This document shows positions 1 through 33,404 of a stretch of DNA of 33,404 nucleotides, one piece after another. Every line of letters starts with the position of its first letter. Within the stretch, counting starts at the first letter, position 1. Under the pieces are notes generated by a model. The model was given only the letters and a program-made list of their open reading frames with translations. It made no database searches and was not told where the DNA came from. The translations under genes were made by a program, and so were the position numbers. Source of the DNA: Candidatus Micrarchaeota archaeon. Lineage in GTDB: Archaea; Micrarchaeota; Micrarchaeia; Micrarchaeales; CABMGC01. The DNA is taken from the NCBI GenBank assembly GCA_030040335.1, contig JASHTX010000059.1, positions 1 to 33,404 on the forward strand. The letters run 5' to 3'.

Positions 1-443
1 CCGATCGCGTGCTTGCCACCTCCTATGATGTTGCTCACGGGCTTTGGCATCACAGCCTTTGCGTCTTTCAGAAGGTAGCGGTATAAAGGAACATTATGCT
101 CTCCTGCGAGTGCATTCAGCGACGCAAGCGAAACTGCTATAGCGATGTTGCCGCCAAGCTTCGAGAAGTCGCTGGTCTCGTCAAGCTCGTGGAGCAACGA
201 GTCGACCTCTGATATCTCTCTGAATTCTTTGCCGTCGAATTTCGGTGCTACGGTGGTGTTGAATACTTTTACACCCTCGTCTATGCTGTTTCTTGGATAG
301 TCCTTGGCCTCGAACTTGCCCTTGCTTGCACCGCTCGGAGAAGTAAATCTGCCAAATGTTGACGCAGAGTAAACGTCGACCTCCGCGGTGAACTTGCCCC
401 TCGAATCCAGAACCTTGCGTATGGATATTTTCTTTACTTTCAT
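1..443 (-). CDS. eno: Enolase (phosphopyruvate hydratase), N-terminal part; runs off the window edge
   Basis: Manual translation from ATG at 443: MKVKKISIRKVLDSRGKFTAEVDV...PSGASKGKFEA...GGNIAIAVSLA...NIIGGGKHA, matching enolase motifs LDSRG, PSGAS, NxIxGGxHA; not in the ORF track because it is truncated. Confidence 0.95.
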   Translation of the reverse strand, partial: MKVKKISIRKVLDSRGKFTAEVDVYSASTFGRFTSPSGASKGKFEAKDYPRNSIDEGVKVFNTTVAPKFDGKEFREISEVDSLLHELDETSDFSKLGGNIAIAVSLASLNALAGEHNVPLYRYLLKDAKAVMPKPVSNIIGGGKHAI

Positions 444-557
444 CTCAGCCCTCCAGTTTTTTTCTATTCAGTAAGGCATTAATAGCCTGTGATGGACTCC
501 TTTTCCCTGACTGCAAGGCAGACCTCATATCGTGGGTTAAGGAGCAGAGGTTGTTCA

Positions 558-565
558 TTTATATA
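558..565 (+). promoter_or_regulatory. TATA box candidate for ppdK (TTTATATA), in the divergent eno/ppdK intergenic region
   Basis: Matches archaeal TATA consensus, 45-50 nt upstream of ATG 610. Confidence 0.5.
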
Positions 566-609
566 CATTATTCCTCAATCCTCTTTTGAGAACACTAGCT
601 GGTCTTAAC

Positions 610-3279
610 ATGGGGGTAGAAGTCTATCTGTTTGATGAGGTACCGAAGGGAAGCATAACGAAAAACGCGCTGGGAGGGAAGGGTTACGGACTTGTTGAGA
701 TGACCCAACTTGATCTTCCAGTGCCGCTCGGAATAGTCGTAACCACGAGGATGTGCAACGATTTCTTCAAGAATGACAAGAGAATATGGCCGGAGCTCAA
801 GGCCGCAATACTGAAGAAAGTAGAGACTCTTGAGAAACGCGTCGGAAAGAAATTCGATGACATGGACAATCCGCTCCTTGTATCGGTAAGGTCCGGAAGC
901 CCGCTCTCGATGCCAGGAATGATGGACACCGTTCTCAACCTCGGAATAAACGACAAGATAACTGAGGCATTGGCGAAGAAGACTCGAGATCAGAGATTTG
1001 CCTACGATACCTACAGGAGATTCATCCAGCTCTTCGGCAAGATAGTAATGGGAATTGATGGGGCGAAGTTTGACAAGATACTCGAGCAGGTAAAAGAAGA
1101 ACATGGAGCGAAGACAGACATAGAGGTGAAGGCAGACGGCTGGAAGGAGGTTGTCAAGAGATACAAGGCATTGGTAAAGAAGGAAGCTGGCAAGGACTTC
1201 CCGCAGGACCCGATAGAACAGCTCCTGATGGCCGTTGGGGCGGTCTTCAACTCGTGGTGGAATCCGAGGGCTGCGGCGTACAGGAAGATATACAAGATAC
1301 CAGACTCGCTCGGCACGGCCGTGAACATAATGATGATGGTCTACGGCAACTTTGACGACAGGTCAGGAACGGGTGTAGCGTTCACCAGGAATCCGTCAAC
1401 AGGAGAGAAGGAGCTTTATGGAGAGTTCCTGATGAGAGCGCAGGGAGAAGACGTTGTAGCGGGCATAAGGACGCCGCTTCCGCTGAACAAGCTGAAGGGG
1501 CAGCTTCCAGAGGCCTACAAGGAGCTCGCCAGGATAATGGGCATACTTGAGAAGCATTTCAGGGACATGCAGGACATCGAGTTCACGATTGAGGGCGGCA
1601 AGCTCTACATGCTGCAGACAAGAACAGGTAAGAGGACAGCTGCAGCTGCTGTCAAGATCGCGATTGACATGGAAAACGAAGGCATGATAAAGAGGCAGGA
1701 GGCGGTTTTGAGAGTTGAACCTGATCAGCTCCAGCGCCTTCTCTACAAGCAGATAGACCCGAAGGCAAAGATGACGCCCATAGCGAAAGGATTGCAGGCT
1801 TCGCCCGGGGCTGCAGTGGGCAAGGTGATGTTCACTGTCGAGGAGGTGCAGCAGGCCAAGGAGAAGGGCGAGAAGGTCATACTGGTAAGGCCGGAGACAA
1901 CACCGGAGGACATTGCCGGAATTGCGGCTTCTGATGGCGTGCTTACAAGCAGGGGCGGGATGACAAGTCACGCAGCTGTTGTTACAAGGGGGATGGGCAA
2001 GCCTTGCATAGTCGGGGCAGAGGGAATAAGCGTAAGCGTGGAAAAAAGGATGTTCAACGTTGATGGCAAGCAGATCAGGAAAGGAGACACGATAACTATA
2101 GACGGAGGCAGCGGGCTCGTCTATACCGGCGAGATGCCGCTCGTTGAGCATGGAATAAACGCCCAGGTCGCTACGATACTCAAGTGGGCCGACGGATACA
2201 GGAGGCTTGGCGTGAGGGCAAACGCCGACACTCCGACAATGGCGGCAAAGGCCAGGGAGAACGGCGCCACGGGCATAGGACTTGACAGGACTGAACGTAT
2301 GTTCAACGCGCCGGAGAGGCTAGCGCTCGTGCAGAAGATGATACTCGCCGACAGCATGGGGGAGAGGCAGAAATACTTGGATTTGCTTAAGCCTCACCAG
2401 AAAGGGGACTTCGTGGGAATCTTCAAGGTGATGGAGGGCCTGCCCGTGACAATTAGGCTGCTCGACATGCCGCTCCACGAGTTCCTGCCGAAGATGGAGG
2501 AGATACTGCCTCAGGTTGTGGAGCTCAGGCTTGCTGGCAAGAACAAGGAAGACCTGAGGGAGAAGGAGAGGGTGCTGAAAAGGGTCATGGAACTCAGGGA
2601 GCAGAATCCGATGATGGGGCAGCGAGGAGTCAGGCTTGCGCTGGTTCACGCTGAGATATACAGGATGCAGGTCAGCGCCATCTTCGAGGCTGCGGCAGAG
2701 CTGATGAGAAAAGGCGAGAAGGCTCCGGAGATAGAGATAATGATATCACAGGTAGAGGGTGCTGAGGAGTTGAGGAAAGCAAGGGAAATTGTTGAGGAGG
2801 AGGCTTCGAAAGTGATGAAGGCGCAGGGAGTAAAGCTGAATTACAAAGTCGGCACTATGATCGAGACCCCGAGAGCCGCACTGACAGGCGCAGAGATAGC
2901 AAAATACGCGGACTTCTTCTCATTCGGTACAAATGACCTTACGCAGGCGACATTCGCGTTCAGCAGGGACGACGTTGAGGCGAAGTTCATACCATTCTAC
3001 ATAGAGAACAAGGTGCTTGATTCGAACCCGTTCGAAACTCTTGACTGGAACGGAGTTGGCAGACTTGTGATGATGTGCGCAGCAGAAGGCAAGAAGGCAA
3101 ACCCTAAGCTGAAGGTCGGAATCTGCGGTGAGCACGGCGGAGACCCGAAGTCGATAGAGTTCTTCAACACCACTGAACTCGACTATGTGAGCTGCTCTCC
3201 TTACAGGGTGCCGGTGGCGAAACTCGCCGCTGCGCAGGCGGAGCTTCGCAAGAGTCATGCAGGTTCAAGCAGCGTGTGA
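610..3279 (+). CDS. ppdK: Pyruvate, phosphate dikinase
   Basis: LGGKG, PLLVSVRSG..SMPGMMDTVLNLG, QGEDVVAGIRTP, catalytic GGMTSHAAV, FSFGTNDLTQ, GICGEHGGDP; ATG 610 preferred over TTG 586. Confidence 0.97.
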   Translation: MGVEVYLFDEVPKGSITKNALGGKGYGLVEMTQLDLPVPLGIVVTTRMCNDFFKNDKRIWPELKAAILKKVETLEKRVGKKFDDMDNPLLVSVRSGSPLSMPGMMDTVLNLGINDKITEALAKKTRDQRFAYDTYRRFIQLFGKIVMGIDGAKFDKILEQVKEEHGAKTDIEVKADGWKEVVKRYKALVKKEAGKDFPQDPIEQLLMAVGAVFNSWWNPRAAAYRKIYKIPDSLGTAVNIMMMVYGNFDDRSGTGVAFTRNPSTGEKELYGEFLMRAQGEDVVAGIRTPLPLNKLKGQLPEAYKELARIMGILEKHFRDMQDIEFTIEGGKLYMLQTRTGKRTAAAAVKIAIDMENEGMIKRQEAVLRVEPDQLQRLLYKQIDPKAKMTPIAKGLQASPGAAVGKVMFTVEEVQQAKEKGEKVILVRPETTPEDIAGIAASDGVLTSRGGMTSHAAVVTRGMGKPCIVGAEGISVSVEKRMFNVDGKQIRKGDTITIDGGSGLVYTGEMPLVEHGINAQVATILKWADGYRRLGVRANADTPTMAAKARENGATGIGLDRTERMFNAPERLALVQKMILADSMGERQKYLDLLKPHQKGDFVGIFKVMEGLPVTIRLLDMPLHEFLPKMEEILPQVVELRLAGKNKEDLREKERVLKRVMELREQNPMMGQRGVRLALVHAEIYRMQVSAIFEAAAELMRKGEKAPEIEIMISQVEGAEELRKAREIVEEEASKVMKAQGVKLNYKVGTMIETPRAALTGAEIAKYADFFSFGTNDLTQATFAFSRDDVEAKFIPFYIENKVLDSNPFETLDWNGVGRLVMMCAAEGKKANPKLKVGICGEHGGDPKSIEFFNTTELDYVSCSPYRVPVAKLAAAQAELRKSHAGSSSV

Positions 3280-3287
3280 AAAGAGAG

Positions 3288-3836
3288 CTAGGTCCCGTTG
3301 TCATTTACCCAGATGAAAGCGGCTGTCTTCCTGCCGTTGGTCACGCCCCTGGGCCTTGCCACCTTCCTGAAGCCCATCTTGAGGTGGAAGAGCTCTGTGG
3401 CCCTGTTATACGGAGAGGCCCAGCTTCCGGCTACTACCTTCATACCCTTGGCCTTCTTGAAAATAGTCTCGTACAGTTTTTTACCTATGGACCTGCCCTG
3501 CGAGCTGCGCAATACGCCGACCTGGTCAATGAAGATGGACTCAGGCTTGGAGTAGTGGTTCAGCACATACGCCTGCAGATAATTGTGCGGCTTTGTGTAG
3601 CTGGTGGGATAACCCATAACGAACCCGACTACTTTTCCTTTCTCAACCGCCACAAGAAAATATCCGGAATACTTGATTGCCTCCAGATATGATTCTGCAC
3701 GCACGTCTCCCCTCAAAAAACCCCTCGAGGTGTGCTCATTCGTTATCTCTCCGACTACCTTCAACGACTTTCCGACGTTAGAGATCGTTCTGGCATCGGA
3801 TGGTTTGGCTCTCCGGATCGTTATGCGTGCTTTCAT
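3288..3836 (-). CDS. GNAT family N-acetyltransferase
   Basis: N-terminal IRRAKPSD; acetyl-CoA motif A IDQVGVLRSSQGRSIGKKLY; motif B NRATELFHLKMGF; start overlaps the upstream Lrp-like stop (ATGA). Confidence 0.88.
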   Translation of the reverse strand: MKARITIRRAKPSDARTISNVGKSLKVVGEITNEHTSRGFLRGDVRAESYLEAIKYSGYFLVAVEKGKVVGFVMGYPTSYTKPHNYLQAYVLNHYSKPESIFIDQVGVLRSSQGRSIGKKLYETIFKKAKGMKVVAGSWASPYNRATELFHLKMGFRKVARPRGVTNGRKTAAFIWVNDNGT

Positions 3837-4879
3837 TCAATGCCTTCGAGGATCGACTGCCAGTTGATTACCCTGTAAACCTTGCTGGTATCAAGGCTCC
3901 TGAGCGGGAGGTCTCCGATCAGCACCTTGTCGATCACGCCGCGCTCGCTCTTAGGCTTTTCAGCGACCATGTCCTCCTTGTAGTAGTTCCAGAACCTCTT
4001 CATCGCGGTCTCCAGGTCGTCGAAGACGCCTACCCCGAAGAAATCTCCGCTACCTACAAGCTGGTTCACGATCACGTATCTGCTTACCAGAGAATATTCG
4101 TCATCTGTCCTGAAGAAATCCCTCGTCGACCTCGCGTCCTGCTCGAACCTGCTCGAGATTATGTACTTGCCAAAGATCGTCATGACCGTGAACGGATCCA
4201 GCTTCTCCATCACGAGCGTGAACCTCTTTATGTAGCCGAGCTCGACGAGCTTCTTGAAGTTGTAGGCTATGGTGTTGAAGTGCATGCCGGTCTCCTTGGA
4301 AAGCTGCTGGAACGTGGCGCGCGAGTTCTTGTTGAGCAGCAAGAGCAGCGTCTTGTACTTCTCGGGCAGGTCGAGGCGCTCCAGGAGCTCGTTCCGCAAG
4401 GGATAGAAGCCGAGAGGCCTCCAGGCGACCTCTGACGGGTTCCACGAAACCCCGTAGTCTGCGAGGTGAATCTGCAGCCCGCGGTCCCAGTGGACATAGT
4501 CGTCCCTAGACTGCGCGTTTGCGTATATGAACATGTCGTACGAGCCCTTGATCGTCGCAACTATCTGCGGTATGTGAAAGCGCGAGAAGACCTGCTTGAG
4601 GTAATCGTCGCTCGGCCTCTTGTTGAACTTGATGATTATTATGTGCGGGTTGAACAGGCCGAGCTTGTCCTCGTCCAGCTCCAGCGTGTACCTTATGCCA
4701 AGCTCCTTCTCAAGCCTGGCAAGCCTGTCCTTGGCCGTCTTCCTGGAGAGACCGACGCTCTTCGCCAGCTCTGACATCGTTATCCTGGAGTTTTCGGAGA
4801 GCAGGCGGAGCATCTTCCTGGAAAGAAGGTTGTACTTGTCGTTGAACTGGCTCTTGAACTCACGACCAGGCTTTGGCAT
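3833..4879 (-). CDS. Double-length Lrp/AsnC-family transcriptional regulator (two wHTH+RAM-like units), paralog 1
   Basis: Two AsnC-type HTH segments: LRLLSENSRITMSELAKSVGLSRKTAKDRLARLEKELGI and LLLLNKNSRATFQQLSKETGMHFNTIAYNFKKLVELGYIKRFT; RAM-like GSYD motif. Confidence 0.88.
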   Translation of the reverse strand: MPKPGREFKSQFNDKYNLLSRKMLRLLSENSRITMSELAKSVGLSRKTAKDRLARLEKELGIRYTLELDEDKLGLFNPHIIIIKFNKRPSDDYLKQVFSRFHIPQIVATIKGSYDMFIYANAQSRDDYVHWDRGLQIHLADYGVSWNPSEVAWRPLGFYPLRNELLERLDLPEKYKTLLLLLNKNSRATFQQLSKETGMHFNTIAYNFKKLVELGYIKRFTLVMEKLDPFTVMTIFGKYIISSRFEQDARSTRDFFRTDDEYSLVSRYVIVNQLVGSGDFFGVGVFDDLETAMKRFWNYYKEDMVAEKPKSERGVIDKVLIGDLPLRSLDTSKVYRVINWQSILEGIE

Positions 4880-4994
4880 GCTTATGCTTCGCAGCGCAGA
4901 TTTTTTAACCTATTACAAAGTAACAAAAACTTCAGTAAAAGTGGTATTTTTCGGTTAGTATATAAGCAGCCTTTCCCAAGTGTAAGCGAGAAGG

Positions 4995-6230
4995 ATGAAG
5001 ATTCTGACGCGCGGTTACCTGTACATGGTGCTTTCCCTGATTCTGGGGGCGCTCTTCCCTGTAGTGCTAGTCTTTGCCAAAGGCGTCGACATCTTCGAGT
5101 TCTTCATGTTGAGCTATCTCCTGGCAATACCGTTCGCCTTGCTGCTGGTAATAGCCTCGAAGAGGTGGAAGACATTCACTGCCTACGTGACTGACCCTAA
5201 GAGGCTCGGAATAATAACGCTCATAGGCCTGCTCACATACGCGTCGGTGGGCATAGGACTCTTCTACGCAGAGCAGTTCGTGAGTGCGTCGCTGGCCACT
5301 GTGGTCTTCAGGACATCGCCGCTGCTCATGCTGCTGCTCCTGCCCACAGTGCTGAACGAGAGGCTGACCAAAAGCCAGATTGCAGCGCTGTGTCTAGCGT
5401 TTGCGGGCATATACATAGCGCTGAGCGGAGGGCAACTTTTCGGCATATTCGGCAACGCGAACATATCGATCGTGCTCTTCCTGGTTGCAGCGGCTTTTGC
5501 CTATGCGCTCGGAGCCGTGCTGATAAGAAAATACGTCTTCAACCTGGAGAGTGCGATGCTGATATTCAACATGGCCCTCTTCGTGATCTTTGCAGCGCTC
5601 TACGTTGCGACAGGCGTGAACTCGAGCCAGCTGCAGCTTTCTCAGCTCGGGGCGATATTCTATGTAGGCATCTTCACGAACATCTGCAGCTTCTACATGT
5701 ACTTCAATTCGCTCAGGATACTCAAGATGACAGTTGCCACTAACTTCCTCTTCCTCTCCCCGTTCCTCACGCTGCTCTTCGCAAGCGTGCTGCTGGGCGA
5801 GGTAATACAACCGTACTACGTGGTCATAGCGCTGCTGGTCGGGGCCGGCCTCATCATCCAGAGGTATGACAGGGTAGGAGGCAGCTACCGCACAAGGGAT
5901 TCCAAGAGACTCAGGAACTTCGCAATATTCGACGTCACCGGGGCTTTCGTCAACACCGGTGAGCTTGCAATCCAACATGCAATCCAGAAGGGCGGCAGGG
6001 TCCTGGCGCTCAAGCTCGATGCCGGGCAGAAGCAGAAGGTAAACTCGCTGATATCAGACGGTGGACACTCAGGCGTTTTTACAGATGAGCATCCGCGAAT
6101 AACCGAAGAATCCACTTTCGTCAAGGAGATAGTGGGGGCCAAAGAGAATGAGTTCGTGGTAATGAAAGCAGGAGATACTGAGGAAGGAGAGCGCTTCTTC
6201 GAGACGCTTTCAGATGCAATGGGAGTGTAA
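4995..6230 (+). CDS. EamA/DMT-family transporter with a soluble C-terminal domain resembling the GAD (GatE/AspRS insertion) domain
   Basis: About 10 hydrophobic helices with EamA motifs (SASLATVVFRTSPL..LNERLT; FLSPFLTLLFASVLLGE), then a ~100-aa tail FDVTGAFVNTGELAIQHAIQKGGRVLALKL...GVFTDEHPRITEE. Confidence 0.85.
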   Translation: MKILTRGYLYMVLSLILGALFPVVLVFAKGVDIFEFFMLSYLLAIPFALLLVIASKRWKTFTAYVTDPKRLGIITLIGLLTYASVGIGLFYAEQFVSASLATVVFRTSPLLMLLLLPTVLNERLTKSQIAALCLAFAGIYIALSGGQLFGIFGNANISIVLFLVAAAFAYALGAVLIRKYVFNLESAMLIFNMALFVIFAALYVATGVNSSQLQLSQLGAIFYVGIFTNICSFYMYFNSLRILKMTVATNFLFLSPFLTLLFASVLLGEVIQPYYVVIALLVGAGLIIQRYDRVGGSYRTRDSKRLRNFAIFDVTGAFVNTGELAIQHAIQKGGRVLALKLDAGQKQKVNSLISDGGHSGVFTDEHPRITEESTFVKEIVGAKENEFVVMKAGDTEEGERFFETLSDAMGV

Positions 6231-6294
6231 GCGGTAATAGGCCACTTCTCATATTAACAGCAATATCTGTTTAAAATGGAAAAATCGGAGGGTA

Positions 6295-6301
6295 TTTATA
6301 T
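6295..6301 (+). promoter_or_regulatory. TATA box candidate (TTTATAT) upstream of an orphan structured element
   Basis: Archaeal TATA consensus about 25 nt before the hairpin at 6324; no convincing + strand gene follows. Confidence 0.5.
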
Positions 6302-6321
6302 TTGCTAAGCGTAATAGTATT

Positions 6322-6409
6322 GCGGGTTTTGAGTTATCAAATCTTTTTGATACGCTAAAACCCCACCACCCGGAATGGGGTGCGTCGCAAGATGCGCCCT
6401 CTTCTTTTT
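6322..6409 (+). ncRNA. Candidate ~90-nt structured small RNA (long hairpin + ACCA + GCAA-capped hairpin + U tract)
   Basis: GGGTTTT(6324-30)/AAAACCC(6357-63) encloses TATCAAA-TCTT-TTTGATA; GGGGTGCGTC-GCAA-GATGCGCCCT (6377-6400) has three G.U pairs only on the + strand; followed by CTTCTTTTT. Confidence 0.5.
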
Positions 6410-6447
6410 AATTGCTTATTTTGAGAGACAGGGTATGGCAAGCAGTC

Positions 6448-6927
6448 CTAGAGCTCTTTCTCGCACCAGTACCGCATCTCTCCTTCTCCGTAGTAGTTGA
6501 AGACCTCCTTGGCGATCCTGTAACCCTGCTTCCTGAAAAACGCAATGCCGGTCTTGTTCGTCTTGTTTGTTGCCAGGCCGATCTTCTTCCTGCCGAGGTT
6601 TATCGCCTTCTCCTCAGCGAAGCGCATCATCTCGCTCCCTATTCCCCTGCGCCAGTGCGGTGGGTGGACGCATATTCTGAGCACCTCAAACTCGTCGGTC
6701 TCGGGCTTGTCGACCAGAGAGATGTAGGAGATGTAGTTGCCTGCCTTGTCCTTCCAGAGCCAGGTCTCCGAATCGTGCTCCACAGTCAGGTGGGTGAGCA
6801 GATCTTCCTTCGTCTCCAGGTGAAGGAGAGGGTGGTGGGCCTTCGAGACCTCTGCGTCGAAAGCGTGCAGCGAATCCAGGTTTTCCTTCACATCGAGCTT
6901 GCTTACATTGAGTCCGTCTTCGCTCAT
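6448..6927 (-). CDS. GNAT family N-acetyltransferase (RimI-like)
   Basis: VLRICVHPPHWRRGIGSEMM, LATNKTNKTGIAFFRKQGY, NYYGEGE. Confidence 0.9.
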   Translation of the reverse strand: MSEDGLNVSKLDVKENLDSLHAFDAEVSKAHHPLLHLETKEDLLTHLTVEHDSETWLWKDKAGNYISYISLVDKPETDEFEVLRICVHPPHWRRGIGSEMMRFAEEKAINLGRKKIGLATNKTNKTGIAFFRKQGYRIAKEVFNYYGEGEMRYWCEKEL

Positions 6928-7067
6928 GCAAGCACCCAGCCGTAAAGAGTAGACGGCGCGGCTTGCGCTGCGCCGTTTTTTGGAGCGGGCGCGGAATTTT
7001 TAGCTTTAAGGGTGGGTGACATTAAAGCTGAGGAGTCATAAAAGATTACGCTCCGTATCCGGCCCAT
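6928..7067 (-). promoter_or_regulatory. Structured ~140-nt 5' leader of the GNAT gene, also containing a 47-aa leader ORF (7067..6924)
   Basis: TATA TTTATATA at 7094-7087; several stems incl. AGCTTTAA/TTAAAGCT with loop CACCCACCC and ACGGCGC..GCAA..GCGCCGT; leader ORF stop overlaps the GNAT ATG (ATGA). Confidence 0.5.
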
Positions 7068-7200
7068 GTATGGTTATAAACTTGTATATATAAATGCGGA
7101 CCGAATTTGGGTAAAAAAGAGACACTTTGAGGATAATTTGTCGTTTTCGCAATCTACTTCACTCTAGGAACTCCGTAGATATAATAAAAATACTGAATTA

Positions 7201-7323
7201 TGGAGCTAGACAGGTTGACAATCTGTAACCTGTCCTCTATGCATGTGTGCTATAACAGGGCAATCAGCTTGTTTTTTGTGGAAAACGCAACTTCTAAAGG
7301 CTTTGCGTGCAATAGATATGCAT
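7201..7323 (+). promoter_or_regulatory. Structured 5' leader / inverted repeat upstream of Lrp paralog 2
   Basis: GACAGGTT(7209-16)/AACCTGTC(7227-34) perfect IR around ACAATCTGT; ATGCATGT(7239-46) can pair with ATATGCAT(7316-23), covering the start codon; AT-rich TATA-like ATATAATAAAAA at 7179-7190. Confidence 0.45.
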
Positions 7324-8374
7324 GGAAGAGGAGTCGCTGGAGTTCTCGAGCAGGTTCAATGAGAAGTACAGCCTGGTATCAAGGAAAATGATACGCATGC
7401 TGTCAGAGAACTCGAGGCTGACCAGCACTGAGATTGCCGGCAGGCTTGGGATATCAAGGCAGGCGGTCGCGAAGAGGCTCAGCAGGTTGGAGAAGGAATT
7501 TGGGATCAGGTACGTGCCTGAGTTCAACGAGGACAAGCTTGGCATATCGAACCCTCACATCGTAATGGTGAAGTTCAGGGAGAAACCAAGCCAATCGTAT
7601 CTTGCAGACATCTTCTCCCGCTCTTACATAACTCAGGTCGTGGTGTCTGTGAAGGGTACCTACGACCTCCTCATATACGCAAACTCGCTTTCGAGGGACG
7701 CGTACATACACTGGGACAAGGGAATGCAGATACTGCTCGCAGACTACGAGCCCTCATGGCGCTCTTCTGACATAGGGCATGCGCAGCTCGGCTTCTATCC
7801 TTTGCGGAACGATCTCCTAGGCAGGGTCTCCATTCCAGAGGAGTACAAGACGATACTGAAGGCCCTGAACACCGATGCACGCGCATCATTCGAGTCGATC
7901 TCCAAGCAGTCTGGCATGCGCGTAAACAGGGTTGTCTACAACTTCAAGAAGCTGCTGAAGCTCGGTTACATAAAGCGCTTCACGCTTGCGATGACAAAAC
8001 TGGAGAATGCGGTGATAATGACGCACTTCGCCAAGTATAATATCTCTAGGACTTTCGAGAATGATGCAAAGGGGACCAGACCGGTCTACAGGGCCGACGA
8101 CCAGTACCCCTTGGTCAGTAGATACATAATAACAAATCAGCTCGTGGGCAGCTACGACTTCTTCAGCGCAGGAGTCTTCGACAGCCCGGAGGTAGCGTAC
8201 AAGAGGAACATCGCCTGGTTCAGGCACCAGCTGAAACCCGAGCGGCCGAAGCTGGTATACGGAATAGTGGACAAGGTCATCGTAGGCAATCTGCCTGTGA
8301 GGAGCGTAGACACATACAAGGAATACGATGCGATAGTGTGGTCGCCTGATTTTAGGAAGGAGGAACATCTCTGA
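7322..8374 (+). CDS. Double-length Lrp/AsnC-family transcriptional regulator, paralog 2
   Basis: Colinear with 3833..4879 (FNEKYSLVSRKMIRMLSENSR, KGTYDLLIYAN, LGFYPLRN, LGYIKRFTL, NQLVGS); two HTH units. Confidence 0.88.
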   Translation: MEEESLEFSSRFNEKYSLVSRKMIRMLSENSRLTSTEIAGRLGISRQAVAKRLSRLEKEFGIRYVPEFNEDKLGISNPHIVMVKFREKPSQSYLADIFSRSYITQVVVSVKGTYDLLIYANSLSRDAYIHWDKGMQILLADYEPSWRSSDIGHAQLGFYPLRNDLLGRVSIPEEYKTILKALNTDARASFESISKQSGMRVNRVVYNFKKLLKLGYIKRFTLAMTKLENAVIMTHFAKYNISRTFENDAKGTRPVYRADDQYPLVSRYIITNQLVGSYDFFSAGVFDSPEVAYKRNIAWFRHQLKPERPKLVYGIVDKVIVGNLPVRSVDTYKEYDAIVWSPDFRKEEHL

Positions 8375-9929
8375 GTTCGACCGAATCATTTCCTATCACT
8401 ATGACCTTCGCATATTTTTCACCTCTCCTGCGCAGCATTCTTTCCGTGTCTTCAGGCCTTTTCAGCCCTGTCTCGTACTCTATCGCGATCTTCTCGCCGT
8501 CCTTGTAGGCAATCACGTCGGGTCCGTAGGCATTATTGTAAACCATGTTTCTGATGCCGTTCTCGGTGAGATACTTGCTTATCAGGCTGACCATGATGTC
8601 GTGCTCTGCGCTGTTCCTCGGCATTGCGATATACCATGCACCTTCAAAGGGTGGCTCGGACACAACATGGTATCCGATTATTCCGGTTTTTATCAACTCG
8701 ATCAGCGACCTCGTCACTTCTTCCTGTTCGAATCCCTCGTTTCTGAGTCTCTCTTCGAGCTCGCGTTTGCTCACTATCCCCTTTGCCAGATCAACTATCC
8801 GGTGGACAGGGTCCCTGATTGCTGGCCTAAATCGCAGGCACCTAACTATTTTAGGACTCCTGTCATATGCCAGCTGCACCAGCGCGCAGCCGCGCTGGAG
8901 CTCCCTCAGCGCCTTCCTCACTTCGATGAACCTGTTGTACTCAGTGCCGGCTGCAATTATGTTGGCGATGTAGTTCTGCTCTTCAGGTTCCCTCTGCGTG
9001 AATGCGATCAGCGTAGCTGCGTTGCTCCTTATTTCCTTGTCCAGCGCCTTTGCCCGCTGCGCTATGGCGATCATGCCTAGGCCATACTTCCTGCCCTCTG
9101 CAACCAACCTTGCCACGACCGGGCTGTCCTGGAGTTTTTCCGCCTCGTCTATGACAATATAGAACCTCCTTTTGCTTCCTGATGCGCTGCCCTGCAGGAG
9201 GTTTGCATATATCTTCCTTAGTATACTCTCCATATAGAGCGCCTGTGCTTCTGAGCTATGCAGACTTGCGAGCGAGAAGACAGACCTGGAGTTCAGCAGG
9301 CTGCCAACGCTGACGCTCCTCTGGAACTGCTCTCCGGCTACTGCGAGCAGGCGCTTCTCAAGCGCGTCGAGCACGTTCTGCTCCGGCTTTGATCTTGACC
9401 TGCGCTTGAAGACCTTTATCGTGTAAAGCAGGCTGTGCATATTCGGCGTGCGCTCCTTGACAGCGCTTATCCAGTACGTGTATGCGATGCACCTGTAGAG
9501 CGTGCCAGCCTGCACCTCTCCGAGATGGAGCACACGCTTGAACATGCCGGTTATCTCTGATGTGCGTTCCCTCTCTGTTAGGCCGTCAAGGTCAAAGATA
9601 TTCACAGCGTGTATACTCGCGTCGTAGATCACGGCATGAATATCTTTCGCACCCTCCACATACTCTGCGTGCGGGTCCAGTACAAGAAAGTTTGCTCCGT
9701 GCCCTGCTAGCTGCCTGAGGATCAGCTTGCATGCGTTGCTCTTGCCGGCCCCACTCTCACCGGTTATCATCACGTGCCGGTTCGTACTTTTGTCCAGGTT
9801 AAGCCTCATGGATTTGAAGTACCTTCTTTGCCATTGCCATCTCAAAAGACCAAAGCGCCTCACTAGGCGCAACTCGCGATGGACTTTGCCGAGAGTTATA
9901 GAGTTTCTGTTTTTGAAAAAAGTAAACAT
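8352..9929 (-). CDS. HerA/FtsK-VirB4-like ATPase (DUF87-type) with C-terminal PD-(D/E)xK-like domain
   Basis: RHVMITGESGAGKS (Walker A), VLDPHAEY, IVIDEAE (Walker B), EGRKYGLGMIAIAQR; C-terminal EHD...GPDVIAYKDGEKIAIEYETG; start placed at ATG 9929 to avoid overlap with the divergent gene. Confidence 0.85.
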   Translation of the reverse strand: MFTFFKNRNSITLGKVHRELRLVRRFGLLRWQWQRRYFKSMRLNLDKSTNRHVMITGESGAGKSNACKLILRQLAGHGANFLVLDPHAEYVEGAKDIHAVIYDASIHAVNIFDLDGLTERERTSEITGMFKRVLHLGEVQAGTLYRCIAYTYWISAVKERTPNMHSLLYTIKVFKRRSRSKPEQNVLDALEKRLLAVAGEQFQRSVSVGSLLNSRSVFSLASLHSSEAQALYMESILRKIYANLLQGSASGSKRRFYIVIDEAEKLQDSPVVARLVAEGRKYGLGMIAIAQRAKALDKEIRSNAATLIAFTQREPEEQNYIANIIAAGTEYNRFIEVRKALRELQRGCALVQLAYDRSPKIVRCLRFRPAIRDPVHRIVDLAKGIVSKRELEERLRNEGFEQEEVTRSLIELIKTGIIGYHVVSEPPFEGAWYIAMPRNSAEHDIMVSLISKYLTENGIRNMVYNNAYGPDVIAYKDGEKIAIEYETGLKRPEDTERMLRRRGEKYAKVIVIGNDSVELRDVPPS

Positions 9930-10022
9930 AATTTCACCAATGCTGCCCGACTTTAGAGGGTGAACATCGCAGCGGGCAGGAATAAAGCCAACCCTTTTAT
10001 ATCGGGAAAAGACAATGCCAGC

Positions 10023-10733
10023 ATGGAAAAGGGCAGGTCGCAAGAGGGCAGGACGTCTGAATTCATGGGTGTGAAGTACCTGCGGCGCCAGCACGAGCTG
10101 GAGCTCATAGGCACCAACATCTACACCTCTGGAGCTGCACATTCTGGCATCGGAAACATTCACGAATTACTTGACAGCGAGTGGATAAAGGATACGGGAG
10201 GCAGGAGCGGCAAGAAAGCAACGTCAGAGTACCAGTACCTCTGTTTCCCGCCCAGCCATCAACTCAGGACAGGGCTTGTCAGCGAGGAGGTGCTTGATGA
10301 CATAAAGAGCAATGGGAAAACGGTGCTGAGCGTGGGCGCTGGCTACGCCTTCACCGAACGAGTGTTGGTCAAGAAGCTTGGAGTGAATGCGGAGCAGATA
10401 ACGCTGGCAGACCGCGCGAACGTTATGCCGAAGGGTTTCAAGACCCTTCTCTTCGACATGGAAGAGGAATGGAAGCTCGGAGGCAAGAAGTATGACTACA
10501 TACTCTTCGCCCAATCCATAATACTGCCGAACGAGAGGTCGAAAAGGATGGGCAGGATACTAGAGAAGGCATACGCTGCGCTGAACGATGAAGGGCAGAT
10601 CAGAATCACCGGCACGTTCAGCCCAGAAGAAATAACAAACCTCAGAATATGGCTCGGAAAGAGGCATCCTGAAGCCGAGCTTGCAACAGACGACGAATTG
10701 TACCTCATTGTGATAAGGAAGGGCATACGGTGA
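10023..10733 (+). CDS. Class I SAM-dependent methyltransferase
   Basis: Motif I VLSVGAGYA, ITLAD, YDYILF, AYAALNDEGQIRI; TATA TTTTATAT at ~9995 supports ATG 10023. Confidence 0.75.
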   Translation: MEKGRSQEGRTSEFMGVKYLRRQHELELIGTNIYTSGAAHSGIGNIHELLDSEWIKDTGGRSGKKATSEYQYLCFPPSHQLRTGLVSEEVLDDIKSNGKTVLSVGAGYAFTERVLVKKLGVNAEQITLADRANVMPKGFKTLLFDMEEEWKLGGKKYDYILFAQSIILPNERSKRMGRILEKAYAALNDEGQIRITGTFSPEEITNLRIWLGKRHPEAELATDDELYLIVIRKGIR

Positions 10734-10920
10734 AGTAGCTGGCGCTTTGCCCAAGACTACGGCATTCTTTTTTGAAAATATCATAGCGTAGAATTCACCT
10801 CTTACAAGATAACCAGTTTCCTGGTTAAAAGTGAATATTTTACCAACAAATAAATATGGGAAAATACCCTTATGTTACGTAGTTTTGCCTGATTTAGAAC
10901 TCGGAAGCTAGGAGGATGAG

Positions 10921-11595
10921 ATGACAAAAGCAGTGAAGCAAAGGGAAAAGGGAAGCGAAGACCTGAGCGCGTTCCTTACGAAGTACCCTGTGTTCAACGC
11001 CAGACAAGAAGAAGACAAGATGCACCTGCTGGCGAGATACGATCGCATAAAGGCGCTCTGGAGGGCGGACACAGAGCCGGATCTGAGGGCAAGGGGTAAG
11101 GATACAGTGACGCTCATGTATATGGTCAGCGCCTTCAAGCCTCCGAATGCAATCACAGTTGACCTCTCTTATCCCGATCAGGAGTGGCCAAACGCCCATC
11201 ATGAAGTTGACATCCACGTGACTTTCAGTTATGCGGGCAGGAAGAAGACTGTCTCTATGGGGCCTTTCCCAACTGTTGGGGAGCTTTCGCTGCCAGAGAA
11301 AGCGCGAATTTGGATGGCATTGAAACCCAAGAGCGATGACTCATCTGAAGCGGTCCAGCACGTGGCAGAGGTGATGGTGGGAAGAGACAAGAACGCAGGG
11401 GACCAGTTGTATCCGGAGTTCGATGACCATCAGGGGGCGATGACCACAAGCCTTGAGGCGCTTGGTTATAAGAAGGTAAGCGGGCCCGTAATGGTAAAGA
11501 ATACCGGCAGCCCAATAGGGCATGATTTCAGGTATCGGTTCGTGGATGCTCGAGATCTGCAGCGGTTGAGAAGGGCGAGACCGGGCGGGGATTGA
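10921..11595 (+). CDS. Hypothetical protein (224 aa)
   Basis: Long ORF, GGAGGA SD upstream, AT-rich promoter region; no recognisable motif. Confidence 0.7.
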   Translation: MTKAVKQREKGSEDLSAFLTKYPVFNARQEEDKMHLLARYDRIKALWRADTEPDLRARGKDTVTLMYMVSAFKPPNAITVDLSYPDQEWPNAHHEVDIHVTFSYAGRKKTVSMGPFPTVGELSLPEKARIWMALKPKSDDSSEAVQHVAEVMVGRDKNAGDQLYPEFDDHQGAMTTSLEALGYKKVSGPVMVKNTGSPIGHDFRYRFVDARDLQRLRRARPGGD

Positions 11596-11734
11596 AGGCA
11601 TAATCCAATTATCGAATGGGGGCGGAATCAATTATTTTCTGAATGGGACTATTTATAATGGAACTTTTGCTTACAAAGTGCGAATAACGTCAATACTTAA
11701 ATAGACGGGAAAACAACCATTATGCAGTGAATTT

Positions 11735-12067
11735 ATGACTCGTGTGCGAGATGGAAGCAGGCTCAAAGATCCCAATGAAGGCAGGGTAATGGAAGCGGTA
11801 ATAGCCTTGAGGGACAGGCAGCTAGGCGGAAGGAAGGGCAAGATAACCGAGTCGGCAATACAGAAGAAGATTGGAGGTAAGGCCCGTTCAGAATCACATC
11901 TTGGTCTGCTTGCAATCAACGATATTGCTCAAGAACTGCGAAGGCGCGGATTGCTAGCAGAGGATTCGAAGCTGGGCTATCGGCCTACGGACCGTGACAG
12001 GGCAGCGAAAGAGGTTGCGAAACTGAACCGAACACTTCAGACAAGGAGCTCAGAGTCGGATCTGTAA
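11735..12067 (+). CDS. Hypothetical protein, possibly winged-helix DNA-binding
   Basis: Helix pattern EGRVMEAVIAL / ITESAIQKKI / INDIAQELRRRGLL followed by wing-like EDSKLGYRPT; TATA-like TTAAATA at ~11698. Confidence 0.55.
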   Translation: MTRVRDGSRLKDPNEGRVMEAVIALRDRQLGGRKGKITESAIQKKIGGKARSESHLGLLAINDIAQELRRRGLLAEDSKLGYRPTDRDRAAKEVAKLNRTLQTRSSESDL

Positions 12068-12140
12068 TACGTAACTATGATGCAGGAAGTATCATCTGCA
12101 GGCTATGAGCTTCTGGATAGGAAATATCACAGGGAAATGA

Positions 12141-12752
12141 ATGACTGGCACAAAAGAATCAGATAGTAAGGTATTGGACGTCCGCAGCAGGGCCATACTT
12201 GCCAACAGAGGCGTGGTCGGACTGGCGCACATACAGAAAGACCAGATACCAGACCAACTCAGCGAACCCTACATGAAGATGCTCAACAGGACCGATAGGA
12301 AGGAAGGCGATGCGGGGCAATTCGGCCTAGGGATGGCCCATTCGGTGATAGTGCATCTGGGCGCCCTGCCTGCGCCAAAACGCGTTATGCTCATGATCGA
12401 GGAGGACGCAAACCAGAAAACCGTGAATTTCTTCGCTGCAGTGCTCTACGGGCAGGAGGACTTTAACACAGTCCTCTCCTATTACGAGTTTTCATCGGGC
12501 AATGAAAAAGGGCAGGGTCTGAAGACTGTAGATCTTAAGGAGGAGAAGCCGGCACCTGGAAACGCGCCGCTCTATGCGCTGGTTATAGGACCATACAAGC
12601 TGGCCTCTGATGCATACCGCGACAGCATGGCGGTTGAGGAGGACAAGATGCTTGCGATTAGAAGATTTCGGGAAGAGTTTGGGCTGTCGAGCAAAGCGCA
12701 GGTCGAGATACCAAGCCCTGCAACTGAGCCTAGAGCTGAGCACCCGAACTGA
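12141..12752 (+). CDS. Hypothetical protein (203 aa)
   Basis: Long ORF with typical composition; convergent with nfo with a short overlap. Confidence 0.65.
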   Translation: MTGTKESDSKVLDVRSRAILANRGVVGLAHIQKDQIPDQLSEPYMKMLNRTDRKEGDAGQFGLGMAHSVIVHLGALPAPKRVMLMIEEDANQKTVNFFAAVLYGQEDFNTVLSYYEFSSGNEKGQGLKTVDLKEEKPAPGNAPLYALVIGPYKLASDAYRDSMAVEEDKMLAIRRFREEFGLSSKAQVEIPSPATEPRAEHPN

Positions 12753-13569
12753 CGATCCTCCTAACCAGCCTCAGCTCGCCCTCTCCGGAGTGCTCCCCAG
12801 GGGTCTCGAGTATCATGGGCTTCGAACGTAGTTCCTCGTTTGCCAAAAGGGTTTCGAAACCGCTCCTGCCTATCTTACCGAAGCCTATGTTCTCGTGCCT
12901 GTCCAGTCCAGAGCCGCACTGGTACTTCGAATCGTTGAGATGTATTACGTGTATTCTGGAGACGTCAAGGGTGTGGAGCACGTCATCAATAACCTCTGGC
13001 TTTGTTATGTCGTAGCCTGCCGCGAAGATGTGACAAGTGTCTATGCAGAAACCAAGGTTTTTGGGGCCTATGCTGTTGTACAGCCCTACAAGGTCATCCA
13101 GGTCTGAGCCGACGCTGTTCCTCTGCCCAGCCTCGTTCTCCATAAGAATGTAGGTGTTCTTCGCTGCAGATGTCGCAAGCCTTACCGCTTCCCTCACTCG
13201 CTCGAATCCCTTCTCTTTGCCCTCGCCCAGATGGCTGCCCAGGTGTATGACAAGGTACTTCACGCCGAGCGCTTCGCACCTGTAGACTGCGTCTAGATAA
13301 GCCGCCTTGGTCTTCTCATAGACCTCTTCCCTGGGGGATGCGGGATTGGGGAGATAGGACATGTGTGCTATGACAGGCCTTATGCCGTATGATCTCTCCT
13401 TTGCTGTGAACCTCTCTAGCTCTCCGGTCTCGAGTGCTTTGGTGCTCCAGCTGCGTGGGTTCGTAAGGAAGAGCTGCATGCATGTGCATCCCAGATCCCT
13501 GGCGCGATCGAAGGCAAGGTCAAGGCTGGCAGAAATAGAAACGTGGTAGCCGATGCGGAGCATGGGCAT
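12730..13569 (-). CDS. nfo: Endonuclease IV (AP endonuclease family 2)
   Basis: IGYHVSIS, VIHLGSHLG, MENEAGQ, CIDTCHIFAAGYD, HLNDSK..GSGLDRHENIGFG, ILETP. Confidence 0.95.
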   Translation of the reverse strand: MPMLRIGYHVSISASLDLAFDRARDLGCTCMQLFLTNPRSWSTKALETGELERFTAKERSYGIRPVIAHMSYLPNPASPREEVYEKTKAAYLDAVYRCEALGVKYLVIHLGSHLGEGKEKGFERVREAVRLATSAAKNTYILMENEAGQRNSVGSDLDDLVGLYNSIGPKNLGFCIDTCHIFAAGYDITKPEVIDDVLHTLDVSRIHVIHLNDSKYQCGSGLDRHENIGFGKIGRSGFETLLANEELRSKPMILETPGEHSGEGELRLVRRIVSSGAQL

Positions 13570-13605
13570 ACTTGCAAAGCCGCGTTATTTATATCCAGAA
13601 GCAGG

Positions 13606-14340
13606 TCACTCTTGCTTCCCGGAATTGCCCGCCGGAAGCCGGTTCGCCTTGATCACTGAGCTGAGCTCGGCAATCTCGGTCCCGGTGACATTGAGATATT
13701 CAACAAGGTACTCTTGCAGTCCTCTGTACTCCTTCTTTCCGTATCCGCTGGCATAGATGAATGCACCGACAAGCGGCATCAGAGGTGCCGAATCGTCTCC
13801 GATTACGGCCCTGAGATTCGTCTTTCTCACCAGCGACACAGAGTCCTGAATCAACTCGCGCGTTAGCGCATAAGCATAGCCCACAGCCTCTATGCCTTCA
13901 ACCAGTTTCTGCGCGGTCGTCTCTATCCACCTTTCTTCTTTAATCTGCTGCTTTTCCTGCCCCCATGTCTGCCTTCCGGGTTTGTGACGATTCTTCTCTG
14001 TTACGGGCTCAATCTGGCTTGCTGCAGGGTCGGCTTTCTCAGTACTGACTGCTACTTTGGCCTGTACAGGTTTTGGCGCGCTCGCTGCCCTGGTCTGCTC
14101 CAGCTCCTCGAGCCGGTCCACCTCGCTCCTCAACTTTGCGAGCCTTATCAGATTCTCGACTCTCTCGCTGGCGTCCTTGTATGGGACGCGCTCTGGATCC
14201 AGCCAGTCCTTGCCAGTCTGGACCACGTCTCCGCATACATTGCAGACGCCAACCCCGCGCTTGTCGTACTTGACTGAGCCGGAGTTGCACTTCAGACACG
14301 GAGTCGGGCTTCTCAGCTTATACTTGTTGTTTTCACTCAT
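13606..14340 (-). CDS. TFB-like protein: TFIIB-type Zn ribbon plus a single cyclin-like repeat
   Basis: CLKCNSGSVKYDKRGVGVCNVCGDVV resembles TFB Zn ribbon; C-terminal LVGAFIYASG...LQEYLVEYLNVTGTEI resembles a TFB cyclin repeat; ATG 14340 with GGTGTG SD. Confidence 0.65.
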   Translation of the reverse strand: MSENNKYKLRSPTPCLKCNSGSVKYDKRGVGVCNVCGDVVQTGKDWLDPERVPYKDASERVENLIRLAKLRSEVDRLEELEQTRAASAPKPVQAKVAVSTEKADPAASQIEPVTEKNRHKPGRQTWGQEKQQIKEERWIETTAQKLVEGIEAVGYAYALTRELIQDSVSLVRKTNLRAVIGDDSAPLMPLVGAFIYASGYGKKEYRGLQEYLVEYLNVTGTEIAELSSVIKANRLPAGNSGKQE

Positions 14341-14453
14341 TTTCACACCGGCGCGGGTATGTGCATTACCAGCAAGTCCGCGTTTTCCCGAGAGCAAGTA
14401 GATACTGTTTTCCGCTTATTTATGCATTGACTTTGGATCCTGAGCAGATGCGG

Positions 14454-15680
14454 TCAGGCTTTGAGCGCGACCTTCGAGCCGGTCTTGCTCATGGTAATCG
14501 CCTCTGCTGTATCGCGTATCACGTGGTTCCTCACCTGCGCCTCGTTAGATGCGCGCTTGAGCAGGCCGCTCTCGTACTCAGTTCCCTTGCCCGCAAGGTA
14601 GATGTAAGCGAAGGTCATCGCACGCGTAGATGGCGGGTTCTTGCCCAGCAGTTCGCTGAGCGTGGCAAAATCGGTTTCAGAGGCCAGTTTCATTGCCGGA
14701 CCTCTCAGTTCCTCTGGCAGGCTGCCGAGCTGCACCTTGCCTATTTCATCGATGACCTCTTTCTTGTCCCGCCCTGTCTTTAGCCCTTCTGCTACATCTC
14801 TTCCCATAGCCTGGCTTTGCTCTCGTGCATCAGGCTGAACTGGAGAACTATCATCTCGCAAATGCGGAGGTTCTGGAGGCTTGGGTTCCCTGGAATCGGG
14901 GATATCTGGTTGAATAGGAGGCAGCGGTTGCCCCGCTTCAGAGTATGCGGGAACAGTCTGCGCATGCTTGCTGGCTGCCCTGTGGGATCTGTTATTGACC
15001 GTAGTGGTATGCAGGCCGAGCCCATCCAGCTCGATTTTCAGTATGCGGAAAGCGGATTCGATGGTTCCTGTAGAAAAGCCGGAGGCAGATGCGAAATTTA
15101 CCATCGTCTTGCCCTCCTGTTCCATGAGAGAAGCGGCGTACATGCAAACGGCCGTGACCTTGACCGGACTAGTATTAATTGCGAAAAATGCCTTCCTTCC
15201 CTCGGCCTTGTCGATGATCTCCATCGTCCGCTGCGCTGTCCTCTCCGACACGCCAGTTTGGAAACTTAGTCTCTTGACAAAGTCCTTGGGTCCCAGATCC
15301 TTCTCTGTAAGGCTTAACAGAGAATGCAGCTCATTGTAGTCGCTCCCGAGTTTGGCCCTGTTCTCGCCAAAATCCCCGGGAAACATTCCAGCAAACTCCG
15401 GGAGCGTTATGGGAATTCCGATCACCCTTATTGCGGAATAGACGGCAACATTGGCTGCTCGTTGGTACGACCGCGTAGACGCGAAGTTCCTATCAAGGCC
15501 TTCCATGTAGTGGCGCGCGGCCAGCGTTTTCACTTCTCGTGCATCGCCGAGCCCGTAAACCTCGAAGAGCGTATCCAGCGCCGCGAAAGGCTGAGTCAGG
15601 TATGGATGGTTTGAAGGTATTTCAGATATGCCTGCCGACGTCGCATTTTGTCGCATGGCTGAGTCTGAATCTCCTGACAT
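14454..15680 (-). CDS. TFB-like protein: cyclin-repeat core without Zn ribbon, Pro-rich linker, additional cyclin-like C-terminal region
   Basis: RSYQRAANVAVYSAIRVIGIPITLPEF, PKDFVKRLSFQTGVS, SPVKVTAVCMYAASLMEQEGKTMVNFASASGFSTGTIE align by eye to TFB repeats 1 and 2; no CxxC. Confidence 0.75.
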   Translation of the reverse strand: MSGDSDSAMRQNATSAGISEIPSNHPYLTQPFAALDTLFEVYGLGDAREVKTLAARHYMEGLDRNFASTRSYQRAANVAVYSAIRVIGIPITLPEFAGMFPGDFGENRAKLGSDYNELHSLLSLTEKDLGPKDFVKRLSFQTGVSERTAQRTMEIIDKAEGRKAFFAINTSPVKVTAVCMYAASLMEQEGKTMVNFASASGFSTGTIESAFRILKIELDGLGLHTTTVNNRSHRAASKHAQTVPAYSEAGQPLPPIQPDIPDSREPKPPEPPHLRDDSSPVQPDAREQSQAMGRDVAEGLKTGRDKKEVIDEIGKVQLGSLPEELRGPAMKLASETDFATLSELLGKNPPSTRAMTFAYIYLAGKGTEYESGLLKRASNEAQVRNHVIRDTAEAITMSKTGSKVALKA

Positions 15681-15743
15681 ACCCTCAGAAGCTATTCCGT
15701 TCTAGCCTATTTAACCATTTGTAGAGGTTCGTTAGCAAGGCGC

Positions 15744-16184
15744 TTAATGAATGAGAGTGCTCTTTATCCTCTCCCTTAAAGCTGCGCCGTGCAGCTGCTT
15801 GTCGGCAGTTAAGAATTCATCGCAATTGGCATGCGCAAAGGATGCAATCTGGAGCGCGTCTGCGATGTAGATGTGGTTCCTGACCACATAGCCTAGGGAG
15901 TTAATGATGAGTTCGGAAGAGAGCCCAACAAATTCGATCCTGTTTGACGCTGCGAGCGTCTTGATTTCGTTCAGCAGCTCATCAACCAAAGCTTCAAGCT
16001 TTACCTTTCCTGTTCTTTCCTGCTTATCAAAAATCCCTACAATCTCCCCTATGTTCCAATAAGAAGTATAGATGACCAAATTTCCGACCCTCGCCTCCTC
16101 GAATATCTTGTCTATGCTTGGTGATCCATCCTCGAAGATGTACCTTTTGACGAGACTGCTAGTGTCCAAGTATACGCTTCTCAC
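15744..16184 (-). CDS. vapC: VapC-family PIN-domain toxin
   Basis: VYLDTSSLVKRY..E.GS, WNIGE, IADALQIASF, FLTADKQL. Confidence 0.92.
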   Translation of the reverse strand: MRSVYLDTSSLVKRYIFEDGSPSIDKIFEEARVGNLVIYTSYWNIGEIVGIFDKQERTGKVKLEALVDELLNEIKTLAASNRIEFVGLSSELIINSLGYVVRNHIYIADALQIASFAHANCDEFLTADKQLHGAALRERIKSTLIH

Positions 16185-16446
16185 GATCTTCCCTCATTTC
16201 CCTCAGCACCTTGGTGGAGTTAAGGCCTGTTCTTATCTTTCCCCTTCTTCTGATGACCTCTTCAGAGCTTATGTATCTTAGTTTTACACCGAATTGTCTC
16301 GCCAGGTCTTCTATCCAAGAATCTCCGATTGACCTGAAAAGGTCCTCAACGGCCTTGCTTACGCTCTCTCCTTTCCCTACCAGGCGTACTCTGGCATTCT
16401 TCAGCAACTCATCATCCACCGAAAGGGTGAGCTTCCTTTTGACCAT
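16159..16446 (-). CDS. vapB: VapB-type antitoxin (ribbon-helix-helix)
   Basis: KRKLTLSVDDELLKNAR...SVSKAVE RHH signature; C-terminal STKVLREMREDR; overlaps vapC start. Confidence 0.85.
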   Translation of the reverse strand: MVKRKLTLSVDDELLKNARVRLVGKGESVSKAVEDLFRSIGDSWIEDLARQFGVKLRYISSEEVIRRRGKIRTGLNSTKVLREMREDREKRILGH

Positions 16447-16855
16447 GTACGTATATACGTATATACGTATAAATACCTTCCTGTGCAGTGAGCCCGGGGA
16501 GGGGCGGCTGTACCGCCTCCTCCAAAGTAGACTGCCTCAGTGATCCTATCCCGAGAAAGTGCCTCGCTTCACTAGGACTCAGCACGCCGGATATTTCCAG
16601 GGCCTCGACGATTTCCGAGAGGTCCCCTTTGTGCTGGAGGTCGAAGAGCGCATCTATTATGCACAGCGCCATGTTCCGGCGCTCCTCTTCGAGAATGATG
16701 CCGTCACCCGAACGGGTAACCATGTACCTGTTCATCAGCACCACCTCGAGCTCCTTCCGCAACAGCCTATACTTCTTCCCAGACCCATAGTTTCCACTCA
16801 CTCTCACCATATCACCCAAAAAGCAGAGACGGCTCAAGCCGATGGCTTTCGCCAT
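16412..16855 (-). CDS. Hypothetical protein; start uncertain, 3' end reads through the vapBC promoter
   Basis: Central part looks protein-like (RLLRKELEVVLMNRY...LSEIVEALEISGVLSPSEARHFLG); upstream TATA-like ATATAAAT at ~16919-16912. Confidence 0.5.
   Translation of the reverse strand: MAKAIGLSRLCFLGDMVRVSGNYGSGKKYRLLRKELEVVLMNRYMVTRSGDGIILEEERRNMALCIIDALFDLQHKGDLSEIVEALEISGVLSPSEARHFLGIGSLRQSTLEEAVQPPLPGLTAQEGIYTYIRIYVHGQKEAHPFGG
16448..16469. promoter_or_regulatory. Probable vapBC operator: perfect 22-bp palindrome TACGTATATACGTATATACGTA
   Basis: Three TACGTA boxes at 8-bp period between a minus-strand TATA (TTTATA 16473-16468) and the antitoxin ATG. Confidence 0.75.
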
Positions 16856-17042
16856 GTCGTTTTGTATAGCGTTGACCTACGCTTTCCTGTGAATATGTAT
16901 TGAAGTAAAAGATTTATATCTCTTATGCTCACCTTATAGTAAAGTATATATTCTTTAATATCCAAAGTAATAGCGCCAGCAAAAACTGGCATCACCCAAA
17001 AGTAGAGGCGGCGAAAGCCGCCCCAATGCTCAACGTGCTGCA

Positions 17043-17216
17043 ATGAAGGCGCAACTAAGTCTTGAGATTCTTATCAGCATGTCACTGTCGCTCCTGATAG
17101 TGCTCGCGATTCTGCAGTATTTTAGTGCGGCGCGGGTGCTGATGGTAAAAACAGAAGGCGCGCTGGTTGGCATGGCAAACAGTGCACGGGCATACGAGGG
17201 GAAGCCGGTCACATGA
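17043..17216 (+). CDS. Small type IV pilin-like protein with class III signal peptide (57 aa; not in ORF track)
   Basis: MKAQLSLEILISMSLSLLIVLAILQYF...: KA|QxSxE followed by a hydrophobic helix; stop overlaps next ATG (ATGA). Confidence 0.8.
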   Translation: MKAQLSLEILISMSLSLLIVLAILQYFSAARVLMVKTEGALVGMANSARAYEGKPVT

Positions 17217-17581
17217 AGCTTGTTATAATATCATTGGATCTGATGCTAGCCCTGCCCATCCTTGCGCTTGGCCTTGCAGTCCTCTTCTCGAGCATCGTGA
17301 ACTCTCAAACATATCTGCTTGCCTTTGCGGGATTGCAGAACAAGACACTGGACCTTTTCACGACCTCGCAGCAGATCGCGCACGCTCTGGATGCGAATCA
17401 GGTGAACGGAACCACTGCTGCAGAGCTCGCGTCCGATATTGCCTTGGGAAATGGAGTTGCTGCAGGAGTATTGGATGTTGGCTCTGCTGCTGATTGTGTC
17501 AACGCCCTCACGCTCTGCAGGATCGTGACGGTATCAGGCGCAGCAAGGCTGCTGGTGGTGAGCTATGAAAATGCAGGCTAG
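17213..17581 (+). CDS. Pilin-like membrane-anchored protein
   Basis: MKLVIISLDLMLALPILALGLAVLF hydrophobic N-terminus, CVNALTLC pair; in an overlapping operon with pilins. Confidence 0.65.
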   Translation: MKLVIISLDLMLALPILALGLAVLFSSIVNSQTYLLAFAGLQNKTLDLFTTSQQIAHALDANQVNGTTAAELASDIALGNGVAAGVLDVGSAADCVNALTLCRIVTVSGAARLLVVSYENAG

Positions 17582-18533
17582 CATCGAGTTCCTGCTCGTA
17601 CTGAGCGCTATTGCAGCACTGAGTCTCAGCGTAATCTCCCTTTACGGGAAGCAGCTCTTTGCAGAGACAGGGGCATTTGCGGAAGTGGCCAATGCGTCTC
17701 AGGCAAATATCTCACTCTCGAACTACACGCTTCCTTACTACAGCCAGGCGGAGCAGGAAGCGTACTCGGCAGAGATAGTCGGGAGAAACGAGAGACTGGC
17801 GTACGTGATAAGCCAGCCTTCGAACATTACCAACCTTACAGAAAGAAGCCATTGTACATACTATGGCACGTACTATCCTCCGCCCGGCATTGGCGAGCAG
17901 TGCGGCACCTATAACGCCTGGTATTACCTTGCCGCGAACTCCCTCTGCCCGGACAGCAGCGCATACTGCATCTTTGCGAACGACACGGGATACGCAGTTG
18001 AGAACGCGGGCCCGGCCAGAAACTATATCTACAATTTCACTCTGGAGATAAGCGCGCAGGGCGACCGGATGCTGGCATATCTGCAGAGCGGGCAGAACGA
18101 GTCTCCGTTAATGCTTGGCAACACAACCGTGGGCTACGCAAGGGTCGTTGATGTAAGCAGCGGCGAGCCTGGCCTTAGCTTGAGCCTGATAAGCTACGGC
18201 GGCACCTACTCGCTGCTTAACGAGAGCCTTTATGGGCAATACGCGCAGTCCGAAAGCCTCGCGTATCCAGTTTTGAGCTACTACAACGGAAGCGAGGTTG
18301 ACTCTGACACGCAGGCAACCATACAGGAAGCCGTATACTCTTTCACCAAGGCTTCGAAGGAACTGAGGTATGGTCCTGCTTTGCATGCTCAGTGTGATGT
18401 GGCAGGGTCGCAGTACGTATGCAATGCAACCTACCCATTCTTCTACGTAATCGATGCCAACGTCTCCGGCGGCCTCGGAATCCAGAATGAGACCCTCTAC
18501 TACCTGGGTTCCGTGATAAGGGTGTATGCATGA
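17565..18533 (+). CDS. Large minor pilin / adhesin-like protein with class III signal peptide
   Basis: MKMQASIEFLLVLSAIAAL (QxSxE motif); Tyr/Ser/Asn-rich, many NxS/T sequons, Cys pairs. Confidence 0.78.
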   Translation: MKMQASIEFLLVLSAIAALSLSVISLYGKQLFAETGAFAEVANASQANISLSNYTLPYYSQAEQEAYSAEIVGRNERLAYVISQPSNITNLTERSHCTYYGTYYPPPGIGEQCGTYNAWYYLAANSLCPDSSAYCIFANDTGYAVENAGPARNYIYNFTLEISAQGDRMLAYLQSGQNESPLMLGNTTVGYARVVDVSSGEPGLSLSLISYGGTYSLLNESLYGQYAQSESLAYPVLSYYNGSEVDSDTQATIQEAVYSFTKASKELRYGPALHAQCDVAGSQYVCNATYPFFYVIDANVSGGLGIQNETLYYLGSVIRVYA

Positions 18534-18925
18534 AGGCCCAGTTCGCAACCATAGAAGCAACGCTGTCGTTTGCGGTGATAGCTGTTGCAGCGATTTTCGT
18601 CTCACAGCAGATCGGCGCGGCAAACAGAAGTTTCCAAGCTGAGGAGAGCAGGCTTGCGCAGGCTGCTGCAATCTACGACATAGCCAATGAGTTTGAGAGG
18701 AATATCAGCGCAAACTACTGCCTTGCCTCATACCTCTCCCAGGATTCAGTATGCATGAGCTCTCTTGTAAGCAACTACGAGAAGGTCTATGGGCTGGCGA
18801 CAATTGCAATAAGCGGAAATATGACCGCTGCCTCAAGCGCTCCGGAGAACGGAACCGCTTGCTTTGAGGTTTACCTGCAGGCGGAGAACTCGACAGGCAG
18901 CGTCTGCATTGCTGCGGGTGGTTGA
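18530..18925 (+). CDS. Type IV pilin-like protein with class III signal peptide
   Basis: MKAQFATIEATLSFAVIAVAAIF; ATGA overlap with the previous gene. Confidence 0.75.
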   Translation: MKAQFATIEATLSFAVIAVAAIFVSQQIGAANRSFQAEESRLAQAAAIYDIANEFERNISANYCLASYLSQDSVCMSSLVSNYEKVYGLATIAISGNMTAASSAPENGTACFEVYLQAENSTGSVCIAAGG

Positions 18926-19081
18926 ATGTCATTCTACGGCCTTGTTCTTGTGGCCATTGTTCTGATTGTTTGCATATACATGTCCCTATTCATGAACGAG
19001 CTAACTGCGGTAGCTTCGGCATCAAATGCGAGCATCGAGATCGCACAAAGCATAAACGCTGCGGCAGGAGAGCAGGGATAG
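18926..19081 (+). CDS. Small pilin-like membrane protein (51 aa; not in ORF track)
   Basis: MSFYGLVLVAIVLIVCIYMSLFMNELTAVASASNASIEIAQSINAAAGEQG*; starts immediately after the previous stop, GGTGG SD. Confidence 0.6.
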   Translation: MSFYGLVLVAIVLIVCIYMSLFMNELTAVASASNASIEIAQSINAAAGEQG

Positions 19082-19364
19082 AACAAAGCCACTTGTCATA
19101 AACGTAAATGCGGCAACATTTCCGCACAAAAGGCGTATAAATATAACTCTGTAATATATCATCGGGGAATGGGTTAAGTGTCCTTGGGGGGAACATATTG
19201 GGGAATATGTACCACGCGAGGCAGTCAGAGATCGGTCATTTTGGCCGGGCCTGAGAAGCCATAACGGAGACAGCCTCAGCGCGGTAAAACGGGGGCAGAA
19301 GAATGCTGAGCTTAGCATAGACGGCACAGAGCTGCTTGACAGGCTCAATTATGCCAAGACTCTG

Positions 19365-20399
19365 ATGAAGAGCGGGAGCCTTGAGGAGCTGAACAACAAA
19401 GTCAGGAAGAAGATAATAAGCCTGGAACTGATGGCCGTGGAGCGTAGTCTTTCCAGCCCCTCAACCAAGAACGCGATAGAGGCGCTGGCAGAATTCGCGT
19501 GGAAACTTCCGGATAACAGGCTGTGGACCGTGCTTACGCTCACTCTTGAGGAGGGAAACGGGGGCCTCAGGATCGCCCCTGACCTTGCAAGGGCGCTCAT
19601 AACCAGCCAGTCGCCCGATTATGCGGTCAAGAAATACAGGGAAGAAGCCAAGATGCTCGGCAGGATGGCGAGGATCTCGTTCAGGGCCGATGTCACAAGC
19701 TACTGGCGCGAGGACGGGAGCGCCAAGAAGGGGCCGGAGCACTTCGTGCCATTGGTTGAGAGCGAGATAGACTGGAAAACCGGAATAGTGAGGGGCAAGT
19801 ACCTGTTCTACATGCTCAGGTACGAGGTGGACACGACCTTCAATGTTTTCGGAGGAGTTCTTGTAAACACCATGTTTCGTCTGCGGCCGACTCCGGAATA
19901 CGAAGGTGTGGGTTTCAGGTTTGCGGTAGACGGCAATGAGAGGCTTGTCCTTGAGGAGGCGGATCTGAGGGCACACTTCGGCGCATACAGGGTCCCGATA
20001 GAAATGGCCGAGAGGACGCGTGAGCGGAGGATAAAGGTCACGGCTGTGCCTGACAACGGGCACTATACGAACGGCCATGCGAACTTCCTTGTATTGAAGG
20101 ACGACCCGGAAACCCTGGCAAAGGTAGTTGCAAGGTATCCGCAGCTAGCGAACAAGGATATCAAGCACGCGCTGGACGTGATAATAGAGCTGAACCCGCA
20201 GATAGACTTCCTCAAGCACCTGAACCCGAAGCAGGCTTTCCAGGAACTGGAGCTGGTGATGTGGGGCTCCCCGAAAAGGGTGAAGGAATTCTACGAGCGC
20301 GGGGAGCGCTACGATGTGAGGGCCAAGCTGGTCATGGATGTCTGCGGGGAGCGGAGCAGACCATGCTCTGATCCTCTGATAGCCAATACGGCCGCATAG
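19365..20399 (+). CDS. Hypothetical protein (at least 344 aa; true start may be upstream)
   Basis: Long ORF with coding-like composition; frame stays open upstream to 19155 without ATG/GTG/TTG. Confidence 0.7.
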   Translation: MKSGSLEELNNKVRKKIISLELMAVERSLSSPSTKNAIEALAEFAWKLPDNRLWTVLTLTLEEGNGGLRIAPDLARALITSQSPDYAVKKYREEAKMLGRMARISFRADVTSYWREDGSAKKGPEHFVPLVESEIDWKTGIVRGKYLFYMLRYEVDTTFNVFGGVLVNTMFRLRPTPEYEGVGFRFAVDGNERLVLEEADLRAHFGAYRVPIEMAERTRERRIKVTAVPDNGHYTNGHANFLVLKDDPETLAKVVARYPQLANKDIKHALDVIIELNPQIDFLKHLNPKQAFQELELVMWGSPKRVKEFYERGERYDVRAKLVMDVCGERSRPCSDPLIANTAA

Positions 20400-20489
20400 T
20401 CTCAGAGCTGCTAGTTTCATCAAGACTGCAAAAAGGCGTGCTGTTTCGATAGGATTTTATACTTATGGCAGTATAAGAGTCTTGATTTA

Positions 20490-21104
20490 ATGGTGAGCGG
20501 TTTAGAGCTAGGTGTTATAGCAGTAATTGTACTGATTTTGCTCATCCTGGGCGCGATATGGAACGGACTGGTAGGCAAGCGCAACAGGGTGCAGGATGCG
20601 TGGGCGCAGATAGACGTGCAGCTCAAGCGAAGATATGACCTGATCCCCAACCTCATCGAGACCGTAAAGGGATACATGAAGTATGAGAAGGGCACGCTGA
20701 CGCAGATAACGGCGTTGAGGAGCTCGATAGTCACGGGCAGCGTGCAGGACAAGGCCGCAGCGAACAACATGCTGAGCGGCGCGCTCAAGAGCCTCTTTGC
20801 TGTTGCGGAGAACTACCCGAACCTCAAGGCGGATGAGAGCTACCAGAACCTTCAGAACGAGCTTGAGAACACGGAGAACAAGATCTCATTCGTAAGGACT
20901 TCTTACAACGATTACGTGCTTGATTATAACAACGCGATACAGCAGCTTCCAGGAGTGCTTGTTGCAGGCGCGTTCGGCTTCAAGAGGCAGGACTTCTTCC
21001 AGGCACCTCCAGAAGCGGCGGAGCCTGTGAAGGTCGACCTGACGAGCGACGACTCTGATGACGCGAAGCCGCAGGGCAAGGCCTCGAAGGCGCCGAAGAA
21101 GTAA
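20490..21104 (+). CDS. lemA: LemA family protein
   Basis: N-terminal TM, AWAQIDVQLKRRYDLIPNLIETVKGY, AENYPNLKA, ENTENKI..R..YND. Confidence 0.95.
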   Translation: MVSGLELGVIAVIVLILLILGAIWNGLVGKRNRVQDAWAQIDVQLKRRYDLIPNLIETVKGYMKYEKGTLTQITALRSSIVTGSVQDKAAANNMLSGALKSLFAVAENYPNLKADESYQNLQNELENTENKISFVRTSYNDYVLDYNNAIQQLPGVLVAGAFGFKRQDFFQAPPEAAEPVKVDLTSDDSDDAKPQGKASKAPKK

Positions 21105-21118
21105 GGGTACAGGTGTAG

Positions 21119-22030
21119 ATGGCCAGTTTCTTCGATGAGATAGCCAGGAATAAGACAAAGTCACTCATCTTCATGTTCATCTTCACCCTCTTCTTCATAG
21201 GAATCCTGTGGTTCTTCGTCTTCGCTTTCCTGGGCCTCGGCTGGATCACCTTCGCGATCGTCTCTCTGATCGTGCTGATATATGCGGCTTACAGCTACTA
21301 CCACGGCGAGAAGCTCGTGCTGCGCGTATCAAGGGCGCAGGAGGCGGACAGGAAGCAGTATCCAAATTTCTACGCTGCGGCAGAGGGCCTCTCGTCAGCC
21401 ATGCAGGTCCCGATGCCGAAACTCTACGTCATGAACGATCCGAACCCGAACGCATTCGCAACAGGAAGGCGCACCAGTCCATCGATCTGCGCGACGACTG
21501 GATTGCTCTCGATGATGAACAGGGACGAGCTTGACGGAGTCATAGCGCACGAGATGTCTCACATAGCAGACAACGACGTCCAGCTGATGACCATCGCGAT
21601 AGCCTACATCGGAGCGATAGGCCTTATAGCGGCTTTTGTGAGGGGCCTTATGTTCTTCGGATTGGGCGGCTTTGGTGGAAACCGCAGGGGTGGCGGAGCG
21701 ATCCTGGTGCTGCTGCTTGTGGGTTTCGTAATAGGACTGCTAGCGCCTTTGTTTGCCACGCTTATGCAGCTTGCGATCTCTAGGAGGAGGGAATATCTTG
21801 CGGACGCGAACGGTGCGAGGGTCACAAGGGATCCTGCGTCGCTTGTCAGCGCGCTGAAGAAGCTGCAAACTTATTCTGCAGCTCCTGCGGCTAAGCCGGT
21901 CCAGCACGCGAATGAGGTCACGGCGCCGATGTACTTCGCCAACCCGTTCACAGGAAAGAGCGTGATGAACCTCTTCTCAACGCACCCTCCGATCGACGAG
22001 AGAATAAAGAGACTGCAGGCAATGTACTAA
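21119..22030 (+). CDS. htpX: Zinc metalloprotease HtpX (peptidase M48)
   Basis: PNAFATG, ELDGVIAHEMSH, SRRREYLADANGA, FSTHPPIDERI; follows lemA. Confidence 0.93.
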   Translation: MASFFDEIARNKTKSLIFMFIFTLFFIGILWFFVFAFLGLGWITFAIVSLIVLIYAAYSYYHGEKLVLRVSRAQEADRKQYPNFYAAAEGLSSAMQVPMPKLYVMNDPNPNAFATGRRTSPSICATTGLLSMMNRDELDGVIAHEMSHIADNDVQLMTIAIAYIGAIGLIAAFVRGLMFFGLGGFGGNRRGGGAILVLLLVGFVIGLLAPLFATLMQLAISRRREYLADANGARVTRDPASLVSALKKLQTYSAAPAAKPVQHANEVTAPMYFANPFTGKSVMNLFSTHPPIDERIKRLQAMY

Positions 22031-22056
22031 GGAACGGGAAAAGATAGCTGTTGCTT

Positions 22057-22944
22057 TTACTTCTTAAGCGCATCAGCTACAGCTTCAGATATGTCTGTTA
22101 TGTGCGCCTTGGGATATAGCACTGTGTTTGTGCCGTAGAGCTCTGAAACGCCAGCCTCCTTCAGCTTCTTCGCAGCATCGCCTATCATAAGAAGATGCAC
22201 AGCAGCAGCAACGATGCGCTTGGCGCCCTTCTTTTTTGCAAACTCCGCGGTCTGCACAACTGTGCCGCCGCTGCTTATCATGTCGTCCACTATCACAACG
22301 TCCATGCCATCAAAGTCTTTGTCTGGTCCGCTTAGCATCCTTATCTTTCCTGTCAACCTGTCCCTTTGTTTCTCCATCGAGGCATAATCGCACTTCAGCG
22401 TTTCGGCAAAATTCTGTGCCATGTGCGTTGCACTCTTGTCTGCGGCGAGCACAAACGGCATCTTCACATTGCCTTTCAGCGCCCTGGCCAGAGGCACAGA
22501 GCCGTCGATCACTTTCACTGCACCATGAAAAGCGGACAGCGGCGCAGACTTGTGAGGCGCTACGGTAAACAGCGTTGTTATTCCTGAGTAGCCGAGCAGA
22601 TCCAGCACCGTCGATATGCTTACAGCGTTGTTCTTCCCCTCGAACTTCATATCCTGGCGCGCATAGGCCAGATACGGTATCACGGCCTTTATGCTCTTTG
22701 CCTTCTCTTTCCTCAGCTCGTCTGCAAGTATGAGCAATTCGACGAGGCCCTTGTCCTGATAGGGATACAGGGATTGCACTATCACAACGTCCTTTCCCCT
22801 CACCTCTCCGGGAATGACTATTTCGGACTCGCCGTCAGGGAAGAGCTTTCTGGAGACTTCGATTGACTCGCACCCCAGCGCAGATGCGACCGATCTGCCG
22901 ATCCCATTCCCGCTTGGGCCTTCTATAACAAGCATGAGAAACAC
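22057..22944 (-). CDS. prs: Ribose-phosphate pyrophosphokinase
   Basis: FPDGE, PYLAYARQD, VVIVDDMISSGGT. Confidence 0.95.
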   Translation of the reverse strand: MFLMLVIEGPSGNGIGRSVASALGCESIEVSRKLFPDGESEIVIPGEVRGKDVVIVQSLYPYQDKGLVELLILADELRKEKAKSIKAVIPYLAYARQDMKFEGKNNAVSISTVLDLLGYSGITTLFTVAPHKSAPLSAFHGAVKVIDGSVPLARALKGNVKMPFVLAADKSATHMAQNFAETLKCDYASMEKQRDRLTGKIRMLSGPDKDFDGMDVVIVDDMISSGGTVVQTAEFAKKKGAKRIVAAAVHLLMIGDAAKKLKEAGVSELYGTNTVLYPKAHITDISEAVADALKK

Positions 22945-22988
22945 TTGCGATTAAGAATTATAATGCTTCGCTGGCAGCAGGATAGCGG

Positions 22989-23384
22989 CTAGACCCTTGT
23001 CAGCGTGAGGCTGGATGTGGAAGTGGACGTGGAAGTGGCTGAAGTGCTCGCTGACGAGGTCGATATGCTGCTAGAGGCCGTCGTGCTGCTTGACGTAACA
23101 TTCACCGTAGTTGGTATTACGGTTGTGACTGTCGAGACCGTGGTTGGCGGAGGAGTAGGAGGAGGCTTGATAAAGAAGGCAAGCGCCACAACTATTATCA
23201 GCACCACACCGGCTATGACCCCGAGGTTTATCGAAGGTTTTGCGACGCGCTGATCTGGAGCTTTCTGCTGTTGCGCGGGTTTTTGCATCGGCTGTGGCTG
23301 AGGCTGAGGGGGTGTTGGTTCCTCATCGATCGTGATGTTCGTGGGCTCGCCTACAGGGCCAGGCTCGTCGGGCATCTCGTCCAT
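22989..23384 (-). CDS. Single-pass membrane protein with Pro/Gln-rich N-terminus and Ser/Thr-rich tail
   Basis: TM LGVIAGVVLIIVVALAFFI followed by low-complexity S/T repeats. Confidence 0.65.
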   Translation of the reverse strand: MDEMPDEPGPVGEPTNITIDEEPTPPQPQPQPMQKPAQQQKAPDQRVAKPSINLGVIAGVVLIIVVALAFFIKPPPTPPPTTVSTVTTVIPTTVNVTSSSTTASSSISTSSASTSATSTSTSTSSLTLTRV

Positions 23385-23462
23385 GAATTCAAGCTACTTT
23401 CAACCAACATCAATAAAACTGTTTCTTTCCAAGGCAGAGGCTGAAGTTCACATGTTGGATTA

Positions 23463-23780
23463 CTAAGGTCCTGGCAGCTCGTGTACCACTTTGCTCATGA
23501 GCTCTGACCACGCTAGAGGTCCTTTGTCGCTTGCTCTTCTAAGCGCTTTGGCCGCAACAGTGTCAGACGCCCCGAGCTTGGTGTAATCTTTGGCCATCAT
23601 CGCAGTCATGACCCTCATACGTCTATGCGGCTCATCCAGCGCTCGCTGTACAGCCGCAATAACTTTGGCGTCAGGCACCGAAAAACCGTTGCCGTGCACG
23701 CCCTTGCGCATTGTAAGAGCGGCATTCGTTCCATTCCCTACAACCTTTCTGCCGTCTTTCCTATTTCCATGCAGGACCAC
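23463..23780 (-). CDS. Hypothetical basic protein
   Basis: 105-aa ORF filling the gap, same strand as neighbours; GTG start. Confidence 0.5.
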   Translation of the reverse strand: MVLHGNRKDGRKVVGNGTNAALTMRKGVHGNGFSVPDAKVIAAVQRALDEPHRRMRVMTAMMAKDYTKLGASDTVAAKALRRASDKGPLAWSELMSKVVHELPGP

Positions 23781-23820
23781 CTTTAGAGTAGTGGTAGCTT
23801 ATCTGGGAGCGTTCTTAAGC

Positions 23821-24369
23821 TTAGTGTCCAATTGCCTCTCCGAGTATCCTGAAAAGATCGTCGATGTAGACGAACGGCACGTACTTTTTGGAGCTCCTTG
23901 GATCGCTCAGCTCCTTCTTGAGCTTTGGGAACGGCATGAGCTTCACCGCATCGACCTCCTCCTTCTGGAGTCTCAGCTCGCCGATGACGATATCGCGCTT
24001 GTAGATGTAGACATGCTGGAACTCCCTGTTGTGGTAGGTCGGGCTTATGATCTCGTCAAACCTTGTCGCAATTATTTCCCTGAGTTCGCTGGGTCTTGCC
24101 TTGACCCCTATCTCCTCGTCCAGCTCCCTCACAATGGCATCTCTCGGCGTTTCGCCTGCAGAGACATGGCACGTTGCTGATGCGGTCCAGAGTCCGGGCT
24201 GCGTTTCCTTATTCATCGAGCGTTTCTGCAGCAGCACCTCTCCCTTCGATGTGTATATCCACGCGTCGCAACCCTGGTGCCACAGCCCGCGCCTGTGGAC
24301 CTCGTTTCTGGGCATCACCACGCCGGTCTTTCTTCCGCTTTCATCTAGGACATCAAAGCTCTCGGCCAT
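23821..24369 (-). CDS. NUDIX hydrolase, IPP isomerase type 1 / YfcD-like
   Basis: VHRRGLWH, LLQKRSMNKETQPGLW, Nudix box GETPRDAIVRELDEEIG, EEVD. Confidence 0.85.
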   Translation of the reverse strand: MAESFDVLDESGRKTGVVMPRNEVHRRGLWHQGCDAWIYTSKGEVLLQKRSMNKETQPGLWTASATCHVSAGETPRDAIVRELDEEIGVKARPSELREIIATRFDEIISPTYHNREFQHVYIYKRDIVIGELRLQKEEVDAVKLMPFPKLKKELSDPRSSKKYVPFVYIDDLFRILGEAIGH

Positions 24370-24373
24370 AGAA

Positions 24374-25858
24374 TCAGGATAGCATCTTGTTCAGCTGCGG
24401 GTACTGTTCCAGGGCGTGCTCCTGCTGGAGCTGCTGGTAGACCATGTACATTATTCCGACGGTAAGCAGCACTCCCATTCCCGTGCCTACCGCTCCTGTC
24501 AGCGTTGCGAGCGCAGCGAGCAGTGCCACGAAGATGCTGCCAAGAACCGTTATCGTGGGTATGTACTTGTTGAGTATGTTCTCCACTATTCTCGGATCCC
24601 GCCTGAATCCGGGTATCTGCCATCCAACGTCCTCCAGCTGCTCCGCAACTGTCTTCGGGTTCTGACCGGTCATCTCTATCCAGAATTTTCCGAATGCAAC
24701 AGCAAGCGCGACAAGCACGAGGGTGTATACCACTATGTGTATCCATTCTGGAACGAAGAGTATGACAGGATTGGCTGCGCTACTCCATGGAACGTAGAGT
24801 TCGCTCGTGTGGGTTGCGAGATAGGAGAAATAAGCGGAATAGCCGCCTACGCCACCGTAGGTTGTTGAGTAGGGCAGCGGGAAGGTGGGGGATATAAGGT
24901 AGACCAGCCCGCCGACCAGCGTGAGCGAAGCGGCGCCTGCTGAGGTTGGTGCCAGCTGGTAGAAGGCTATGAAATGGGCGAAATTCGCCAGCGGGCCTGT
25001 TACGTTGGCTATGAACCTCATCCAGACCGTGAGGCTGAGCTCGAACGAAGTGGCCAGTATGACCGGAAGCACGCTGACGTAAAGGAACGGTATCGGCAAC
25101 CGTCCTCCCACACCTCTCAGCTGCGAGAAGACCAGGGGCAGCTCCACCTTCATGTCATACGCGTAGATGCTGACGAGGAAGACTATTATCGCAAAGAAGA
25201 GGGGTGCGAATGCCAGTACGGCGTTGGGAATCGCTGTTGAGCCGCCTGCTTGTATCGCCTGGATTGCTTCTGCGAGCAGTATGGTGGTTGTGCCGGCAAC
25301 TATTGAATATGCGACTCCGCCGGCTATGAATAGGTTTATGCCCGACGTTATCCCATACTTTGTCATCGCCTCGTCCATGAAGACTATGAAGACTGCGCAG
25401 AGAGCCAGCTGAAGCACCACAAGGCCCGTGTAGGCAGAGGATATGATGGGAACGTAGCCTGTCACAACGAAGATGTAGGCCTCGACAACAGCTATGATCA
25501 TTGCTGCTGTTTTCTGTATGCTCTGGAACCTGCCCTTCTGCTCCGGGTCGTTCAGGTCAACGTTGATTATTCCGGTGCCCATTATCAGCTGGAGCACTAT
25601 GCTTGAAAGCACTATCGGCCCTATGCCAACCGTTATCAGGCTTCCGATCCTGGAGGCGAAGACGATGCTTATCAGCTGTATGAGCGGCTGGTTTATCGTG
25701 GACGTGCTAACACCGAAAGCCGGGGTGCTAAACATCAGGTAGTAGATGCCCATTATTACCGCGGTCCACCTCAGCTTCTCCTTGAACGAGAGTGGCGCGC
25801 TGGGCCTGCTTATCGCAGGTACATATTTCAGGAACCTGTCAAGTGAATTGAGATTCAT
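24374..25858 (-). CDS. secY: Preprotein translocase subunit SecY (archaeal)
   Basis: KEKLRWT, GSLITVGIGPIVLSSIVLQL, KYGITSGINLFIA, WQIPGFRRDPR, GTGMGVLLTVGI. Confidence 0.97.
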   Translation of the reverse strand: MNLNSLDRFLKYVPAISRPSAPLSFKEKLRWTAVIMGIYYLMFSTPAFGVSTSTINQPLIQLISIVFASRIGSLITVGIGPIVLSSIVLQLIMGTGIINVDLNDPEQKGRFQSIQKTAAMIIAVVEAYIFVVTGYVPIISSAYTGLVVLQLALCAVFIVFMDEAMTKYGITSGINLFIAGGVAYSIVAGTTTILLAEAIQAIQAGGSTAIPNAVLAFAPLFFAIIVFLVSIYAYDMKVELPLVFSQLRGVGGRLPIPFLYVSVLPVILATSFELSLTVWMRFIANVTGPLANFAHFIAFYQLAPTSAGAASLTLVGGLVYLISPTFPLPYSTTYGGVGGYSAYFSYLATHTSELYVPWSSAANPVILFVPEWIHIVVYTLVLVALAVAFGKFWIEMTGQNPKTVAEQLEDVGWQIPGFRRDPRIVENILNKYIPTITVLGSIFVALLAALATLTGAVGTGMGVLLTVGIMYMVYQQLQQEHALEQYPQLNKMLS

Positions 25859-25878
25859 TTTGCACCCGCTGGGCTAGA

Positions 25879-26880
25879 TCATTCCTCTGATACTTGCATT
25901 CTGACAATATAAATCCCTTTGCTGTCAGTATCTCTCTTGACTTTCACATTCCTCCCGAAGGCGCCCTTGAACATTCCGGAGAGCAGGGCTGTGGAGAGAT
26001 CTACGAAGCGGCTCACAGATGTAGTGGTATTGTAAGCCAGCCTTACGACCGCGCTGCCGTTCTTCCCATCGGTGACCTTCACACCATCTATACCCAGAAA
26101 ATCCGATGCCTTTTTGACCATGAACGCAAAGTTGTGCGCTTTCTGTGAAGCGACCAGCATCTTGCCTGAGAGGTAAAGGAACTTCGATGCCTCTCCGAGC
26201 ATCGGCTCTGAAAGCAGGGGCCTGATCGCGAGCATATAGTAGGCGCTTTCGCCTTTCCGGGCTTCTGCGTTCCTGATTCCCAGGTCAAGGGCTCTTACTA
26301 TGCTGACCATATCAAGGCTTGAGGAGTCCTGGGGGTTGAAGCTTTCGCCGCCAACTGCCACGAACTGGCATGCCCTCGCGCCGTTGAAAACGCACGCAAC
26401 CTCGCTTGCAGTGACTGTGGATTTTGAGTGCGCAGAGAGAAACCCTGCTATGACTCCGGCTTCAAAAGTGTGGGTGTTGATTCCGAGGTTGACGGATTTG
26501 GCCTTTATCCTGTATGATGCAAACATGCTCCTTGTCTCGAATGGGTAGTATGAGACCTTCCCGAGCCCAGCGTTCTCGAGTATGTGCTCAAGCGAACCTA
26601 TGGTACCGTCGGAGCATGCGAACGCGTCTGAACCAAGCTTGAATCCTGACCTGAAAGCCAGGGTCTGAAGTTCCGGGGCTACGTTGTAGAGCAGATCCTG
26701 AAGCTGAAGATGCCTCTCGGGCGCCTTGGCGGGCGGCTCTGTTATCTTTTTCAGCAGAAATTCCTCCCTTCCCGATGCAACTGGCGCATCTTCCTTCTTT
26801 GCGACAGATTTCTTCCTAACCGTTCCCTTCTTTGCAGGCATCGCCTTTCTCATCTTCCTGACTTTCTTTTTCATGCACAA
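25879..26880 (-). CDS. V4R (4-vinyl reductase-like) domain protein with Lys-rich N-terminus
   Basis: LENAGLG...HTFEAGVIAGFLS...SEVACVFNGARACQF is a V4R signature; a second degenerate copy may follow. Confidence 0.7.
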   Translation of the reverse strand: MCMKKKVRKMRKAMPAKKGTVRKKSVAKKEDAPVASGREEFLLKKITEPPAKAPERHLQLQDLLYNVAPELQTLAFRSGFKLGSDAFACSDGTIGSLEHILENAGLGKVSYYPFETRSMFASYRIKAKSVNLGINTHTFEAGVIAGFLSAHSKSTVTASEVACVFNGARACQFVAVGGESFNPQDSSSLDMVSIVRALDLGIRNAEARKGESAYYMLAIRPLLSEPMLGEASKFLYLSGKMLVASQKAHNFAFMVKKASDFLGIDGVKVTDGKNGSAVVRLAYNTTTSVSRFVDLSTALLSGMFKGAFGRNVKVKRDTDSKGIYIVRMQVSEE

Positions 26881-26883
26881 ACA

Positions 26884-27402
26884 CTAGCGCTTCCTTTTGT
26901 GTACACCGCCTATACGAGTTATCCTTCCAAGCTGATAGTATATAAATATTAGATTCAGGGCTATGAAAAGCACAAGGAGCCAGTTCTGGTAATCCCCAAC
27001 GAATGAGATTGCATCGCTGACAGCGAGCGTCCCGAAGCCTATCGCGTACATGACCGACGCAAGTATCGGGGCGTAGCAGCTGCAGCCGATTACAAGGCCG
27101 GTCAGCGATGAGGTGATAATGCTGAGTATTCCGCCCTCTGCGCCGGCGTACTTGGCGCGAAGCGATTTGGCTATTGCATATATGCTCGTTGTCATCAGCA
27201 CCGCGGCGCTGAGTATCAGCGCGTAGATCAGGTAAACCGGAGCCGTGATGAAGAAGACATCCTTGTTGCTGATCAGTACAAGGTACTTGAAGAGTTCATA
27301 GTATGCGATTGCAGCAACTATGGTGATGAGTATGTACAGGGGAGATGAGAAGACGCTCTTGAGGACGTGGATCCTGTGAGGTCGCTCGGCCGTGACCGGC
27401 AT
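26884..27402 (-). CDS. Membrane protein with GCSC motif
   Basis: About 4 hydrophobic helices; VIGCSCYAPILAS. Confidence 0.75.
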   Translation of the reverse strand: MPVTAERPHRIHVLKSVFSSPLYILITIVAAIAYYELFKYLVLISNKDVFFITAPVYLIYALILSAAVLMTTSIYAIAKSLRAKYAGAEGGILSIITSSLTGLVIGCSCYAPILASVMYAIGFGTLAVSDAISFVGDYQNWLLVLFIALNLIFIYYQLGRITRIGGVHKRKR

Positions 27403-28485
27403 CTAAAGACCCGCTGAGGTTTCTATCTTCTGGATCGCCGGCAGGGAGCAGACTGGCGCGGTGTTGTTGAGCGTCTGGCAGACCATGGCAACGTAGAAGT
27501 CTGCGGCAGCGTATTCGCTCCATGCAAACTGGTCGTTCGGGTCTGCGAGCTGGCTGAGCAGTTCTCCGTGCGTCCACTGGCTCATCTGGAGCGTGCTGTT
27601 GCTTGGCGGTGCATCGCCGAAAACTACTGCGTCAGCACCGGGCACTTCATAGGCGCCCCATATCGTAAACGGCGTTCCCTGGAAGCCCTGCGTGCTGATA
27701 ACATAATCCATTGCGTCCTCGTAGGCGAGGTTGCCTGTGGCGTTTACCCGCTGCTGCATTGTTGAAATCGGGTTGAGGTCGAAGCCTCCTGTTATTGGAT
27801 TTCCGTCTTCAATCGCGAGGAAGTTGATGTAATTGCTGTTGTAGAAGTCCCCGGCTACGGTGGCCGATTCGTTGTAGTGCGCCGGAGCCCAGTATATTGT
27901 GGGCAGGTCTGCGTCTCCGAATGAGCTGTAGCCTATGAAAATGTTGGAGAAGTTCCCAAACCTTGAGAGCGCCAGTGCCATGGCCCACCTGTTTTCGCCG
28001 CAGTACACGCAGGTGATCGAGCCAAGGTATATGACCGTGGGCTTGCCGTTTAGGATAAAGAGAGGTAGTTTGCTTGGAGTTGTGCCAACGTTGTTCGCCA
28101 GAGAGTGATTGAGGTACATCTCCCCTGCAGTCTCATAGTAGGAATCTGGCGCGTTGTTTATGATGCTGAGCGCGCTTGCGTTGAAAGGAGAGTCGATGCC
28201 AGTAAGCCTGTGCCCGAAGGACTCGTTCGCCGTCACTACCGGCGAGTCGCTGTATGACGTGGCTGGCACCAGTATCTGGCTCGTTATGTTGTAGCCCATC
28301 ACGTTGGGGCCGCTGGGAGTTGTGACATTCTTGTATACGGTGACGTTCCTTGTCACGTTCCTTGTTATGTATACGACCTTGCCCTGTGCGGTTGCGAGCG
28401 CGTAGGAAAGTATCGCTATCGCGACTATGCAGACAAGCAGCGCGACAACCAGAAGCGTGTTGGTGGAGTTGGTGTATCTTTCCAT
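27403..28485 (-). CDS. DUF929-family secreted thioredoxin-like protein
   Basis: N-terminal TM; NGKPTVIYLGSITCVYCGENRWAMALALSRFGNFS (CxxC) typical of DUF929. Confidence 0.8.
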   Translation of the reverse strand: MERYTNSTNTLLVVALLVCIVAIAILSYALATAQGKVVYITRNVTRNVTVYKNVTTPSGPNVMGYNITSQILVPATSYSDSPVVTANESFGHRLTGIDSPFNASALSIINNAPDSYYETAGEMYLNHSLANNVGTTPSKLPLFILNGKPTVIYLGSITCVYCGENRWAMALALSRFGNFSNIFIGYSSFGDADLPTIYWAPAHYNESATVAGDFYNSNYINFLAIEDGNPITGGFDLNPISTMQQRVNATGNLAYEDAMDYVISTQGFQGTPFTIWGAYEVPGADAVVFGDAPPSNSTLQMSQWTHGELLSQLADPNDQFAWSEYAAADFYVAMVCQTLNNTAPVCSLPAIQKIETSAGL

Positions 28486-28624
28486 AGAAACTTCTGACTC
28501 TTGTGGTTAGTGAAGTTATTGGGAGGATAAGTATATAAAAGGTAAGTGAAACGTGAGGAGGCTATCTGGAAATGAATAAAAGAGAAGATGTATTAAAGAT
28601 TATGGTGAGAGCACGTCACAGTAC

Positions 28625-29386
28625 ATGGCGATGGAGATAGAGAGGCAGCAGATAGCAACGCGCCTGGAGTTTATTGATGCCCATTGTCACCTGAACCTGC
28701 TCGACAACCTCACCCTGGAGGAAGCTCTGGCAGACGCAAGAAACAGAGGAGTAAGCACAGTGATAACATCAGGAGGCAGTGCCAAGGACAATTTCGAGAG
28801 CGCGAGACTGGCAGAGAAGGAGCATGTATTTGCAGTGGTTGGCATAGGGCCAGACTTTGCAGCAACAGATTCTGCTTACGCAGTAGAGGTGCCGGGCCTG
28901 ATAAGGAGCAGCAAGAAGATCGTCGGTATTGGGGAGATAGGAATGGATGCAAAAGTGGCTGATAAGAACTCGCTCGCAATACAGAAGGAGGTCTTCTCGC
29001 AGCAGCTGAAGGTCGCGAAGGAACTCGACATGCCCGTAGTCATACACTCGAGGGGAATGCTGGGCGAGGTCGCATCCATGCTGATAGACATGCAAATCAA
29101 ACGCGTAATGTTCCACTTCTTTGAGGGAGACGAGAAGCAGGCGGTCGAGCTCGCAAGCAGGGGCTATCTCATATCGATCCCTCCGGCGCAAACAGAGAAG
29201 AGGAAAAGGGTTATAAAGGAAGTAAACCTTAAGAGTATCGTAGCCGAGACAGACTCACCGGTCGTTGGGAAAACGCCTGCTGATGTGATAGGCGTCTGCG
29301 AAACGATCGCGCAGGTGAAGGGAGTTTCGCTGGAGGAAGTCGCGGCGCAGACAACAGAAAACATAAGAAGACTGTTTTACATATGA
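28625..29386 (+). CDS. tatD: TatD family deoxyribonuclease
   Basis: IDAHCHL, GIGEIGMD, PVVIHSR, FHFFEG, ETDSP. Confidence 0.92.
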   Translation: MAMEIERQQIATRLEFIDAHCHLNLLDNLTLEEALADARNRGVSTVITSGGSAKDNFESARLAEKEHVFAVVGIGPDFAATDSAYAVEVPGLIRSSKKIVGIGEIGMDAKVADKNSLAIQKEVFSQQLKVAKELDMPVVIHSRGMLGEVASMLIDMQIKRVMFHFFEGDEKQAVELASRGYLISIPPAQTEKRKRVIKEVNLKSIVAETDSPVVGKTPADVIGVCETIAQVKGVSLEEVAAQTTENIRRLFYI

Positions 29387-29396
29387 CTATCCGAGC

Positions 29397-29471
29397 GGGC
29401 TCGTAGCTCAGCTTGGATAGAGCAACAGCCTTCTAAGCTGAAGGTCGCGGGTTCAAATCCCGCCGGGCCCG
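29397..29471 (+). tRNA. tRNA-Arg (anticodon TCT), no intron, CCA not encoded
   Basis: Acceptor GGGCTCG/CGGGCCC, D stem GCTC/GAGC, anticodon loop CTTCTAA, T arm GCGGG-TTCAAAT-CCCGC, discriminator G. Confidence 0.95.
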
Positions 29472-29482
29472 TTGGTGATTTC

Positions 29483-29752
29483 ATGAAGGACGATGCGAAA
29501 CACGAGGAAACGATCACGCAGATAAAGCAGCAGATAGACATACTGCTGAACGACAACAGCGTACCAAGGAATGTGAAGGCCGCACTCGAAGACGCGAAGA
29601 AGGCTCTGCAGCAGGAGGGCAATGATTACTCGGTGAAGTCATCGACAGCGACCTACAAGATCGATGAGATAAGCAACGACATCAACCTTCCGCCCTACGC
29701 AAGGACCGTGATCTGGAACATACTCAGCCTGCTGGAATCGGTGAAGGACTAA
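29483..29752 (+). CDS. UPF0147 family protein
   Basis: NDNSVPRNVK..., DEISNDINLPPYARTVIWNILSLLESV. Confidence 0.9.
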   Translation: MKDDAKHEETITQIKQQIDILLNDNSVPRNVKAALEDAKKALQQEGNDYSVKSSTATYKIDEISNDINLPPYARTVIWNILSLLESVKD

Positions 29753-29852
29753 ATTTCCTCTTTTCTTTTATCTGATTGCACGTGGGTGCGCATACAGCTT
29801 TAAATAAGACCTAAGAGAAAGTAACCTACTACTTGTATGGGGGCGAATTCTC

Positions 29853-31364
29853 ATGGCGAAAGACACTCTGATGGAGCTTGTGAACAGACTGAGCGGCAAG
29901 GTAATCATAAGCTCTGAGATCACCGATTCTGACGTTGAGAATATAGACACAGAGTCGCTCGTCGCCAACATAATAGAGAAGTTTGAGAAGTCTCCGGGAA
30001 CTATACTCGGGAAGAAGGAGCTTGCAGAAGTTATCGCAGGGCTCAGGGAGAAGAAGGAACCGGTGCAGATAGAGATAATCAGATCTGCTGATTTTAAGCC
30101 TGAAGCGAAGGAGATGGAGTCGAGCTACAGGATAAGGAATGCAAGAGTTGACAGGACATCTTCGAACGTGACAGACTTCGTGGATTACTTCCAGGACCGC
30201 TTCAGGAAGCTAAAGGCGATGGTCAGCACGTACGGCAACGGCTTCGGAGGCATGGTCAACACAATCGAGAGCGTAAACCAGTACATGACCGGCAGGGAGA
30301 TATCAATAGTAGGAATGGTCTACGACAAACTTGTTACAAGGAAGGGCGATCTTCTTGTGCTGCTTGAGGATGAGACCGGTATTGCAAAAGTATTCTTCTC
30401 AAGGCCGGGGAGGGTGGCAGGGGATCATGCAGGCGAGCTCTTTGACTCGGCAATGAAACTGGTAAAGGACGATGTTGTAGCAGTAAGGGGCAAGGTCTCG
30501 AATTCCAAATTCATAATCGCAAACAGGTTGCTCTGGCCCGACGTTCCGATGCATATGCAGAAGAAATGCGAGGAAGATGTTGCGATCGCGCTGGTCTCCG
30601 ATACCCACGTGGGCCACAAACTTTTCATGGAGAAGCAATTCGGCAAGTTCCTGGAGTGGCTGAATGGGGGTGTGGAAAAGAGGAAGGACCTTGCAAAGAA
30701 GATAAAATATGTTGTGATCGCAGGTGACCTAGTAGACGGGATCGGAGTTTATCCTGAGCAGGAGAGAGAACTGGCGATAGACGACGTTTACAAGCAGTAT
30801 GCAGTATTCTTCGATTTCATAAAGAACATACCAGATTACATAGAGGTTTTCCTTGCGCCGGGCAACCATGACGCGGTGCAGAGGGCCGAGCCGCAGCCGC
30901 AGGTCGGCAACGGCTTCCTCAAGGATTTCAAGCAGAAGAACGTGCACCTGATAACTAATCCTTCATTCCTAACGCTCCAGGGAGTGAAGCTGCTGGAGTA
31001 TCATGGAACTTCACTTGACTCGGTCATTAGGAATGTACAGGGCTGCAGCTATGCCGCCCCAGCAAAGGCCATGAAAGAGATACTAAAACGCAGGCATCTC
31101 TCGCCGATATACGGTGGAAACGTGGTCGTGCCCAGCAAGAACGACTCGCTTGTCATAGACGAAGTTCCTGACATACTTCACATGGGCCACATACACAAGA
31201 ATGGTTATGACGTTTACCATGGAGTGGAGATAATAAACAGCGGCTGCTGGCAGCTCCAGACCGGCTTCCAGTTAAAGCAGGGCCACATACCTTCCCCATG
31301 CATGCTGCCCGTTTACGAGGCGAAGACGATGAAGATGAGCCTCGTTGATTTCAACAACCTGTAG
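29853..31364 (+). CDS. polB: DNA polymerase D small subunit DP1
   Basis: OB fold plus calcineurin-like phosphoesterase: SDTHVG, AGDLVDGIGVYPEQ, PGNHD, YHGTSLD, RRHLSPIYG, GHIH. Confidence 0.95.
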   Translation: MAKDTLMELVNRLSGKVIISSEITDSDVENIDTESLVANIIEKFEKSPGTILGKKELAEVIAGLREKKEPVQIEIIRSADFKPEAKEMESSYRIRNARVDRTSSNVTDFVDYFQDRFRKLKAMVSTYGNGFGGMVNTIESVNQYMTGREISIVGMVYDKLVTRKGDLLVLLEDETGIAKVFFSRPGRVAGDHAGELFDSAMKLVKDDVVAVRGKVSNSKFIIANRLLWPDVPMHMQKKCEEDVAIALVSDTHVGHKLFMEKQFGKFLEWLNGGVEKRKDLAKKIKYVVIAGDLVDGIGVYPEQERELAIDDVYKQYAVFFDFIKNIPDYIEVFLAPGNHDAVQRAEPQPQVGNGFLKDFKQKNVHLITNPSFLTLQGVKLLEYHGTSLDSVIRNVQGCSYAAPAKAMKEILKRRHLSPIYGGNVVVPSKNDSLVIDEVPDILHMGHIHKNGYDVYHGVEIINSGCWQLQTGFQLKQGHIPSPCMLPVYEAKTMKMSLVDFNNL

Positions 31365-31371
31365 GAATTCT

Positions 31372-33404
31372 ATGGACACAAATACCTATTTCGAAACTCT
31401 GGAGAAAGGCTTCAAGGAAGCATATGCAATAGCCAGTGAAGCCAAGACACGCGGATTCGACCCCAGGGCGTATGTGGAGATAAACGCAGCTCCTGACATA
31501 GCCGGAAGAGTCGAGGCACTGATGGGAGTTAAGGGCCTGGCCGACCTGATAAGGAAGACGCAGGAAGGCATGTCGCGCAACGAACTCGCTTTTGAGATGG
31601 TTAAGGAGATTTGTACTGACCAGATGTTCGCGAACTACGAGACCATAAAGAGGATTGAACTTGCGGTCAAGGTAGGACTGGCGATAATGACAGAAGGCAT
31701 ACTCGTGGCTCCAACCGAAGGCTTGCAGAGCGTAAGCCACTACAGGAACAGGGATAACACAGATTACATATCAGTTTCGTATGCAGGTCCGATAAGGAGC
31801 GCGGGAGGCACTGCTGTCGCGCTCTCTGTTGCACTCGCAGATTACGCCAGGAAGTTCTTCAATGTCGGTGAATACAAGGCAACGCAAGATGAAGTTGAGA
31901 GATTCGTGGAGGAAGTTGAGATTTATCATGCAAGGGTCGTGAGGCTGCAGTACAAGCCGAACAACGACGATCTGAGGAAGATAGTGGAGAATTGTCCAGT
32001 ATGCGTTGAGGGTGTGCCGACAGAGGACATAGAAGTGAGCGTGCACGCGAACCTCTCGAGGAAAGGTTTTGATATGAAAGACCGCCCCATACCCAACAGG
32101 ATACGGGGAGGCGTGCCTCTGGTTCTGAGCAGCATTGCCCAGAAGGCCAAGAGCGTCTCCAAGGAGGTGAAGAAAGTCAACCTGAACTGGAGCTGGCTGG
32201 ACAGCATAATAACAGTGGACAAGGTGAGGAAGCAGAACGAGAGCGACGATTCATCTGTTTTCTTGGAGGAGCTTGTTGCTGGAAGGCCAGTGCTCGCGTA
32301 TCCGAAGCACTTCGGAGGGTTCAGGCTCAGGTATGGAAGAAGCAGGACCACTGGCATAGCCGCGAAGGGATTCAGCCCAGCAACAATGATCATACTAAAC
32401 GATTTTATCGGCATTGGCACGCAGATAAAAGTGGAACTGCCTGGAAAAGGATGCGTTGCGGGACCCGTCGACTCGATAGAGGGACCTTTTGTCAGGCTCA
32501 AGTCCGGAGAAGCGTTGAGAATAAACGATGCTGAGACTGCGCAGAGACTAAGGAAGGAAGTTTCGGAGATAGTATGCCTGGGAGACATACTCATAACATA
32601 CGGCGACTTCAGAAAAACGAACACGCCACTCCAACAGAGCAGCTATGTTGAAGAATTCTGGCAGGCGCAGTTGAAGAACGCTGCAGGCGAGAAGAAAACA
32701 GACTACAACGTTGACACTTTTGAGAACGCCTACAACATTTCACTCAGGCATAAAGTACCGCTGCATCCGAACTATCTCTTTGAGTTCCAGGGAGTGAAAA
32801 TAGAGGAATTGGAACTCTTGGCAAAAGCCATCATAAACGGCAACAAGGAACTGGATTCAAGGGGGCTTTTTGAAGTGGAAAGGGTAAATCTGCACGAAGG
32901 ACCGGCCAATGCAGAGCTTAAGAGAACCTTGGAGCTGCTCACCGTTCCTCACAAGGTCGAAGGAGACAACATAGTGGTATTGAAAGACTTTGCGCAGAGC
33001 ATGCTTGCCTCTCTCGGTTTTGTTGATGCCAGTGGGAAGATTGTAAGCATAAATGACGGCACTCTTGCAAGATACAGGGAGAGCTATGAGAGCATACTGG
33101 CACTCGTCAACGTGCTCTCTCCGGTAAAGCTGATGAAGAGGTCAACTTTCATCGGAGCAAGGGTCGGAAGGCCGGAAAAGGCGAGGGAGAGACTCATGAA
33201 ACCTTCGCCAAACGTGCTCTTCCCTGTCGGCCTATATGGCGGCAGCGCGAGGAACATAACAACCGCATACGCATCTGACACAAAGAAACTTGGGAAGCAG
33301 GGAAAGAAGGTCGAGATGGCAAGATACAAGTGCAGCTCCTGCGGATTGGACCTCGATTCGCCGCACTGCTACAACTGCGATAAGCACGCTTTCATAGAAA
33401 GGGT
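31372..33404 (+). CDS. polC: DNA polymerase D large subunit DP2, N-terminal part; runs off the window edge
   Basis: Manual translation from ATG 31372: MDTNTYFETL...RGFDP, TEGILVAPTEG, YAGPIRSAGGTA, GGFRLRYGRSR, FIGARVGRPEKA, CxxC zinc finger at the edge. Confidence 0.96.
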   Translation, partial: MDTNTYFETLEKGFKEAYAIASEAKTRGFDPRAYVEINAAPDIAGRVEALMGVKGLADLIRKTQEGMSRNELAFEMVKEICTDQMFANYETIKRIELAVKVGLAIMTEGILVAPTEGLQSVSHYRNRDNTDYISVSYAGPIRSAGGTAVALSVALADYARKFFNVGEYKATQDEVERFVEEVEIYHARVVRLQYKPNNDDLRKIVENCPVCVEGVPTEDIEVSVHANLSRKGFDMKDRPIPNRIRGGVPLVLSSIAQKAKSVSKEVKKVNLNWSWLDSIITVDKVRKQNESDDSSVFLEELVAGRPVLAYPKHFGGFRLRYGRSRTTGIAAKGFSPATMIILNDFIGIGTQIKVELPGKGCVAGPVDSIEGPFVRLKSGEALRINDAETAQRLRKEVSEIVCLGDILITYGDFRKTNTPLQQSSYVEEFWQAQLKNAAGEKKTDYNVDTFENAYNISLRHKVPLHPNYLFEFQGVKIEELELLAKAIINGNKELDSRGLFEVERVNLHEGPANAELKRTLELLTVPHKVEGDNIVVLKDFAQSMLASLGFVDASGKIVSINDGTLARYRESYESILALVNVLSPVKLMKRSTFIGARVGRPEKARERLMKPSPNVLFPVGLYGGSARNITTAYASDTKKLGKQGKKVEMARYKCSSCGLDLDSPHCYNCDKHAFIER

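Follow-up and report, generated by a model that had tools for sequence, protein, structure and literature searches.

A tandem Lrp-type regulator paired with a GAD-tailed EamA transporter in Micrarchaeota, with a candidate operator and a predicted small RNA

Lrp-type regulators encoded beside amino-acid exporters are represented by Lrp-BrnFE of C. glutamicum and Lrp-LeuE of E. coli, in which the regulator controls the neighbouring transporter and responds to the transported compounds (PMC8140960, citing Lange et al. 2012). The locus described here, located within a 33,404-nt stretch of DNA from a Candidatus Micrarchaeota archaeon (hereafter the window), likewise encodes an Lrp-family regulator beside a transporter. 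It differs from the known pairs in several respects. Two HTH units, each followed by a RAM-like domain, are joined in a single regulator chain; the transporter belongs to the DMT/EamA type with a GAD-like tail instead of LIV-E or RhtB; the reduced archaeal genomes carry one to five cassette copies each; and a predicted small RNA has a promoter layout in common with the transporter. The genomes of Micrarchaeota and other DPANN archaea are very small, and these organisms obtain many metabolites from their hosts, so that small-molecule sensing and transport are central to their biology. A literature search returned nothing on this cassette, no paper on Micrarchaeota together with EamA, and nothing relevant on tandem Lrp proteins or on DPANN Lrp/transporter systems.

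The regulator-transporter pair

The locus comprises five genes and two long intergenic gaps (Table 1). As described in the initial annotation, dLrp1 and dLrp2 are twin paralogues of ~350 aa (55% identical over 340 aa, gap-free), each with two HTH units, since HTH_24 matches each regulator in two stretches (Pfam), and the second HTH spans residues ~175-220. The gene calls confirm their outward orientation, and the ATGA coupling of GNAT1 to dLrp1 is found in GAATGAAA, where the stop codon of dLrp1 overlaps the GNAT1 start codon.

Table 1. Positions of genes and predicted elements in the window
Feature	Position	Strand	Description
GNAT1	3288-3836	-	182 aa; acetyltransferase, Acetyltransf_1
dLrp1	3833-4879	-	348 aa; single-chain tandem Lrp/AsnC-type regulator, (wHTH + RAM-like domain) x2
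Divergent control region	4900-4966	.	putative dLrp1 TATA 4900-4908 (read on -); putative EamA TATA TATATAAG 4959-4966
Candidate operator half-sites (sequence)	4916-4926; 4942-4953		left CAAAGTAACAA; right TGGTATTTTTCG
EamA-GAD fusion transporter	4995-6230	+	411 aa
EamA/DMT body	4995-5858	+	10 TM helices; Pfam EamA, 2 stretches, E 1.9e-26
C-terminal cytoplasmic GAD-like domain	5859-6230	+	motifs IFDVTGAF and GGRVLAxKL (alignment)
Small-RNA promoter (predicted)	6250-6300	+	half-sites CATATTAACAG 6250-6260 and TGGAAAAATCGG 6277-6288; TATA TATTTATA 6293-6300
~86-nt structured RNA (predicted)	6324-6409	+	alignment, RNAalifold
RNA parts	6324-6363; 6361-6373; 6377-6400; 6401-6409	+	hairpin 1; single-stranded C-rich motif; GC hairpin 2; U-run
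GNAT2	6448-6927	-	159 aa; acetyltransferase, Acetyltransf_1
Gap 2	6928-7321	.	394 nt; GC hairpin + T6 6954-6985 (+), AT-rich stretch
Operator-like elements, gap 2	7250-7258; 7268-7281; 7292-7299		CTATAACAG; CTTGTTTTTTGTG; weak TATA TTCTAAAG before dLrp2
dLrp2	7322-8374	+	350 aa; dLrp1 duplicate without a transporter partner of its own

Of the 20 best-ranked dLrp loci in other genomes (the top 21 search matches minus the unpublished genome G198), 18 have a full-length EamA-GAD gene head-to-head with dLrp, with gaps of 84-146 nt. When coordinates were cross-read for the 35 family genomes common to the dLrp and EamA-GAD searches, 41 of 42 EamA-GAD matches had an adjacent dLrp gene, 39 head-to-head and two tail-to-tail, one of the 41 pairs being that of G198; the lone transporter without dLrp is a fragment at a contig end. 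The pair is also found in L054, G223, G225, G203 and G276, and the pairing is kept by paralogous cassettes at only 25-35% identity. EamA-GAD occurs in 71 of 117 family genomes with one to five transporter copies per genome, and in the ~0.9 Mb assembly itself tandem-Lrp genes number four and GAD-tailed transporters at least two. Judged from these sequence comparisons, the dLrp and EamA-GAD cassette is widespread and multi-copy in the Micrarchaeota family. The four tandem-Lrp genes, the up to five transporter copies and the near-constant pairing suggest that it is one of the main devices by which this lineage senses and transports nutrients.

Tandem Lrp regulators and the candidate operator

Lrp/AsnC regulators, including PH1519/FL11, PH0140, LysM and E. 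coli Lrp, share with each half of dLrp1 a wHTH and a beta-alpha-beta-beta-alpha-beta fold, and the HTH_AsnC-type match (E 1.6e-15 in dLrp1, 4.9e-14 in dLrp2) is a further likeness. In contrast to these regulators, dLrp1 combines two units with diverged halves in one 348-aa chain; the RAM domain PF01037 gave no Pfam match at E <= 0.01 in the sequence of dLrp1 or dLrp2, and all dLrp scores against NCBIfam equivalogs are far under the cut-offs. The AF2 model of dLrp1 (pLDDT 93.1, pTM 0.91) consists of two repeats of HTH plus beta-alpha-beta-beta-alpha-beta. In a Foldseek search with the model, either half could be superposed on Lrp/FFRP regulators in their ligand-bound form (TMt 0.72-0.80, rmsd 2.3-3.1 A), and this fold suggests that dLrp may sense a ligand. 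The homologues of dLrp1 form 91 clusters, nearly all of ~345 aa and from Micrarchaeota wherever named.

The second regulator, dLrp2, groups with dLrp1 and the orthologue from G038 (support 100/98) on a longer branch (0.68 vs 0.41), and a second neighbouring dLrp copy was found in only one of 20 orthologous loci, as a fragment. dLrp2 is thus a recent, lineage-specific local duplicate. The pairing itself is one-sided, as EamA-GAD nearly always has a dLrp whereas dLrp also occurs without a transporter, namely in L052 and L053, on contigs C48 and C21 of the same assembly, and in the case of dLrp2.

Between the two putative TATA boxes of the shared intergenic region lies the inverted repeat CAAAATAACAA-N14-16-TTGTTATTTTG, and the layout of this region, to which the putative divergent transcription starts are assigned, is kept across orthologous loci. 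With up to six mismatches in 22 positions, the bipartite motif occurs in 17 of 23 regions compared with a mean of 0.6 and a maximum of 4 in 200 shuffles, a count in which the consensus was drawn from the very sequences counted and the loci are related by descent. The best assembly-wide match of an nhmmer operator profile is 4914-4960 (E 0.0047), and distant paralogue cassettes carry other AT-rich motifs at the same place. As the half-site centres are ~26-27 bp apart, one Lrp-like pseudo-dimer cannot span the repeat.

The locus is probably best read as a two-gene cassette, in which a ligand-sensing dLrp controls the transporter and the RNA, with GNAT2 and dLrp2 as later additions and GNAT1 operon-coupled to dLrp1. 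The dLrp protein would form a pseudo-dimer within one chain, its two HTHs being non-identical and each accompanied by a RAM-like sensor domain, and would bind the repeat between the TATA boxes perhaps as two protomers, one per 11-bp arm. On sensing a small molecule, most probably an amino acid or a related metabolite, dLrp would adjust the expression of its own gene and of the transporter gene, and in this genus a second promoter copy would drive the ~86-nt RNA immediately 3' of the transporter. With its defined candidate operator, a tandem Lrp pseudo-dimer in a single chain that serves as a transcription factor would be new and testable.

The intergenic gaps and competing readings

The initial annotation had called both gaps unusually long and assigned TATA-preceded hairpin elements to each of them. 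Gap 1 (6231-6447, 217 nt) and gap 2 are indeed long, although not extreme: among 731 assembly-wide gaps in a crude ORF-based distribution, whose median is 34 nt, some 11% reach 217 nt and some 3% reach 394 nt. Conservation of the intergenic structures was borne out for gap 1 only. Gap 2 folds more stably than its shuffles (z -2.62 and -2.89 on the two strands) and a terminator scan detected a hairpin with a T-run at 6954-6970 on the + strand. In the 117 family genomes, DNA conservation of this gap was limited to a 27-nt GC hairpin, and at the GC hairpin the model of the gap-1 RNA (R1) gave only weak matches.

In gap 1 (z -2.56 on the + strand, -0.82 on the - strand), the RNA element first came to light through DNA similarity to G225, followed by G223, G175 and G003. 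R1 identified it in seven of 13 same-genus genomes, one copy each and all just 3' of EamA-GAD, including G224 and G230, which were absent from model building. In the alignment, which was fitted to the model and holds seven sequences from one genus, 93% of the cells are paired compared with 40-56% when the partners are slid, eight of 29 pairs have changed on both sides, and none of 500 shuffles reaches the score. The predicted promoter upstream repeats the layout of the EamA promoter and is the second-best match of the operator profile in the assembly (6247-6296, E 0.12), with CA.A.TAACA and TATTTA invariant in five genomes; owing to the same layout, the RNA may be co-regulated with the transporter. 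Gap 1 holds a genus-conserved, covarying, TATA-preceded RNA element that is presumably transcribed, a lineage-specific small RNA apparently wired to the same promoter logic. In an Rfam search over the window only the tRNA-Arg at 29397-29471 passed the gathering score and neither gap matched; at E <= 1, region 6150-7400 gave only BjrC68 (16.3 bits vs 39). R1 found no match in G038, a one-contig, 93% complete genome of the same genus that carries the cassette, so that the RNA is dispensable for it. After the closed stem of hairpin 1 comes a C-rich, single-stranded tail that includes CCA.

The same element might be a 3' UTR plus bidirectional terminator common to the transporter and the convergent gene, the upstream "promoter" being a decayed duplicate. 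Hairpin 2, with its flanking A-run and U-run, lies between convergent genes in G225, G223, G175 and G003, the terminator scan flags 6377-6400 (hairpin and T-run, + strand), the weak R1 matches in genus g9 are terminator-like hairpins only, and the element is missing from G038. However, conservation is strongest in hairpin 1 and the C-rich single strand, and these covary, which is beyond the needs of a terminator, while a half-site and the TATTTA box are invariant and the start expected ~24 nt downstream, by the general TATA-to-start spacing of archaeal promoters, coincides with the first base of hairpin 1 in the window and in G225; the terminator reading is considered unlikely. The dLrp proteins, for their part, could be siroheme-decarboxylase enzymes of the NirDL/AhbAB type instead of transcription factors, a scarcely credible proposal. 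NirDL (4ch7, 4czc), which likewise has two Lrp-like units in one fused chain, is the best full-length structural match of dLrp1 (E 5.9e-11, TMq 0.56), single Lrp/AsnC regulators covering one half, and dLrp2 has a weak AhbB match (E 0.0037). The identity between dLrp1 and NirDL is, however, 11-12% with an rmsd of 10.7-11.4 A, and against the AhbB cut-off of 125 bits dLrp2 scores 17 bits, dLrp1 has no match and the assembly-wide best is 18.9 bits. Both HTHs match DNA-binding HTH families strongly. The dLrp family has one to eight copies per genome and, in contrast to the enzyme NirDL, a conserved inverted repeat in its promoters and a transporter partner.

The broader proposal of the initial annotation joined all five genes and both gaps into one system of amino-acid- or aminoacyl-tRNA-linked sensing, DMT export, detoxifying acetylation by the GNATs and structured-RNA control, functions that may apply by analogy with the families involved. 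Both GNATs exceed the Acetyltransf_1 cut-off of 20.7 bits (GNAT1 42.9 bits, E 7e-11; GNAT2 62.2 bits, E 7e-17), are unrelated to each other (BLAST E 13) and have weak PDB neighbours; because they fall under every equivalog cut-off (GNAT2 vs RimI 45 bits, cut-off 86.4; GNAT1 vs ArsN1b 30 bits, cut-off 210), no substrate can be named. The translational coupling of GNAT1 and dLrp1 is consistent with a single system, as is the finding that the sole GNAT1 homologue among 5.8 billion proteins, P0205 (62% identical), is listed with a longest contig of 5734 nt, the same length as that listed for P0002, which is 77% identical to dLrp1. Likewise, of the four GNAT2 homologues in other genomes, three have an EamA-GAD gene no more than 2 kb away, and in G276 the homologue follows ~90 nt after the transporter on the same strand. 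Nevertheless, GNAT1 has no homologue in the 117 family genomes or at the 20 orthologous loci, GNAT2 is found in only 3/117 genomes compared with 71/117 for EamA-GAD and varies in position and orientation case by case, dLrp2 is a recent duplicate and gap 2 is unconserved, so that the five-gene system is improbable. What is retained of it is the co-occurring dLrp and EamA-GAD pair with the gap-1 RNA, GNAT2 being occasional. On the basis of gene distribution, the conserved unit is the two genes dLrp1 and EamA-GAD with the GNATs and dLrp2 as local additions, GNAT1 being a strain-level addition operon-coupled to dLrp1 and GNAT2 a sporadic accessory.

The transporter and its GAD-like tail

The GAD domain adjoins the tRNA acceptor end in GatE and AspRS. 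Its role is left open in the literature, where it has been suggested in one paper to trap aminoacyl-tRNA or to change the stability of the transamidosome (PMC3367201, PMC9499178). The body of the transporter matches PF00892 in two stretches (93.4 bits vs the 28.2-bit cut-off), and its AF2 model (pLDDT 84.8) shows a DMT fold with helices from residues 3 to 290. Foldseek matched this body to SLC35B1, LicB, 5i20 and nucleotide-sugar transporters, with which it shares two EamA repeats, ten helices and the DMT fold; in contrast, none of the matched chains aligns to the GAD-like tail, and the TIGR00950 and YddG scores of the transporter are under the cut-offs.

A profile covering the last 123 aa of the transporter finds the insertion domain of GatE (1zq1_C residues 285-396, E 2.9e-7; 2d6f_C, E 5.7e-6), and Foldseek aligned the tail with 1zq1_C over 114 columns (rmsd 3.4, 26% identity), with AspRS 4ah6 and 1eqr also matching. 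The GAD-fused DMT transporter of the earlier description is supported by these matches, although Pfam GAD (PF02938) itself reaches only 14.3 bits on the transporter, below the 23.4-bit cut-off; at E <= 1, PF02938 matches six of 20 EamA-GAD family members (best E 0.0013). The tail resembles the GAD domain, the insertion domain of archaeal GatE and bacterial-type AspRS, in profile, fold and the FDVT..F motif, and differs as a C-terminal membrane-protein tail located outside tRNA enzymes and scoring under the Pfam cut-off. A GAD domain in such a setting may give a handle on GAD function.

A long shot is that the tail serves as the handle of the transporter for RNA or for its own regulator, reading charged or uncharged tRNA or the ~86-nt RNA, so that translational status would gate transport while the tandem Lrp sets expression from the same signal. 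If true, a GAD domain would for the first time be seen in a signalling role without enzymatic function, and DPANN archaea would have a transporter-RNA regulatory pair. Searching 1.84 billion representatives for the tail gave 112 matches, nearly all at about residues 289-415 of 408-438-aa proteins or in fragments of such proteins, and the sole canonical GAD of the assembly lies within a GatE-like frame on contig C17.

The regulator-transporter pair

What emerges is a regulator-transporter cassette, specific to the lineage and present in multiple copies, in which two domain architectures are unusual; in the genus of the window it is associated with a putative new small RNA. Five genes described in the initial annotation, namely two tandem Lrp/AsnC-type regulators (dLrp1 and dLrp2), an EamA/DMT transporter with a C-terminal GAD-like tail (EamA-GAD) and two acetyltransferases (GNAT1 and GNAT2), are all present, and its ATGA coupling holds, the dLrp1 stop overlapping the GNAT1 start. 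The surrounding DNA is archaeal chromosome, encoding PolD DP1/DP2, SecY, a TFIIB-like protein, PRPP synthase and PPDK, and belongs to a 0.9 Mb assembly of 103 contigs that is 84% complete.

Coordinates of the features discussed, in the window unless a contig of the same assembly is named
Feature	Position	Strand	Remark
GNAT1	3288-3836	-	acetyltransferase
dLrp1	3833-4879	-	tandem Lrp/AsnC-type protein
Operator, first arm	4916-4926		half-site
Operator, second arm	4942-4953		half-site
EamA-GAD	4995-6230	+	transporter with GAD-like tail
Gap 1	6231-6447		between EamA-GAD and GNAT2
Operator-profile match	6247-6296		within gap 1
Gap-1 RNA	6324-6409	+	~86 nt
GNAT2	6448-6927	-	acetyltransferase
Hairpin-bearing stretch	6894-6985	+	CACCCAGCC, then GC hairpin, then T6
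GC hairpin and T6	6954-6985	+	within gap 2
Gap 2	6928-7321		between GNAT2 and dLrp2
Operator-like words	7250-7281		next to dLrp2; read by eye
dLrp2	7322-8374	+	tandem Lrp/AsnC-type protein
HerA/DUF87-type ATPase	8352-10163	-	603 aa, P-loop
TFIIB-repeat ORF	14454-15680	-	408 aa
Tandem-Lrp gene	C48:8845-9825	-	same assembly
Tandem-Lrp gene	C21:25358-25999	+	same assembly
Second EamA-GAD gene	C37:1-549	+	same assembly; cut by contig end
Complement to C-rich strand	C74, near 8176	+	same assembly; 13 nt

The 20 top-ranked foreign dLrp matches (the first 21 less the unpublished genome G198) were compared in neighbourhoods of +/-7 kb, where a full-length EamA-GAD gene stands head-to-head with dLrp at 18 of 20 loci, no other gene family is common to more than five, and homologues of GNAT1 and GNAT2 are absent from all 20. 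EamA-GAD was found in 71 of 117 other family genomes with one to five copies apiece. In the 35 genomes that the dLrp and EamA-GAD searches have in common, cross-reading of coordinates placed dLrp beside 41 of 42 EamA-GAD genes, 39 divergent and two tail-to-tail (one pair being from G198), and the sole unpaired gene is a fragment located at the end of its contig. The arrangement is kept in pairs merely 25-35% identical to that of the window, and may be likened to Lrp-next-to-exporter pairs, such as Lrp-BrnFE in the available text of PMC8140960. The two tail-to-tail cassettes are the loci L093 (G019:C41) and L094 (G079:C17). dLrp genes without a transporter also exist (L052, L053 and the assembly's own contigs C48 and C21), and a dLrp1-based locus search in genome contigs returned two loci, one of which (L054) has the pair.

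GNAT1 has no homologue in the 117 family genomes and one in a collection of 5.8 billion proteins, and it has the fold alone in common with GNAT2. Four foreign homologues of GNAT2 were recovered from three genomes, three of the four within 2 kb of EamA-GAD and each arranged differently; judged by these occurrences, GNAT2 is an occasional accessory of the cassette and not a fixed part. The initial annotation, which had proposed an amino-acid or aminoacyl-tRNA-linked system of sensing, export and acetylation with RNA-level control, is confirmed in what it observed and supported in part in what it interpreted, as the regulator-transporter pairing stands and the acetyltransferases as constant members do not.

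Two further genes of the window were noted. The HerA/DUF87-type ATPase converges with dLrp2, their 3' ends overlapping by 23 nt; its matches to CedD, CedB, HerA and VirB4-like proteins are weak and all far below the cut-offs, and its final ~150 residues belong to no family. The 408-aa ORF gave a single weak TFIIB-repeat match (E 5e-8) and is long for an archaeal TFB.

Architecture of the regulators and the transporter

dLrp1 and dLrp2 (~350 aa each) are 55% identical. Pfam located AsnC-type HTHs at residues ~20-60 and a second HTH at ~175-220, with no match to the RAM domain, and an AlphaFold2 model based on 35 homologues (pLDDT 93.1, pTM 0.91) folds as HTH plus beta-alpha-beta-beta-alpha-beta, twice. 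The top full-length Foldseek match is NirDL, a fused siroheme decarboxylase, at 11-12% identity and an rmsd of about 11 A, followed by some fifty Lrp/AsnC/FFRP regulators, each superposing on one dLrp half with an rmsd of 2.3-3.1 A. Because of these Lrp matches on each half, and because the AhbB model scored far below cut-off in the window proteins and in the entire assembly, the dLrp proteins are read as putative single-chain tandem Lrp-type transcription factors.

Within its class the family is large: clustering at 90% identity gives 91 clusters, almost all of proteins of about 345 aa, and every homologue bearing a name is from Micrarchaeota or Micrarchaeia. Of 201 genomes sampled from the phylum, 70 have matches at E <= 1e-20, often in several copies, and almost all of these genomes belong to two families of one order. 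The window's own assembly has four, and the tandem-Lrp members on C48 and C21 share 30% identity with dLrp1 and have no EamA gene in the flanks retrieved. dLrp2, dLrp1 and the orthologue from genome G038 form a well-supported clade with a longer dLrp2 branch, and dLrp2 is, by its place in the tree, a recent local duplicate. Regulators of four same-genus cassettes at the same syntenic place (L064, L065, L040 and L043) scatter over different, weakly resolved regions of the dLrp tree, an indication that cassettes diverge fast or are exchanged.

The transporter (411 aa, two EamA repeats) adopts a DMT fold of ten helices similar to those of SLC35B1, LicB, 5i20 and nucleotide-sugar transporters, and its final ~120 residues, which include the motifs IFDVTGAF and GGRVLAxKL, are kept in 20 of 20 aligned homologues. 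Its description as a GAD-fused DMT protein proved correct: the tail profile matches the archaeal GatE insertion (GAD) domain with E-values of 2.9e-7 and 5.7e-6, and the modelled domain aligns with GatE and AspRS in Foldseek, the Pfam GAD score being under cut-off. A search of 1.84 billion representatives with the tail profile returned 112 matches, and two ~600-aa proteins with a GatE-like match position appear only at the end of this list. Since nearly all the others are 408-438-aa proteins with the domain at ~289-415, or fragments of such proteins, the tail is, on profile evidence, a distinct GAD subfamily found essentially only fused to the EamA transporter. The role of GAD is left open even in its home enzymes in the available portions of PMC3367201 and PMC9499178, and complex prediction of dLrp1 with the GAD-like domain gave a score of 0.00, which counts neither for nor against contact. 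The tail profile also recognized the truncated second EamA-GAD gene on C37 (E 1.3e-20).

The divergent control region

When oriented alike, 23 dLrp/EamA intergenic regions share one layout, consisting of the dLrp TATA, CAAAATAACAA, 14-16 nt, TTGTTATTTTG, 6-8 nt and the transporter TTTAAAA. With up to 6 mismatches in 22 positions, this bipartite motif, a candidate operator, occurs in 17 of 23 regions versus 0.6 on average and at most 4 in 200 shuffles, a count that serves as description and not as probability because the loci are related and themselves supplied the consensus. The best match of the operator profile in the entire assembly is the expected dLrp/EamA site. The centres of the two arms are about 26-27 bp apart; judged against Lrp-DNA complexes, this suggests that each arm binds one pseudo-dimer. 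More distant paralogue cassettes bear other AT-rich words at the operator place, as would be expected if regulator and operator diverge together. Such words, among them CATTTTGACAAAT and TCCGCAAAA..TGTAAATAAA, recur between the divergent genes of the paralogous loci L079-L091, ~30% identical to the window's, which suggests subfamily-specific operators.

The intergenic elements

The second-best operator-profile match in the entire assembly (E 0.12) lies within gap 1. DNA search of the region in the 117 family genomes revealed a 73%-identical stretch in G225, directly after its EamA-GAD gene, and the element also follows EamA-GAD in G223, G175 and G003. A half-site, CA.A.TAACA, and a TATTTA box are common to the five sequences, and ~24 nt further on starts an RNA-like body in which a hairpin is followed by the almost unvarying single strand CCCACC(C)ACCC, a GC hairpin and a U-run. 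A covariance model of this body (R1) found exactly one copy in 7 of 13 genus genomes, the new matches in G224 and G230 also being 3' of EamA-GAD, and in the rest of the family none except two weak terminator-like matches. In the small alignment of these seven sequences, itself fitted to the model, 93% of cells pair versus 40-56% with partners slid, 8 of 29 pairs are changed on both sides, and zero shuffles attain the score.

The element is read as a genus-specific small RNA gene, putatively transcribed from a duplicate of the transporter promoter. Its position 3' of EamA-GAD and its closing GC hairpin and U-run would also suit a 3' UTR or terminator, which is regarded as a rather unlikely, though by no means negligible, explanation beside the half-site and TATTTA box preceding the body. 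Under the small RNA reading, the RNA is not essential to the cassette, since G038 has the cassette and lacks the element. No Rfam family matched, and a metagenome scan with the RNA-core pattern yielded 8 stretches, none matching R1, and hence no further homologues.

A structured RNA had likewise been proposed for gap 2 and was not borne out. The gap folds somewhat better than shuffles, mainly because of the GC hairpin with T6; conservation across the 117 family genomes covers nothing beyond the 27-nt hairpin, and a second RNA copy was rejected as R1 with filters off gave weak matches to the GC hairpin alone (13.4 and 8.6 bits). Similarity of this hairpin to the 3' half of the gap-1 RNA is weak. 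A search of gap 2 with the operator profile at E <= 10 gave no site; the operator-like words seen there by eye have a shorter spacer and are accompanied by a weak TATA. The longer hairpin-bearing stretch, likewise similar to the 3' half of the gap-1 RNA, runs antisense across the start of GNAT2 and may be a trace of GNAT2 insertion, or a terminator for read-through antisense transcription.

Complements to the C-rich motif of the RNA amount to 45 nine-mers in the assembly versus about 62 expected, with neither enrichment nor a link to start codons. Few long ORFs are preceded by Shine-Dalgarno-like motifs, and the 16S 3' end is absent from the assembly. The perfect complement to the C-rich strand on C74 has an estimated chance expectation of ~0.1.

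Follow-up and report, generated by a model that had tools for sequence, protein, structure and literature searches.

Introduction

Transporters with an appended cytoplasmic regulatory domain are known, such as the SulP/SLC26 proteins with their STAS domain, as are gene pairs in which an Lrp/AsnC protein regulates an amino-acid exporter. The effectors of the Lrp/AsnC family are usually amino acids, and an Lrp/AsnC gene as a neighbour is a common and unspecific arrangement.

In the available text of two studies the GAD-type domain is described solely as an insertion, either in GatE, a subunit of the archaeal amidotransferase, or in bacterial-type AspRS, and its role is debated (PMC2943598, PMC3367201). 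Papers including these two treat it, in the portions available, as a protein-docking or steric element. According to the same texts, GatDE binds ND-GluRS without tRNA (PMC2943598) and archaeal-type AspRS has no GAD-type domain (PMC3367201). Micrarchaeota are tiny archaea that take many amino acids from their host, and the accessible account of a cultured Micrarchaeon reports that the synthesis of 12 of the 20 amino acids is missing (PMC5498576).

Here we describe an EamA/DMT transporter that ends in a GAD-like domain (EamA-GAD), encoded in a 33,404-nucleotide stretch of a Candidatus Micrarchaeota genome that we call the window. Searching the literature at the level of article texts, we found no paper that joins a GAD domain with EamA, in keeping with the first-pass annotation of this DNA, to which no such fusion was known, and no paper on EamA transporters of Micrarchaeota. 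Public names and precomputed Pfam results give just EamA/DMT, and the current label ('EamA/DMT family transporter') hides the GAD-like domain.

Results

The locus and the membrane domain

The locus contains the following features.

3833..4879, minus strand: divergently oriented Lrp/AsnC-type tandem regulator of 348 aa (two wHTH units plus RAM-like parts)
4880..4994, no strand: intergenic region between the divergent genes; conserved box at ~4916-4926; TATA-like element at 4959-4965, ~30 nt upstream of the ATG
4995..6230, plus strand: EamA/DMT transporter gene with C-terminal GAD-like domain (ORF list and translation; 411 aa plus stop)
4995..5867, plus strand: membrane domain, residues 1-291, 2 EamA repeats, 10 helices, both termini inside
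5868..5924, plus strand: basic linker next to the membrane, residues 292-310 (net charge averaging +2.7 in 32 proteins)
5925..6218, plus strand: residues 311-408, cytoplasmic GAD-like domain resembling the GatE insertion domain (profile, hhalign, Foldseek and VIA)

The first-pass annotation placed a soluble tail after the last transmembrane helix of an EamA transporter, and the residues that it quoted are present in the open reading frame at 4995-6230, where base 5919 corresponds to codon 309 and base 6227 to the final sense codon. The soluble tail comprises 120 residues (292-411). Residues 1-291 match Pfam EamA (PF00892) in two stretches with 93.4 bits (E=1.9e-26; cut-off 28.2), and a six-frame search recovered both EamA halves. 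The AlphaFold model of the full-length protein (pLDDT 86.4, pTM 0.81) places helices 1-5 at residues 3-26, 33-54, 58-92, 98-120 and 126-144 and helices 6-10 at 157-180, 184-206, 215-242, 245-267 and 273-290; the pTM hints that the tail may hold a fixed position relative to the transporter. The linker is modelled with a pLDDT of 56-70 and is the least conserved part of the protein, with a mean pairwise identity of 25% and zero columns conserved at 80% or more. Five K/R residues lie in the loop at 55-70, and this loop together with the basic linker places the tail on the cytoplasmic side. Scores against named exporter models stayed far below the cut-offs for both YddG (NF050091; 26.9 of 300 bits) and 2A78 (TIGR00950; 63.3 of 230.2 bits). 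The source genome has ~9-10 EamA genes, the other complete ones being open frames of 285-335 aa, and the closest Atlas clusters to the EamA-GAD protein are EamA proteins of ~295 aa.

Homology of the tail to the GatE insertion domain

A Pfam GAD profile search, one of the checks proposed in the first-pass annotation, stayed below threshold with the single tail; a profile built from many tails reached GatE. Alone, the window tail scored 14.4 bits against Pfam GAD (PF02938; E=0.047), below the gathering cut-off of 23.4, and 8 of 32 tails matched this profile at E<=1 (best 3.8e-5). The single window protein matched gatE_arch at E=4.8e-4 and PDB 1zq1_C at E=0.052, and its tail shares 16 of 43 residues with the GatE of its own genome (E=0.001). 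A profile of the 32 tails, searched against the PDB, found GatE 1zq1_C at E=9.4e-9 and 2d6f_C at E=2.7e-7, the next match being at 0.17. Alignment by hhalign of the tails with 18 Micrarchaeota GatE insertion domains gave 97.4-97.5% (E=5.6e-12) over 95 columns, and the tail profile matched the GatE insertion domains of many genomes at 28-39 bits. From the tail sequence, GatE is reached by profiles only: none of the 46 matches of a single-sequence search at E<=1e-3 in 1.84 billion proteins was of GatE length.

The predicted fold agrees with the profiles. The AlphaFold model of the tail has a pLDDT of 86.7, and Foldseek ranks 1-17 were all GatE or bacterial-type AspRS, with E=4.9e-5 and TM 0.68 for GatE 1zq1_C and E from 3.5e-4 to 0.09 for AspRS. 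VIA-align of the tail model gave Z 11.9 and 10.0, with the following fold at 6.4. Compared with solved structures, the top 14 entries had Z 9.3-12.2 and the next fold 6.0: solved GatE aligned at Z 12.2 and 10.5 (26-28% identity, 102-109 aligned residues) and GAD-bearing AspRS at Z 9.3-11.2 (12-19% identity, 110-115 residues). Independently, of the 10 rows closest to an Atlas model of the homologue P0003, 7 were models of GatE or AspRS; a feature-based Atlas search with the tail of P0003 yielded no usable match. The nearest other fold is that of DCoH/pterin dehydratase, at Z about 6, and KH domains show a weak likeness at Z about 5-6, a range that VIA calls common arrangement. As modelled, the tail thus shares the three-dimensional fold of solved GAD domains. 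It is a genuine homologue of the GAD-type insertion domain of GatE and AspRS, as the first-pass annotation proposed from the GatE pattern, and this relation is visible at the level of profiles or structures only.

The tail is closer to GatE than to AspRS by bit scores of the 32-tail profile (38.4 and 33.6 for GatE, 13.8 with E=0.39 for AspRS), by model matches (GatE models matched by 13 of 32 tails, AspRS models by 1 of 32) and by identity after structural alignment. Searching the source genome with the tail profile returned the protein itself, one paralogue and GatE only, and no AspRS with a GAD-type domain. These results suggest that GatE, not AspRS, was the source of the domain. A local gatE duplication was considered as the origin, at high divergence, the scores being 17.3 bits for the tail against its own GatE and 38.4 bits for P. 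abyssi GatE. The window protein falls short of GatE membership (TIGR00134/PRK04028; 18.5 bits, cut-off 319.55) and has neither a GatB_N nor a class II synthetase part, the domain lying C-terminal to EamA; a separate, true GatE in the source genome scored 569.9 bits.

Residues kept, lost and gained

In the alignment with GatE the tail has 18 gap columns, which bears out the 'central deletion' of the first-pass annotation, and the parts lost include GatE's invariant central loop. The tail retains 0 of the 16 positions that are invariant in GatE's insertion domain alone. The two share the core residues D313, F318, T363, E372 and G393, and F312, R335, A338, F375, E399 and F402 are conserved specifically in the tails. 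Loss of the GatE loop together with the gain of its own conserved positions implies that the tail no longer does GatE's job. Four of the five columns invariant over the whole protein (D313, F318, G393 and E399) lie in the GAD-like domain. D313, R335, E372 and E399 are conserved to at least 91% over three old clades, with D313 and E399 present in every row. Mean pairwise identity is similar in the tail (33.5%) and the membrane part (32.8%), and columns conserved at 80% or more make up 13.3% of the tail versus 7.9% of the membrane part. The tail core is acidic, with a mean net charge of -5.4 and negative values in 30 of 32 tails, compared with -2.2 for the GatE counterpart.

Distribution of the fusion

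The EamA-GAD fusion is real and conserved. Of 41 related small genomes 25 carry it, and 31 homologues retrieved from 22 other genomes have the same architecture. With the tail as query, 25 of the 46 matches in the library of 1.84 billion proteins were proteins of 410-427 aa that aligned at their C-terminus. Of the 21 short matches 13 were inspected, and 11 of these start within the membrane part and are therefore fragments. The other two inspected, P0028 and P0045, have no membrane part and may be contig-edge fragments or free-standing domains. A search with P0001 returned a single related locus (n=1), 54% identical, in a Candidatus Micrarchaeota archaeon MAG. Contig pieces bridging helix 10 into the tail were found in three public runs of one study, which may include the source sample and in which several bins are without contig cover. 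A search for RNA runs covering the stretch listed none. In a quick IQ-TREE tree the paralogues form three old clades, each with members from two taxonomic families, and the fusion is restricted to Micrarchaeota.

The adjoining regulator and gatE

The regulator at 3833..4879 matches Pfam HTH_24 and HTH_AsnC (HTH_AsnC-type E=1.6e-15), and each of its halves matches Lrp/AsnC structures. Its profile aligned with LrpA 1i1g over positions 16-121 and with PH1519 over 167-236 plus 67-126; these separate positions indicate two Lrp/AsnC units in tandem. It has the order that marks Lrp/AsnC (FFRP) proteins, a wHTH followed by a RAM-type predicted effector domain. A tandem regulator adjoins the EamA-GAD gene at all 27 loci examined, the window and 26 others, in divergent, convergent and co-directional orientations, and adjoins none of five EamA genes without a tail in the same genome. 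All 25 genomes that have the fusion gave a regulator match (E<=1e-114) versus 2 of 16 without it (E<=1e-90), counts that overstate the case because kin are not independent. Regulators of the same family also occur without an adjoining fusion, at 7322-8374 of the window and at loci L080 and L081. In 12 aligned orthologous intergenic regions A38, T42 and C45 are invariant and C37, A43, A46 and A47 are conserved to at least 90%; the box at ~4916-4926 is a putative operator. A predicted complex of the regulator with the tail scored 0.31 and 0.18 (mark 0.32), which counts neither for nor against contact.

The EamA-GAD gene abuts gatE tail-to-tail in 8 of 13 genomes of the same genus, the two stop codons lying 3-156 nt apart. 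This adjacency is confined to one genus, being absent in the source genome and in other genera. On the IQ-TREE tree it requires 5 changes, and 18 of 500 shuffles were as low.

Discussion

EamA-GAD is a 10-helix EamA/DMT transporter joined by a basic linker of ~20 residues to a compact alpha/beta domain at its cytoplasmic C-terminus, and we propose that this domain descends from the GAD-type insertion domain of archaeal GatE. Similar to the cytoplasmic sensor domains of other transporters, the tail may serve to regulate the transporter or to dock a partner at its inner face, where it could tune or couple the movement of an amino acid or of a related metabolite. The EamA-GAD gene and that of the tandem Lrp/AsnC regulator form a two-gene module. 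We put at about even the chances that a GatE-derived domain now serves an amino-acid or metabolite transporter as a cytoplasmic module for regulation or docking.

A more specific form, in which the tail is a membrane-tethered dock coupling the transporter to the tandem regulator or to a tRNA-charging enzyme, has a small though appreciable chance. Were the neighbouring regulator the partner, its docking at the membrane would let the transport state set transcription, making the protein a 'trigger transporter'. The pairing at all 27 loci whatever the orientation, its absence from the tail-less EamA loci, the co-occurrence across genomes and the duplication of the pair as a unit into three clades all fit this; adjacency is explained equally well, however, by ordinary cis-regulation of the transporter gene, and members of the regulator family also stand alone, so that we hold this partner to be distinctly unlikely. 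Recruitment of ND-GluRS or GatDE, which would channel imported amino acid to aminoacyl-tRNA synthesis, is very doubtful. [quoted passage not shown]

Of the two roles suggested by the first-pass annotation, a regulatory module is plausible and an RNA-binding module is not supported by the data. Both known hosts of the GAD domain handle tRNA and the fold faintly resembles KH domains, but that resemblance lies in the common-arrangement range, and the acidic charge of the tail together with the missing GatE loop argues against RNA binding. The available portions of papers including PMC2943598 and PMC3367201 do not show the GAD domain itself binding RNA, and we consider an RNA- or tRNA-binding module highly improbable. 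The polar residues conserved across three old clades go beyond what a passive tag would normally require and, with the higher share of strongly conserved columns than in the membrane domain, weigh against a mere structural or oligomerisation appendage that neither senses nor docks. DCoH/pterin dehydratase, the nearest other fold, is known to oligomerise. GAD function is poorly defined even in AspRS, going by the available text of PMC3367201, and we regard such an appendage as unlikely. Fragmentation of the source genome (103 contigs) leaves some room for a chimera made in assembly, for read-through from one gene into another or for a chance resemblance; against this stand the homologues from other genomes, the full-length library matches, the contig pieces across the helix 10-tail join and E-values of 1e-8 to 1e-12, and the chance of an artefact is negligible.

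The GAD-type domain occurs here as an independent and strongly conserved transporter module, expanded and long kept in Micrarchaeota. EamA-GAD therefore offers a tractable system for asking what the GAD fold binds, and a lineage-specific module of transporter and regulator is likely to matter for host dependence. Docking, if true, would be the first function defined for the GAD fold standing alone, with transport occupancy setting transcription or host-scavenged amino acid passing straight to translation.

Comparison with known systems

The archaeal GatE insertion domain (1zq1, 2d6f) has the fold of the tail in common and shares its D, F, S/T, E and G positions. In GatE the domain is inserted in a soluble enzyme, whereas the tail is C-terminal on a membrane transporter, is 18 columns shorter and is more acidic (-5.4 compared with -2.2), with its own conserved set. 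The GAD domain of bacterial-type AspRS (1c0a, 4wj4, 4ah6) also has the same fold, with a marginal sequence relation. Ordinary EamA/DMT transporters of ~285-335 aa, such as YddG, resemble EamA-GAD in their 2 EamA repeats and 10 helices but have no cytoplasmic domain. Our working analogy is SulP/SLC26-STAS, in which a borrowed soluble domain likewise follows the last helix, although the folds and the transporter family are unrelated. Lrp/AsnC-exporter pairs similarly place a regulator beside a gene for a small-metabolite transporter; the locus described here differs from them in that two regulator units are fused in tandem and that only the tail-bearing subfamily shows the pairing.

The transporter gene and its surroundings

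The EamA-GAD fusion gene, an open frame 411 codons long, lies among the following features of the window.

3288-3836, minus strand: GNAT acetyltransferase gene flanking the transporter/regulator module
3833-4879, minus strand: tandem Lrp/AsnC-type regulator
4916-4926: conserved box of ~11 nt
4959-4965: TATA-like element
4995-6230, plus strand: EamA-GAD fusion gene
6448-6927, minus strand: GNAT acetyltransferase gene flanking the same module
7322-8374, plus strand: another tandem Lrp/AsnC regulator, sharing 54% identity with the first, no EamA-GAD partner
8352-10163, minus strand: HerA/TrwB-like ATPase
9960-10733, 10921-11595, 12141-12752 and 13606-14397: four ORFs of 203-263 aa, matched by no Pfam family
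14454-15680, minus strand: protein of 408 aa in which one TFIIB repeat was matched
29396-29472, plus strand: tRNA-Arg(TCT), the sole RNA gene found in the window

The first-pass annotation had placed a soluble tail at 5919-6227, and both the coordinates and the residues it quoted are right, corresponding to codons 309-411. Two EamA repeats span residues 1-291 (Pfam, 93.4 bits, E=1.9e-26), and the full-length AlphaFold model built from a 32-row alignment (mean pLDDT 86.4, pTM 0.81) contains ten membrane helices, the last being H273-290. Because loop 55-70 is rich in K/R and the stretch after helix 10 is basic (mean net charge +2.7 over 19 residues in 32 proteins), both termini are assigned to the cytoplasm. 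The DMT transporter carries its GatE-type domain tethered on the cytoplasmic side. In sequence the membrane part is a regular EamA protein, and no substrate can be assigned to it. The TATA-like element, read from the sequence ~30 nt 5' of the ATG, would be compatible with a leaderless archaeal gene.

The window's genome (G000) carries ~9-10 EamA genes, unusually many for 0.9 Mb (contigs C43, C99, C1, C51, C74, C10, C49 and C102), with frames of 285-335 codons besides the fusion. At G000:C37:1-552 the genome has another tail-bearing paralogue, which is partial.

Relationship of the tail to GatE and AspRS

Searched alone, the window tail gave a suggestive, sub-threshold signal: E=0.047 and 14.4 bits against Pfam GAD (cut-off 23.4), E=4.8e-4 against NCBIfam gatE_arch (tail 20-112 aligned to profile 279-384), E=0.052 against the PDB GatE chain 1zq1_C, and 16/43 identical residues with the GatE of its own genome (E=0.001 in one pairwise comparison). 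From 52 match rows in other genomes we retrieved 31 homologues, excluding partial rows, genome G038 and further paralogues, and the tail was present in all 31. With the window tail these gave an alignment of 32 tails, whose profile matched Pyrococcus abyssi GatE in the PDB at E=9.4e-9 (residues 285-401, from profile positions 19-122) and M. thermautotrophicus GatE at 2.7e-7; the following match reached only 0.17, and a mitochondrial AspRS appeared at 0.39, across its GAD insertion. The GAD assignment of the first-pass annotation fell short of Pfam's cut-off with the single tail, and GatE was recovered with the family profile. Taken individually, 13/32 tails reached E<=0.01 with PRK04028, a GatE model (3.6e-7 at best), six matched TIGR00134, one matched each AspRS model, and eight matched Pfam GAD at E<=1. 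Comparison with 18 aligned GatE insertion domains, all taken from the same lineage, gave an hhalign probability of 97.5% (E=5.6e-12, 95 columns).

In a six-frame search of the window's genome the tail profile found three places, namely itself, GatE (E=0.0022) and the partial paralogue, which lies on a different contig, leaving GatE as the sole other gene type there with this domain. Across the phylum (301 genomes), matches fell into two tiers: strong ones of 47-155 bits in frames of ~410-470 codons, and GatE genes, at 28-39 bits in frames of ~600-650 codons.

The AlphaFold model of the tail (mean pLDDT 86.7, pTM 0.79) opens with a strand and two short helices, after which strand and helix alternate three times; the low-confidence residues 1-19 form the linker. 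When this model was compared with the PDB using Foldseek, ranks 1-17 were exclusively GatE (1zq1_C, 2d6f) or bacterial-type AspRS, the best GatE match being 1zq1_C (E=4.9e-5, TM 0.68, rmsd 2.8 A, 26% identity) and the first match outside these families having E=0.22 and probability 0.05. A scan of 48,161 chains independent of Foldseek scored GatE at Z 11.9 over 109 residues (rmsd 3.3) and the AspRS of T. thermophilus at Z 10.0, with a pterin-dehydratase-like protein the next fold down at Z 6.4. In a second structural comparison the best 14 entries were all GatE/AspRS (Z 9.3-12.2), followed by DCoH at 6.0. The ESM Atlas's own model of a homologue (P0003, residues 305-411) had GatE or AspRS models as 7/10 of its nearest rows. 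The proposed resemblance to GatE/AspRS is thus borne out, and profile evidence together with predicted structure confirms the tail as a GAD-type domain.

Conservation, age and distribution

Four of the five invariant columns in the 32 full-length proteins fall within the tail. The tail domain has a mean pairwise identity of 33.5%, against 32.8% for the membrane part and 25.2% for the linker, and columns conserved at >=80% account for 13.3%, 7.9% and 0%, respectively; by this pattern the tail domain is under purifying selection. A quick maximum-likelihood tree of the 32 rows resolves three well-supported clades (19, 6 and 7 rows). Since each clade holds members of two taxonomic families and every row has the tail, the fusion and its duplications are older than the family split.

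The EamA+GAD architecture recurs, being found in 25/41 related small genomes (0.5-1.1 Mb; the tally takes in unpublished G038) in up to four copies per genome, and nearly all matches there span residues 1 to ~408. Scoring a genome when its best tail-profile match had E<=1e-12, we counted 39/54 genomes in the window's family, 32/74 in the sister family and 2/7 in one further family (counts that take in unpublished G038 and G215); the rest of the phylum gave matches at GatE level only, apart from a handful of ambiguous cases (G097, G098:C31, G224). A single tail matched 46 proteins in a library of 1.84 billion, of which 25 are 410-427 aa long with the match C-terminal and 21 are shorter pieces. 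The closest named record is a Candidatus Micrarchaeota MAG. Relatives are named at source 'EamA/DMT family transporter [Candidatus Micrarchaeota / Micrarchaeia archaeon]', their precomputed Pfam annotation is PF00892 alone in 29/29 matches, with GAD absent, and our literature search found no paper describing the architecture. The helix 10-tail join is spanned by contig pieces (5560-5963, 5762-5941 and 5844-6009) from three public runs of one study, which are not independent of the source sample. With these and the homologues bridging the join, there is practically no chance that the fusion is an artefact.

Short tail-like remnants with in-frame stops occur at G001:C3:26906-27106, G095:C36:81-284 and G078:C8:43867-44067; that of G001 lies directly after gatE, and an intact copy is on another G001 contig.

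The neighbouring regulator and gatE

The 348-aa protein encoded divergently upstream of the transporter has two winged-helix units. Each half resembles Lrp/AsnC structures, with the effector (RAM) domain covered in part. A regulator of this family adjoined the fusion gene in 12/12 loci initially examined and lay beside it in 14/14 further loci from all three clades (13 directly adjacent, one with a 164-codon ORF between), in divergent (9), convergent with overlapping ends (4) or co-directional (1) orientation. By comparison, 0/5 tail-less EamA loci of the window's genome had a regulator-type neighbour within 1.5 kb. Among the 41 relatives, the regulator was matched at E<=1e-114 in 25/25 fusion-bearing genomes, and two of the 16 without the fusion (G020, G037) reached E<=1e-90. 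In the loci examined, transporter and tandem regulator genes always travel together, but the converse fails, as regulators occur without the fusion (window 7322-8374; loci L080, L081). The box at 4916-4926, common to 12 orthologous divergent intergenic regions, is a candidate operator. In one paralogue clade (L057, L058, L059, L061) the convergent genes overlap by 8-37 nt at their 3' ends. A GNAT orthologue also adjoins the regulator in G005.

In 8/13 genomes of the window's genus the orthologue and gatE lie tail-to-tail (loci L003, L004, L007, L008, L010, L012, L013 and L047 of G008, G004, G009, G007, G002, G005, G011 and G006), with stop-to-stop gaps of 3, 3, 156, 154, 155, 143, 151 and 143 nt. 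In one additional genome 2.1 kb separates the two genes, and in another gatE is flanked by a degraded tail copy carrying two stops. The pairing was not seen in the other genera examined, nor in the window's genome; there the transporter is followed by a GNAT gene, and gatE is on a contig that ends inside it. Because GatE is the only other gene with the domain, chance adjacency is unlikely; because the adjacency has been passed down within one genus, it amounts to one event. It may reflect an origin by local duplication or point to a functional connection.

Possible role of the tail

Both families conserve five positions (tail/own GatE: D313/D284, F318/F289, T363/S348, E372/E361, G393/G382). 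The central deletion noticed earlier is real, with 18 gap columns against GatE in the profile alignment, and the tail keeps 0/16 GatE-only invariants (E322, N324, R328, L329, G330, E332, S334, Y336, K338, G341, G344, H347, E350, Y355, D375, F377). It has its own conserved set (F312, A317, R335, A338, F375, E399, F402) and an acidic core (mean net charge -5.4, negative in 30/32 tails; GatE domains average -2.2). Together these argue that the scaffold was retained and the GatE-specific surface replaced, which weighs against the tail doing the GatE domain's job and against nucleic-acid binding.

Effectors of Lrp/AsnC proteins are typically amino acids. We put at about even chances a regulatory or partner-docking module, in which the tail on the inner face would control or couple transport of an amino acid or related metabolite. 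A cultured Micrarchaeon is without pathways for 12/20 amino acids (PMC5498576). Published work views the GatE insertion domain as part of an ND-GluRS-docking pocket that sterically excludes AspRS (PMC2943598, PMC2330236), and the AspRS domain as an accessory element next to the catalytic site whose role is speculative (PMC3367201); on these two views the domain would be a protein-contact module. A purely structural or oligomerising tail is unlikely, and docking of the neighbouring regulator, whose family also occurs without the fusion, a little more so. Recruitment of GluRS or GatDE would echo the GatE pocket and is improbable given the replaced surface. The RNA-binding role raised in the first-pass annotation is disfavoured by the acidic core and lost invariants, and we consider it the faintest prospect among these roles.

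The tail belongs to a new, lineage-specific and evidently functional combination of two known domains with a conserved regulator partner. It is like GAD-type insertion domains in descent and, in our reading, in working, yet it falls under Pfam's own GAD cut-off and, unlike GatE, is without the defining loop and stands in a wholly different context, at the C-terminus of a transporter.
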